From assembly GCA_963842945.1 (NCBI GenBank), contig CAWJIM010000024.1:128001-192000 (forward strand): a stretch of DNA of 64,000 nt, read 5' to 3'. The position numbers were made by a program, and so were the translations under genes. Origin of the DNA: an uncultured Gemmatimonadales bacterium (lineage in GTDB: Bacteria; Gemmatimonadota; Gemmatimonadetes; Gemmatimonadales; GWC2-71-9). Shown here piece after piece: positions 1-64,000 of the stretch; position 1 is the first letter of the stretch, and each line of letters starts with the position of its first letter. The notes beneath the pieces are model-generated. The model saw only the letters and a list, made by a program, of their open reading frames with translations, made no database searches and was not told the DNA's origin.

Positions 1-1480
<1,480 letters not shown>

Positions 1481-1530
1481 CGTAGAAATTCTCCTAGGGA
1501 TCACAGACATGTTGAGCAAGGGTTATGAAA

Positions 1531-1821
1531 TCAGTAGGCGCCGATGGGACGGTGGCCCGGTTCCGCCCGGGTGTGCACCAGAGTGAGGAAACGCTTGGCC
1601 AGCTTGTCGGCTTCACTCTCGCCGACCTGGTCGGTGTCGACCGTGACCAGGGTGTAGTGGCCGCCTTCCGCCTGCACCGACACGCCGATCCGGCCGATCG
1701 AACCGGCAAACTGACGCCGGCGGGGCCCCTCCTCCACCGGCGCGAGCGTAGCGCCGAAGAACTGCGCGGCTCCGGCCAGCACGTCGTCGGGAGAGAGATG
1801 AGTGCGGTGGAAATACTTCAT
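1531..1821 (-). CDS. Hypothetical protein, 96 aa, abutting ino1
   Basis: ATG immediately follows the ino1 stop; typical codon usage. Confidence 0.7.
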   Translation of the reverse strand: MKYFHRTHLSPDDVLAGAAQFFGATLAPVEEGPRRRQFAGSIGRIGVSVQAEGGHYTLVTVDTDQVGESEADKLAKRFLTLVHTRAEPGHRPIGAY

Positions 1822-3150
1822 TTAGTCTTCCAGATAGTACTCAATACCCAAATGGGTGATCTGCTTCTCACCCATCAGGTACCGAAGCGTGTTCTTGAGC
1901 TTGAGCTGCTGAATGAAGAGGTCGTGCTCGGGGTATAGTCCGGGTGCCACCTGCGGGCTCTTGAAGTAGAAGGAGAGCCACTCCTGGATCCCGGTGAGTC
2001 CGGCCCGCTGGGAAAGATCGAAGAACAGGGCCAGATCGAGCACCAGGGGCGCCGCCAGGATCGAGTCACGGCAGAGGAAATCGACCTTGATCTGCATCGG
2101 GTAACCCAGCCACCCGAAGATGTCGATGTTGTCCCAGCCCTCCTTGTTGTCACCCCGGGGCGGGTAGTAGTTGATCCGCACCTTGTGATACATGTTGCCG
2201 TACAGCTCGGGATAGAGCTGCGGCTGAAGGATGTACTCCAGCACGCCGAGCTTGGACTCTTCCTTGGTCTTGAAGCTCTCCGGATCGTCTAGCACTTCGC
2301 CATCCCGGTTGCCCAGGATGTTGGTTGAATACCATCCGGCCACGCCCAGCATTCTGGCCTTGAACATGGGCGAGAGCACGGTCTTGATCATCGTCTGGCC
2401 GGTCTTGAAGTCCTTGCCGCCGATGGGCACGCCCTTGCTCTTGGCCAACTGCTCCATCGCGGGAAAATCGCAGGTCAGGTTGGGAGCGCCGTTAGCGAAG
2501 GGCACCCGTTCCATGATGGCGGCGTAGGCGTACAGCATGGAGGGCGCGATCGTCGGATCGTTCGCGTCGACCGCCTTCTCGAACGCTTCCAGCGTCCAGT
2601 GGGCCGGACCCGGACTGATGAAGATCTCGGTGGAGGCGCACCAGATCATCACCAGGCGGTTGCATTTGTGCTTGGTCTTGAAGTCCCGGATGTCCTTGCG
2701 CAGGGCCTCGGCCTGGTCCCGCTTGCTGCCGCCCGGCTTGACGTTCTTGCCTTCCAGCCGTTTGACATACGCCTGATCGAACACCGCGGGCATCGGCTTG
2801 ATGCTCTTGAGGAAGCCGGCAATGGGCTCGATGTGCTCGTGCCGGTCCAGGACGCCGGCATGAAGGGCGGCGCTATATGCGTCGTCGGGCACCGGGTCCC
2901 AGGCCCCGAATACCAGATCGTCCAGCGCCGCCAGCGGCACGAATTCCCGGATGAGCGGCGCGCGCTTCTCGGTTCGCTTGCCCAGCCGGATGGTGCCCAT
3001 CTGGGTGACCGACCCGATCGGCCGAGCCGCTCCTCGGCGGATGTTCTCCACTCCCGCGATGAACGTCGTTGCAACCGCACCCAGTCCTACACACAACACT
3101 CCGAGCTTGCCGTCCGCCGGCGCGATTTGCCGGACCGTCGCTTCAGCCAC
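1822..3150 (-). CDS. ino1: myo-Inositol-1(3)-phosphate synthase
   Basis: GLGAVATT Rossmann motif, WCASTE, NGAPN, GKDFKTGQT, NILGNRDG and DSILAAPLVLDL motifs. Confidence 0.95.
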   Translation of the reverse strand: MAEATVRQIAPADGKLGVLCVGLGAVATTFIAGVENIRRGAARPIGSVTQMGTIRLGKRTEKRAPLIREFVPLAALDDLVFGAWDPVPDDAYSAALHAGVLDRHEHIEPIAGFLKSIKPMPAVFDQAYVKRLEGKNVKPGGSKRDQAEALRKDIRDFKTKHKCNRLVMIWCASTEIFISPGPAHWTLEAFEKAVDANDPTIAPSMLYAYAAIMERVPFANGAPNLTCDFPAMEQLAKSKGVPIGGKDFKTGQTMIKTVLSPMFKARMLGVAGWYSTNILGNRDGEVLDDPESFKTKEESKLGVLEYILQPQLYPELYGNMYHKVRINYYPPRGDNKEGWDNIDIFGWLGYPMQIKVDFLCRDSILAAPLVLDLALFFDLSQRAGLTGIQEWLSFYFKSPQVAPGLYPEHDLFIQQLKLKNTLRYLMGEKQITHLGIEYYLED

Positions 3151-3878
3151 TGCTATGTCCTTTTGCCAGGGGATCCAGCGCCGGCCGTTTGATCTTCCTT
3201 ACCTCGTCCATCCGCTGGACCGTCTCAGCGTGCAGCCGCTCTTCCGCCAGCAGAGCCTCGTCCACCAGCTCCGCATGCTGATAGACATACACGAAGCGCT
3301 GCACCACCGTGATAATCGAGGCGAGCGCCAGCAGGGCCACGATCGATTCCAGCAGCAGGGCATGGGGACCCGCACCGGCCAGCAGGGATGCGAAACCCAC
3401 CAGCAGCACCCGCTCCGCCCGCTGCGCGATGCCCACTTTACAGTCGAGTCCCAGCCCCTCGGCGCGCGCTCTGGCATAGGAGACCAGGAGCGAGCCCAGA
3501 ATGGCGATCATGCACAGAATGACGGCGAGGTTTCGGTAGGCGCACGTCCGGCGCGGTGAGGAGGAACGCTCCGATCCCGATGAAGGTCGCGCCATCGCCC
3601 ACCCGGTCCAGCGTGGAATCGTAGAACGCGCCGAAACGGGTGACCATCGCGCCGCTCCGCGCCACCTGCCCGTCCAGGGTGTCGGCCACGCCGCTCAGCA
3701 GGAGCAGGGTGCCGCCCCAACGGATGTGGCCGGTGGCGTACGCCACCGCGGAAACGAGAACGAGACCCGTCCCCACGGTGGTGATCGTATTGGGCCGTAC
3801 CCCGGAGCGAATGAGCCGCTGTACCAACGGGTTAACCGTGGCGTAAAACGGCTTCTCCAACGCACCTAGCAGCTTCAC
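3143..3878 (-). CDS. CDP-alcohol phosphatidyltransferase (PIP synthase/PgsA-like); frameshift near 3540
   Basis: DTLDGQVAR...GAFYDSTLDRVGD signature; the C-terminal frame has SYARARAEGLG...RAER. Confidence 0.9.
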
Positions 3879-4004
3879 CGTCGGCTCGATCCTCGCAGGA
3901 ACGGGTGATCAAAATTGCCGCGAAAGGATAACTGCCAGAACCGGTTAGGGCAATTACACGGGGCAGCGGGGACTTCGGGCGGGCGAGACCGATCCGCTCT
4001 TGGG

Positions 4005-5225
4005 TCAGCGATACAGCAGAGTTGGCAGCCGCCGTTTCCGAAACTGCTCCAGCTTGGAACTCCAACTTTTCACGATTTCACCCGCTGGTACTTCGCGCTC
4101 GATCTGCTCTCGCAACGTCGGTCCGCCCGCCAGGCGATCGAAGTGCGCCGGTATCCACTTAAAGTATTCCGGGTGAGCCTCTCTTATCACACTGAGAAGA
4201 TGGACCGCGGTGGCGGTCGGGTCGTAGGAGGAGCGGTCGGTGACCTCCAGCCTGATCCCGGCCAACGCGGTGTCGGCATACTTGGCATCCCCCGGCTTTC
4301 GCGGCGTGAACTGGACCCCGGAAAACCGCACGCCCGGAAGCGCGGCTGCCCGGATCGCTGTCAGCACACTAGTTGTGTCGAGCCAGGGAGCGCCCACCTG
4401 CTCGAATGGAGCATCCGACCCCCGCCCCACCGACAGGTTGGTCCCCTCGAAGAGGCAGGTGCCCGGGTAATGAAACAGACTTTCCAGGGAACGGAGATTC
4501 GGGCTGGGAGGAATAAAGGGAAGACCAGTCTGGTCCAGCGCCTGATCTCGCCGCCACCCAGCGACCGGTATCACCCGCAGATCAACCCGGATCTCCAGGT
4601 CCTGCGCGGCGAGACGGGCCAGCTCGCCCAGACTCATTCCATGGCGCATCGGGACGGCCAGGCTGCCCACCTTCGAGGTGAAGGCCGGGTCGAGCACGTT
4701 GCCCTGCACCAGGCCGCCGATGGGATTGGGCCGGTCGAGTATCAGCACCGGCAGCTTCCGGCGCGCTGCCGCCTGCATCACCTCGATCGTGGTGGCGAGA
4801 TAGGTGTAGTAGCGGGCGCCTGCGTCCTGCAAATCCACCAGCATCATATCGATGCCTTGAAGCATCTCGTCGGTGGGGGCAGAACTCCGGCCATAAAGAC
4901 TGTAGATTGGAAGCCCAGTGGCCGAATCTTTCGAAGACGCAACCAGAGCGCCCGGATCGGCCGCCCCCTGAAATCCGTGCTCGGGGCTGAACAGCGCCAC
5001 CAGCCGGATCCCGGCATCTCGCAGCCGCGTCACGTCGCTGATCCCCTGTGCATCCACGCCGGCCTGGTTGGTTACCAGACCGACCCGTCGGTTGCGGACC
5101 AGCTGCGTGCTGTCGCTCAGCAGGACCTCGATGCCCGGGCGTACGCGATCGCGGACGGCGCTGGTGCCAGCCGCGCAGCCGATACACCACCCCCAGATTC
5201 CCGTTAGGGCCAAAGCTCTGTGCAA
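4005..5225 (-). CDS. namZ: DUF1343 exo-beta-N-acetylmuramidase (NamZ family); start uncertain
   Basis: VGLVTNQ, LFSPEHG, DLQDAGARYYTY, LDRPNP, PSPN and EGTNLSVGRG motifs. Confidence 0.88.
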   Translation of the reverse strand: MHRALALTGIWGWCIGCAAGTSAVRDRVRPGIEVLLSDSTQLVRNRRVGLVTNQAGVDAQGISDVTRLRDAGIRLVALFSPEHGFQGAADPGALVASSKDSATGLPIYSLYGRSSAPTDEMLQGIDMMLVDLQDAGARYYTYLATTIEVMQAAARRKLPVLILDRPNPIGGLVQGNVLDPAFTSKVGSLAVPMRHGMSLGELARLAAQDLEIRVDLRVIPVAGWRRDQALDQTGLPFIPPSPNLRSLESLFHYPGTCLFEGTNLSVGRGSDAPFEQVGAPWLDTTSVLTAIRAAALPGVRFSGVQFTPRKPGDAKYADTALAGIRLEVTDRSSYDPTATAVHLLSVIREAHPEYFKWIPAHFDRLAGGPTLREQIEREVPAGEIVKSWSSKLEQFRKRRLPTLLYR

Positions 5226-6968
5226 TCCAAGTACCTCGTAGTGGCGTTGCTGGTGGTAGGGGCCTGCGGCAGAAGTAGCACCGCTCCGACCCCCCAACCG
5301 GCACAATTTCCGGGGCAGCCGACGCCGCCGGAAGTGGACATCGACGCGCTGCTCGGGTCACTCTCGTTGAGAGACCGGATAGCCCAGCTGGTCATTCCCT
5401 GGATCCCCGGGTCCTACGCCGCGTTCGATGACGAGGCCTTTGCCCGGATGCAGGTCTGGGTGGACTCGCTCCACGTCGGTGGTCTGCTGGTGTCGGTGGG
5501 ATCACCACTCGACGTCGCGGCCAAGCTCAACCGGCTGCAAGAGCGCTCGGCCGTGCCGCTGCTGGTCGGGTCCGACCTGGAAGCGGGCACCGCCATTCGG
5601 CTGAACGGCGGAACGCCGTTCCCTCCCAATATGGGCATTGGCGCGACGGCTCGGGACTCCGACGCCTATGAAGTGGGACGGATTACCGCACTCGAGGGTC
5701 GAGCGGTGGGCATCCACCTGGCCTTCGCGCCGGTGGCGGACGTGAACAACAATCCGGCCAATCCCATTATCAATGTTCGCTCCTTCGGCGAAGACCCCGA
5801 GGCAGTCGGCCACTTGGTCTCCGCGGAAGTCCGGGGGCTCCAGGACAACGGGATGCTCGCCACCGCCAAACATTTCCCGGGACACGGAGATACCGGCAGC
5901 GATTCTCATCTGGTGCTTCCCGTGTTGTTCAGCAACTGGGCCCGTCTGAGCTCGGTCGAGCTGGTTCCCTTTCGAAGCGCCATAGCCGCAGGCGTTACCG
6001 CGATCATGTCGGCTCACATCGCGCTGCCCGGCATGGATGGCGGGCTCATGCGGCCCGGTACCGTGGTTCCCAACATACTCACCGGCATCCTGCGGGACTC
6101 GCTCGGCTTCAAGGGACTGGTGATCACGGACGCGCTCAACATGGGTGGGATCGGCAACGTGTACGGGGCGGAGGCGGGGGTGCGCGCCTTCCAGGCCGGC
6201 GCCGATCTGTTGCTGCAGCCGGCCGATCCGGGCCAGGCGATCGACGCCATGGCGGCAGCGATCGGCCGGCGCGAGATCACGCCCGAGCGGTTGGACCGGT
6301 CGGTGCGCCGCGTGCTCGAGCTCAAGCGGCGGCTGGGCCTGTTCATCCGCAGAACGGTCCCGCTCGACAGCATTCCGGCGGTCGTGGGCAAGGCCGAATT
6401 TCGGGATGAGGCGCGCGCCATGGCATCGCGCTCCATCGTCATGGTGAAGGATGTGAATGGGCTGGTGCACAGCCTACGGCGCAGCCGGCCATCCCTCGCC
6501 ATGATCACCTACGGCGAGGAGGACAGCCGATCGCTGGGCAACGCCCTCGGGTCCGAGCTCAGGACCCGGGGATTTTCGGTGACCACGTTCAAACTGTGGC
6601 CCGCCAGCGGGCCGGCCAGCTACGATTCCGCCGCCAGCGCTATAGCTCAGGGATCAGTCACTCTGTTTGCCATCTCCGACCGGCCCACCGATCGCCGCGG
6701 CAATCTCGGATTCCCGGAGCCGGTCGGTTCCTTGATCTTTGCCACCGCCCGGGCTCGGCCAACCATCCTGGTGTCGCTGGGAAATCCCTACCTCATCAGC
6801 GACCTGCCCGAGGTGGGCTCCTATCTGATCGGCTGGCGCTCGAACTCCGTGACCGAGCAGGCGGTCGCCCGCGCGCTGGCCGGCGTCGCACCGATCACCG
6901 GCCGGCTCCCCATTTCCATTCCGCCGACCTATCCCCGCGGCTGGGGTCTGCAGCGGCACCTCCCGTGA
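5220..6968 (+). CDS. nagZ: GH3 beta-N-acetylglucosaminidase, lipoprotein
   Basis: KHFPGHGDTGSDSH NagZ motif, ITDALNM nucleophile region, lipobox VGAC. Confidence 0.9.
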   Translation: MQSKYLVVALLVVGACGRSSTAPTPQPAQFPGQPTPPEVDIDALLGSLSLRDRIAQLVIPWIPGSYAAFDDEAFARMQVWVDSLHVGGLLVSVGSPLDVAAKLNRLQERSAVPLLVGSDLEAGTAIRLNGGTPFPPNMGIGATARDSDAYEVGRITALEGRAVGIHLAFAPVADVNNNPANPIINVRSFGEDPEAVGHLVSAEVRGLQDNGMLATAKHFPGHGDTGSDSHLVLPVLFSNWARLSSVELVPFRSAIAAGVTAIMSAHIALPGMDGGLMRPGTVVPNILTGILRDSLGFKGLVITDALNMGGIGNVYGAEAGVRAFQAGADLLLQPADPGQAIDAMAAAIGRREITPERLDRSVRRVLELKRRLGLFIRRTVPLDSIPAVVGKAEFRDEARAMASRSIVMVKDVNGLVHSLRRSRPSLAMITYGEEDSRSLGNALGSELRTRGFSVTTFKLWPASGPASYDSAASAIAQGSVTLFAISDRPTDRRGNLGFPEPVGSLIFATARARPTILVSLGNPYLISDLPEVGSYLIGWRSNSVTEQAVARALAGVAPITGRLPISIPPTYPRGWGLQRHLP

Positions 6969-8175
6969 ATGGAGGGCGGATCACTCTTGTCCTCCTGCTT
7001 GCCGCTTGTGTCCCCAGTCATCCCAACGATTCGCCCAGTCCCGTGCTCCGGCTGAAGATCGATTGGCAACCGGTCATGCATTATCTCGACTCGGCGGTAG
7101 CCAGAGGTGCCGCTCCCGGTGCGGTGCTGGGCGTAATCCATGACGGCGAACGCTTCGTCTATGGCACCGGCCGCCTCGGTGACCTCGATGCCAGCCGTCC
7201 CGGCCCCAGCACTGTGTACGACCTCGCTTCTTTGACCAAGGTGGTCGGGCTTACCACCGGGCTGATGTTGGGGGTGAGCGAAGGAAAGATCGAGTTGGAC
7301 GCTCCGGTGCAGCGTTACGTTCCCGCATTCGCCGGGCCGGAGAAGGCAAGAATTACGGTACGCCTGCTTCTGGCTCACGCCGGAGGGCTCCCGGCCTGGA
7401 GACCGTTGTTCCGGGAGGTATCCAGCCGGCAAGACGCCTTCGCGCTGGCAGACACCACTCCCCTCGAATATCCCCCCGGGTCTCAAGACGTCTACTCCGA
7501 TCTGGGCGCGATCGTTCTCACCCAAGTCTTGGAGACCGTCTACCATCAGCGCATCGACTCGCTGCTGGAGCAGCGGATCTTTGGCCCCCTGGGCCTAGCC
7601 TCGTTGCGCTATCGACCGCCGCCGGCCTGGCTTTCCCGCATCGCCCCGAGCGAGATGGACCCCTGGCGCGGGCGAGTCCTTCGGGGCGAGGTGCACGACG
7701 AAAACGCGGCGGTGATGGACGGCGTCTCCGGTCACGCCGGGCTTTTTGGCTCGGTGGAGGATCTGCTGGGGTTTGCGGAATGGATGCTGGAACAGGCGGA
7801 CGGGCGGAAGGCGGTCGGGCGGTCGGATCGACCGGGAGCACGGATGGGATGGACCGACCGTCCGACCGTCCGACCGTCCGACCTTCCGTCGTCCAGACAT
7901 TCACCACCCGCCAGAACCTCGTCCCCGGCTCCAGTCGCGCGCTGGGCTGGGACACGCCGGACTCTGGGAGCAGCTCGGGCCGCCTGCTTTCGCCGCACAG
8001 CATCGGCCACACCGGCTTCACCGGTACCTCCATCTGGATCGATTTCGACCGCCGGGTCGCCATCGTGCTGCTCAGCAACCGGGTGCACCCCACCCGGAAC
8101 AACCCGCGCTGGAATCCGGTGCGTGCCGGCATCGCGGATCTGGTCATGACCACCCTCTTCGAGGACGTGCGATGA
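6965..8175 (+). CDS. Beta-lactamase-family serine hydrolase (AmiE-like); frame break inside an internal repeat
   Basis: SLTK (SxxK), YSD, GEVHDENA, GHAGLF and GHTGFTG motifs. Confidence 0.85.
7795..7890. repeat. Palindromic element with tandem 8-mer arms inside the serine hydrolase gene
   Basis: Left arm ggcggacg-ggcggaa-ggcggtcg-ggcggtcgga; right arm (ccgaccgt)x3-ccgacctt-ccgtc. Confidence 0.85.
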
Positions 8176-9972
8176 CACTTCACCTCTCCGACTGGCTCAT
8201 CATCGCGTTGTATTTCGTGATCTCGGCGGCGATCGGGTTGGCCTATACCCGGAAGGCGAGCCGGTCCCTGGCCGACTACTTCGTGACCGGCCGCTCGCTG
8301 CCCTGGTGGCTGGCGGGGACCTCGATGGTGGCCACCACCTTTGCCGCCGATACGCCCCTGGCGGTGGCCGGCTTTGTGGCCAAGTACGGCGTGGCCGGGA
8401 ACTGGCTCTGGTGGAACGGCGCGTTCGCCGTGGTTATGACCGTGTTCTTCTTCGCCCGGCTGTGGCGGCGCGCAGGTGTTCTGACCGACGTCGAGTTCGC
8501 CGAGCTGCGGTATGGCGGGCGGCCGGCAGCCGCGCTACGAGGCTTTCGTGCTCTCTATCTCGCTCTTCCCATCAATCTGATCATCATGGGCTGGGTCACC
8601 CGTGCCATGGTCACCATCCTTCAGGTCACTCTGAACGTGAACCCGTGGCGCGCCGCCATCCTGCTCTTCGGCGTCACGGCCTTGTACAGCGTGTTCTCCG
8701 GGCTCTGGGGGGTGATCGTCACCGATGCCTTCCAGTTCGTGGTGGCGATGGGTGGAACCATCCTGCTCGCGGTATTTGCCGTGAATTCGGTCGGCGGCCT
8801 CGACGTGCTGGTGCAGAAATCCGCGGCCCACTTCGGGTCCGCCGAGGCCGCGTTCGGCGTTCTTCCGCCGCTGGATCAGGCGTGGCTGCCGCTCAGCACT
8901 CTGCTGATCTTTCTGGGCGTGCAGTGGTGGGCGGCCTGGTATCCCGGGCAGGAACCGGGTGGCGGCGGCTACGTGGTGCAGCGCATCCTCTCCGCCAAGG
9001 ACGAGCGCCACGGGCTGCTGGCCACCCTGTGGTTCACCATTGCCCACTTCGCCCTGCGGCCCTGGCCCTGGATCCTGGTGGGATTCGTGGGCCTTGATTC
9101 GCTATCCCGGCCTGGTCAATCCCGAGGAAGGCTACGTCCGGGTCATGGTGGATGTGCTTCCCTCTCCTTTCAAGGGGCTGCTCCTGGCGGCATTCGCTGC
9201 GGCATACATGAGCACCATCAGTACCCACCTGAACTGGGGCGCCTCCTATCTCGTCAACGACGTGTACCTGCGATTCATCAAGCCGCAGGCCAGCCCGCGG
9301 GCGCAGGTCATCGCCTCGCGGATCGCGACCACCGTGCTGATGGTCTGCTCTCTGATTGTGATGAGCTTCCTCAGCAGCGTGGAGCAGGGCTGGAAGATTC
9401 TGATCGGGCTCGGAGCCGGCACCGGACTGGTGTTCATCCTGCGCTGGTACTGGTGGCGGGTAAACGCATGGTCCGAGATCAGCGCGATGATCGCCTCATT
9501 CGTGACCTCCCTTGTCCTGGCGCGCTACGGTTACAACCTGGACGACCTGTCCAAGCCGGCGTATGCCATCACCATGCTGATCACGGTGGGAGTCACCACG
9601 GTGGTATGGCTGACGGTGACCTTCGCGACTCAGCCGGAGAGCGAGGCGACGCTCGATCGGTTCTATCGCCGGGTCCGCCCCGGTGGACCGGGCTGGCGGC
9701 CGGTCTCGGCTCGGTTGGGATTTGCCGGCGACACCATACCCGGGGGCGCCCTGTCCTGGGTGAACTGGGTAGCCGGCCTCGCCACGGTGTACTGCGCCCT
9801 GGTTGGCATCGGGTCCCTGCTCACCGGCTCCCACCTGAAAGCCCTGCTCTACGGGGTCGGCGCGGTGGCGGCTTTCGCGTTGATTCAGCGTAATTTGCGG
9901 GCCGATCAGCAGTATATCGCCAACGTTGACAGGACCCGCGGCGGCGACTTAGAATTCTCTCAGTCCAACTGA
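8172..9972 (+). CDS. Sodium:solute symporter (SSS); frameshift near 9095
   Basis: DYFVTGRSLPWWLAGTSMVATTFAADTP, VQRILSAKDE and AAYMSTIST motifs; multi-TM. Confidence 0.9.
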
Positions 9973-10024
9973 GGTTTCCCCGCTGGCAGACTTCCCCTAA
10001 GTGGGGCTGACCGAAGGAGATAGA

Positions 10025-10393
10025 ATGAGCGGTGTCGAGCAGCAGTCCCCCGCCACCGGCTTCAGCATGGTGCTGACGCCGAGGGCGGCCGAAGAGGTGC
10101 AGAAGTTCATCACCCAGGAACAGGTTCCAGCCGAGAGCGCCGGCCTCCGGGTCAGCGTGCTTCCCGGTGGCTGCTCCGGGTTCAAGTACAGCCTGAACAT
10201 CGAAGAGCGGCCGCTGGAAGATGATATGGTGGCGGAGGTCAACGGCGTCCGGGTCTTCGTGGACGGCTTCAGCGCCCAGTATCTCACCGGCATCACCATC
10301 GACTACGTGACCTCGATGCAGGGCTCCGGCTTCACGTTCAACAACCCCAACGCCTCCGGCGGGTGCGGGTGCGGCAGCAGCTTTACTGCGTGA
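10025..10393 (+). CDS. A-type Fe-S cluster carrier (IscA/ErpA/HesB family)
   Basis: GGCSGFKY and CGCGSSF motifs; AAGGAGA RBS. Confidence 0.93.
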   Translation: MSGVEQQSPATGFSMVLTPRAAEEVQKFITQEQVPAESAGLRVSVLPGGCSGFKYSLNIEERPLEDDMVAEVNGVRVFVDGFSAQYLTGITIDYVTSMQGSGFTFNNPNASGGCGCGSSFTA

Positions 10394-10513
10394 GCGGTAG
10401 GCGGTGAGCGGTAAGCGGGCGGCCAGAGAAGATCGGATTCTCTGGCCGCCTTCGCGTGTCGCGCTGCCCGCTCACCGCTCACCGCTTACCTTCTCACCGC
10501 TCACCGCTCACGC
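10388..10513. repeat. Palindromic element with tandem 7-mer arms and an internal hairpin
   Basis: Left arm (gtgagcg)-type x4; right arm (cgctcac)-type x6; inner stem ggcggccagagaa/ttctctggccgcc. Confidence 0.88.
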
Positions 10514-10515
10514 TC

Positions 10516-12005
10516 TTGAGCACACGCCGACCTCGTCGTCGTCGTACTCTACTTCGTCTTTACCCTGGGCCTCGGCCTATGGGTGGCCCGGCGCCAACGA
10601 AGCGCGACCGACTACTTTCTCGGCGCGCGAGACCTGCCGGCCTGGGCCATTCTCCTCTCCATCGTCGCCACGGAGACCTCGGCGCTCACCGTCATCTCGG
10701 TGCCCGGGATCGGCGCGCGCTCCGACCTGACCTTTCTCCAGCTCACCTTTGGCTATCTGATCGGCAGGATCGCCGTCGCCCGCTGGCTCCTGCCCGGATA
10801 CTTCCGGGGCGAGCAGGAGACCGCCTATGCCCGGCTGGAGTCGCGCTTCGGCGTGGGCACACGCCGCCTTACCTCTACCGTCTTCCTGGTCACCCGATTC
10901 CTGGGCGATGCCGTGCGGGTGTTCGCCAGCGCGATTCCGCTGGCGCTGGTCACCGGCTGGAGCATGCCCACCTCGATCGTGGTGATGGGGATCGTCACCA
11001 TGATTTACACCTGGTTCGGCGGGTTCAAGGCGGTGGTGTGGACCGACGTGCTCCAGCTCTCAGTGTATCTGGCAGGAGGCATCGGGGCCCTGCTGGTGGC
11101 GTGGAGCATCGCGGGTGGCCCAGGACACGCGCTCGACCTGGCGGGCCAGGCGGGGAAGCTCAGAATCATCGATGCTCAGGTGGACTTCACCCACACCTAC
11201 ACGCTGCTGGGTGGGCTGGTGGGTGGAGCGCTGTTGTCCGCCGCCTCACACGGCACCGACCACCTCATCGTGCAGCGACTGCTGGCCACCCGCTCGCTGC
11301 GCGACGCCCGCATCGCGCTGATCGGCTCGGGGGTGATGGTGATCCTGCAGTTTGCCCTCTTCCTGCTGGTGGGGTCAGCCATCTGGGCCGCTGGGCTGGC
11401 GCCGTCGAGTGTGCCCGGAGACGAGCTGTTTCCCTCGTTCGTCCTGCACTATCTGCCCACCGGACTGGCCGGCCTGGTGGTCGCCGGGATCCTGGCCGCG
11501 GCCATGGGGACCCACAGCTCCGCCATCAACTCGCTGGCCTCGTCGGCGACGCATGACCTGTACGCGTCCTGGACCGGCCGGCAGGATCCCGCCCACTGCT
11601 CAGGTCGGCCGGCTGCTCTCGGCCATGTGGGCACTGGCCTTGGTGGGAGGAGCGCTCTTCTTTCACTTCGCCGCCAGCGGCAAAGACACTCCGGTCGTGG
11701 TGCTCGCGCTCTCGATCGCTTCGGTCACCTACGGGCCGCTGCTGGGCACCTATCTCCTGGCCACCCGCTGGCCTCGGGCCCGAAGCCGCGATGTGGTGGC
11801 GGCCGTTGCGGTGACGGTCAGCGCGATGCTGATCGTGGTCTTCGCCCGCCAGCTGTCGGCACTCGGAGGGCCGGCCTGGCTGACCCCGCTCGGCCGCCTT
11901 GCCTGGCCCTGGTACGTCCCCCTGGGCACCTTCCTGTGTGTCGCCACCGGCGTCTCCCTCAGCTACCTTCCCCCGTCACGGCAGGCAACGCTTAGCCGCA
12001 GATAA
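10516..12005 (+). CDS. Second sodium:solute symporter; frameshifts near 10522 and 11600
   Basis: DYFLGARDLP, SIVATETSALT, GGFKAVVWTD and GTDHLIVQRLL motifs. Confidence 0.88.
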
Positions 12006-12133
12006 CGTTGCCCAGATAAACGCAGATGCGCTCATCGCGGATACTCCGCCAGCCGCATCCGGGTCAGCACCAGCTCGGCAATCAGCCGTGACTGAACGCG
12101 TTATCTGCGTTATCTGCGTTCATCTGCGGCAAA
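11992..12133. repeat. Palindromic element with tandem 9/10-mer arms (cgcagataa)
   Basis: Left gccgcagataac...cagataaacgcagat; right ttatctgcgttatctgcgttcatctgcggc. Confidence 0.85.
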
Positions 12134-12153
12134 GTTTTTACTCGGAACGTCAA

Positions 12154-13057
12154 ATGCCGAAAACCCTGATCGGGGCGGATGTCGGAGGGACCAAGACCGC
12201 AGTCGGTGTGTCTCACGACGGGAAGATCGTGGGTCGCGCCGACGGGCCCGGAGCCGCGGTTCGGCCGGGCCGGGCACTGGCGTCGGCCAGCACGATTGTG
12301 GAAGTGGTGCGGGCCGCGCTGTCCAGCGCCGGCCGGCTTCGGGGCGACGTGCTGGTGGTGGGTGCGGCCGGTGCGGGCCGGGAGCCGGAGCGAGACGAGT
12401 TGCGCACCGCGCTACGGAACGAGAACATCGCCTCCCACGTGATGGTCACCACCGACATCGAGGTCGCCCTGGCCGGCGCCTTCGCCGATGGGCCCGGCAT
12501 CGTGGTAAGCGCGGGCACCGGAAGCGTCGCGGTAGGCCGGGATCAGACAGGGAACCGCCACCGGATGGGCGGCTACGGCTGGCAGATGGGCGACGAGGGA
12601 AGTGGCTACGCGATTGGACGGGCGTCGCTCGGCGCCGTGAGCCGCGCCCGCGACGGCCGGAGTCCCCCGACCGCGCTGAGTGAGCGGATCCTGCAGGTCA
12701 CCCGGAGCGCCGACTTCGATGCTCTGGTGCGCTGGGCGGCCGGGGCCTCGCCCGCCGAAGTAGCGGCCCTCGCTCCCCACGTGCTCGAGGTCGGTGCCGG
12801 GGGCGACACCCTGGCACAAGGGTATTGCCGATTATGCGGCGCGAGAGCTGTCCCAGCTCGCCATCTGCCTGTTGCCCAAGATGGAGGTCACGCCACCGGT
12901 GCCAGTGGCGATTACCGGCGGCTTGCTCAACGGCCATCAGCCGCTCCGCCAGGCGCTCCTCGCCAAGCTCCGCGAGGAGTCCGCGTTTCAGCCTACCGAA
13001 GCGCCGGTGGACGCCGTCGCCGGCGCGCTGCGACTGGCCGAATCGGTCGAGCTCTAA
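12154..13057 (+). CDS. BadF-type N-acetylglucosamine/MurNAc kinase (MurK-like); frameshift near 12820
   Basis: DVGGTKT, SAGTGS and GGYGWQMGDEGSGYAIG motifs. Confidence 0.85.
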
Positions 13058-14692
13058 CTCGCCCGCCGGCTTGTCCTGGGAAAACCGCCCACCAACCCGG
13101 CTGTGCCGGATTCCATAGAGCACGTAGATCACCAGGCCAAGAGCGAGCCAGATGCCGAACCGGATCCAGGTGAGGGTCGGGAGCTGGAGCATGAGGTAGA
13201 GACAGGCCACGATCGAGATGATCGGGGTGAGGGGAACCAACGGCGCCCGGAATGGCCGCACCCGGTTGGGCTCGATCCGGCGGAGCACGATCACACCGGC
13301 CGACACCAGCACGAAGGCAAACAGCGTCCCGATGTTGGTGAGGTCCACCACCTCGGCGATGTTGGCGAATGCCGCAAAGGTCGCGACGAAGGTGCCGGTG
13401 ATGATGGTGCCGATGTAGGGCGTCTTGAAGCGGGGATGCACCCGCGCCAGAAACGGCGGGAGCAGGCCATCCCGCGCCATCGACATGAAGATCCGGGGCT
13501 GGCCCAGCTGAAACACCAGCAGCACGCTGCTCATGGCGACCACCGCGCCGAGCGATACGATGAATCGCGAGATGCTGAGCAGCCGGGGTGAGCCGTCGGC
13601 CAGCGCGAGCGCGGTGATCATCGGCTCGGCCGTGCCCAGCCGGTTCCACGGCGCCATCCCGGTCATGACCAGCGACAGGACGATGTAGAGCACCGTGCAG
13701 ACCACCAGGCTCATGATGATGCCGAAGGGCATGTCCCGCGCCGGGTCCTTCGCTTCCTCCGCCGCGGTCGATGTCGCGTCGAAGCCGATGTAGCTGAAGA
13801 AGATGATCGCCGCGCCCGCACTGATCCCGGCCCAGCCGTTGGGGGCGAAGCCGCCCAGCGCGGGATCGGTCCAGTGGTGCGGCTTGATCAGGGTGAGCCC
13901 GACCGCGCAGAAGAACAGGATCACCCCGATCTTGAGCAGCACCATCGCGTTGTTCGAGTTGGCCGACTCCCGGATGCCGATGACCAGGATCACGGTGATC
14001 AACGCCACGACGAGAAAGGCCGGCAGATTGGCGATCACCGGGAACCCGAACAGATGCGGTGCCGTCGTCAGGGCCGAGGCCAGGTAGGTGGACGAGGCAT
14101 CGGTGGCCCCCGAAGCCACCGCCTGGGCGGCCATGTGGGCGGAGCGATAGTCCGTGGCGAGCCAGGCCGGCAATGAGATTCCGAAATGGGAGAGCAGCTC
14201 GCGAAAGTAACCGGCCCAGCCGATGGCCACTCCGATGTTGCCCACCGCGTACTCGATGATCAGGTCCCAGCCGATGATCCAGGCCACCAGCTCGCCCAGC
14301 GAGGCGTAGGCGTAGGTGTAGGCCGATCCCGAGATCGGGACCATCGCGGCAAATTCGGCGTAGCAGAGCGCGGCGAATCCGCAGGTGAGTGCGGTCAGAA
14401 GGAAGGAGATGACGATGGCCGGGCCCGCCCCTGGGCGCAGCGGATCGCCCACGATCGCGGTGCCGGTGGTGGCGAAGATTCCGGCGCCGATCGTGGCCCC
14501 GACTCCGAGCGCGGTGAGATGCCACTTGTTGAGCGAGCGCCGGAGACCGCCCCGCTCCCGGATGTCGTCTTCGCAGTCCTGGATGGATTTCCGGACGAAG
14601 AGCCGGCTTATCGTGGGCTTATGAGATGCAGTCGAGCCGGAGCTCGACCGCTTGGCTTTGTCGGGATCAGGTGGCTTGGCTGCAGCAGTCAC
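13054..14692 (-). CDS. APC-family amino acid permease; 3' end uncertain
   Basis: GATIGAGIF, YAEFAAMVPISGSAYTY, FFSYIGFD and EEAKDP motifs. Confidence 0.9.
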
Positions 14693-15516
14693 GAGCTGCT
14701 CTTTCCAGGGAGAGTGAAGGAGATTCTGGTGGTGCCGGGAATTGAGGTTCCGTCCGGCGCTCGGGCCGGGGTGAAGCGGAAGGCGCGCATGACCTCGTCG
14801 AACTTCTTGGCGTAGTCGCGATCTTTGATCTGAGGTTCGACCAGGTAGCGCTCGACTCTTCCGTCGGGCCGAACCCAGAAGGTCACGTTGAGCGAAAGCC
14901 CGCGCAACTCCTTGGGCGGATTGTCGAAGGGGAAGGCCATGTCGCGAGGCTCGGGAGGCCGCGCCTTCCCGCCTTCACCACCACCGCCGGTGCCGCCGCC
15001 CGCTCCCGCCGTTCCCTTGCCGGAGCCCTGACCACCTTGGCCGGCATTCCCGGCCCCTGCTCCGCCGCCTCCGCTTCGAGCCGTGTCAGCGACCGCAACC
15101 GCCGGCTGCCGACTCGCACTGGTGTCCGCGTTCTCCGGCGCGACGACCTTGGGCTCGGGCGGAGGAACCGGACGACTGACAACAGGGCGCGGAGTCGGAA
15201 CGGGAGGAGGTGGCCTGTGCGCCGGAGGCGTTTCCGCCTTCGGTAATGAAGGCAGCGTAATATACGCCACCCGGGGACCTCCGCCACCGCCACCGGCGCT
15301 CGCACTGCCCGACCGTCCCGGAAAACCGGGAGCCGGTGTCCGGCCCCAGATCTTCTCTCCCCTGGCCACCAACGCTGCAAGCAACACAACGTGCAATCCC
15401 AGGGACAGAATCAGCCCGAGTGGGCGCTGGCGGGAAACTGGCGGCTTGAGGGTGAATGGCGCAGACGGGCGCGTGGCTGCCTCAGGTTGGAGGACGAGAA
15501 GCGTTCGACTGAACAT
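14689..15516 (-). CDS. TonB-like protein (TM anchor, Pro/Gly-rich linker, C-terminal domain)
   Basis: SLGLH TM motif, Pro-rich then Gly-rich linker, C-terminal FRFTPAR. Confidence 0.7.
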   Translation of the reverse strand: MFSRTLLVLQPEAATRPSAPFTLKPPVSRQRPLGLILSLGLHVVLLAALVARGEKIWGRTPAPGFPGRSGSASAGGGGGGPRVAYITLPSLPKAETPPAHRPPPPVPTPRPVVSRPVPPPEPKVVAPENADTSASRQPAVAVADTARSGGGGAGAGNAGQGGQGSGKGTAGAGGGTGGGGEGGKARPPEPRDMAFPFDNPPKELRGLSLNVTFWVRPDGRVERYLVEPQIKDRDYAKKFDEVMRAFRFTPARAPDGTSIPGTTRISFTLPGKSSS

Positions 15517-15553
15517 ACACCAGTGACGTTGCAGCGGGACACGAGAGCACGGC

Positions 15554-15704
15554 GTAGGACGGCAAAGACGGGAAAGTCGGGAAGGACGGGAAGGTATGCG
15601 AGTCAGGAAAAAGAGGCAGTCGGGGGTGTTCTCCCTGACTGCCTCCTCTCCCATGTCAGCACACCTTCCCGCCCTTCCCGTCCTTCCCGCCTTTCCCGTC
15701 CTAC
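15554..15704. repeat. Palindromic element with tandem 9-mer arms (gacgggaag) and an inner hairpin
   Basis: 46-bp arms 15554-15599 and 15659-15704 match 40/46 as reverse complements; inner stem gaggcagtcggggg/ctccctgactgcctc. Confidence 0.9.
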
Positions 15705-16136
15705 TTCGGCGCCTGCCTGCTGCTTCTCCGCCTCCCGGGGGGTGAACCCGATGATCTGGACTCCCGCGCCACGGGCCACGTCCATCGCCTCGATCACATC
15801 CTGATAGAGCCGGTTCGGTCCGGCCTTGATGAACAAGAGCTTGGCCGGACGCTGATCGTAGATCGCGTGGATCTGGGTGTCCAGCTGGTCCCGGGGGACC
15901 GGCTGGCCGTTGATGGAGTAGCCTCCGCCGTCGGCCAGCTCGAGCACGATCTGGCTGGGCGGTGCCTTGGTCGTCTGGGGCGTATCGGGCGGCGGCACCT
16001 GGACATCCAGCGCCATCCGGCTCAAGGGCTGGGTGATCATGAAGATGATCAGCAGCACCAGGAGCACGTCGATCATCGGCGTGACGTTGATGTCCGACTG
16101 CACCCCACCGGAGGAGGCCCCTGCGGTCATTGCCAT
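15701..16136 (-). CDS. exbD: ExbD/TolR; true stop probably the TAG at 15701
   Basis: INVTPMIDVLLVLLIIFMI motif. Confidence 0.88.
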
Positions 16137-16138
16137 GG

Positions 16139-16603
16139 TTACTTCTTCTCCTTCTTGTCGTCATCGCCGAACACGACCGCCTTGTTCGGTTCGGTGATCG
16201 CAGCCATGACCCGGACGCCGGAGCGCCGCGCCGTTTCCACGGCTTCCTGTACCTTGGAGTACTTCAGCTGATTGTCGGCCTTGAAGTACAGGATCTTGTC
16301 CTCGGTCCGGGAAGCGAAGGTCGAGCGAAGCTGGTCCTCCAGCGCGCCGCCCGGGATGGGCCGGCCATTCAGGAAATAATTCCCGCTCTGGTCGATGCCC
16401 AGCACGACTTCGTTCTCGCCTTCGGGCCGGGGATCCAGGTTCTTTCCCTTGGGCAGGGTGGCCTTGAACCCGGCCGCGATCAGTGGGGTCACGATCATGA
16501 AGATGATCAGGAGCACCAGCATCACGTCGATCATCGGCGTGACGTTGATGTCCGACTTGACCGCCGTCCCGCCGGCGCCGCCGCTACCCGTGGATATGGC
16601 CAC
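16139..16603 (-). CDS. exbD: ExbD/TolR
   Basis: INVTPMIDVMLVLLIIFMI and YFKAD motifs. Confidence 0.92.
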   Translation of the reverse strand: MAISTGSGGAGGTAVKSDINVTPMIDVMLVLLIIFMIVTPLIAAGFKATLPKGKNLDPRPEGENEVVLGIDQSGNYFLNGRPIPGGALEDQLRSTFASRTEDKILYFKADNQLKYSKVQEAVETARRSGVRVMAAITEPNKAVVFGDDDKKEKK

Positions 16604-17333
16604 TGCCGGTCACCGCCTTCTGGGCCTGGAATTCCTTGGTGAAGATCGAACGCCCGAACTCGCTCCCCACGCTCTTGATCAGGTAGTCGATCAGCTCCTT
16701 GGAGCCGTACGTCATCTCGACCGTCAGATTCTCGATCTTGGTGGTGAAGTAGTTGTAGGCCCACACCGCGGGAATCGCCACCATCAGGCCGAAGGCCGTG
16801 GTGATCAGCGCTTCGGCGATACCGGCGGAGATGCCGGCCAGACCGCCCGAGGCGCCCTGCTGCGCCATGCCCACGAACGCGTTCACGATACCCATGGTGG
16901 TGCCGAGCAGTCCGACGAAGGGCGCGGTCGAGCCGACCGTACCCAGCACGCCGAGTCCGCGCTTGAACTCCGACAACACGATCAGCATCTGCCGCTCGAC
17001 CGCCCGCTCGGCCGAGTTGATGTCGGCGGCGGTGATGGTGGCGCGGTCCCGCAGCAGCGGCTTCACCTCGAAGAGCGCCTCGCCCACGACGCGCGACAGG
17101 TGGCTCTTCTTGTTCTTCTCCGCCAGCGCGATCGCCTGGTCCAGGTTCTCCTCCTGGATGGCGCGGGAGAACTGGGGCGCGAACTTCCGGGTCTCGCGCT
17201 CACTCCGCTTCAGCTGGATGAGTTTGGTGATGACGATGGTGAGGGAATAGATGGACATGATCGCCAGGACGACCACGATGCCCTTGGCGAAGGCACCCAT
17301 CTGACCCCACAGGTGAAGTAGATCTACACTCAT
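16584..17333 (-). CDS. exbB: MotA/TolQ/ExbB proton channel
   Basis: APFVGLLGT and GIAEALITTAFGLMVAIPA motifs. Confidence 0.93.
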   Translation of the reverse strand: MSVDLLHLWGQMGAFAKGIVVVLAIMSIYSLTIVITKLIQLKRSERETRKFAPQFSRAIQEENLDQAIALAEKNKKSHLSRVVGEALFEVKPLLRDRATITAADINSAERAVERQMLIVLSEFKRGLGVLGTVGSTAPFVGLLGTTMGIVNAFVGMAQQGASGGLAGISAGIAEALITTAFGLMVAIPAVWAYNYFTTKIENLTVEMTYGSKELIDYLIKSVGSEFGRSIFTKEFQAQKAVTGSGHIHG

Positions 17334-17376
17334 GTTGTGTTGCCTCCAGGGGGAACGAAAGCTACGGCTGCGAGCG

Positions 17377-18075
17377 CTATTGCTGCTTGAATGAGACTGC
17401 CTGCTGGACCAACTGCCGGACCGGCCGCCCCTTGAACTTGGCCGGCTTGAAGACGCTCTTGAGAATGGCCTCCCGGGTCGGCTCGCCGAAGGCCGGGTGG
17501 CTGGTCTTCATGATCTTCAAGGAGTTGCCTTCCACGTGGCCGGTGGTGTCCACGATGAACTGCACCTCGACCCGTCCGGTTATTCCGGCGCTCGCCAGCA
17601 CCGGCGGATAGCGCGGCTGAGGCTGGGAGATGACCTGCACCGGGTCATCCAGCTGGGCCTCGAGGAACACTTCGCCGGTTACCGGACCGGTACCGCCCGC
17701 CACGCCGGTCCCGATGCCGCCCTCCACACCCTTACCGGTGAAGTCCCGGGGATCGAACGGCTTCTCGTTCAGATCGATCGGCGGAATGTCCTTGGGGATG
17801 TCGGTCGGCGCCACCACCGTCTGGAACCCCTTGGGCGGCGGGTTGGCCGCAACCACCACGTCCGGCGGGGGCTGGTCCGGCGGCGGCTTGGGGGGCTCCG
17901 GCGGCTTGAGGAACACCATGGTGGTGTCCACCGGACGGTTCTTCACGCTCTCGGCCACGCCCTGCGTCGCCTTGATGGCGCCGAAGATGATGAGGCCGTG
18001 GATCAGGAACGATAGAACCGTCTGTCCAACCGTGCGCTGATTCTTCTGCTTGGATTCGATCAGGTTCTCGAACAC
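17377..18075 (-). CDS. tonB: Energy transducer TonB
   Basis: SFLIH anchor, Pro-rich linker, PRYP...GRVEVQFIVD...FKPA C-terminal domain. Confidence 0.9.
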   Translation of the reverse strand: MFENLIESKQKNQRTVGQTVLSFLIHGLIIFGAIKATQGVAESVKNRPVDTTMVFLKPPEPPKPPPDQPPPDVVVAANPPPKGFQTVVAPTDIPKDIPPIDLNEKPFDPRDFTGKGVEGGIGTGVAGGTGPVTGEVFLEAQLDDPVQVISQPQPRYPPVLASAGITGRVEVQFIVDTTGHVEGNSLKIMKTSHPAFGEPTREAILKSVFKPAKFKGRPVRQLVQQAVSFKQQ

Positions 18076-18385
18076 GCAACTACCTCCAGGGGGAGGGTGA
18101 TCGTGCCCGGAAAGTAAGGCGCGCTGAAAACACCTGCTTTGCCCTCAGATGTCATTTCGATTACAGCCGCATTAGCAACTGCAACTGCTGCATCCGAAGG
18201 GCGGACACAACCCTACTCTGAGCTACAGAACTGCGGCGTGATCTGACTCACACGGCCTCGGCCTACGTTATCCCTCGCCCGGGTTTTGGCAAGCAACGTC
18301 CGCAGTACGGTGTCTGCGTAACTGCGGACCGCACTGGATGGTTCAGGATTGTCACGACAGGCAGAACCGGGTCGAGTCTTAGCCA

Positions 18386-18790
18386 ATGATTCACCACAGA
18401 GGCACAAAGGACACAGAGGGTCCGGCTCCCCAACTGACTCACGACATCGTGGGTGCAGCCATCGAGGTCCACCGGCAACTTGGACCAGGCCTCCTGGAAT
18501 CAGCATACGAAGCTTGTCTCAGTAGAGAATTGTCATTCCGGGGAATCGACCACAAGAGGCAGGTTTCACTGCCAGTGGAATACAGAGGTCTTCAAGTGGA
18601 ATGCGGCTACCGGCTGGATCTTGTAATCGCAAACGTGATCATCGAGGTCAAAGCAGTTCAAAAGGTACTTCCCATTCACCGTGCCCAGGTACTCACCTAT
18701 CTAAAGTTGACGGGTTACCGCCTTGGCTTGCTGATCAATTTCAATGTTGAAGTACTTCGCGCCGGTATCTACCGGATCATCAATGGATGA
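18386..18790 (+). CDS. GxxExxY protein (putative PD-(D/E)XK nuclease)
   Basis: [10 protein letters not shown] (GxxExxY), [20 protein letters not shown] and GLLINF motifs; more AT-rich than its neighbours. Confidence 0.92.
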
Positions 18791-18826
18791 CGTTACCTCT
18801 GTGTCCTCTGTGCCTCTGTGGTGAAT
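18389..18826. mobile_element. Putative element: GxxExxY gene bounded by 31-bp inverted repeats
   Basis: 18389-18419 ATTCACCACAGAGGCACAAAGGACACAGAGG matches the reverse complement of 18796-18826 at 30/31. Mobility is inferred. Confidence 0.6.
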
Positions 18827-18905
18827 TCGCGGAGTTGCATTCCTGGCTCGCAAAGCGGTCTCGCATTGAACCTTCGGTTACGCCCTGCGGCTGTCCTGCC
18901 TGGTT

Positions 18906-20359
18906 TCAGCCGGACTTCGAATTCGGCTTCGGCAATCGCACGATAAACGTCGAACCTCGCCCCGGCCGGCTTTGCACCGTGATCGATCCGCCGTGCGCCT
19001 CCGCGATCCATTTGGTGATCGCCAGGCCCAGGCCGGTGCCGGGGCGCGCGCCGGTGCGCGAGCGGGCCTGGTCCGCCCGCCAGAACCGGTCGAAGATGTT
19101 CGGCAGGTCGCCGGGCGCGATGCCGATGCCGCTGTCCCGCACGGTAAACGTCACCGCTCCGTCGTCCTGTTCCAGATTCAACGCCACCGTCCCGCCCTGG
19201 GGCGTGTACTTGATGGCGTTGGTCACCATGTTGAGCAGCATCTCCCGGATCCGGTGCCGGTCCACCGCCAGCCGGACCGGGGTCTCGGGCATGCTGTGCA
19301 CCGCGCTCACCCCCGCCTGCTCGCCCAGCATTCCCGCGGTCTCCGCCACATCCGCCACCACCTCCCGGAGATCGCTTTCCTCCACCGCCAGCGGGGCCCG
19401 GCCTTCATCCGCCCGGGCGAGCGTCAGCAGGTTCTCCACCATCTCCGTCATCTGATTGATCTGGGCCAGTGTCTCGTCCAGCGACTGCAGCATTTCCGGC
19501 GGCGTCCCCGGATGGATCAGCGCCCGCTCCACCCCGGCCCGCAGCACCATCAGTGGCGTCTTGAGCTCGTGGCTGGCGTCGGCGGTGAAGCGGTGCAGGC
19601 TGGAGAAGCTGCGCTCCAGCCGGGCCAGCATGCCGTTCACCGTCGCGGCCAGCCGGGACGATCTCGTCGCCGCTGAGCGGTACCGCCAGCCGCCGGTGCA
19701 GGCTGGTGCCGTCGGAGATGGCGTCCACCTCGTCCATGATGCCCTGCACCGGTCTCAGGCTGGTGCCGGCCAGCCAGTTCCCCACCAGGATGGCGCCCAC
19801 CAGGATCACCGGAGCGATCAGCAGCATCGAGCGAAGCAGATCAGACGGTCCGAACGAGGCCTGCCGGGTGGGCGTGGCCACCAGGAGCCCGCCGATGGCG
19901 GGGCCGGCGTTGTCGATCGGCGTCACCAGATACTGCATGCTGCCCACCGGCGGGCCCACGTTGATCAGCGCCTGAATGGCGGCTGAGAGGCAGGGTGTCG
20001 AGCGGCGCGGTCAGGCTCTCCAGCGCCGGCGCGCTGAGTCCCCGGGCAATGTCGGAGAGCGCCAGAAGCTGGCCGGCGGTGTCGGCGACGATCAGGTAGT
20101 CGCGCGCGGCCTCGAGGTAGGCGCTGATTCCGGGGTCCAGCGTGGGATTGAGATTGGACGTGGTCACGATCCGGCCCAGCACCTTGTACGACTGGGCGAG
20201 CCAGCGCTGCGCCAGGTCCGCTTCGAGGGTGAGGCGCTGGTCCAGCTCCCGCACGCTGGCCTGCCGGCGCTCGATGTAGAGCGCGGTTCCAAATGCCAGC
20301 ACCGTCACCGCGAGCGCCACCGTATACCAGAAGGTGAGTCGCAGGCGGATGGTCGCCAT
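18906..20359 (-). CDS. HAMP-domain membrane sensor histidine kinase; frameshifts near 19975 and 19655
   Basis: ASHELKTPL, NAIKY, DSGIGI and GTGLGLAI motifs; two TM segments. Confidence 0.9.
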
Positions 20360-20360
20360 G

Positions 20361-21029
20361 TCAGGCCTTTACGACGTACCCGACGCCGCGAACGGTGTGC
20401 ACCAGCTTCTGGGCGTGCCCGGTGTCCACCTTCTTGCGCAGCCGGTTGATCACCACGTCCACGATGTTGGTGCCGGGGTCGAAGTGATAGTCCCAGGCAT
20501 ACTCGGTGATCAGCGTCCGGGACATCACCCTGCCGGCGTGCCGCATGAGATACTCCAGCACGGTGTATTCCTTGGGCGTGAGCTCGATCCGCTCGCCGCC
20601 CCGCCTGACCTCCCGGGTCTCACCGTCCAGCTCCAGGTCGCCCACCTTCAGCACCGGAGAGCGGATCTCCTTGGGCCGGCGGCCCAGCGCCTCCACCCGG
20701 GCCAGCAGCTCCTCGAAGGCAAACGGCTTGGTCACGTAGTCGTCGGCGCCGGAGCGGAGCGCCTGCACCTTGAAGTCCACCGCGTCCTGCGCGGTCAGCA
20801 CCAGCACCGGCGTGGTGTTTCCCCGGTCGCGCAGGGTGCGCAACACCTCCAGGCCGTTCATCTCCGGCAGCCGGAGGTCCAGCACGATCAGATCGTAGCG
20901 CCCGCCCGAGGCGAGTCGCAGCCCTTCCATGCCGTCGTCCACCAGATCGGCGTGATAGCGCTGCTCCTCCAGACCGCGCTTGACGTACTGGCCCACGGTG
21001 CGGTCGTCTTCCACCACCAGGATTTTCAT
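20361..21029 (-). CDS. OmpR-family response regulator
   Basis: [25 protein letters not shown] and TVRGVGY motifs. Confidence 0.95.
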
Positions 21030-22536
21030 GGATGGACCGGCAGAAATACCCGGAACGTCGATCCCCGGCCGGGCTGGCTCTCCACTTCGATCCGGCCCCG
21101 GTGGTCCTCCACGATGCCGTAGCAGATGGAGAGCCCCAGCCCGGTGCCGCGCCCCGGGCGGCTTGGTGGTGTAGAACGGCTCGAAGATCTTGGACTGGTC
21201 TGCCCGGGGAATGCCCACCCCGTTGTCCTCGATCTCGGCAACCACCTCGTCCGCCTGGTTGGGATTGCGTCCGGTCCGCACCGTGAGCTTTCCCCGGCCC
21301 TCGTTCATGGCGTCCACGGCGTTCAGCATCAGCGCCATGAACACCTGAGTGAGCTGCTCCGCGTTCCCGGTGATGGGGGGAATCGAGCCGTCCAGCTCCC
21401 GGACCAGGCGTGAGCCGCTTGAACTTCTGATGGTGTTTCAGCAGGAACAGCGTCTCCTCCAGAACCGCGTTCAATACGACTCTGGCCTTGGCCTTTCCCT
21501 TGGGGCGGCTGAAGTCGAGCAGGCCATCCACGATCCGGGTGCAGCGGTCGACTTCCTTGTCGATGATCTCCAGATACTCATCCACCCTGGTCCGCTCGGC
21601 CGGCTTCAGGGCGTCCAGCCGCCCGCTGATCGCGGCGACGCAGGCGCTGATGGTCGCCAGCGGGTTGTTGATCTCGTGCATGACGCCGGCGGCAAGCTGG
21701 CCGATGGCCGCCAGCTTTTCGCTCTGCATGATCTGCCCCTGGATCCGGCGCGACTCGGTCACGTCCTCACCGATGGTGATCGACGTGGCTGATCTCGTCG
21801 CCGTCGAGCCGCATCGGAATCTTGCTCAGGCGGAAGGACCGGAGCTCGCCACCGAGGGTGACGTCGAGCTCGTCCTGCACGATCTCGCCGGTCTGGAAGA
21901 CCCGGTCGAAGTCGGCCCGGAGCATCTCCGCCGGCTGACGCGTCAGTACCTCGAACACCCGCCGGCCTACCACCTCATCCCGCCTGAGGCCGGGTGCGCC
22001 GACCTCCCGCTGCCGGTTCCAGAGCTTGATCCGATAATCCCGATCGATCACGTAGAGTCCCACCGGCAGGCTGTCGATCACCAGGCTGATGAACCGCCGC
22101 TGTTCCTCGATCTCGCGGGACTGGGCCGCAACCTCGATCGCGAGATCGGCCGACAGCGCCAAGGAGGCGAGGTAGGGCGCCAGCAGGTCGGCGATGATGA
22201 CCAGGATCTCGCGCTGTTCCGGGTCCTGCTCCGGAACCACCTCGAGCAGCCCCATCAGCGCCTCTTCGTGCTCCAGCGAGAGCCGTATCCCCGAGCCGTT
22301 GCGGGGAATGGCCTGCAGCGACTCCACCAGGGCCGGCTTCCCTTCTTCTCCAGGGGCGAGCTCACCGCTCGGAATCCACTGGTTTGCGGATCGCGAAACC
22401 AGACCATCACCTGGTCCGCCGGCAGCCCGGTCCGGAGCAGCTCCACCACGGCGGCCAGCGCGTCACCCGCTTCTCCGCCGGCGTTGAGCAGTTTGGCTGC
22501 CTGGCCCACCAGCGCCACTCCATCGGACGTCTTCAA
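21026..22536 (-). CDS. PAS-domain NtrB-like histidine kinase; several frameshifts
   Basis: [35 protein letters not shown] and GTGLGLSI spread across frames. Confidence 0.85.
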
Positions 22537-22994
22537 TGGGGGCTCCGCCGGCCGGGAGAGGCCACGGCCACACTCAGGATCCGCCAGTCGTCGTCGATCC
22601 GACGGAGCACGATGTGCTCGACCCAGTCTCCCTCGATGGCAGTCGGTCCCGACGGAGTGACCCGCCGGGTGGTCAGCCAGGCCGCGGCTAGATCTCCGTC
22701 CTGCCTGAGATCAGTGCGCACCACCCGAACATCGAAGTTCCGGGGCTCCACCCCGCGGAGCCACCGCTCCATGCTCCGCAGTGCGGCGTCGATGGGAACC
22801 GCCTGATGGTAGCTCGCCGGCGCGCCCGGACCGATGGGGCCGGCGTAGCTCCCGTCCTGCCAGAACAGCGAGCGCACTCCGCTCCAGTCCCTGGCTGAGA
22901 GACGTCGGGCGTAGCGGCTGAGCAGATGTTGAATGGTGTCCTCGTCACGGCGAGACCCGGTGGGGGTACGATCTTCGATCTGGCACCCCACCAT
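22533..22994 (-). CDS. NTF2/SnoaL-like protein, probable lipoprotein
   Basis: IQHLLSRYARRLSARDW...LRRIDDDWRI pattern; LMVGC lipobox. Confidence 0.65.
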   Translation of the reverse strand: MVGCQIEDRTPTGSRRDEDTIQHLLSRYARRLSARDWSGVRSLFWQDGSYAGPIGPGAPASYHQAVPIDAALRSMERWLRGVEPRNFDVRVVRTDLRQDGDLAAAWLTTRRVTPSGPTAIEGDWVEHIVLRRIDDDWRILSVAVASPGRRSPH

Positions 22995-23032
22995 CAGGAG
23001 GCCGATCCAGAGCGCCGCGATCTGTGGTGCCC

Positions 23033-23185
23033 TTACGCGGATCGTCGGTGGGCCTCCAGTTGCGCGAACAGCTCCTCATTCTGGCGGCGGGTGCAGACCG
23101 AGGTAAACGCGGTCATGTCCACCCCCGCCGTCGATGGCAGGGTGAAATCGGATGCTGGAGTGCCCGACGGCGGGAGCGAGGCCAT
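23033..23185 (-). pseudogene. Internally deleted peroxiredoxin (AhpC/TSA) remnant, 50-aa open frame
   Basis: Manual translation: MASLPPSGTPASDFTLPSTAGVDMTAFTSVCTRRQNEELFAQLEAHRRSA*. Confidence 0.7.
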
Positions 23186-23197
23186 GACGTCAGCGCG

Positions 23198-23831
23198 TCA
23201 GCGCATCGCCTTTTCGCGCCCACGCGCTTTCTCGAAGCGCCGCGCGACGTCGGTCCAGTTCACCACATTCCACCACGCCGCCACGTAGTCGGGCCGGCGA
23301 TTCTGGTATTTCAGGTAGTACGCATGCTCCCAGACATCACATCCGAGCACCGGAATCTTCCCGCGTCATCAGCGGCGTGTCCTGGTTGGGCGTGCTCTCG
23401 ATGCTGAGCTTCCCGCTTCGGTCGGCCACCAGCCAGCCCCAGCCGCTGCCGAACCGTCCGGTGCAGGCCTTGGCGAACTGCTCCTTGAACTGGGCGAAGC
23501 CGCCGAAGCTGCTGTTGATGGAGTCGGCCAGCTCGCCGTTCGGCTCCTTGGCTCCGCCCGGCGCCATCATCTCCCAGAACATCGTATGATTGGCGTGGCC
23601 TCCGCCGTTGTTGCGCACCGGCGCCTTGATGGCTTCGGGCAGCCGGTCTACCCCGGCGAGCAGCTCCTCCAGCGACTTGTTCTGCAGGTCGGGGTGGGGC
23701 TCGAGTGCCGCGTTCAGGTTGTTGACGTAGGTTGCGTGATGCTTGTCGTGATGCAGCCGCATCGTCTGTTCATCGATATGCGGCTCCAGCGCCTTGTAGT
23801 CGTACGGTAGAGGGGGAAGGGTGAACGCCAT
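23198..23831 (-). CDS. sodA: Mn/Fe superoxide dismutase; frameshift near 23360
   Basis: [36 protein letters not shown] and DVWEHAYY motifs. Confidence 0.94.
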
Positions 23832-23931
23832 GACCAACTCCTCGCGCTGAAGACATCTCACATTCCAGATTCGTTCTGGCTCAATCCGCGAAATATCATT
23901 CCGTGCCGAAGAGGGGTCAACGAGAGCAATG

Positions 23932-24090
23932 CTGTCATGAGCATCCGGCGCTGGTCTGCTCCGGAGGGGCGCGTTAGCACGGCGAGGAGCGAGGTGGACC
24001 GGGCTTGGGCTCGGAGGCCAGGCTCCCAGGGGGCTCGGTCTGGCCGGGGTCTGTCGCGGAGCCGTGCCAGAGCGCCCAGGCCCGTTCCAC
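23932..24090. repeat. Copy of the dispersed 'gggcgcgttagcacg' repeat, with a degenerate inverted partner
   Basis: About 50 bp near-identical to the reverse complement of 41065-41116, including a 26-bp exact match. Confidence 0.8.
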
Positions 24091-24134
24091 CTGCGACCAT
24101 CATCAGCGACGTTAGCCGAACGAGGTTCTGAATT

Positions 24135-24986
24135 ATGCAGCAATCCGCGCTGAACCCCGTCGGTCCCGTCAACCTGGTGCCGCTGTTTCCCGGCCTGCAT
24201 CGCGAGCTGATGACGCTCCTCAGAGGCCTCGAGCCGGCGGACTGGCTGAAGCCCACCGCCTGTGCGCTCTGGTCGGTGAAGGACATCGTCGCCCATCTGC
24301 TGGACACCTGTCTCCGGCGGCTCTCCTTCGACCGCGACCGGCTCCAGACCGGGCCGAGACGCACCTTCGCGGATTATGCCGACCTGGTCGGCTATCTCAA
24401 TCAGCTCAACGCCGAGTGGGTTGGCACCATGCGCCGGGTCAGCCCGCGAGTGCTCATGGATCTCCTCGACCTGGCGGAGCCGCAGCTGCATGCCTACTTC
24501 GCTTCGCTCGACCCCGAGGCACCCGCCACCATCGGGGTCGCCTGGGCCGGTGAGGAGCGCTCGCTCAACTGGTTTGACCTCGGGCGGGAGTACACCGAGC
24601 GATGGCTCCACCAGCAGCAGATCAGGGAGGCCGTCGGAGCCCTCGCCCTGAGCCAGCGGCGCTGGCTCCATCCCACACTCGACATCTTCGTCCGCGCCCT
24701 GCCCTTCACCTACCGCCCGGTCGAAGCCCCGCCAGGCACGGCCGTCCGGCTCGAGATCACCGGTGACGCCGGCGGCGTCTGGACACTGGCGCAAGGCGCG
24801 AGCAGGTGGGAGCTGTTCACCGGCTCAGCCCCCTCGCCGGCCGCTCATGTGACCATGGATCAGGAAGTTGCCTGGAAGCTCTTCTCCAAGGGCCTTCGCC
24901 CGGAGCGGGCCCGCAGTGAGGTCCGCGTAGAGGGAGACGAGAGCCTGGGCCGGCCGATGCTCGGCGCTCTCGGTATCATGGCCTGA
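24135..24986 (+). CDS. Maleylpyruvate isomerase N-terminal (MDMPI/DinB-like) family protein
   Basis: [19 protein letters not shown] and [10 protein letters not shown] motifs. Confidence 0.8.
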
Positions 24987-25191
24987 CTGTGGATCATATT
25001 TTGCACGGTTCCCCCGCCTGAGTGACGCAGCATCTCGCCGGACCTGCTGTTTCTCTCTCTGACAAATCGACCGATACTCGAGAATGCGCCGGGCAGGTGC
25101 ACCGCCCATCCCCTGGGGTGAAACGCAACCGTCGCGGACATATGCAAGCCCATCAAGCACTCAGGCACCCCAGAAGAAGGAATCCCTCAAC

Positions 25192-26298
25192 GTGACTGCT
25201 GCCATCGACATCAACCCGGCCGTAGCCTCGGCCAAGGCCTTCTTCACCGATGCCAGGGCCAAGAACGGACAGCTGGTCAAGCGGAAGACCTGGCGCCCCG
25301 CCAGCGAGCTGGCCGTGGACCTGGGCACCGCCAACACGCTGGTCTTCGTGAAGGGCGAAGGCGTCGTGCTCAACGAGCCCTCGGTCGCCGCCATCGATCA
25401 GGCCACCGGCAACATCCTGGGCATCGGACTCGAGGCCAAGCGGATGCTGGGCCGCACGCCGGAAGGCGTCCTGGCGGTCCGCCCCATGAAGGACGGGGTC
25501 ATCGCCGATTTCCATGTCGCAGAAAAGATGCTGCGCCACTTCCTCCGGATGGTGATCGACCGGACCATCCTCCGGGTGAAGCCCACCGTGGTCGTCTGCG
25601 TCCCGTCCGGGATCACCGAGGTCGAGCGCCGCGCCGTGCGCGACTCGGCCCAGTCAGCCGGCGTCAAGCGGCTGTTCATGGTGGCCGAGCCGATGGCCGC
25701 GGCGATCGGTGTGGGCCTGCCGGTGGAAACCCCGGTGGGCAGCATGGTCATCGACATCGGAGGCGGCACCACCAACATCGCGGTCATCGCCCTGTCGGGG
25801 ATCGTGTGCGATTCCTCGATCAGGACCGGGGGCGACGAGCTCGACCAAGCTATCGTCCAGTTCATGCGGAAGACCTACAGCCTCCTCATCGGTGAGCCCA
25901 CTGCGGAGCGGATCAAGATCAGCCTTGGCTCGGCGGTTCCGCTCGAGCGCGAAGGCGAGATGGACGTGAAGGGCCGCGATCTGGTGTCCGGCCTCCCCAA
26001 GACCATCCGAATCGATTCCCGAGGCGTGCGCGACGCGATCCAGGAGCCGGTCTCCCATATCATCAATGCGGTGCGCCGGGCGCTGGAAATGACCCCGCCC
26101 GAGCTGGCCAGCGACGTGCTCGAGAACGGCATCATGCTCACCGGCGGCAGCTCCCAGATCCGGGGACTCGACCAGCGGCTGATGGATGAGACCGGCTTGC
26201 CGGTCCGGATGGACGACGACCCGCTGACCTCGGTCGTCCGGGGCACCGGCAAGATCTTGGATGACTTCGCCCGATATGGTACTGTTCTAACAACCTGA
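25192..26298 (+). CDS. mreB: MreB/Mbl actin-like protein
   Basis: DLGTANT, EPMAAAIG, DIGGGTT, TAERIK and LTGG motifs. Confidence 0.93.
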   Translation: MTAAIDINPAVASAKAFFTDARAKNGQLVKRKTWRPASELAVDLGTANTLVFVKGEGVVLNEPSVAAIDQATGNILGIGLEAKRMLGRTPEGVLAVRPMKDGVIADFHVAEKMLRHFLRMVIDRTILRVKPTVVVCVPSGITEVERRAVRDSAQSAGVKRLFMVAEPMAAAIGVGLPVETPVGSMVIDIGGGTTNIAVIALSGIVCDSSIRTGGDELDQAIVQFMRKTYSLLIGEPTAERIKISLGSAVPLEREGEMDVKGRDLVSGLPKTIRIDSRGVRDAIQEPVSHIINAVRRALEMTPPELASDVLENGIMLTGGSSQIRGLDQRLMDETGLPVRMDDDPLTSVVRGTGKILDDFARYGTVLTT

Positions 26299-26319
26299 AG
26301 CTTTTCGCCCAACAGGGCG

Positions 26320-26439
26320 GAACTCCCGTCCCTCATACCGGCATCCCCGCCCAAGCGGCGAGGGTGTCGGTGTGTTGTTTTTATGAACTCCCGCCCCTCA
26401 CACCGGCATCCCCGCAAAAGCGGCGAGGGCGTCGGTGTG
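26320..26439. terminator. Two tandem 55-bp hairpins (period 65 bp), each followed by a T-run
   Basis: 26320-26374 and 26385-26439; stem cacaccggcatcc...gggcgtcggtgtg. Confidence 0.6.
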
Positions 26440-26453
26440 AGGTCTTTTAGGGA

Positions 26454-27082
26454 TCAGCTTGGGCCGCTGACCGCTGTGGGAACCCGACGGTCGGCGGTTG
26501 AGCCGTCGCCCAGTTGCCCGAACCCGTTGAATCCCCAACAGAACGCTGCATCCCCTGTGGTCAGCCCGCAAGGCGACGGGAAACGGGCGGGGTTCGGAGG
26601 CAGGCTCCCAGGGGAGAGGTTGTGGGGATGTCGCGGAGCCTGCCGTGAGAGCCCTCGTCCGTTTCCCGCTCCGCGTTGGGTGGGGAGGGATGTCGTTACC
26701 GGTGCATAAGCGAACTGGTCTGCGTATTGTCCGGACCTATGGACGCAAACCCGGCGCTGACCAACTGGAAGCGCAGACCACCGGCGACGGGGACTGGGCG
26801 GGTGCGCTGCGATATGTTGACCGCGCCATCGCCGAGCTGACCTACGCCATCGGCCCCCCAGCAGTAGGCGAGGTCATCGTAGGTCACCCCGCAGCTGTGG
26901 TACATGCCGGCGCTGATCTGGCGGAAGGACAGCGCCGCGGTTGCCTGAACGGCCAGAGCCGGGCTCACCGCCGGCTGTTCGGGCGCGACTGGGGAATCGC
27001 CGCAGCCGGCGGTAGCCGCGAGCAGGGCGAGAAGAAGCGAGACGGGGTACTGTTTGAGCTCGAAGCCTGGGGTCCGACGCAT
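26454..27082 (-). pseudogene. RCC1-repeat lipoprotein interrupted by a ~175-bp insert
   Basis: N-part FRQISAGMYHSCGVT..YCWG..GQLGDG..FQLVSAG; C-part (26570..26454) CGLTTGDAAFCWGFNGFGQLGDGSTADRRVPTAVSGPS*. Confidence 0.8.
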
Positions 27083-27169
27083 GGGATACTCCTGATGTTG
27101 TACCGGTAGTGGTGAATCTACCGTCGCCTCAGTGAGTCAAGCAGCCGTCAAGTGGGTACCTTCCCCGGG

Positions 27170-27973
27170 ATGAGGCCAACCGACGACGTCGCCCCCTGGA
27201 TCGAGCGCATGGCCCGGGTGGGGTACACGGCCAAGGGCATGCTCTACATCACCATCGGCTACCTCGCAGCCAAGGCTGGATTAGGCCAGGGCGGGAGCGT
27301 GACCGACACCAGCGGTGCCATGCGTCAGGTCAAGAGCGCGAGCCTGGGCCAGCCGCTGCTGCTGGTCATCGCCGCGGGCCTGCTGGGATACGCCGGTTGG
27401 CGGCTGGTCCAGGCCATCGCCGATCCCGAACGGCGCGGCACCGACGCCAAGGGCATCCTGATGCGCGCCGGTTTTGCGGCCCGCGGGGTTTTTCACGCCG
27501 GCCTCGGGCTCACTGCCATTCGTCTGGCTCTGGGTCAGCGCGGAGCAGCGTCCAGCAGCCAGGCACCGCACTGGACCGCTCGAGCTTTCCAGGTCCCGGG
27601 CGGCCGGCTTCTGGTCGCAGTCGCGGCGCTCTGCATTGCGGGGTACGGTCTGTACCAGTTCTATCGGGCCTGGTCGCCCCGAATGCGGCGACATCTCCAG
27701 CTCGCGGAGCTTCCAGCAGGAGCGCAGCGATGGGTGCTGGGGGTGAGCCGGTTCGGCGTTGCCGCAAGGGGCGTCGTCTTCTGTCTCATTGGACTCTTTC
27801 TGGGGCGGGCGGCCCTTCACCACGACCCGGCCCAGGCCGGCGGCATCCGAGAGTCGCTCCGAACCTTGGCAGCGACGGGACGCTGGGCCTTTGTGGTGGT
27901 GGCTCTGGGCCTGGTGGCCTATGGCGTCTACCAGCTGGTGAATGCCCGCTACCGGAACATCCGGATAGCCTGA
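27170..27973 (+). CDS. DUF1206 membrane protein
   Basis: ARVGYTAKGMLY, GVAARGVVF and GLVAYGVY repeats. Confidence 0.8.
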   Translation: MRPTDDVAPWIERMARVGYTAKGMLYITIGYLAAKAGLGQGGSVTDTSGAMRQVKSASLGQPLLLVIAAGLLGYAGWRLVQAIADPERRGTDAKGILMRAGFAARGVFHAGLGLTAIRLALGQRGAASSSQAPHWTARAFQVPGGRLLVAVAALCIAGYGLYQFYRAWSPRMRRHLQLAELPAGAQRWVLGVSRFGVAARGVVFCLIGLFLGRAALHHDPAQAGGIRESLRTLAATGRWAFVVVALGLVAYGVYQLVNARYRNIRIA

Positions 27974-28391
27974 AGACCGGCCTGGATCAATGCGAAACGA
28001 CGCCGCATCCCATACATCCGGCTCCGGGCAGGGTACGGCGCGCGTGGGGCGCACTACATCGGAGAAACGGTGGACTACATCGTTGGGTCTGCTGGTTACA
28101 GCCTCGGGTGTTTGAGGTTCATCCGGTTCTGCTCGAATGACATCAGGGCTCTGCAGAGTTACTGGCCGAGTCCGGGCGCCTCCCCTGTGAGACCACAGCG
28201 GTTACCAGCGAAACCGGTACCTCTCCTGGCGAGAGCAGCGCACTCACCGGTCCGTCCGATAGCCTTACACTGAGCTCCTGCGCGGGTACATCTCGATCCA
28301 GCTCGAATACGATGGAGCCCGGACGATGTGCGAGGCGGGCCCGGCGGGCTACATCGCCGCGCTGTCGAACTACGGATCTAGGCCCGTGAGC

Positions 28392-28630
28392 TTACGATCG
28401 AGAGATTTTCGCCCTGACCTTCTTAACCGCCCGGGCCGCGCTCGACTTCGCCGAGCTGAGCGCCTTCTCCACCTTCTGCCGAACTCCCTTTAATCCGGTC
28501 CGCTTACCGCTGCGTTTGCTGGAGCTCTTCACCTTGCCTGAGGTGCTCCGCTTAGTGGAGGCGCGTTTGCGGGAGCTGCTCGTCTTTTACTGGATTTGCT
28601 GGAACCGGCCTTTCTGGTCTTCGAAGCCAT
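28392..28630 (-). CDS. Small Lys/Arg/Ser-rich histone-H1-like protein (~79 aa); needs +1 A near 28586
   Basis: GGAGG RBS and ATG at 28630; the corrected frame reads MASKTRKAGSSKSSKKTSSSRKRASTKR...VKKVRAKISRS*. Confidence 0.65.
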
Positions 28631-28733
28631 CGTGACCTCCGGATAGGCGGCAAACTCGCGGCTGCTTACGCTGCAATGTCAGTCACGAGTATGTTCTGCC
28701 TCATTCCCCCTCGCAATGGAGCAGTGTTCAGCG

Positions 28734-29351
28734 ATGAGCCGTGCGGAACTGGCGACCCAGCTCGCCGACATCGGGCGGCAATTCTACAGCCGTGGCTGGG
28801 TGTTGGGCACCAGCGGGAACTTCAGCGCCGTGCTGAGCCGCGATCCCCTGCGCCTGGCCATCACCTCGAGCGGAGTGGACAAAGGAAGTCTCTCGCCCGG
28901 GGATATCCTGGAGATCGACCAGCACGGGGGCGTCGTGACCGGCTCCGGCCGCCCGTCGGCCGAGGTCAGCCTCCATCTGGCGATCGTCCGCGCCCGTGGG
29001 GCCGGGGCGGTGTTGCATACCCACTCGGTTTGGGGCACAATTCTCTCTGACGCTCCTGGCAGCGGGCTGGTGGTCCAAGGATACGAGATGCTGAAGGGAC
29101 TCGACGGCGTGGCCACGCACGAGCACCGCGAATGGCTGCCGGTAGTCGAGAATACCCAGGATTGGGAAACCGCAGCTCCATCCATCGAGGCGCTGCTGGC
29201 GACGTATCCCGAAGCCCACGGATTCCTGATCCGGTCGCACGGGCTCTACACCTGGGGACGGGATCTCGCCGAAGCAAAGCGGCAGGTAGAGATCCTGGAG
29301 TTTCTATTCGAAGTGACGGGACGAAAGCGAGGCATGACATGGCCACAGTGA
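28734..29351 (+). CDS. mtnB: Methylthioribulose-1-phosphate dehydratase
   Basis: GTSGNFS, SGVDKG, PSAEVSLH, HTHS and HGLYTWG motifs. Confidence 0.92.
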   Translation: MSRAELATQLADIGRQFYSRGWVLGTSGNFSAVLSRDPLRLAITSSGVDKGSLSPGDILEIDQHGGVVTGSGRPSAEVSLHLAIVRARGAGAVLHTHSVWGTILSDAPGSGLVVQGYEMLKGLDGVATHEHREWLPVVENTQDWETAAPSIEALLATYPEAHGFLIRSHGLYTWGRDLAEAKRQVEILEFLFEVTGRKRGMTWPQ

Positions 29352-29909
29352 GAATTCCCGACGAGCAGCGCACCCTGACCGATCAGGACGAGGTCACCCG
29401 CTATCTGGCGACCCTCGGCATAGACTACGTGCGCTGGCCCAACAGCGAGCGCGTCCCCGACGAGGCATCGGTCGAGGAAGTGCTGGCCGCATACGCGCCC
29501 GAGATCGAGCGTCTGAAGGAGAGCGGCGGCTACGTCACCGCCGACGTCATCGATGTGACGGCCCAGACACCCAAACCTCGACGCCATGCTGGCCAAGTTC
29601 AGCGTGGAGCACTGGCACGATGAGGATGAGGTGCGCTACATCGTTCGGGGACGGGGAATCTTTCACATTCATCCCCGGGACAACGACCCGGTCATCGCCA
29701 TCGAGTGCGAGGCCGGCGACCTCATCCGCGTACCGCGCGGCACCTGGCATTGGTTCGATCTCTGCGGCGACCGGAACATTCGCGCTATCCGGCTGTTCCA
29801 GGACAAGGCGGGATGGACGCCCCACTACACCGACAGCGGCGCCGACAAGGGTTACCAACCCCTATGCCTGGGTCCCTCCTATATCCCGGTCCGGACGGCG
29901 TCGAGCTGA
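29339..29909 (+). CDS. mtnD: Acireductone dioxygenase; frameshift near 29575
   Basis: [25 protein letters not shown] and AIRLF motifs. Confidence 0.92.
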
Positions 29910-30615
29910 AGCAAATCGGCGTCGTCCTGCTGGACATCGAGGGCACCACCACGCCGCTCGATTTCGTCCACCAAACATTGTTCGGATATGCCCGCTCTCG
30001 TGTAGCGGGATTCCTCGAGCGCCAATGGAACGATCCCGAGGTTCGGGGTGACGTCGCCCGGCTCAACGCCGAGCACGTGATCGAGTCGCGCGAGCCCTCG
30101 CTGCCGACGTGGCGTGACAACGCCGGCGGGGTAGCGGCCTACGTCCACTGGCTGATGGGGCGCGACGGGAAGTCCACCGGGCTCAAGTCGCTGCAGGGAA
30201 AAATCTGGGAGGAGGGTTATCGCTCGGGTGAGCTCAAGGGCGAGGTCTATCCCGACGTGCCTGCCGCCCTGGAGCGTTGGCGCAACCAGGGCATCGGCAT
30301 CGCCATCTTCTCGTCGGGCAGTGTCCAGGCCCAGCAATCGCTCTTCAAGAACACCAATGCCGGTGATCTCAGTCAGTTTTTCCGGGCCTACTTCGATACG
30401 ACCACCGGCCCGAAGAAGGAGCCGCGCAGCTATACCCGGATCGCGCAGGCGCTGAACTGCCGGCCCTCCGAGGTGCTCTTCATCTCCGATGTTCCCGCGG
30501 AGCTCGATGCGGCACGAACGGCAGGCATGCAAACCGCCCTATGCGTGCGGAATCCAGCCGATGCCCCGGCCGACGGCGCGCATCAGGTGATTCACACCTT
30601 CGACGGAATTCTGAG
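29906..30615 (+). CDS. mtnC: Enolase-phosphatase E1 (acireductone synthase); ends approximate
   Basis: [22 protein letters not shown] and LFISD motifs. Confidence 0.9.
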
Positions 30616-30652
30616 CTCCCGGAATTCCCCTCGACTTGAAGCCTCACCCCCG

Positions 30653-30991
30653 ATGCCGCCGATTCCTGCGGACATCGAGGCTGCCGTGTCGGCCTGGATG
30701 CGGGGTCGGGGCTGGCGGGTAAATCCGGTCCGGTGGGAATTGGAGGACCCCAACATGGGCTTCTACGTCTGGCAGGAAGAACCCCGCTCGATGGGGAAGG
30801 GCCATGCGCTATGGCTCGACGAGGCAATGATCCGGCACCTGAAGCCGGAGGAACTGATTCAGGTGCTGGAGCGCGAAGCCGTGGCCGAGGCGATCCGGAT
30901 CAGCTACAAGGTGCGGATCGAGGAACGGGGCGCCGATTACCGGGTGTCGGTGGTGCCCAGGAAATCGGGTGAGTTCAAGAGGACGGAGTGA
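30653..30991 (+). CDS. Hypothetical protein, 112 aa
   Basis: ATG in the same frame as mtnC; the sequence is unrelated to the HAD fold. Confidence 0.55.
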   Translation: MPPIPADIEAAVSAWMRGRGWRVNPVRWELEDPNMGFYVWQEEPRSMGKGHALWLDEAMIRHLKPEELIQVLEREAVAEAIRISYKVRIEERGADYRVSVVPRKSGEFKRTE

Positions 30992-31015
30992 TTGCGGGTT
31001 GCAAACGGGATGTAG

Positions 31016-31059
31016 TGGAGCGGACCGGGATCGAACCGGCGACCCCCTGCTTGCAAAGC
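31016..31059 (-). repeat. att site: 44-bp duplicate of the tRNA-Ala 3' half
   Basis: Identical to 37546-37589. Confidence 0.92.
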
Positions 31060-31565
31060 CCTTCCAGGCGGTAGGCGACGCGTTCAATCTGTAGCAACGC
31101 GTAACTCGCAACTGATTGCGGTGACGAACGTTTCATGCGTGTTCGGTGCCCGTTCGTGACTGCCCATGCCACACAGATCAGGTGCGAGTTATGAGAGAAT
31201 GGCCACTGGATGGCCACCAGTAAACCTGATGCCTCATACATGACCCAGAGTCATTCGCACAGGATTTTGAAGGTTGGAGACCCCACTTCAGCGCTTGTTG
31301 TCCCACCGGCACTTAGCACCGAAGCCCTTGGAGCGCCTCACCATCCCACCGGAACCGAGCGGAACGGGGAGGAACCGAAGTACACCCACGGAACTACCGC
31401 CGGTGCTACCGGCCGACCCAATGAGGAGGGGGGCTAACTGGTGAGTCGCTTTAAGTGCCACGGCCAGAAGCCACCGATCATCAACACAATAAGGGTGGCA
31501 GGTCAACTCATTGAGTGCGCTCAAACCCACTGCTGAACATCGAAGCTTGAGCGAGAGGTCGCTGC

Positions 31566-31979
31566 TCAAGATGCGGCCCGTGGGTGTTTAACATGGCAAA
31601 CGAGTGTTGCCTGGCCGGAGGGCGCCCACACGAATCGCATGTGGGTAGTTACCGTCCCCGCTACGCCACACCCCTCTCCCTTAATCACAAGCGCTGACGG
31701 TGGTCCCGAGGGCGTTCTTACCCGACACACCAGAGTGGCATTGCCACTACTGGCAATGGTGACCCGCGAGTCGGATGCAAGCCCGCGGGGCCGAGCAAGC
31801 ACAAGAATGCCTCTTAGAGGCAGCCCGGGCAGCGGAAATTCCCGCCACGGTGCCGAATGTGAGTGCGGAGAGGCCCCGCGGGCCAGCTGCGTTTCGACAG
31901 TAGAAGGTGAGGAGGCTTCGTTGGAGCAGGCTAGCATAAACACCACAAGCGAGACTTGAGCTGCGACTAGATGACGCAT
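31566..31979 (-). CDS. Hypothetical lipoprotein
   Basis: Signal peptide ending MLAC; GGAG RBS. Confidence 0.5.
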   Translation of the reverse strand: MRHLVAAQVSLVVFMLACSNEASSPSTVETQLARGASPHSHSAPWREFPLPGLPLRGILVLARPRGLASDSRVTIASSGNATLVCRVRTPSGPPSALVIKGEGCGVAGTVTTHMRFVWAPSGQATLVCHVKHPRAAS

Positions 31980-32304
31980 AATGGCTCCAAGAAAGCAAGA
32001 GGAATGGGTCGGCGCGCTATACGCCCGATCCAGCGCGGCTCGAATCTCATCAACGGGTGAGTGGGCGTGCTTGCCCGCCCCGTGGTAGTGTCTCGGGCAT
32101 GAGGTTCTCCGGTGTTGAAAGGCAGAAACTTGCTTCGAACCAGTGGGCGGGTGTGCTCTTTAAAAGGGTCGAAAAGGATGGTAGGTCAGAGATAGGGAGT
32201 GGTGCCGCCGCAGGCAAGCACTACCTTAGTGCAGGGTGAGGTAGCGATGCTGCCCCTACTGAAGTTTGGGGTTTCTTACTTAACGATCTTAGACGGAATA
32301 AACC

Positions 32305-32818
32305 ATGCGCACCGGCACAACGACCCTCGTTATCCCCTTCATTTTCGCAGTCGCTGCATGCAGGAATTCCCGTGACACTACAGCGGTCCGCGACACAGCA
32401 GGCGCTGAACGCGTTGGTAGCGTGGATAAACAAGCCGAGGAACAGAAGATACCGCGGCCTGGAACAGCGCTGGCGTGAGGCCCTCGCAGCCAAAGACAGC
32501 ACGGCCGTGGGGCGATTCTATGCTGAGGGAGGATTCTACTTGCCGCAGGGTAGCAACGGCTACAACGGACCGGACCGCATCCGGAGCCGTTGGGCCCGCG
32601 AGTTCAGCGGCAGGAAATTCGATCTGGAACGAGAGCCTAGAAAGGTGGAGGTGGCTGACGCTGGCGACATAGCCTACGAAGTGGGCGCCTACAAGGTGAG
32701 CTGGGACAAGCCACAGAAGGGTCAGGGCGCGGGCAATTACGTCACGGTTTGGAAGAAGGAGAATGGGGAATGGAAGACCGCTGCCTATATCTGGAATCGC
32801 GGCGAGGAACGGCCGTGA
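32305..32818 (+). CDS. SnoaL/DUF4440 lipoprotein; frameshift near 32450
   Basis: Lipobox VAAC; GDIAYEVGAY and GNYVTVWKKENGEWK motifs. Confidence 0.75.
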
Positions 32819-32903
32819 GTTCGGGTTCAGCAACAGCCTTCTGAGCCGAAAGCCTGCCCGGATATCACTAAGCGGGCGCTTATTTGTGGACCCAACTAGT
32901 AGT

Positions 32904-33392
32904 TTAAAATGTGTTTAGATCGAACGCAGCCGCAGCCTCGCTCTGCCGCAGCGCGCGATCGGCCTGCCGCAAACGCATGAACGCCCGCACCGTGGCCACC
33001 AGCACGACCGGCTCGACCGGGTGAGTCAGATACCCATCGGCTCCGGATTCTAAACCGTAGGCGATGTCTTTGGTGCCGGTGTAGGTCGCCGAAATATGGA
33101 GAACCGGTATGGGCCGCAGCGCCGGATCCGCCTTGAGACGCTTGCACGCCTCATACCCATCCATGACCGGCATGTGAATGTCGAGGATGATCAGATCCAG
33201 ATCTTCCGTTGCGAGGGCCAGACCCGCTACGCCGTTGTCCGCCTCTCGGACGTCGAAGCCTTCCTTCTGAAGAATACGAACGATGGTGTACCGGTTGGCT
33301 TCGGTGTCGTCCACCACCAGGATCCTACCACTCGAGCCTGCGTCAATCAGGCATGTTGCTTGCGAGTCCGCACATACCCTGTCGGTTTCCAC
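32904..33392 (-). pseudogene. Receiver domain, apparently the truncated N-terminus of a hybrid kinase
   Basis: ILVVDD, LDIHMP and GADGYL motifs; ends just after the linker RALRQSE. Confidence 0.6.
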
Positions 33393-33459
33393 TCAGGTCA
33401 GACATTGACGATCCTTGTACGGCGCCTATGAGTCTCTAACCCACACTAGGAGACTGAGC

Positions 33460-33693
33460 ATGCCTCTGATCCGCGCAACGCTGGTGGAGAATGCGATTAC
33501 CGCAGAGCAGAAGCAGGAGCTTATCAGCCGCATCACTGACGCCGTGGTATCGGTGTACGGCGAGAACATGCGGCAGATCACGTGGGTGCTGATCGACGAG
33601 ATTAAGAGTGGGCAGTTCGGCGCGGGTGGCCACGGGTATACTACCGAGGAAATCCAGACACTAATGGCAGCAGAACCAGCCTTAAAAGGCTGA
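33460..33693 (+). CDS. 4-oxalocrotonate tautomerase family protein
   Basis: Pro-1 (MPLI), EQKQELI..ITDAVV; AGGAG RBS. Confidence 0.85.
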   Translation: MPLIRATLVENAITAEQKQELISRITDAVVSVYGENMRQITWVLIDEIKSGQFGAGGHGYTTEEIQTLMAAEPALKG

Positions 33694-34232
33694 GCCACGC
33701 CGTTGGAAGACGAGCCTCGGTCAAAGGACGGGCGACCCTCATATGTGTATCCGCAAGTTTCCTCAACAGGGAGGTGAGCTCACGTCGGGATGGCTAGGTA
33801 AGCCGAGGAATCGTTTTGGCTGTTGTTTTGGCGTTCTCGGCGCGTTGCTGGTTTTCGCAACTCGCGGTGCCTCGGCGGAGATGAATGGGAAGCTCGATGC
33901 AACGATTTCATACGACGGCAAGGATTTTGCCGCACCGAAAGCACGGTCCTCACGAAGGACAATTCCGTCATCAATACAAAGCTCGCCCATGACACGCCAT
34001 AAGGCCCTGGTAGACAAGCATTCCTATACGCGCGCATTTGGCGGAAGTATAGCACAATAGCGCCTAAGAGCGACGATGGCGAGGTGTTGGGAAGCTCTTC
34101 AGGCGGCTTCTGAGCAAGAGCGGAAGAACGCTACGCTGTGCCGTGTTGTCGAACGCTTGGCCTGTGAGAATCTGGCGTGGAACGCCCTTCATTAGATACA
34201 TCAATAGATACATCGGAGTTTGAAGAGCCGGC

Positions 34233-35271
34233 TTACCGAGCCGGCGCTCCTGGTACGCCGAGACCGACGCGAATCACTCCTGGTGCGGCTTCCGGGCGGT
34301 CTTCGGGAAAGATCCCACTGTTAACCACGTAGACGCTCTTGTGATCTAGCGGCCCCCTGCCGAACGCCAGGCTGGTGGGAAAGTCGAACCGATCTGCCTG
34401 GTCGGTCGAGGAGACGATGTTACCCGTCTTCGAATTCACCGCGGGCAGGGGAGAGATGCCTAGCACATTCGCCAGCGGCATGACTGCGTGGAGATTGCCG
34501 CGCACGTCGGCGGCCAGTCCATCAATCACCAGCAGCTCGAAACCCTGAGCGGCGATGTTCGGCTCTCCCGGCGCGCCGTCGGTCTCGATAGGAACCCGGG
34601 CAATCAGCGCCTGGTCGGTGTTCGCGACGAAGAGAGGTCTGGGGGGAACGAACGCAATGCCGTTGGCGCCCAGAGCCGGTGATGCGGCCAGCAAGTCGTG
34701 CCGGAGCCAGAGTGCTCCCAATCCCGAGCGGGGAAAGCGCCAAATGGTCCCGTCGACCGCGTCGGTCACGTAAAGGTGGCCGCGTGCGTCGAAGGTCAGG
34801 CCGTCCGGCAGGACCATGCCTTCCGATCCCGCCAGACGCTCGGCGCGACCGTTCGGATGGATTCGTCAGACCCCGTGGGTGTCCGGATGACCGGTCGGGA
34901 GCGCGGTGTAGAGATCACCCTTGCTGTCGAATACAAGGCCGAGTGGGCCGGGACAGGATGTCGTTGGCGAGACCGTGGTCCAGAGTTACGAACACGGAGA
35001 CGCTGCCATCGAGCGGATCCGAAGGATCTGAGCAGTCCTGGTCTCGCCCTCGAGCCGCCGGTTGCTCACGAAGATGGTGCCCTGATGATCGATGGCTATC
35101 CCCTCGAGCATATCAGTGACGGGGGTGAGTTGAACAACGCTCTCGACCTGGCCCGGCGCCAGCGCGCGGCCCGTGACGTAACTGGGGGTGTCGGTACGGG
35201 CTGAGGGAGTCACTGGCGCAGGCGGTGAGGGTCGCGGCGAGGGCACACCACACGAGAGCGAAGAAGCGCAT
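34233..35271 (-). pseudogene. SMP-30/gluconolactonase-like beta-propeller, fragmented
   Basis: EGIAID, PDGLTFDARGHLYVTD, ANGIAF and DGLAAD motifs in different frames. Confidence 0.7.
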
Positions 35272-36087
35272 ACGTCCTCCGGAGGGGGTGAGGAACGTGT
35301 TGCTTACCGGCTTTCTGCTCCGGCTCTGTAAGGCGAGACGATAACGTACGGCTGGGTACCGGGACTTCAAGCAACCAGCAAGCCGACCTGCACTCAGCTG
35401 GACTAGGCTTGCCGTCTGCCGGCTGCCCTGCCTGGAGCAGCTCGCCAAGATCCGACCTAGTTACCAGGTCCGAAGTGGGACACCAGCCACAAGTCCGGTT
35501 CCAACCGATGAACGGCGCACACTAATCGTCGAGCATCGCCCGACATCGACACAAACCCGAAGCGGCACGCGACCGGCAGATGCGCCACCACCTCCTGATG
35601 GCGACCGTCGGATTCATCCGCCAGACGACGGGCAATGAGCTCGGCAGCTGGTTGAAGAGGTAAATCCAACCATCCGTCCGCCAGAGCAATGGAATGTTGT
35701 CGCCATCTGGTGTCGGCACAGCGACCCATCTAGATGCAGCAATGCCAGTCCGCCAGATCCTGAATCGGATCGGTCGCACGATGGTGTTCGACCGCGACTA
35801 CCTGACTTCCATCGGGAGAGAGAACTGCGGCGGTCCAAAAGTTGATCGAGTCGGGGTGGACACAATGAAATTGGTGTGCGTCAAGACTTGCGAGATGCCA
35901 CGATTCTTGGTGCAATCATCGCGTTTTGGGAACACTCCAGCTTGCCCGATGGTCGATCAAACTGTGCGGTTTCTACTGCCTTGACAACCTCGGTACCACA
36001 CCGTAAGTGAACACTCGGCTCTCCAGTAAATCCGTCCACGCACGCACTCGCGAAGTATGCAGGTGACTCACCACGCAGGGGCCTTTC

Positions 36088-37432
36088 ATGCGCCTGGTCA
36101 TCCTACCACTAGCAGTCGGGATTTTCATCGGGTGCAGTGGTGACGATAGCGCGTAGGCCCTGCCGCGCTGCAGCTCGTCTTTACGGTTCAGCCGAGCGGA
36201 GTCATCTCGGGTCAGGCCATCTCGCCCGCGGTTCAGGTCTCAGTCGAAGATCCTTCCGGTCATGTGATCACGAGTGATGACTCCCCGATCACTCTCGAGC
36301 TCAAATCCGGCTCCGCTGGGGCAACGCTCAGTGGAACCACGACCGCCGCCGCTAACAACGGGGTGGCTACCTTCGGTGACATCAAGATCAATCAACCGGG
36401 TGCTGACTATACCTTGAGCGCCTCCGCCCCCCGCTCGGCAACCGGCACCAGCTCAGCCTTCGAGGTAACGCCAGCTTCGGGTGTTGCAACGACGGTGGTG
36501 CCAGTGACGGTGCAGAGCCAGAGCGGCGTGGTTGGCCAGCCGATCGGCATCTCTCCAGCCGTCAGAGTTACGGATGGTGCAGGGGGTCCAGTAGCAAACG
36601 TCACCGTCACGTTCGAAGTAATCCGAGGTGGAGGGAGTGTAAGCACAGAGCAGCAGATTACCGGGACGGACGGGACCGCCAGCCTCAGTGGGTGGACGCT
36701 CGGTACGGTGGCAGGCTCCAACGCGCTGCGCGCAACGGCACTCAGGCTGCAAGGTAGTCCGGTATTGTTCACCGCCGATGCGATCGCGGGTCCGGCGGCG
36801 AAGTTGCAGTTGGATAGTGGTGACGGGCAGATCACCGTTGTGGGAACCGCCGTGGCGGAAGCGCCAGCCGTTCGGGCCAGGGATATTACCGGCAACCCTG
36901 TGATGCAGGTGCCGGTGAGCTTTCACGTCGGCTCGGAGGGGGAAACCTGGCGGGAGGAGTGCAGACGACCGACAGGGACGGGATCGCTCGGGTTGAGAGC
37001 TGGACCGTCGGAGCTCGGCCGGGGCCAAATACCCTTACCGGAAGTTCCGCCACTCGAGGGGTCACCTGTCAGTTTCAGTGCAACCGCGGCATCGGGTGCA
37101 GTAGTGGAAGTACGGAATAACTATTTCCGCAGTCTACAGAACGGCAGTGGTTCTCCCGTTGTCGAGGGTGGCGACATGTTCGGCAAGCCAGCCGTGGATA
37201 TCATCAGGCAGGGGGAGACTGTGACTTGGGTGTGGGTAGGCCACTCTCACAATGTTTCCCCGTTAATCCCTTCGACTACGACAACGAGCCGAGCGGCACC
37301 CACGACGCTCCCCACACCTTCTCGGTCACGTTTAAGTCTCCAGGCAGTTATAACTATTTGTGCACCAATCACAGTTTCGTATTGTAGGCCCTTGACCTTG
37401 CTGGCATGCGGGGCAGCATCGTGATACGCTAA
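36088..37432 (+). pseudogene. Ig-like-domain lipoprotein with a C-terminal cupredoxin, multiply frameshifted
   Basis: Ig-like repeats VRVTD..GPVANVTVTF and SGDGQ; then SHNV...YNYLCTNH...GMRGSI. Confidence 0.65.
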
Positions 37433-37545
37433 AAAGCAACCCACTCATCCAGATGAGCGGCAGGGCCACTAAATAGCCTTCTCCCCACCGACTTAGCCGG
37501 TGGCCATGTTCTCTGAAGTTGTTTAATGGAAGTTACTTCGGTGAA

Positions 37546-37618
37546 TGGAGCGGACCGGGATCGAACCGGCGACCCCCTGCTTGCAAAGCAGGTGCTCTCC
37601 CAGCTGAGCTACCGCCCC
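37546..37618 (-). tRNA. tRNA-Ala(TGC), CCA not encoded
   Basis: GGGGCGGTAGCTCAGCTGGGAGAGCACCTGCTTTGCAAGCAGGGGGTCGCCGGTTCGATCCCGGTCCGCTCCA. Confidence 0.97.
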
Positions 37619-37668
37619 GATAGTACGATCGAGCCTAGAAGTTAGCCGCCACCGCACCGCTTCCCAAG

Positions 37669-38610
37669 CTACGACGCCACACGCAGCCGGAGTCCGGTAC
37701 CCCAGGGATCCCGGGTCACCAGATCCTCCTCCTCCCGCTCTGCGGCAAATCCTGCGCCCCTGAGGCTGGCCCCCGCCGCGGACAGGTCGGCCGGATCCGG
37801 CAGCTCGATGGTCCACTCGAGGAGCTGAGCGTCATCCGGGGCGGCAGGTGTGGCTCCGGCTCCCGCCCAGGTGTTGGTACCGAGATGATGGTGATAGCCT
37901 CCGCCGGCGAGGAACAGCGCGCCGGGGTAGTGCCAGACCATCCGATCGAAGCCCAGCCCCTCCGAGTAGAAGGCAGCAGCCCGCTCCAGGTTGCCCACGT
38001 GCAGGTGCAGGTGTCCCATCGTGGTGCCGGCCGGCATGCCGCTCCACCGTTCCTCTCCCGCTGCCTCGATCAACCCGGCAAAGTCCACCGGGTCCGTCGC
38101 CATCATCAGCTCCCGGCCAATGCGCCGCCAGGTGCTCCGCGGCCGGTCGGCGTAGACCTCGATCCCCAGATTGTCCGGATCCTGGAGATACAAGGATTCG
38201 CTCACCAGATGGTCGCCGGCACCGGCCTGGGCATTGATCTCACCCAGGTGACGAACGAATCGGCCCAGCGACGGGCGGTCCGGCAGCAGAATGGCAAAGT
38301 GATAGAGACCGAGTGCGCCCCGCTTCGGTATCGCACGCGCACCCCTTCGGGCCCGGAGATGCACCAGCGGAATCTCACTTTCGTGCGGAGCCAGAGACGC
38401 CTCGGTGGTGTCCCGGTCCAGCGGCCGGAGGCCGAGCACATCCTGGTAGAAGGCTAGCGATCGGGCAAGATCGCTTACCTGCAGCCTGACGGGTCCGAGG
38501 CGGACCTGTTCCGGCAGACGAAATCCGCTGGGCGGCTCTCCATAGGTTCCCGGCGTTGCCGGCGCAGCGGTGTCAGCCTGGCCGAAGATGTCTTGTGTGG
38601 TGGCTCCCAT
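37669..38610 (-). CDS. VOC-family protein (CatE-like dioxygenase)
   Basis: GLYHFAILLP, DHLVSESLY, MGHLHLHV and GGYHHHLGTN motifs. Confidence 0.85.
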   Translation of the reverse strand: MGATTQDIFGQADTAAPATPGTYGEPPSGFRLPEQVRLGPVRLQVSDLARSLAFYQDVLGLRPLDRDTTEASLAPHESEIPLVHLRARRGARAIPKRGALGLYHFAILLPDRPSLGRFVRHLGEINAQAGAGDHLVSESLYLQDPDNLGIEVYADRPRSTWRRIGRELMMATDPVDFAGLIEAAGEERWSGMPAGTTMGHLHLHVGNLERAAAFYSEGLGFDRMVWHYPGALFLAGGGYHHHLGTNTWAGAGATPAAPDDAQLLEWTIELPDPADLSAAGASLRGAGFAAEREEEDLVTRDPWGTGLRLRVAS

Positions 38611-38754
38611 CGGTTCCTCGCTCGCCTGGGTTCTGCTCGCAATGTCGGCCCCGGTTGGTGCGGTGGCAAGACTAATGACCAAACGGCCCCTGCTCTCAGC
38701 GATCGAGAACAGGGGCCGAAGGATTTTGGGTTGGGCCGCGAATGCGGCCGGCTG

Positions 38755-40077
38755 CTACTTGGGCGTGGCGTGGAGCCCGATAACCAGGTCGGTGAAGTCC
38801 GGCTCGCCCGGCTCACCCGACTCGGATCCATCCTCGAAGTGCATGGTCCAGTCCGGGAAAGTCCCCTCGAAGGTAGCGGCGGGGGTCACCAGCGTCGGGT
38901 GTTCGCTGGTGGCAAAGCCCTGGGCGAACCGGACGATGACCTGCGAGCCGGCCTCATAAACGATCAGCTCGTCCAGCGGACCGCCGAAGATGCCGATCGA
39001 GTTGCCCACCGCCTTGGAGCAGATGTCCAGGAACATCTGATCGCCGATCGGCGGCGGGGTCACGAACCGCTGTCCGGGGATGTCGCAGTTGAGGCCCAGG
39101 ATCGTGACCTTCATGGTGGACGCGACCGGGACGTTAAAGGCGCAGTCTATGAGATTTCGTGCCGGGTTCCCCTGGACCTTGTTGACGCAGCCCTCGGCGC
39201 CGGGCGGCGGCGGGGCCACGGAAACGGTCTGGGTTGTCGAGGCGGTAGCGCCCTCGTTATCCGTGACCGTAAGAGTCACGTCGAAGCTCTGGGGAGCGGT
39301 AATCACATAGACGTGCAGCGTATTGGCCAAGTTCGAGGTGCCGGCGTCACCGAAGTCCCAGGCATACGTCGTGATGGTGCCCGGGGCTGCGTCGGTGCTG
39401 GTGCTGGTGAAGCTGCAGTTGGCTCCATTGCAATTGAAGGTGAAGCTCGCCGTCGGCGGGGTGTTGACCCCAGGAGCAGCGATGGTGATGGTCTGGGTCT
39501 TGGTGTTGCTATTTCCGTCGGCGTCACCCACCGTCAGACTGACGTTGTAGTCGCCCGGGGCGGTATAGGTGAACGCGGCGTTGGCCGTGGTCGCGTCGGG
39601 AGTGGCGTCGCCGTTGAAGTCCCAGCTCCATGTGGTGACCGCGACATCGTCGGTGCTGCTGCTGACGAAGTCGCAGGCCACGTTGATGACGCAGGCCGGC
39701 AGCGCGAAATCGGCCACCGGCGCGCCACCGGCGACGACGGTGACGGTGGTGGTGACGTTATCGCTCAGGCCCCCGGCATCCCGGACAGTAAGGGTGACGG
39801 CGTAATCCCCGGCAGCGGCAAAGGTGTAGGAGGCCGTTGCCGTAGTAGCATCAGCGGTGCCGTCGCCATTGAAATCCCAGCTCCACTCGGTCACCGCGAC
39901 ATCATCGGTGCTGGTGCTGGTGAAGCTGCAGGCCGCGCCCGCCACGCAGGAGGGTATCGCGAAGCTGGCGTTAGGCGCCGCGTTGTCCGGTGGGGTGGTG
40001 CTGCCGCCGTCATCACTACAGGCTGAGGCCAGCACCAGCATTCCGGCTACGGCAGCACGCAGAGCGATCGATCGCAT
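38755..40077 (-). CDS. Lipoprotein with three PKD domains
   Basis: Lipobox ASAC; repeated WSWDFNGDG/WDFGD...VTLTV.D. Confidence 0.85.
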   Translation of the reverse strand: MRSIALRAAVAGMLVLASACSDDGGSTTPPDNAAPNASFAIPSCVAGAACSFTSTSTDDVAVTEWSWDFNGDGTADATTATASYTFAAAGDYAVTLTVRDAGGLSDNVTTTVTVVAGGAPVADFALPACVINVACDFVSSSTDDVAVTTWSWDFNGDATPDATTANAAFTYTAPGDYNVSLTVGDADGNSNTKTQTITIAAPGVNTPPTASFTFNCNGANCSFTSTSTDAAPGTITTYAWDFGDAGTSNLANTLHVYVITAPQSFDVTLTVTDNEGATASTTQTVSVAPPPPGAEGCVNKVQGNPARNLIDCAFNVPVASTMKVTILGLNCDIPGQRFVTPPPIGDQMFLDICSKAVGNSIGIFGGPLDELIVYEAGSQVIVRFAQGFATSEHPTLVTPAATFEGTFPDWTMHFEDGSESGEPGEPDFTDLVIGLHATPK

Positions 40078-40317
40078 AGAGTTTTCCCAACCGAAGTTGC
40101 GCAAGAATTGTGAGTCAAGAATTGTAGGTCTGGAGTCCCGCCCGCATGAGCCAGAGCCGTGCCAGCGTCCGCCATCAGTTTGCCGGCTCCGGCTCTTTCG
40201 CGCAACAACTGATGGCACAAGAACCTAGCAGCTGATTCAGCGGAGCAGCATCCCTGTGCGCCTGACCCACACCTGTTGCGGGTCCGAGCGTGATTCCCAC
40301 AGGCCCGGTAGCTCCCG

Positions 40318-40911
40318 TCAGACCGGAGCCGGCTTCCGGCTGTCCCGCTTGTTCCACCCGTGGAAGGGCGACAGGTCTCCGGCGTCCCAGGCCGCGCGCA
40401 GGCCAGGCGCGCTCAGGTCCCAGTCCGGGCGGATCTCGCTCGACACCTCCCGCAGGTCGTGCCAGAGGTCGACTACCGAGGGGCGGCCCCAGAACCAGTA
40501 GCCGTTGTAGATCCGGTGGATCACCAGCCCGGGCTTGAGCACCAGGGTGTGCGGGATCATCGGATTGTTCTCGGGATCCGTGTACTCCTGGATGTCCAGG
40601 TCCCGCTGGACCATCCGCTCCGGGTCGGAGAGGAAGGTCCACTGGGCGCCGACCGATGCCCGGAACTCCTGGAGGGTGTGGTGGTCGTCCGTCGCGATCG
40701 TCACGATCTGGGTGTAGGCCACGGCGATCTTGGGGTAGAACGCGGCCAGCTCCAGATGCTGCTGGTGCTCCTTGGGGCAGTAGTGACCGCGGGCGAGGGT
40801 GAGGATCAGCGGGTCCTCGCCCTGGAGCTGGCTCAGCCGCCGGGGCGTACTGGTATGATCGGGCAGCTCGTAGTCCGGAAAGGTGGCTCCGGGCACCATG
40901 TCAGATCGCAT
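40318..40911 (-). CDS. Redoxin-domain protein
   Basis: FPDYELPD, RGHYCPKE and FLSDPER motifs. Confidence 0.8.
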   Translation of the reverse strand: MRSDMVPGATFPDYELPDHTSTPRRLSQLQGEDPLILTLARGHYCPKEHQQHLELAAFYPKIAVAYTQIVTIATDDHHTLQEFRASVGAQWTFLSDPERMVQRDLDIQEYTDPENNPMIPHTLVLKPGLVIHRIYNGYWFWGRPSVVDLWHDLREVSSEIRPDWDLSAPGLRAAWDAGDLSPFHGWNKRDSRKPAPV

Positions 40912-40958
40912 TGCTCGACTCCTTCACTCAGAGCATTCCGCAGCTGGCTCAGTTATTT

Positions 40959-41217
40959 CGGCGCTGGTGCTGCTCCTCCGGGGCGCTGTAGCACTCGTCG
41001 GTCGGAGCCCGGGGATTCCTGGCAGTCTGAAGAAACCCAACGTCCGACCCCGGTCTCCTCCCCTCGTGCTAACGCGCCCCTCCGGAGCAGTCACCATCGC
41101 CGGATACTCATAACAGTACTTCAAATCGTGGTCGGCTACCCTGTCTCTGTTAGACGTCGTCCTGCGAGTGGCGATGGGCCGCGCAGGGCGCGTTAGCACG
41201 CGGGGAGGAGACCGGGG
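40959..41217. repeat. Array of three alternating-orientation copies of a ~55-70 bp repeat
   Basis: 40959-41014 (+), 41048-41116 (-), ~41165-41217 (+). The 32-bp cores 41048-41079 and 41186-41217 are inverted at 31/32. Confidence 0.82.
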
Positions 41218-41358
41218 CTGTGTCCCTCGAAAGCAGTACGCATTTCATCCGCCCCGGGCTCCGACCTACGCGTGCTACAGCGCCCGGAGTGGCCCTCGCC
41301 ACTCGCTCACACCCGATGTGCTGCGACCGGCCTGGAATCCGTGCAGGCCTACAGTCGC

Positions 41359-42012
41359 TCAAACGGGCAGTTCGGTGCCGGCCTGCTCCGCTACCATGTA
41401 CGTGGCGTACCACGTCGGCCAGTCTGCGTCCCGCTGTCCGGTACGCTTCTCGTGCTCCCCGTGGGCGGCCTCCGCCCGCCGAAACGCGCTCGCCAGATCG
41501 CTCACCGAACCGAACGCCGTCTCCGCAGCGTCGATCCGACCCGGGAATCGGGTGGTGACCTCCTGCAGCACCCAGCCATTGCCGTCCGGGTCCTTGAACG
41601 TGGCGTACGAGCCGTAGCTCTGGTGATCGGGCGCGATGCCGCTGACCTGTCCCCCGAACGGGGCCGGACTGGCAGCGTAATGGAATACCTCGCTCACTTC
41701 GGCGCCGCGCCGCACCAGCTCGTCGCGCGCACCCTCGATGTCGGATACGACCAGGAACAATCCCTGGGCGGACCCAGGCTTGCCGTTCTTTCCGAAGTGA
41801 ATCGAGCACGGGGAGCCCGGGGGCGTGAATTGGATCGCACGGTCATTTCCGCTCCTGAAGTCGGCATCAAGCCGCCAGCCGAGCCCTCCATAAAACTCCT
41901 TCGAGCGGTCGAAATCCGAGACCGGGATGGTGATCACCTCGAGCTTGAGGTCGACCTGACCCACCTGAGCTCCGGTGGTCGAGTCCTCACGGCGGGTTGC
42001 GGTAGTGCTCAT
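41359..42012 (-). CDS. VOC/glyoxalase family protein
   Basis: IPVSDFDRSKEFY, QFTPPGS and FKDPDGNGWVLQE motifs. Confidence 0.85.
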   Translation of the reverse strand: MSTTATRREDSTTGAQVGQVDLKLEVITIPVSDFDRSKEFYGGLGWRLDADFRSGNDRAIQFTPPGSPCSIHFGKNGKPGSAQGLFLVVSDIEGARDELVRRGAEVSEVFHYAASPAPFGGQVSGIAPDHQSYGSYATFKDPDGNGWVLQEVTTRFPGRIDAAETAFGSVSDLASAFRRAEAAHGEHEKRTGQRDADWPTWYATYMVAEQAGTELPV

Positions 42013-42133
42013 AGTGCCTCCTGGGGCCGATCGGTATCTGTGCACCTCTACGAGAGAGAGAACCGCTGATTCGCCATCGATAACTCCGTTGCAATCCGGG
42101 CGACATTAGACCTAGGTATTGATGCCGAGAATG

Positions 42134-45100
42134 TTACCCCGTGCCGCGGAGCGCGCCCAGCAGCTCCAGCATCGTGGGAAGGACGAGGAGGGTCACCGCG
42201 GTGGACACGGCGAGACCTCCGATGACGGCAATGGCTAACGGACGTTGCAGCTCGGCGCCGGAACCCAGTCCCAGCGCCAGCGGAATGAGACCGACCAGAG
42301 TACAGAGCGTGGTCATGAGAATGGGCCGAAGCCGAAGGCGACCGGCCTGAACCAGCGACTCCTCCTCGCTCAGTCCGTCATGCCGGGCGCGAACTGCCGC
42401 GTCCAGCAGGAGAATCCCGTTCTTCACGATCAGGCCCACCAGCAGAATCACGCCCATGAAGCTGGAGACGTTGAACTGCACTCCGGTGAGGGTAAGCATG
42501 ATGATTGCCCCGGTGAGTCCCAGCGGCACCACCAGCACGATCGCCAGTGGCCCGCGAAAGCCGCGGAACTGGGTGACCAGCACGGCCAGGACCGCTCCGA
42601 TGGCCAGCGCGAGCACCGCCAGGAGCTCTCGGAACGACTGCTGCTGGCTGGCGTACTGACCCCCGATTTCCAGGCGGACAGCCGCGGGCAGCGAGACCTT
42701 TTCCAGTGCGGAGCGCACGTCCCGCATCACCGATCCCAAGCTCCGTCCCTCCACTCGTCCCGTGACCGCAACCAGCGGCCGCAGATTCTCTCGAAGCAAT
42801 TCGCTCGCCGACGCTGTGTCGCGGACCGTGCCGAGCTGCGACAGCGGCGCCCATTCCTGGGGGCCGACCACCGGCACCAGGTCCGCCACATCGGGACGGC
42901 TTCGCACGCTGTCGGGAAAGCGAACCCGGATGGTGATCAGCCGGTCCTGCTCGCGAGCAGTGCCGGCCTCGGTGCCGAAGAGCGCGGCCCGCGCGTCGGC
43001 CTCCACCGCGTTCGGCGTGAGACCCAGCCGGGCCACCCGAACCGGATCCAACACGATCCTCAGCTCGGAGTCCTTCCCCGGTACGCCGTTGTAGAGGTCG
43101 ACCAATCCGGGAATAGGCTCGACCGCCTGGGACACCGCCAGCGCGGCGCGCTCAGCCGCAGCCTGATCGCTGCTGAAAAGCTTGAGCTCGACCGGGGCCG
43201 GGGCACCGGCAAGATCGCCGATGATGTCCTGCAGCAGCTGCATGAATTCCACCCGGACGGCCGGGGCCTCCTGTTCGGCGGCCACTCGAACCCGGTCGAT
43301 CACCTCATACACCGAGGAGCTGCGCTGATTCCGCGGCTTGAGCCGCACGGTGAAATCGCCGCTGTTCGGAAGGGTTGCGGCAAACCCCAGCTCCAGGCCC
43401 GTCCGCCGGGTGAAGGCGGCCACATCGGGATCGCGGGCGACGATTCGTTCGATCACCTGGACCTGACGGTTGGTCTCGGCCAGGGCCCCCCCGGGAGGAG
43501 CCCAGTAATCGAGAATGAATCCGCCCTCATCCATCTGGGGGAGAAAGCCGGTGCCCATGATCCGGATGAGCCCGAGGGATCCGACCAACAGAATGGCCAT
43601 GCCCAGCAGCACCAGGCGCCGGCGGGCGAGGGCCCACTCCATCACCCTGCCGTAGCCTCCTTGCAGCCGCTCAAGATGAACGTGAGGGAGCGACCGTTCG
43701 CCGGCCGCGGTTTTCCTGCGCTGAATCCAGTCGATCGCAATCGCCGGGATCACCGTCATCGCGACGATGAACGACAGCAGCACCGCGGTGGCCAGCGCCA
43801 GCGCAAAAGACCGAAAGAAGTCACCCACCACGCCTTGCAGCAGGCCGAGCGGAGCAAACACCACCACGGTGGTCAAGGTCGATCCGGCAACGGGGCCGAA
43901 GATCTCATCGGTGCCTGCCCGGATGACGGCGGCGGGAGGCTCGCCGGGATGCGCCGCCAGCCGCCGCTCGATGTTCTCGACCACCACTACGCCATCGTCG
44001 ATGATGAGCCCGATCGCCACGGCAAGTCCGCCGAGCGACATCAGGTTGAGGGTGTCACCGGCGATCCAGAGCCCGAGCAGCGTGATCGCGACGGTGATCG
44101 GCAGGGTCAGCGCGGCGGCAACCGTGGTGCGGATTCGCCCCAGCAGCAGGAACAACACCAGGACGGCCAACGCGCCGCCGATCAGCATGGCGTCGCGTAC
44201 GCTGCGCATGGAGTCGGCAACCAGCGCCGCCTGGTCGTACACCGGCTCGAGTCGGACACCGGAAGGCAGCAGCGGGCGGATGGAGTCGATCGCCGCCTGC
44301 ACGGCCTCCTTCACCCGAAGAGTGCTTCCATTGGGTTGCCGTGCCACGTTCACCAGAGCGGCCGGCTCCCCGTTTCCGGTGACGATCTGGAACTGATCTG
44401 CGGGAGCGTAACTCACCTTGCCCAGGTCGCCCACCCGGACGACGCGAGCGCCGGTGTGGCGCACCACGATCTGGGCCACCTGCTCCGGGGTGTTGGTGAG
44501 ATCGGATACGATGATGGCGAATTGCTTGTAAGCCCGATCCACCCGTCCCGCTGCGACCGCGACGTCGGTCGTCTGGATGGCTTGGGCCACCTGCGACAAG
44601 CTGACCCGGTTGCTGATCAGTCGAGCCGGATCGAGCTGCACGCTGAGCTCGCGAACCCGGCCACCCTGGACCTGGATTTCGCCCACGTCAGGGAGGCCGG
44701 CCAGACGAGGTCGCACGGTGAACTCCGCGAGATCGCGCAGCACCAGCGGGTCAGCACCCACCAGCTCGTACTGCAGGACGGGAAACACCGACGGCGTGAG
44801 CCGTTCAGCGCTGACCTCGATCTCGGGAGGCAGGGAGGGTTGCAGCGCGGCCAATCGAGCCTGCACCTGGCTCAGCGCCAGCTGCATATCGGCCTGGGGG
44901 CGAAAATCCAGACTCAGCTCGACGGAGCCTCGGACCGTTCGTGCCCGGATCTTTCGAAGATCGAGCAGGCCGCTCATGGCCTGTTCCAGCGGTCGGGTTG
45001 CCGCGACCACCATCTCCTGAGCCTCGAACGTCCCACCGCGTCCGAGCACCACGATGCGGGGATAGGCTACCTCGGGGTAGATGGCGGCAGGCAGCGTGTA

Positions 45101-45187
45101 GAGGGCGTACACCCCGCCGGCAGAGAGCAACGCCGCGATCAGGTAGATCGCGGCGCGATACCGCTCCACGACACCGGCAATGCTCAT
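42134..45187 (-). CDS. RND efflux permease (AcrB/CzcA family)
   Basis: 1017 aa; IGLIIDDGVVVVENI, PQMDEG and RLRPILMT motifs. Confidence 0.95.
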   Translation of the reverse strand: MSIAGVVERYRAAIYLIAALLSAGGVYALYTLPAAIYPEVAYPRIVVLGRGGTFEAQEMVVAATRPLEQAMSGLLDLRKIRARTVRGSVELSLDFRPQADMQLALSQVQARLAALQPSLPPEIEVSAERLTPSVFPVLQYELVGADPLVLRDLAEFTVRPRLAGLPDVGEIQVQGGRVRELSVQLDPARLISNRVSLSQVAQAIQTTDVAVAAGRVDRAYKQFAIIVSDLTNTPEQVAQIVVRHTGARVVRVGDLGKVSYAPADQFQIVTGNGEPAALVNVARQPNGSTLRVKEAVQAAIDSIRPLLPSGVRLEPVYDQAALVADSMRSVRDAMLIGGALAVLVLFLLLGRIRTTVAAALTLPITVAITLLGLWIAGDTLNLMSLGGLAVAIGLIIDDGVVVVENIERRLAAHPGEPPAAVIRAGTDEIFGPVAGSTLTTVVVFAPLGLLQGVVGDFFRSFALALATAVLLSFIVAMTVIPAIAIDWIQRRKTAAGERSLPHVHLERLQGGYGRVMEWALARRRLVLLGMAILLVGSLGLIRIMGTGFLPQMDEGGFILDYWAPPGGALAETNRQVQVIERIVARDPDVAAFTRRTGLELGFAATLPNSGDFTVRLKPRNQRSSSVYEVIDRVRVAAEQEAPAVRVEFMQLLQDIIGDLAGAPAPVELKLFSSDQAAAERAALAVSQAVEPIPGLVDLYNGVPGKDSELRIVLDPVRVARLGLTPNAVEADARAALFGTEAGTAREQDRLITIRVRFPDSVRSRPDVADLVPVVGPQEWAPLSQLGTVRDTASASELLRENLRPLVAVTGRVEGRSLGSVMRDVRSALEKVSLPAAVRLEIGGQYASQQQSFRELLAVLALAIGAVLAVLVTQFRGFRGPLAIVLVVPLGLTGAIIMLTLTGVQFNVSSFMGVILLVGLIVKNGILLLDAAVRARHDGLSEEESLVQAGRLRLRPILMTTLCTLVGLIPLALGLGSGAELQRPLAIAVIGGLAVSTAVTLLVLPTMLELLGALRGTG

Positions 45188-46221
45188 CGCCCCGGCACCA
45201 CCCGCATCCCGTCCTGCAGCCCGAAGGCCCCAGTGGTCACCACTCGCTCACCCGGGCTCAGCTGGCCCTGAACCGCCACCCGCTGCCCCTGGCGCACGCC
45301 CGGAACTACGATGCGCTGGTGGACGACGGAGTCACGGCCTACCACGAAGACGGCGTTGCTGTCTCCGGCGAGTACCACCGCAGAGTCGGGGACGATGAGC
45401 GCCTGCGACTCCACGCCGATCAGCACGCGCGCAGTGGCGCCGGCCCCGGCCAGCAGCCTTCGGTCCGGATTGGGTACCCGGACGACGACTTCGCCGGCAT
45501 TGGTCAGGGAATCCACACCGGGTGCCACAGCCCAAATCTTGGCCGGGTGCGGCGTCGTGTCTCCCTCCTGGAAGACCGTCACCGATAGCCCGCTGTGCAG
45601 CCGGCTGAGCCGGCCGGCTGGGACCGCGACGTGGAGATCCAGCGTATCCACCTCGATGATCTCCGCCAGGGGGGTCCCAGCGTCCACCCGTTCACCCCGC
45701 TGGACTCGTACGGTCTGCACCAGACCCGAGAGTGGAGCGTGGATCCGGGTTCGCTCCACCAATGCCTTGGCCGCCTCCGCCGCGGAGCTGGCCTGGCGGG
45801 CCGTAGCCGCGGCTTCCTCGGCGGCGCGCTCAGAGGTGACGCCGTCGTTGAGCAGGCGAGCCTGACGGTCAGCCTCACGTTGCGCCTGGGCTGCCGCCGC
45901 CTCTTTCTGCCGCGCGTCGGCCGCCAGCTCCGGAACATCGAGATCCAGCAGGGCATCGCCCCGTCTGACCCGACTCCCCACCTGCACCCTCACCGCCGAC
46001 ACGATGCCGGCGGCAGGAGCAGTGAGCAGTGCCGACCCTCCAGGCTTCGGGCCCAGCCTGCCGGTGAGCGACAGCTCATCGCGTATACTGTCGCGGACGA
46101 CGGTGGCTACTCCGACGGGAACTCTGGTCTGCGAGAGTGAATTCGATTCGGCTGATCCGGCTTCCGATCGGCTACATCCGGTGAGCACAGCGAGGCAGCT
46201 GAGCCCGAGCAGACACCTCAT
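45184..46221 (-). CDS. RND periplasmic adaptor (MFP)
   Basis: Lipobox, lipoyl half-motifs, IHAPLSG. Confidence 0.92.
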   Translation of the reverse strand: MRCLLGLSCLAVLTGCSRSEAGSAESNSLSQTRVPVGVATVVRDSIRDELSLTGRLGPKPGGSALLTAPAAGIVSAVRVQVGSRVRRGDALLDLDVPELAADARQKEAAAAQAQREADRQARLLNDGVTSERAAEEAAATARQASSAAEAAKALVERTRIHAPLSGLVQTVRVQRGERVDAGTPLAEIIEVDTLDLHVAVPAGRLSRLHSGLSVTVFQEGDTTPHPAKIWAVAPGVDSLTNAGEVVVRVPNPDRRLLAGAGATARVLIGVESQALIVPDSAVVLAGDSNAVFVVGRDSVVHQRIVVPGVRQGQRVAVQGQLSPGERVVTTGAFGLQDGMRVVPGR

Positions 46222-47399
46222 CGGCTAGCGCCGCCGAGTGTGCTCCAATCGGCCAACGCGGTTTGAAACGCGAGCAGGTCCTGAACTCCGGTCAGGGCGG
46301 CGTCGCGTTCGCTGCGCAGCGCGTCCAGCACCGGCAGGATGCCGGTCTCTCCCGCCTGATAGGCGTGCAAGGCGCGCTGCCGCAGCGCCTGGGCCGCCGG
46401 AAGCAAGCTGTCCCGGGCAAAGCGGGCCCGGATACCACTCTCGACGAGATGAATGCGGGTTGCCTCCACTCGCTGAGCCGCCGTCAATCGAGCCTCCCGG
46501 ACCCGGGCTGCCGCTTCGATGGCTCTTGCCTTTGCCTCGGCGGCGCTGCCCGAGCCGTGGTTCCAGAGCGGCACCGGAATCGAAACCCCGAACACCGCCA
46601 GCGCTCCGGCATTGGGCTCCGCCGGATCCTCCCACTCCGCGCCACCCTGCAGGGTGGGTAAGGGAACTCCCGCGATGCCGGCGCTCCGGGCCAGCGCGTC
46701 GGCCGAGCCGGAATCGGCAACGGCAGCGCGCACCGTCGGTATTCGCTCCAGAGACACCGGCTGGACCGCGAGGTTGTCGAGATCGGCATCGAGTCGGTCC
46801 ACCGGGAGCGGCGGCGCCGCGGGGTCGCGCCCCACGGCCCGGCCGAGGTCGCTGGCCGCAACCCGGGCACTCTCTCGAACCGACGAGAGAGTCTGCCGGG
46901 CGCGGGCTGCATCCGCCCGGGCCTGCTCCGCCTCGAGCAGGGAGATATCACCTGCCCGCAAACGGACATTGCTGATCCGGACCACGGAGTCAGAGAGCGC
47001 GGTCTGCGCGAGGCTGAGACTCTCGGCGATGATGGCCGCGCGTGCGGTGTAATACGCCACCCGAACCTCGCGATCCTGATCGGCGACGGTGAGGGAGGAA
47101 TCGGCCTCCGCGGATCCGATGCCGAAGCGGGCGGCCTCCCGGTCGCGGCCCCGGCGAAGCAGCCACTCGAGGGACTGGTCTACGAGAAGGTGATAACGGG
47201 GCGCGGATTCTGAGTGGCTGTAGCTCACGGTGGGATTGGGTACGGTGCCGGCTACCCGGAGAGCGGCCCGCGCCGCATCGACCCGGGCTGACGCCGCAGC
47301 CACAGCGCCACGGGCAGTATGCGCCTGAGCCAGAGCCTGCTGCAGGGTCAGCGTCTGAGACGGACCCTGCAGCAACAGAAGCGCACTGAGGAGTAGCAT
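46218..47399 (-). CDS. TolC-family outer membrane factor
   Basis: Signal peptide; SIPVPLWN and YQAGE...LDA motifs; operon context. Confidence 0.88.
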   Translation of the reverse strand: MLLLSALLLLQGPSQTLTLQQALAQAHTARGAVAAASARVDAARAALRVAGTVPNPTVSYSHSESAPRYHLLVDQSLEWLLRRGRDREAARFGIGSAEADSSLTVADQDREVRVAYYTARAAIIAESLSLAQTALSDSVVRISNVRLRAGDISLLEAEQARADAARARQTLSSVRESARVAASDLGRAVGRDPAAPPLPVDRLDADLDNLAVQPVSLERIPTVRAAVADSGSADALARSAGIAGVPLPTLQGGAEWEDPAEPNAGALAVFGVSIPVPLWNHGSGSAAEAKARAIEAAARVREARLTAAQRVEATRIHLVESGIRARFARDSLLPAAQALRQRALHAYQAGETGILPVLDALRSERDAALTGVQDLLAFQTALADWSTLGGASR

Positions 47400-47488
47400 G
47401 CGCGAACTCGGGGAAAGGGGACAGCCGCTCTGCTACGTCCCGGGACAGGGAGCTGCTAAATGGCCCGATGGAATTCGCGGTGGGACGA

Positions 47489-48037
47489 TCAATGGCCCGA
47501 CGAGTCTCCCCGTCTGTCCGACTCGAACAGGAACCAGGTCCGTCGCTCGGTCTCGTCGATCCACACCTCGATCAGGCTGGCAGTGGCCAGGTCGCGGTGC
47601 TCATCGCAGACGTTGTGCGCCTCGCGCAGCCGCTCGGCCAGACTCTTGTTGTCCTCCCTGAGCTCGGCCAGCATGTCCGACGGCTCCACGAAGTCCGCAT
47701 CATTGTCGCTCACCCGCTGCAGCTGGGCGATGTTTCCAATCGATTTGAGAGTGAGACCACCGATCTTGCGCACCCGCTCGGCGATCGGATCGGTCATGGC
47801 GTACAGCTGATCGGCCTGTTCGTCGAGCAGCAGATGATAGTCCCTGAAATGGGGACCACTCATATGCCAGTGGAAGTTCTTGGTCTTGAGATAGAGGGCG
47901 AAGACATCCGCCAGGATCGCATTCATCATGGCGGAGACTTCCTTGGTGGCCGCGGCGGTCAGGTCGGTCGGCGTCTGTAGCCGGGCATCCCGCCGCTGGG
48001 TCAGAACCTGTCGCTTGGTTGTTGTTGCTGTGCTCAT
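47489..48037 (-). CDS. dps: Dps ferritin-like DNA protection protein
   Basis: KTKNFHWHMSGPHFRDYHLLLDE and DPIAER motifs. Confidence 0.93.
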   Translation of the reverse strand: MSTATTTKRQVLTQRRDARLQTPTDLTAAATKEVSAMMNAILADVFALYLKTKNFHWHMSGPHFRDYHLLLDEQADQLYAMTDPIAERVRKIGGLTLKSIGNIAQLQRVSDNDADFVEPSDMLAELREDNKSLAERLREAHNVCDEHRDLATASLIEVWIDETERRTWFLFESDRRGDSSGH

Positions 48038-48103
48038 CGGTCTGCCTCGTTCAGGGGGTGAGCTAGCGTCTCCTTGCGAAGCGTAACCCCCCGGCTGAGA
48101 CAA

Positions 48104-50224
48104 TCAAGCAGAAGGTGTTCCTCGCCCCCGGACGGCTTGATCGATCAGCACCCGCACCGCCCCGGCCAGGATCTCCAGCGTGAACGGCTTGCTCAGGAAG
48201 GGATGGTCCGGCTCGATCAGGCCCCGCCGGACCATCTCGTCATCGGTGTAGCCGGACATGAAGAGGACCGGAAGTCCCGGCCTCAGCTCGCGGAGGTGGG
48301 CGGCCAGCTCGCGGCCGTTCATGGATGGCATCGCCACGTCGGTAATGACCAGGTCCAGCCGTCCAATACCGGCCCGGATAGCCTCCAGAGCCTCTGCGCC
48401 GTCCCCCGCGCTGAGCACTCGGTATCCCTCGCTCTCCAGGAGCCGGGCAGTCATGCCAAGGACCGCCTGCTCGTCTTCCACCACCAGCACGACCTCACCT
48501 TCATTGGCGCCGACCAGCTCAGGCTCCTTCATCGGCGGTGCCGCACTCGCAGACACGTCCTTTGGCAGGTAGATCTTGAAGGTGGCGCCCTGGCCCGGCT
48601 CGCTGTATGCCCAGATGTATCCGTCGGATTGCTTCACGATGCCATAGACGGTCGACAGCCCCAGCCCGGTGCCCTGCCCCACCGGCTTGGTGGTGAAGAA
48701 CGGCTCGAACAGGTGGTTCAGGGTCTTGCGGTCGAAGCCGTGCCCGGTGTCGCTCAGGCTGATCAACACATAGGGGCCGGGCCGGATCGCCACATCGGAC
48801 CTGAAACCGGCGTACTCCTGATCCAGCTGGACCGAGCGGGTCTCGATGGTGAGCCGGCCGCCCTGCGGCATGGCATCGCGCGCGTTGAGGGCCAGGTTGA
48901 GCAGCACTTGCTCGATTTGCCCCAGATCGGCGCGTACCGACCCGATCGTCGGGTCGGGACGCAGCACCAGCGTAGTGTCTTCGCCCAGTGTTCGGCGGAG
49001 CACCGGAGCAAACTCCGCAATCACCTGGTTGAGATCGAGCACCTGAGGCCGCAGGATCTGTCGCCGCCCGAAGGCGAGGAGCTGGGCGGTGACCGCCGCA
49101 GTGCGCTGGGCCGCCCGCTGGATGCTCTCCACGTCGGCTCGCACTGGCGGGGGCACATCGCTGCGCTGCAGGATGAAAGAGGCCGCCGAGAGCACCACGC
49201 TCATCTGGTTATTGGTCTCGTGGGCCACTCCTCCGGCGAGCCTGCCCACCGCTTCCATCTGCTGCACCTGGCGAAGATGTTGTTCCACCCGGCGGCGGTG
49301 GGTGACGTCATGGAAGGTGCTCACCGCCGCCACGATGGTTCCGCCTGCGTCCAGAATCGGTGCGGCATTGACGCTCAAGATGGCGCGGATGCCGTCGTGC
49401 CGAATCACTTCAATCTCTTCGCCGTTCACGGTCTCGCCCCGGATTGCGCGAGCGAGCGGCCAATCGTCCGCTTCGTAGGTCCGGCCGTCGCTGTTAAGTC
49501 CGGTGAGTCCGGGTTGTCCGGCGAATTCGCTCGGCAGCTCCTCCGTGCCTCCTCTGAGCTGAGCGACCGTTCGGTTGCGGAAGGTGACCCGGCCTGACGG
49601 GGCCTCGGCCAGAACCACGCCCACCGGGATGTTGTCCAGCACCGTCGCCAGTCGCGCCCGCTCAGCCTCCAGCTCTGCGCGGGCGGCGCGCTCCGCCTGC
49701 CCGAGTCTGGCGTTTTCCGCCACCAGCCGGGCCTGGCGGACTTCCTCGGACAACCGGGCGATCTCGATGGGAGCGGCAGATTGATCGGCGACGGCGGCGA
49801 GCACCATCTCGTCTTCGTCTTCCCAAGGCTCGTTTGCCGGGCGGGTCACCGACAGGAGGCCGGTGACTTCTCCCTGCACGATCAGAGGGATGGCCATGAA
49901 GGAGCCCGGAGCTGAGCCCACGAGCACACTTTGCAGGCGGGTGATGAGGTTCTCGTCCAGCGTTCCCTTAAGGGTGTCGGCCACGCCGGCATCGACCCCT
50001 ACCGAGGCGCGGACGTGGGCCAGCCCATCATCGCCCACCAGCATGACAAGGGTCTGATCTGCATCGAGAATGGCTGCGGCGTGGTTGGCCGCAAGCTGGA
50101 GGATCTGGTCCAGAGACTCCGCCTGCGCCACCGCCCGGCTCAGGCGGGTGAGCTGCCGCAACAGGGTCAGCGCGGGGGGATCGGCCCTGATGCTGCCGCT
50201 GGTCCGGCCGGCGCTACTCGACAT
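48104..50224 (-). CDS. Cytoplasmic hybrid histidine kinase (GAF-PAS-HisKA-HATPase-REC)
   Basis: GRLAGGVAHETNN, NARDAMP, FEPFFTTK and ITDVAMP motifs. Confidence 0.92.
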   Translation of the reverse strand: MSSSAGRTSGSIRADPPALTLLRQLTRLSRAVAQAESLDQILQLAANHAAAILDADQTLVMLVGDDGLAHVRASVGVDAGVADTLKGTLDENLITRLQSVLVGSAPGSFMAIPLIVQGEVTGLLSVTRPANEPWEDEDEMVLAAVADQSAAPIEIARLSEEVRQARLVAENARLGQAERAARAELEAERARLATVLDNIPVGVVLAEAPSGRVTFRNRTVAQLRGGTEELPSEFAGQPGLTGLNSDGRTYEADDWPLARAIRGETVNGEEIEVIRHDGIRAILSVNAAPILDAGGTIVAAVSTFHDVTHRRRVEQHLRQVQQMEAVGRLAGGVAHETNNQMSVVLSAASFILQRSDVPPPVRADVESIQRAAQRTAAVTAQLLAFGRRQILRPQVLDLNQVIAEFAPVLRRTLGEDTTLVLRPDPTIGSVRADLGQIEQVLLNLALNARDAMPQGGRLTIETRSVQLDQEYAGFRSDVAIRPGPYVLISLSDTGHGFDRKTLNHLFEPFFTTKPVGQGTGLGLSTVYGIVKQSDGYIWAYSEPGQGATFKIYLPKDVSASAAPPMKEPELVGANEGEVVLVVEDEQAVLGMTARLLESEGYRVLSAGDGAEALEAIRAGIGRLDLVITDVAMPSMNGRELAAHLRELRPGLPVLFMSGYTDDEMVRRGLIEPDHPFLSKPFTLEILAGAVRVLIDQAVRGRGTPSA

Positions 50225-51633
50225 GCACCCCGCTGCCGGTGATCCGGAGGGTGTGCACCTTGTCGTCGTGGTGGCTGGCTCGGGTCTTATAGATGCTGAT
50301 GTAGCGCCGGAGCCGCTTTCCCCGGTTCACCTCGAGAAGGATCAGGTTGTCGCAGAGGTAGCTCAGGCGTCCGAAGGCCGTCGCCGGAGCCGAGCTTCCC
50401 AGCGGGCCCTGGGCGGTGTCTTCCAGCATCAGCACCGCGGTTATCCCGCGCACCGTGAACCGCTGCACCAGGGCATACAGGTAGTCGTGAACCCGCTGCT
50501 GGTCGCTGGCCGCCATGGACAGGTCGCCCACCGCGTCGATCACCACCCGCCTGATTCCATGGGCCTTGATCAGCTGGAACATCTCGACGATGGTCCGGTC
50601 GATCTGCAGCTCCACGGCGCTGGTGTACAGGAAGTGAAGATCGGGCCGCCCATTGCCGGCCCCCGTGGGATCCAGGGTGTTGAGGATGCTCCCCAACTGC
50701 GTGGGGTTTTCCTGGAAATTCACGTAAAGGGTGGGCTCGCTGGCCGCAGCACCGGCCAGGGCGAATTGCAGTCCCAGGGTGGTTTTTCCCGAGCCGGTGG
50801 GCCCGATGACCAGCGAGGTGGTCCCGCGCCGGAGTCCTCCGCCCAACATGGCATCGAGCCCCTCGATGCCGGTCCCCACCCGCTCGTCGGATATCTGATA
50901 CTCCTTGGGGACAACGCGGACTGACGAGCCGGGGGTAGACCTGGACTCCCTCGGCGGTGATGTGAATGGCGTGGAGCCCCTCCAGGTACGAGCTTCCCCT
51001 GAGCTTACTCACCCGCATGAAGCGCTCGTCGGTGGTCGTCCGCTTCTGGCGGGCGAACTCCACGATCCCGTCTGCCACGGCAAACTCGGGGTAGCGCGCG
51101 ATGTCGTCGAGGCAGTACTCCCCCACCAGGACGGTCGTCGTGGCGTAGGCGCTGAGCAGGCCGCCCAGGGTGGAGATCAGCTCCCGGATTTCACGGGGAG
51201 AGCTCGACAGATCGTGGATGACCTTGAAGGAATCGATGACGATGAGCTTGGGGCCCAGCGTCTCGATTGCGGTGCGGATATGGCTGATGAGGGCACCCGG
51301 ACCCTCCTGCACCAGGGCCGCCCCGATATCCTCGTACACCACCGCTGTTCCCAGCTTGGCCTCGTCATAAAAATGGAACCGCTGGAGATAGGTGATCACC
51401 TTGCTCAACGGCTCCGACAGCGTGGTCAGGTAGAGCACCGGCCGCTCACCGTCTGCGTTGGCGAACAGCAACTGCTCGGCGAAGAGCGTCTTCCCGGTGC
51501 CGGGCTCACCCATCACGATATTGATCGAGCTGGGCAGAAACCCTCCGCCCAGGACTAGATCTGCCTCCCGGTTTCCGGTGGATATCCGGACGTCAGGCGC
51601 GGCTCCGGCAACCCTGTCAGGAGCGGCACTCAT
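50214..51633 (-). CDS. Double-domain KaiC-like (RAD55 family) ATPase; frameshift near 50910
   Basis: Two Walker A motifs (GEPGTGKT, GPTGSGKT), IVIDS/VVIDA, KLRGS/KTRAS. Confidence 0.9.
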
Positions 51634-52082
51634 GGGCGAGACTCCCTAGCTGCGGGGGATTTGCTGTCCTGCCTGGCGGACCGGGCGTTGAGCACGCTGC
51701 GAACCCGTTCTTTCAGCACTTGAGGCGAGAGTGGCTTGGGGAGGAACGCGTCGGCGCCGGCGTCTTTGGCCCGGCTCTCGGCTGACAGCAGGCTGAATAC
51801 GAGAATGGCGATGTCGCTGGTGGCCGGGTCGGACTTGAGCCGGCGGCAGAGCGCCAGACCGTCCAGCTTGGGAACCAGAATTTCGGTGATGATGACGTTG
51901 GGATGGAGCTGTTGGGCCAGCTCCAGCGCCTTCAATCCATCATCGGCAAAAGTGACGCTGAACCCGGCTTCGCTGAGGAAGAACGTCTCCAGCTCCCGCA
52001 CGTAGGGATCGCGTTCCACACACAAGATCACCGCGCGGCCGGGATCGACTGATCCGGACCGGGAAGAAGCCGAAGCGCTCAC
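51630..52082 (-). CDS. Stand-alone atypical receiver domain; start uncertain
   Basis: CVERD, IITEILVPKLDG (E at the phospho-Asp position), GADAFLPKP. Confidence 0.8.
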   Translation of the reverse strand: MSASASSRSGSVDPGRAVILCVERDPYVRELETFFLSEAGFSVTFADDGLKALELAQQLHPNVIITEILVPKLDGLALCRRLKSDPATSDIAILVFSLLSAESRAKDAGADAFLPKPLSPQVLKERVRSVLNARSARQDSKSPAARESRP

Positions 52083-52167
52083 AAAGACCTTAGACAGAAG
52101 ATTGGGGGGCCCGGATCCCAGCCATGAGCAAGTCAAAACTAGGCCTGCTGGTGGCGGAGGCAAGTTA

Positions 52168-53101
52168 TCAGCCGGACCAGTCCCGCGGCTCCAGCATGGC
52201 GAGCAACTCGAGCCTCAAAGGACCCCGCCGGGTACTCCGGCGAATACTCCCAGGCGGCCAACGGCGGCAGGCTCATCAACACGCTCTCGATCCGGGCGCC
52301 GGTCTGCAGGCCGAACAGGGTTCCCCGGTCGTGCACCAGGTTGAACTCGACGTAGCGTCCCCGGCGGGCCAGCTGAAACCGGCGCTCCCGCTCGCCATAG
52401 GCGGTGTCCCGGCGCCGCTCGACAATGGGAGCATAGGCCGACTCGAGGACGCCACCGACGTCGGTCACGAACCCCAGCAGGCGTTCGAGGCAGAGTCCGC
52501 CCTCTCCCGCCCGCAGGTTGTCGAAGAAGATCCCGCCGACCCCCCGCCGTTCGTCGTTCCGGTGCGTGTTTACGAAGTAGTGATCGCACCAGAGCTTGAA
52601 CCGGGGGTAGAAGGCCGGGTGGTGCCGGTCGCAGGCGGCCTTGAGCGTGCGGTGGAAGTGGGCGGCGTCTTCCGGATAGGGATACGTCGGAGTGAGATCG
52701 GTGCCTCCCCCGAACCAGGCATCCACCGGCTCCCCCTCGGCATCCCCGATCTCGAAGTACCGAACGTTGAGGTGAACCGTGGGAATCATCGGGCTCCGGG
52801 GATGGACCACCAGGCTCATTCCGGTCACGAAGAACGTGGCGGCCCGTGCCCCCTGAGCCCCGATTCGCTGCGCCAGGTCCGGCGCCAAAGTGCCTTCGAC
52901 CAGCGAGCGGTTGATGCCGGCTTTCTCGAAGGTGACGCCTTCAGTGAGCGCCCGGCTTACCCCGCCGCCCCCGCCCTCGCGCTCCCACCGGTCTTCCCGA
53001 AAGGCCCCGCCGCGATCCAGCCCGGTAAAGAGCTCGGTAGCCGCATCGTGGAGCTGAGTGATTCGCGCTGTGACCTCGCGGCGGAAGTCCGGCGGCATCA
53101 T
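52168..53101 (-). CDS. hemF: O2-dependent coproporphyrinogen III oxidase; frameshift near the 3' end
   Basis: FEKAGIN, HLNVRYF, WFGGGTDLTP and RRGRYVEFNL motifs. Confidence 0.94.
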
Positions 53102-54132
53102 GAGCTCGCGCCACTCGCGTACGGCATCGACGAAGGCCTTGGCGTGCGCGACCGGCGTGTCCGGGAGAATGCCATGTCCCAGGTTCGCGATGTGGGACCG
53201 TCCCCCGAAGGCCTCGAGCATGCGTTGAGTTCGCTTCCGCAGCAGTTCGGGCGGGGCATACAGCCAGCAGGGATCGAGGTTCCCCTGCAGCGTCACCTGG
53301 TCGGCCGGCAGCCTCCGCCGGGCTTCGGCGGCGTCAGTCTGCCAGTCGACTCCGATCACGTCCGCTCCGGTGGACCGGGCGATCTCCTCCAGCGCCCATC
53401 CCGAGCCGGGACAGAACGCAATGACCGGCGCTCCGGCCTTGCGAGCCACGCCGTACGGCCTCACTCATATAAGGAAGGGCAAACTCGCGGAAATCGCTGG
53501 GAGCCAGGGCCCCGGACCAGGAATCGAACAGCTGCAGCACCTGCGCTCCAGCGCTCACCTGGGCAGCCAGGAAGTCACCCACCAGTCGCGCCAGCCGCCC
53601 CAGCATGGCATGCGCCGTGGAGGGCGACTCCACCAGCAACCGCTTGGCGTAGCTGAACGACTTGGAGCCTGCCCCTTCAATCATATAGCTGAGCAGGGTC
53701 CACGGTGCGCCGGCAAACCCGATCAACGGCACCCGACCCTCCAGCTCTCGCCGAGCCAGCCGCAAGGCCGCGAGCACGTAGCCCAGACCTTCCTCCGGCG
53801 ACACGTCCCGCAGCCGTTCGAAATCCTGAGGCGAGCGCAAAGGTTGATGGAACCGCGGACCCACTCCTTCGTCGACCGACAACCGCATCCCCATGGCCTG
53901 GGGCACAACCAGGATGTCGCTGAAGATGATCGCCGCATCCACACCGACCAGATCCACCGGCTGAAGGGTGACCTCTACCGCCAGCTCTGGTGTTCTCACC
54001 ATGGTGAGAAAGTCGGCCCGCTCCCGAACAGCTCGATACTCCGGGCAGATAGCGGCCGGCCTGGCGCATCATCCAGACCGGCGGGCGCTCTACCGGCTCC
54101 TTGCGGCAGGCCCGCAGCAGCAGATCGTTCAC
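53098..54132 (-). CDS. hemE: Uroporphyrinogen decarboxylase; frameshifts
   Basis: [28 protein letters not shown] and NLGHGI motifs. Confidence 0.94.
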
Positions 54133-54133
54133 G

Positions 54134-54878
54134 TTAGCGCGGCGACAGGAGCCCCGCGATCGCCGAAACGAGAGCCGGGGTGGAGGGAGCGGAGGGGATC
54201 GCGGCGGGTTGCCACCCGGCGGATCGCGCCGCAGCGGCAGTGGTGGGGCCGATGGCAATCAGAGCCGGCCGAGTGGAAGGAGGACAAGCTTCCACCACAA
54301 GCTGAACCACGCTGGGACTGGCGACGAGTACGATCGAGGCTCCAGATACGCGCAGCCCTTGCCTCTTCGGGGCTCGCCAGCACCATTCTGTAGCATATCA
54401 CCTCGTCAACGACCAGTCCGTTCGATCGCAAGATGGCGGGGAGCTCGTCACGACGGTTCTCGCCGCAGGGAAACAGCACCGGACCTGCCGCGCCGGCGGA
54501 CAGCATTACCCGGGCAAGCTGCTCGGCGGCGCCCAGGCCGGCATTCGGCTCGGGAAAGCTTCCCTGGACCGAGCCCAGGGTGCCCTGCAGTGCCTCCGCT
54601 GTGGCCGCTCCGACCACCCACACTCTGGGAGTGTGACCCACCCAGCTGATGGCGCACGCTCGAATCCGATTGGCGACCGCGGCTGCGGCGCGGGGCGAGG
54701 TGAGCGCGAGCGAACCGTAGCGGTCTCGGTGATTCAGCGCCTCATCCATCCGGGCCCAGTCTTCCGGCGGCTGGGAGCTGATCAGGGGACGCTCGATGGC
54801 CTGCACCGAAATCTTCTGCAGCTCGTCGGCCAGTCCGGAGAACGAGCCGGACGAGGCGGTGATGACCAGTTTCTCCAT
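54134..54878 (-). CDS. hemD: Uroporphyrinogen-III synthase; frameshift near 54355
   Basis: [16 protein letters not shown] and ICYR motifs; the corrected tail has ASPS...AIGPTTA. Confidence 0.82.
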
Positions 54879-55852
54879 CAAGGCTCGCTGATGACTGGGA
54901 CTCCGGTTCGGGCGTGAGCGAGAATCTCTCCGGCCCCCTGCTCCAGCAGCTCGTCGGCCAGTACCGATCCCAGCTCCCGCGCATCCGCCTCACTGGTCAC
55001 CCCACGCCGCTGCCGCCCCTCGATCAGTGTCCTTCCGTCCGGAGCGACGACCCGCCCGTGCAGCTGGAGCACGTCGCCCCGCTCTCCCTGCCGTTCGGCA
55101 TATGCCGCTATGGGGACCTGGCATCCCCCCTCCAGCCGCGATAAGAACGCCCGCTCCGCCGAGATGGTGAGTGCGGTCCCAGCATCGTGCAGCGCGGAGC
55201 GGACCAGCGCGAGAACCGACTCATCGTCCGTCCGCACCGTTATGGCCAGAGCGCCCTGCCCCGGTGCCGGCAACAGCAGGTCGGGAGCGAGCCGCTCGCC
55301 AATCCGATTTTCCGCCCCGAGTCGCACCAGTCCAGCGGTGGCGAGAACGATAGCCGACCACTCCGCAGTGGCCGCGAGCTTGGCGAGACGGGTATCGACG
55401 TTGCCCCGAATATCCACGATCTGCAGATCGGGACGGTGATACAGCAGCTGCGCGCGGCGCCGGAGACTGCTGGTGGCCAGAATCGCGCCTCGAGGCAGGC
55501 CTTCCCAGCTGATGGCGCTCCGGCCGACCAGCGCGTCTCGCGGATCTTCGCGCTGGCCTACAGCTCCGATGACGATGCCGTCCGGCAGCCGGGTGGGGAG
55601 GTCCTTCAGGGAGTGGACTGCGAGGTCGATCCGGCCTGCGAGCAGCGCGTCGTCGATCTGCTTGGTAAACAGCGCCCGGCTTCCGATCCGGGAGAGAGGA
55701 ACGTCGGGCGTGAGGTCGCCCGTGGTCTTGATCTCGACCGGCTCCGCGCTGAATCCAGCCGCTGCCAGCAGCGATCGCACTCGTTCGGTTTGCCAGCGGG
55801 CGAGTGCACTGCCCCGGGTACCGATCCGGAGCGGTCGGTGCGGCAGACTCAA
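54878..55852 (-). CDS. hemC: Hydroxymethylbilane synthase
   Basis: [27 protein letters not shown] and EGGCQVP motifs. Confidence 0.96.
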
Positions 55853-57255
55853 TGCAGCTCCGCCGTCGACACGCCTCCGGCGACGGGTTCCTTGCTCAGC
55901 ATCGTGTTCAGGCGATCGGCCGCTCTGATTCCCGAGCCGATCGCATCGTTGAGGGAGACACCGTCGCGATAGGTGCCGGCCAAAGCGAGCCCGGGATTGT
56001 TCTGCTCTACCTGGTCTGCGATGTCCTTGAACCGGCCATAGCCGAGGACGTACTGCGGAATGGCCTTGGGCCAGATTTGCACCGCTCGGTATGACGGCTC
56101 GCCCCGAGTGCCTAGAAGCATCCTGAGATCGTCGAGCACCCTGGCGGTGAGAGTCTGGGGATCGGCTTCGACGAAATCGGGATCGCGGGTGCCTCCGGCA
56201 AACACCGTCAGCAACACATGCCCTTCGGGTGCACGCTCCGGGAAAATCGTCGAGGAGAAGATGGCGCCGAGGATGCGGCGGCGCTCGGCCTCGGGCACCA
56301 GGAAGCCAAAGCCATCCAGCGCATGAGTCACCTGCTCGCGGGGGAAGCCCAGCGCCAGCACGGCGAGTGGCGGATGGACGATACTGGAAAGCGTTGACAG
56401 GCGCTCTCCACCGGTGAGATCCAGGTCAATGTCGTCCAGACCATGCGACGGCGCGGCATAGACCACCGCGTCATATGTCTCCGGGCCCTGGTACGCCGCC
56501 CCGACCGTCCATCCCCTGGGTCCACTGCGCAGCTGGGTAACCGGCGCCCGCAGTCGCAGCTCGGACTTGAGCTCGCGGGCAAGGGCGTCGACGATCTCCT
56601 GCAGCCCGCCACGGAAGGAGATCAAGGGGGCCGCGCCGGGTGCAGCGGCGCCGGGAGTCCGGTCGGCCTTGGCCGCCTTGAGAAACGCTTTCATGACTGA
56701 GCCGTGCGTTTGCTCCAGCGTATGGAGCTGGGGGAGCGCATGGCGGACCGACAGCTGCTCCGGATCGCCGGCGAAAGTCCCGGCGACGAACGGGTTCACG
56801 ATGTAATCCAGAACCTCCTGGTTGAACCGGCGGCGCACGAACGCGGCGACGCTCTCATCCAGTGGGGAGTCGCCTCGCTCGATCAGCGGCTCGCCAAATA
56901 CTGCGAGCTTGGCCGTGTTGGAAAGGAGCCGGGAGGTGAGCAGCTCGGCGGGCGTAAGCGGCAGGCGGACCAGCTTGCCCCGGCGAACGATGTACCGGTT
57001 GCGCGCCTCGGGAGAGGGAGAGATCCGCGAGGGATCCAGTCCCAGCTCGCGCAGCATTTCACCGACCGGAGGCGTGGGTGCGGACATCGAGTTGGGCCCC
57101 AGCTCCGCCAGGTAGCCGGCGCGGCGTTCAGTCAGCACCACTCCGCCGGCGCGATCGGCCGCCTCGTACACGACGACGCGATATCCCCGCTGCTTGAGGC
57201 TGTAGGCGGCGGCCAGGCCGGTGAGCCCGGCGCCGACGATCGCTATCGCTGCCAT
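55849..57255 (-). CDS. hemG: FAD-dependent protoporphyrinogen oxidase (HemY type)
   Basis: [26 protein letters not shown] and AIPQY motifs. Confidence 0.9.
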
Positions 57256-58549
57256 GCTGTGCTGAGCGCGGAGTCGAGCAGCTCCAGCTCCCGGTCGCCA
57301 TGAACCACGGAGGTAAACGACGCCTCGAAGGCCGAGGGCGGCAGATAGATCCCGGCCTCGAGCATGGCGTGGAAGAATCGGCTGTACGCCTCGCGGTCGG
57401 TCTGCTTCACCTCGGCGAAGGTCCGCACCGGAGTAGGGCTGAAGAAAGGAGTGAACATGGTGCCGACTCGCTGGACGGTGATCGGAACCCCGGCCCGCTC
57501 GGCAGCGGCCGCGATCAGCGTCGCCGCCCGCTGAGCCCAGTCGGCGGCGCGCTGCCACAGCCCCGGCTGCCGCAGCTCCTCGAGCGTGGCCAGTCCCGCG
57601 GCCATCGCGACGGGATTGCCGGAGAGCGTCCCGGCCTGATACACCGGACCTGCCGGCGCGATCAGCTCCATCAGATCGCGCGCTTCCACCGTAGGCGGCA
57701 GCAGGAAGCCCGCCGCCGATCACCTTGCCGAGACAAGTGAGGTCGGGAGTGACACCATAGAGCACCTGAGCGCCCTGAGGATGGACCCGCCATCCAGTCA
57801 TCACTTCGTCAAAGACCAGCAGCGCATGGTACCGGTGGGTGATGTTCCTCAGACCCTGGAGAAAACCGGCCACCGGCGGCACCACCCCCATGTTCCCGGC
57901 CACCGGCTCCACCAGAACCGCAGCGATCTCATCGCCTCGCACGGAGAAGAGGGTCTCGACCGCGGCCAGATCGTTGTAGGCAACCACCAGCGTATCCGCC
58001 ACCGTTGCCGGCGTCACTCCAGGTGAGTCGGGCAGCCCCAGCGTGGCCACGCCGGAGCCCGCCGCAGCGAGTAGCGCGTCGGCATGGCCGTGATAGCAGC
58101 CGTCGAACTTCAGGATTACCCGCCGACCGGTAGCGGCTCGCGCCAGCCGGACGACGCTCATGACCGCCTCGGTGCCGGAGCTCACGAAGCGGACCATGTC
58201 GAGCCCGGGAAAGCTGGAGACCACCCGTTCGGCGAGTTGAACTTCGAGCTCGGTGGGAGTGCCGAAGGTGGTACCGTGGCGAGCTGTCTCGATCAGCGCG
58301 GCGAGCACTTTGGGATGAGCGTGACCCAGGATCAGTGGTCCCCAGGAGAGGACCAGGTCCACGTATTGGTTCCCGTCAGCATCGATCAGGCAGGGGCCCT
58401 CACCCCGGACCATGAATCGCGGAATGCCGCCCACGCCCTTGAAGGCCCGAACCGGGCTGTTGACTCCTCCGGGGAGCACGCGCTGCGCCGCCGCGAACAA
58501 CCGTTCCGACGCGGCGGTTGCCGCCCGGAGCAATCCGGAGATCGGTCAT
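57243..58549 (-). CDS. hemL: Glutamate-1-semialdehyde 2,1-aminomutase; frameshifts
   Basis: [28 protein letters not shown] and [10 protein letters not shown] motifs. Confidence 0.94.
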
Positions 58550-59538
58550 GCGGCTCCCCCGGACCTGAGCCATACGGCGGCGTCCTTGGCGTGATAGGAG
58601 ATGATCGCGTCCGCCCCCGCGCGACGCATCCCGGTCAATGCCTCCAGCACCACCCGGCACTCGTCGATCCAGCCGTGACGTGCGGCAGCCTTCACCATCG
58701 CATACTCGCCGCTGACGTTGTAAGCCAGCAGCGGTAACTGGGTTCGCTCCCGGACGGCCCGAACCACGTCGAGATATGCCAGAGCAGGCTTGACCATCAG
58801 GAGGTCGGCGCCTTCGGCCTCGTCCAGGGCGGCCTCCAGCAGCGCCTCCCGGAGATTGGCTGGATCCATCTGATACTGGCGCCGGTCGCCGAAGGCAGGA
58901 GCGCTGTCGGCCGCTTCGCGAAAAGGCCCGTAGAACGCGCTGGCGTATTTCACCGCATAGCTCAGAATGGCCGTCTCCTGATGGCCCGCAGCATCCAGGG
59001 ACGAGCGGATGGCGGCAACCATGCCGTCCATCATTCCACTTGGAGCCACGATGTCAGCGCCGGCCCGGGCATGACTGACCCCGACCCGGCCCAGGATCTC
59101 CAGCGTGGCGTCGTTGTCCACCGATCCGCGCTGAATGACACCGCAGTGCCCGTGACTGGTGTACTCGCAGCAGCATACATCGGTGATCAGGAGCAGGTCC
59201 GGGTGGCGTTCCCGAATGCGACGCAGCGCCCGCTGCACGATCCCGTCATCGGAGAAGTTCTCGCTGCCGATCTCATCTTTCGTGGCGGGGAGGCCGAAGA
59301 GAATCAGCGCCTCGATGCCGCGGCTCCGGATATCATCGATTTCCCGGTCCAGCTTCTCGTCGGCCGAGAGGTGAAACACGCCGGGCATGGAGCCGATCTC
59401 GCGCTCCACCCGGCTGCCATGAACCACGAACAGGGGCTGAATGAGGTCGGCAGGGGAAAGCTCGTGCTCGCGCACGAGGCGGCGCATGGCCGGCGTGAGC
59501 CGGCGGCGGCGGGGCCGACGCAGAGGGGGAAGGGGCAC
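58546..59538 (-). CDS. hemB: Porphobilinogen synthase (Zn-binding type)
   Basis: [24 protein letters not shown] and [10 protein letters not shown] motifs. Confidence 0.96.
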
Positions 59539-59895
59539 AAGGGAAGACTAGAGAGCGGAAAGCCGCCTCGCAACCAGCGCGGCGTGCAATTGGTGGATCC
59601 TGGCACGTGCTTTGCCTTCTTTTGCCCCTGAACCTGTTTTCCTGCTTTCACGTTCTTATTGAGGAGGCCTTACACTGGGAAAGAGGTTGGCCACGCACCC
59701 GGCTGCATAGCGGATTCCGACCAAGCTGAACGGGTTAGCACCTCCCGGGCGTAGTGTTCCTGGTCACTGTCCAGGTATCGCCGGAAATCACGGCCAAACG
59801 CATTCTTTCCCCGCATCTTGAAGTGGGTCACGGTGGGTGCCGACCCCCAGCCGGCTGTCATGCCGCGCCGCCCGCCAGCGCCAGGAGCGCACGGT

Positions 59896-61335
59896 ATGCA
59901 GCTATTCCCCTCAGCGGGTTTCTCTGCTCTAACATTGACGCTGGTTTTGAGCGCCTGCGGCGGAAGTCCGCCCCCGCTCCGTGAAGCCCCGGCGCCCGAT
60001 CCCACGGTCGCCATTGTCCGGGCAACCCTGTGGGACGGCACCGGACGCGGCCCAGTCAGCAATGCGGTCACGCTGATCCGCGGCGATCGAATCCTCTGCG
60101 CCGGCTCGGCCGGAGAGTGCCCCGTTCCCCGTCGCGCGCGGATCATCGACGCCCACGGCCAGTGGCTCATCCCCGGCCTGATCGACAGTCACGTCCACCT
60201 GCTTGTTCCTCACGGCCGGCAGCGCCACTGAAGAGCTCTCGCTCGACTTGCGGGACCTTCTGGCCCAGGGCGTCACCACCGTCCGGGACATGGGCACCAA
60301 TCCGGCCGAGCTGCTGGCTCGGGTCACGGACCCTGGATGCTACGCCCCGGGTCTACGCCATGCAGCTGGTGGCGGGTCGGCGGTTCTTCTTCAACGGGTT
60401 CCAGGGTGCTCGAACCGCCCGGGGAGTAGTGTTCCGGCAGCCACCCGCCATGACGATGCAGTCGCTGGGCTGGACGCCCATCATGTACAATCGCACAGAC
60501 GATCCGGATTCTATCGTTGCGGTAGCCCGTGAAGCCGGAGCCATGGGGCTCAAGCTGTACGCCCAGCTGGACCGCGAGTCGGTCACCAAGCTGGTGGCTG
60601 CGGCCCACCGTGCCGGCATGCCGGTGTGGGGGCACGCCTGGGTGCAGCCGACCAGCGCGCTGGAGCAGGCGCTCGCGGGCCAGGACGGAGTGGTGCACGC
60701 GGCCGGCTTTGCCGGTGAGCTGTTTACCGCCGAGGAGCGGGATACTCTGGTCAACGACGGGACGCTACAGGTAGCTACGGCGGAAGTCGCCACCGTGGGC
60801 GCGGTTCACGATCCGCGGATCACCGATGCGCTGGACTCCATGGCTCGGCTCGGCACCTTCTTCGAGCCCACTCTGGACGCCACCAAGCACAGCGTGGCGT
60901 ACTTCAACGCCAAGCGCCGGCACATTCCCTTCGGAGCAGGAGGAATACGTCCGGGCGGCCTCCGGCTTCGGGATGGAGGTCACTCGTGAAGCGGTGCGCC
61001 GCGGGGTCCGGATCAGCGCCGGCAGTGATCACGTCGCCTACGGCCCATCCAACGAGCGGGCGTCGTTGTTCGGAGAGCTGCGCCTGCTGGTGGATTCCAT
61101 ATCCCTGACGCCCACCGCGGCCCTGCTTGCGGCCACCCGCGACGCGGCCCGCGCTATCGGCGGTGAAGCCGCCCAGCGGCTCGGCACCATCGAGGCCGGG
61201 CATTACGCCGATCTGGTGCTCCTCAGCAAGAATCCTTTGGCGGACATCGACAATCTGGATTCGGTCGAATGGATCATGAAGAGCGGACGGATCTGGCGCC
61301 CCGGTCAGCTCAGGAGTGGTATTGCGATGAACTAG
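59896..61335 (+). CDS. Amidohydrolase-family lipoprotein; several frameshifts
   Basis: PGLIDSHVH, GVTTVRDMG, AGSD and GTIEAGHYADLVLL motifs. Confidence 0.85.
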
Positions 61336-61349
61336 ACGCAGCGGGGTTG

Positions 61350-62255
61350 CTACTGCCCCGCTGCCACTCTGCCCCGCTGCCCCACTTCAACCGGCAGCTC
61401 GACCCGCTCGGCCCACTCCGTCCACGATCCGACATAAATGCGTCACTCGCGGATAGCTCAGCAGATTCCGCAGAGTGAAGTGGACGTGGCTGGCTTCGGT
61501 GGTGCTGTTGCAATACACGATGATGTTGCGGTCGGGGGTGATGCCCTGTTTGGCGTAGGCAGCCTTCAGCTCCGCCGGCGACTTCCAGACGTGCCCAAAC
61601 CCTTCCTGCGTCAGATCGTCCTGCCAGTAGTGGTTGATGGCGCCCGGAATGTGGCCTCGCCGCATCTGGGCTCCGGCCTGTCCAGCATATTGATCCGGCG
61701 GCCGCGCATCAACCAGCGTCGCGCTGCGGTCAATGATCGCCCGCCGCACCTCGTCGAGTGAAGCGCGCTCCGGGCGAAATGTGCCGAGAGGAAAGTTTAC
61801 TGCGACGAATCCTCGGGTACTCTCGGGCGAGAGGTCGCTGTTCCAGCTTCCACTTGAAGTACCCGCCGTTGAGCAGATACACCCGAGGATGCCCGAATCC
61901 CGCCAGCAGCCAGGCCACGAAGGTGGCGTCGATGTTCCGGGTCTCTCCTGCGCTATAGATCACGACCGGCCGGTCGAAGCTCAGACCCAGGCGGGAAAAG
62001 AGCTCGCTGTAGGCTCGCGCGCTCAGGAGCTGCATCGGAATTCCGCCGTCACTGGCCCGCAGACTCTCGGGATTGAGATACACCGCGCCCGGGAGGTGGT
62101 CTTTCAGGTAAATGAACACATCGGTTCGAACGTCGACGATGTTCACCGGCCCTTTCTTCAGCCAGGCAGCCAGCTCCTCGGTAGAGACCAGCTGGGGCGC
62201 GGGCGCCGCGCGTCAACAGGGTCGAGATCAGCAGCAGTACCGAAACCCCGCTCAT
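61350..62255 (-). CDS. Tandem-domain rhodanese/sulfurtransferase; frameshifts
   Basis: HLPGAV, LNGG, DARP, GHIPGA, VYCNST and YVGSWTEW motifs. Confidence 0.88.
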
Positions 62256-63200
62256 GGCACTGAATCCAGTCCCATATAGGCTCGCTCCTCTTCCAGATAC
62301 ACCCGAAGCGCGTTGCGGCGACGCCGAGAGTTCAGCGATACAGGGCGGGTCTGGTCGGCCGGAGGAAGGCTCTTGAAGCGCTCGTCCCATCGGAACTCCA
62401 TGCTCCAGGGCCGAGCGCATCTCGGCGCGAAGCCCGGTAATGTACTTTCTGGTCGTGGCCACCAGCTCGGACGGCTGCCGCGGAATCGCTCCGTGGCCGG
62501 GCACGACCACCCGCGGGTGGAGGCTGTCGATCGCAGCCAGTGCCTTGAGCAGCTCACCGGAATTTCCGTCTACCACCATCGTCACCCCATCTTCGATCAG
62601 CAGATCTCCGGCAAAGAGTACCCGCTCCTGAGGGAGCCACACCATGAGATCTCCAGCGGTGTGGGCGGCCCCGGGATGGCTGATGATGAGAGTGCGTTCT
62701 CCCAGCTGGAGCGTATCCACAGCAGTGACCGGACGATCGGGCGTATCGGCGAACTCAAATCCTCGCATGGCGTCGAGGCCGACCACTCGCACCCAATCCG
62801 CGATCAGCGCGTCCTCGCCCGCTTCGGATGCGAGGACCCGGCGATCGGGATGCGCGATGACTTTGGCGCCGAGCCGGCGGAACACGATCGCCCCGAAATG
62901 ATGGTCCGGGTGGTGGTGGGTCAGGACCAGCCAGGTGATGGGTGCCGGGCGTGACTCGCCGGATCGCGTCCACCAGCTGCTGCCCCTGCTGCGGGCTCGC
63001 CAGCGCGTCGATGACGACAACGCCTTCACTGGTGACCACGAAGCCGGCGTTGGGTCTTCCCTCGGAACCGCGGCCGGTATCCCCGATGGCTGCGTACACG
63101 CCGGGAGCAAGTCGCCGAAGCGATCGGCGTGCGGCGGCTCCAGGGAGGCTCGCGGTCCGATCAGCAGTCCGAGCGAGCAGGAGATATTGGCAGGGAACGG
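62252..63200 (-). CDS. MBL-fold metallohydrolase (SoxH-like); frameshifts, start approximate
   Basis: NAGFVV..GVVVID, THHHPDHHFG, AHTAGD, FAGDL and VPGHG motifs. Confidence 0.85.
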
Positions 63201-63206
63201 AAGGCG

Positions 63207-63548
63207 TCAGGCGGCGATGAAGCTGATGTTGACCGACTGTTTGAAGGAGGCGCCTTTGTTGTCGGACCACACCATGGTAAGCGGTGCTTCCTTGTCTGCC
63301 GTCAGGGTAAAGCTCACCACCGGGTCCCGGCTGATGCCGGAGGTCCACTCGAACCGGGCGACTTCCTGGGTGCCGTAGGTGGCCACTACGTCCTTGATGA
63401 AGTACGCCGGGATTGGATCGCCCTCGGCGGTTCGGAAGAAACCGGTGTCCATCGGATGGGAAACGATCGCATTGACGGTGATCAGATCGCCCCGTCTGAT
63501 CTGATCGGGAACCCGGATCCTGGCTTCGCCGATATCATTGATCATCAT
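63207..63548 (-). CDS. soxZ: Sulfur carrier subunit SoxZ
   Basis: SHPMDTG, IPAYFI, GISRDP and WSDNKG motifs. Confidence 0.88.
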   Translation of the reverse strand: MMINDIGEARIRVPDQIRRGDLITVNAIVSHPMDTGFFRTAEGDPIPAYFIKDVVATYGTQEVARFEWTSGISRDPVVSFTLTADKEAPLTMVWSDNKGASFKQSVNISFIAA

Positions 63549-64000
63549 CCACATCCGTTAAGAGTGACGAGCACCCGGGCGTACCCGGCCCAAACCTCAC
63601 CGTTACTGGTCTCCAGGATGGCACGCACCCAGGTGGTGCGCTTCATCTTGATGCGGGTAGAGATAGACACCGAGCCAATGGCCGGTGTCAGATGAAACGC
63701 GGCGAGATGCGGGTCGGGGTTGTGATCCACGATGAGGTGGACGCCTTTCACGTACCGATCATCGCTCATCGGCAGGTCGCTCTCGATGATGACCGGAACG
63801 ACCCGGCCATCCTCGGCCACGACAGGCATGTCCAACTGCACGTGTCCCCGGCGGATGGGACGATCCCCGAATAACTGCTTCAGGATACGGGCGACTTCCT
63901 GATTGGGTACTTCGGGGTCTTCGGGCCCGAGATCGAGCCCGGTTGCGGCCAGTAGCCGTTCGGTGCGCGAGGTCAGCAGGCCCGTAAGGGCCAACGCGCA
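63545..64000 (-). CDS. soxY: Sulfur carrier subunit SoxY; 5' end outside the window
   Basis: AEDGRVVPV, VDHNPDP, STRIKM and C-terminal VTLNGCG. Confidence 0.88.
   Translation of the reverse strand, partial: CALALTGLLTSRTERLLAATGLDLGPEDPEVPNQEVARILKQLFGDRPIRRGHVQLDMPVVAEDGRVVPVIIESDLPMSDDRYVKGVHLIVDHNPDPHLAAFHLTPAIGSVSISTRIKMKRTTWVRAILETSNGEVWAGYARVLVTLNGCG

Follow-up and report, generated by a model that had tools for sequence, protein, structure and literature searches.

We found that a small unit made of one gene and a pair of inverted repeat arms, carried by an uncultured Gemmatimonadales bacterium, is real, mobile and undescribed in the literature searched. Comparisons of sequence and structural models suggest that its mechanism is likely homing-like. 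The unit lies in a stretch of 64,000 nucleotides (the window), and its gene encodes a protein of GxxExxY, a very large family to which the literature searched gives no function. Its arms are paired tandem 7- to 9-mer repeats, of a kind noted but left unexplained in Geobacter since 2009 or earlier and in Xanthomonas since 2015 or earlier. The window locus joins this family and these repeats, and does so with population-level evidence: same-site replacement, flips and an interspecies tract. If the homing-like reading is true, the unit would be a mobile element without a transposase, its protein would be a nuclease of very small size guided by sequence or structure, and the whole would drive the flow of core genes from species to species.

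A GxxExxY gene enclosed by periodic inverted arms

The gene occupies window positions 18386 to 18790 on the plus strand and encodes 134 amino acids. Its left arm (18389-18419, plus strand) holds three CRCNRAG words pointing inward, and the right arm (18796-18826, minus strand) is the inverted copy of the left. The arms are 31 nt each, are complementary at 30 of 31 positions and have 376 nt between them. They are the sole near-perfect long inverted pair in 17500-19800, where the other pair of 31 nt reaches 71% complementarity. The initial annotation, made from the sequence alone, had described the gene and its 30/31 repeats correctly. It had also described units of about nine letters; the periodicity is confirmed, and the unit length is approximate, since each arm consists of three heptamers (CACAGAG or CACAAAG) spaced 8 and then 9 nt apart. 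As it had further reported, the left arm opens at codon 2, with the ATG just outside the arm, and is translated into residues 2-11, and the right arm starts 5 nt past the stop codon.

The gene is flanked on the left by the host tonB gene (17377-18075, minus strand) and on the right by the 3′ part of a host histidine kinase gene (18906-19640, minus strand). Both neighbours lie on the strand opposite to the GxxExxY gene, which is richer in AT (GC 51.6% and GC3 55%, versus GC 65-69% and GC3 88-90% for the neighbours), again in line with the annotation. A leader with a hairpin at 18298-18329 precedes the gene (18297-18385, plus strand), and a short trailer (18827-18858) ends at the remnant of a REP-like palindrome. 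Direct repeats 3-12 nt long were sought up to 3 nt from where the arms end; as had been noted before, no target duplication was found.

Independent short-read data confirm that the element is real: in run X4, positions 18391-18764 were present with one difference, and one contig connected the tonB leader with the left arm. RNA contigs of three runs covered tonB and left the GxxExxY gene uncovered; as assembled contigs only, they say nothing about silence. In the folded transcript, the arms are predicted to form a 31-bp RNA stem masking codons 2-11 (z −4.7). Promoter or terminator consensus sequences had no match in 18000-19000, nor did Rfam families in 15000-22000. Downstream, single extra bases at window positions 19660, 19968, 21407, 21781-21782 and 23365 split kinase genes; these are probably sequencing errors of the window assembly, because three or four other runs lack them in their contigs.

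The protein is a predicted PD-(D/E)XK nuclease

The protein is a member of both TIGR04256 (141.9 bits; cut-off 35) and PF13366 (139.4 bits; cut-off 22). PF13366 was the only family among its family matches, which included no transposase family and no GIY-YIG, HNH or LAGLIDADG domain. Residues E38, D78, E87, K89, Q101 and Y105 were invariant in 30 out of 30 aligned proteins; we take them to be the PD-(D/E)XK active site (E...D...ExK) together with a RecB-type QxxxY motif. The predicted structure, of PD-(D/E)XK fold, had a mean pLDDT of 90 and was confident from residue 13 onward, with the arm-encoded tail disordered (below 50). Fold searches matched it weakly to restriction-like proteins, Cas4, lambda exonuclease and Hjc (Z up to 7.7), and these matches tilt to exonucleases (Cas4, lambda exonuclease) no less than to endonucleases. 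From the motif and the model, we infer that the protein is an active nuclease.

Among PADLOC defence models, the protein matched Cas4 and a DRT-linked PDDEXK model faintly (E 0.009-0.03) and none at E ≤ 0.001. An ESM Atlas search returned GxxExxY clusters only. Viral contigs with a single protein gave 14 pattern matches, of which 0 were confirmed; 50,697 phage records held no match, and eight plasmid records did. The available part of PMC3424549 lists the function of the TIGR04256 GxxExxY/PF13366 PDDEXK_3 family as 'Unknown' and mentions 'multiple transfers'. The window protein is a member of the family as described there, and arms and mobility are absent from the family descriptions searched. 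The literature searched, with subscription journals mostly beyond its reach, likewise held no function for the family and no link to repeats or mobility.

Arms accompany the gene across lineages

We compared the loci of 96 GxxExxY copies from 103 genomes of the genus, further known copies being mostly fragments; the tallies include genome G065, on which alone no claim depends. Inverted arms (score ≥16) were present at 69 out of 91 genus copies with enough flank, versus 2 out of 77 shifted controls. In other lineages, represented by the best 80 of 594 confirmed all-species loci, the figures were 59 out of the 78 with enough flank and 0 out of 69. A direct-repeat control passed at 17 of these 78 loci because many loci bear extra arms. 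By their record titles, the all-species loci presumably belong to more than ten phyla. These data show that the arms belong with the GxxExxY gene across lineages, and the survey of homologue flanks proposed by the initial annotation thus came out in its favour.

The arm word is CRCNRAG, with C1, C3, A6 and G7 invariant. The left and right arms shared the same modal word at 71 out of 85 loci, versus 19.5 by permutation. Mismatches between arms sit at the variable word positions and show no G.U bias (94 versus 75, p 0.17). Association of protein residues with words gave no clean code; the top columns (129, 18 and 90) were unclean and uncorrected for kinship.

Arm number did not clearly follow gene number in the genus. 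The initial annotation had suggested that repeat abundance might correlate with GxxExxY copy number; within the genus, the correlation was weak (rho 0.24, p 0.16, 37 genomes). Genomes without the gene still hold many arm pairs, and one 97%-complete genome had 63 arm matches and no GxxExxY gene. The median number of arm matches was 16.5 in genomes with the gene versus 6 in those without (p 0.023; kin are not independent). Family f3 had the gene in 0 out of 12 genomes and 0-3 arm matches. At one locus (L002, G024:C102), the 5′ end of the element is partly duplicated in tandem right after the stop codon, with an additional inverted copy of the arm.

One element has replaced another between tonB and the kinase gene

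The tonB and histidine kinase genes are syntenic across the genus. At 19 relatives' loci, the interval between them contained no element in 18, and one locus breaks inside the interval. The closest group varied: G114 carries the same element as the window, G098 a different intact one and G074 a deleted one, G068 and G093 retain left-arm stubs, and G072 has none. The comparison of this interval in relatives, also proposed earlier, therefore yielded presence/absence differences, stubs and empty sites.

The G114 element differs from that of the window at one position in the gene (fourfold sites, 1/69), and another close species has a 29%-diverged element at this site. Between G098 and the window, 32 of 52 fourfold sites differed in the gene, compared with 13 of 127 in tonB and 39 of 146 in the kinase gene, and 25% of the GxxExxY protein residues differed. 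The 90-nt leader of G098 is common to G093 and G072 and unrelated to that of the window, which G114 shares, so the leader was swapped along with the element. One element has taken the place of another at this spot. The unit had been put at about 440 bp; at this site, the exchanged unit exceeded the 440-bp span from arm end to arm end, as about 90 nt of leader changed too. The right edge of the swap is the end of the trailer.

Local hypermutation between the arms was considered as the source of the G098 difference and rejected: other same-site pairs (G000, the window genome, with G114, 1/69; G032/G064; G015/G104) are not accelerated, and the non-homologous leader also contradicts it. The REP-like palindrome at the trailer end is longer in G114, G098, G068, G093 and G072 than in the window and, in relatives, is a repeat separate from the arms. 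Its lengths and orientations vary among close species (window 18850-18870; L052, L053, L054, L056 and L057), and G093 is rearranged beside it. Inspection by eye also revealed a second, divergent tonB-like gene or remnant in the interval at five loci (L034, L036, L038, L067 and L035).

A low-divergence tract centred on the element

In 2405 aligned 500-nt windows, drawn from 1.44 of about 3.8 Mb, the median difference between G114 and G000 was 9.3%. Around the element, the two species are near-identical from 15910 to 21379 (mean 1.0%), with edges fading to about 15570 and about 21600. This tract of about 5.5 kb comprises 11 consecutive windows at ≤2%, the longest run among the 2405, and includes both tonB and the kinase gene. 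Its centre (18645) lies within about 40 nt of that of the element (18606), at a resolution of 500 nt. Four-taxon informative sites grouped G000 with G068 outside the tract (30:2 and 23:6) and with G114 inside it (13:47); given this shift, the recipient is likely to be G000. A G114-type organism is represented in contigs of four other studies and differs from the window by about 1-2% inside the tract and 8-11% outside. From these comparisons, the window element likely moved, together with about 5 kb of flanking DNA, from a neighbouring species.

The same two species share about five further low-divergence tracts, 3-7 kb long and devoid of such an element (G000 C19:213303-216301, C1:125159-128162, C22:18678-22048, C21:86268-93767 and C4:110594-114498), and we regard them as signs of ongoing gene flow between both. 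One of them covers what we take to be a Lon-type protease gene. Given these tracts, ordinary recombination is active and a given locus has about a 2% chance of falling in a tract. Both assemblies carry indel errors, and that of G000 is 6% contaminated; an assembly mosaic of G000, or ordinary recombination, could explain the tract.

Two further loci showed similar discordance. At one of them, a broken GxxExxY copy differs by 2.9% between G000 and G114, versus 9-11% in the flanks, and the G098 copy is 16-20% from the others, versus 6-14% in the flanks. At the other, an element-bearing 2.5-kb insert differs by 0-1.2% between G114 and G098, versus about 6% in the flanks. Unrelated passenger genes ride in this insert (L124:8616-10263, G114:C2); they are presumably catalase-like and cytochrome P460-like.

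Few sites, exchanged alleles and flips across the genus

The 96 genus copies occupied 26 sites: six sites held 24, 16, 9, 6, 5 and 4 copies, four held 3, four held 2 and twelve held one. The most similar pairs of copies share a site. The best different-site pairs were 90% and 83% identical, with the shared sequence stopping at or near the arms, and none of the 96 had a near-identical copy at a different site. Both gene orientations were found, at the same spot, at 3 out of 14 multiply occupied sites; the 24-copy and 16-copy sites each had a single orientation.

The nine-member site provided trees for both flank and gene, the flank tree excluding one of the nine whose left flank differs. The flank tree grouped G101 with G091 (97/95) and G018 with G113 (100/99); the gene tree contradicted it by grouping G113 with G091 (99/99). 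The G091 copy is flipped and carries the arm word of G113, so the word moves with the gene. A single clade of the three flipped copies was rejected (p-AU 0.026). Elsewhere, G093 and G072 have the same outer flank and arm and, by eye, opposite inner genes only about 70% alike. The 24-member site retains a lone right arm in G000, and sites with full elements in relatives can bear gene-less or one-armed relics.

Many genus copies were broken, and several pairs (G032/G064, G018/G113 and G015/G104) showed vertical descent with purifying selection. At deep distances, the genes exceeded their flanks in fourfold divergence; we discounted this as a sign of exchange, since GC-rich flanks saturate lower. 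The element is thus mobile but not in the manner of an insertion sequence (IS): it occupies few sites, at which alleles replace one another and flip. The initial annotation was right to propose a discrete, transposase-free mobile unit of gene and arms, given the patchy presence and the lack of a transposase family match. Autonomous multiplication of the IS or RAYT kind was not supported, as copies are confined to few sites and are often inherited vertically under purifying selection.

Gene-less pairs and a sister class with four-helix-bundle genes

The initial annotation had counted five gene-less pairs of this architecture in the window. We located four inverted pairs (7795-7888, 10390-10515, about 11995-12130 and 15556-15702); the fifth candidate, at 61353-61383, is a single array. 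Their proposed role as relics similar to those of RAYT/REP systems probably holds for one. The pair at 11995-12130 uses the CGCAGAT word of the other GxxExxY subfamily and, judging from that word, is a probable relic of the GxxExxY gene-plus-arms class. The words of the other three are those found beside four-helix-bundle (TIGR02436) genes instead of GxxExxY genes. Among these, the 9-mer pair at 15556-15702 (G000:C24:143567-143700) has a polymorphic spacer, because a contig of run X5 holds 86 different letters instead of 145 within it. The left arm of this pair coincides with the left edge of the interspecies tract.

A census of G000 found at least about 65 periodic pairs, with a first periodicity filter that missed the window element itself. 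Dozens of gene-less pairs occur per genome, and divergence beside such pairs was not lower than background (48 near versus 46 far windows, p 0.26). Other pairs in G000, built of 7-mers, 8-mers and different 9-mers, enclose four-helix-bundle genes, and all four ORFs tested matched TIGR02436. Seven such genes lie between periodic inverted arms (C22:359-848, C20:95412-95937, C19:147230-147768, C19:448034-448589, C19:117594-118200, C2:102171-102485 and C24:241785-242099). Each of the seven has its own arm word, and one weakly matches the DGR Avd model. CRCRRAG arrays flanked 0 of the 10 four-helix-bundle loci shown on both sides; arm words are cargo-specific. The G114 copy of the element at C19:117594 is far more diverged than its flanks, and a GxxExxY element of G011 occupies a site where G000 has a four-helix-bundle element. 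One 8-mer arm pair (G000:C23:318418-318811) surrounds no cargo gene and apparently ordinary host coding sequence, presumably the linker region of an acyltransferase.

Proposed mechanism and alternatives

The occurrence of arms across lineages, the few sites, the different alleles and orientations at one site, the conflict between trees, the transfer with flanks and the decay suggest a homing-like cassette, to which we assign a probability of about 0.45 on the strength of sequence, structural models and analogy. From binding onward, the steps would be as follows. Bound to the CRCNRAG repeats, the predicted nuclease would introduce a break at an arm pair or close to it, and a cassette copy on incoming DNA would act as the repair template. 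The arms would thereby serve as putative binding sites and crossover points, whose symmetry would permit either orientation, and long flanking tracts would arise if donor and recipient were close enough for homologous repair. A filled element may escape its own enzyme, for instance if its 376-nt loop hairpins poorly; alternatively, the predicted RNA stem over codons 2-11 would limit expression, as it also would if the gene were an accessory of the host. We favour the homing-like reading because gain, residence, decay to stubs, re-occupation and co-transfer of flanks fit free-standing homing endonucleases. More tentatively, and somewhat against the odds, these elements may form a new minimal selfish class in which a nuclease of about 120 residues recognises the short-word arrays at its own ends, cuts arm pairs remaining in the chromosome and is copied in through repair, either way round; the paired 7- to 9-mers of many bacterial genomes would then be its landing pads and scars, and any one event could drag kilobases of core genes across species.

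The gene may instead be an accessory nuclease, useful or addictive to the host (in defence, in abortive infection or as a toxin held by the RNA stem), that moves by ordinary homologous recombination, has regulatory arms and flips by passive inversion. Long residence at fixed sites under purifying selection, the general interspecies recombination, the copy that moves with unrelated passenger genes, the stem masking codons 2-11 (z −4.7) and the faint matches to Cas4 and the DRT-linked PDDEXK model (E about 0.01) all agree with such a role. We nevertheless consider it unlikely, since it leaves unaccounted for both the dozens of gene-less pairs per genome and the flank-discordant alleles that arrive flipped; in addition, many copies are broken, no defence model matched at E ≤ 0.001, and the arms lack the G.U strand bias (94 versus 75, p 0.17).

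The absence of that bias, with mismatches at variable word positions, also counts against an RNA-level element resembling intervening sequences, in which RNase III would excise the arm stem and render insertion harmless, with spread by drift and recombination. The 31-bp stem of the folded transcript and the shared modal words (71/85 loci versus 19.5) suit this idea, and there is a precedent: according to the available part of PMC4990558, RNase III cuts the 28-bp stem at the ends of the 23S intervening sequence (IVS) of Coxiella, this IVS contains a four-helix-bundle ORF, and passage of IVSs from one species to another is reported. The window element lies outside rRNA and runs antisense to the genes on either side, which leaves no host transcript in need of rescue, and the periodicity goes unexplained; we judge this account very improbable. 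A further possibility is that the arms themselves are the working part, put in place or swapped, in a MITE- or REPIN-like manner, by a shared machine of the host or one that acts in trans, and that the GxxExxY and four-helix-bundle genes are passengers or accessories. The GxxExxY protein may indeed not be the motor, because an unrelated non-nuclease protein shares its architecture, even at one and the same site; many arm pairs in genomes without the gene, and the pair around apparently ordinary host coding sequence (C23:318418), are also in line with this view. A shared machine is nonetheless rather improbable given words that are specific to their cargo, a catalytic motif invariant in 30 out of 30 proteins, family f3 lacking gene (0/12) and arms (0-3 matches) together, and neither target duplication nor near-identical dispersed copies.

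Comparison with known systems

IS elements and MITEs have terminal inverted repeats, and REP/REPIN-RAYT systems combine a single enzyme gene with numerous satellites made of short inverted repeats. The element resembles the latter in this layout and IS/MITE in its terminal inverted repeats, here with repeated words, and differs from IS/MITE in having no transposase or DDE enzyme, no target duplication and a best different-site pair of 90% among 96. Unlike RAYT/REP systems, it has no HUH (Y1) enzyme, and its satellites did not scale clearly with gene number within the genus.

The available part of PMC2988022 names co-conversion and an intergenic position as hallmarks of free-standing homing endonucleases. 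As described there for the seg and mob enzymes of T4-like phages, the element is a small intergenic nuclease gene, faithful to its site, with different genes at one site, probable flank co-conversion and a cycle of gain, decay and loss. Unlike them, it is chromosomal, has a PD-(D/E)XK rather than a GIY-YIG or HNH protein whose nuclease activity is predicted only, and has periodic inverted arms and either orientation.

ORF-bearing 23S rRNA IVSs of Coxiella and Leptospira (S23p/TIGR02436) are likewise about 430-450 nt long, low in GC and horizontally transferred, with one ORF in the loop of a terminal stem of about 30 bp (PMC4990558, available part); ORF-bearing rRNA intervening sequences are also treated in the accessible part of a CPR preprint (10.1101/2024.02.27.582315). 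The sister elements in G000 carry TIGR02436, the cargo family of these IVSs. The window element differs in lying between tonB and a kinase gene, in its nuclease-fold cargo and periodic arms, and in having a stem that is predicted only. By their defining tests, the element is thus none of IS/MITE, RAYT/REP and rRNA IVS.

The closest likeness in the arms is to paired sites of two other bacteria, as presented in the parts of the sources available. The class 2 sites of Geobacter metallireducens have the consensus TCTCCGTS[Y] ×3 (PMC2700814), and Xanthomonas has paired GGGAATC repeats (PMC4692102). Like the arms here, these sites have three tandem words, opposite-strand pairing and variable spacing. 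Those parts of the two sources present them as sites that bind regulators or as sequences that form quadruplexes, without a link to a gene or to mobility. Reverse-complemented, the Geobacter class 2 word (PMC2700814, available part) reads as the CACGGAGA arm word found here.
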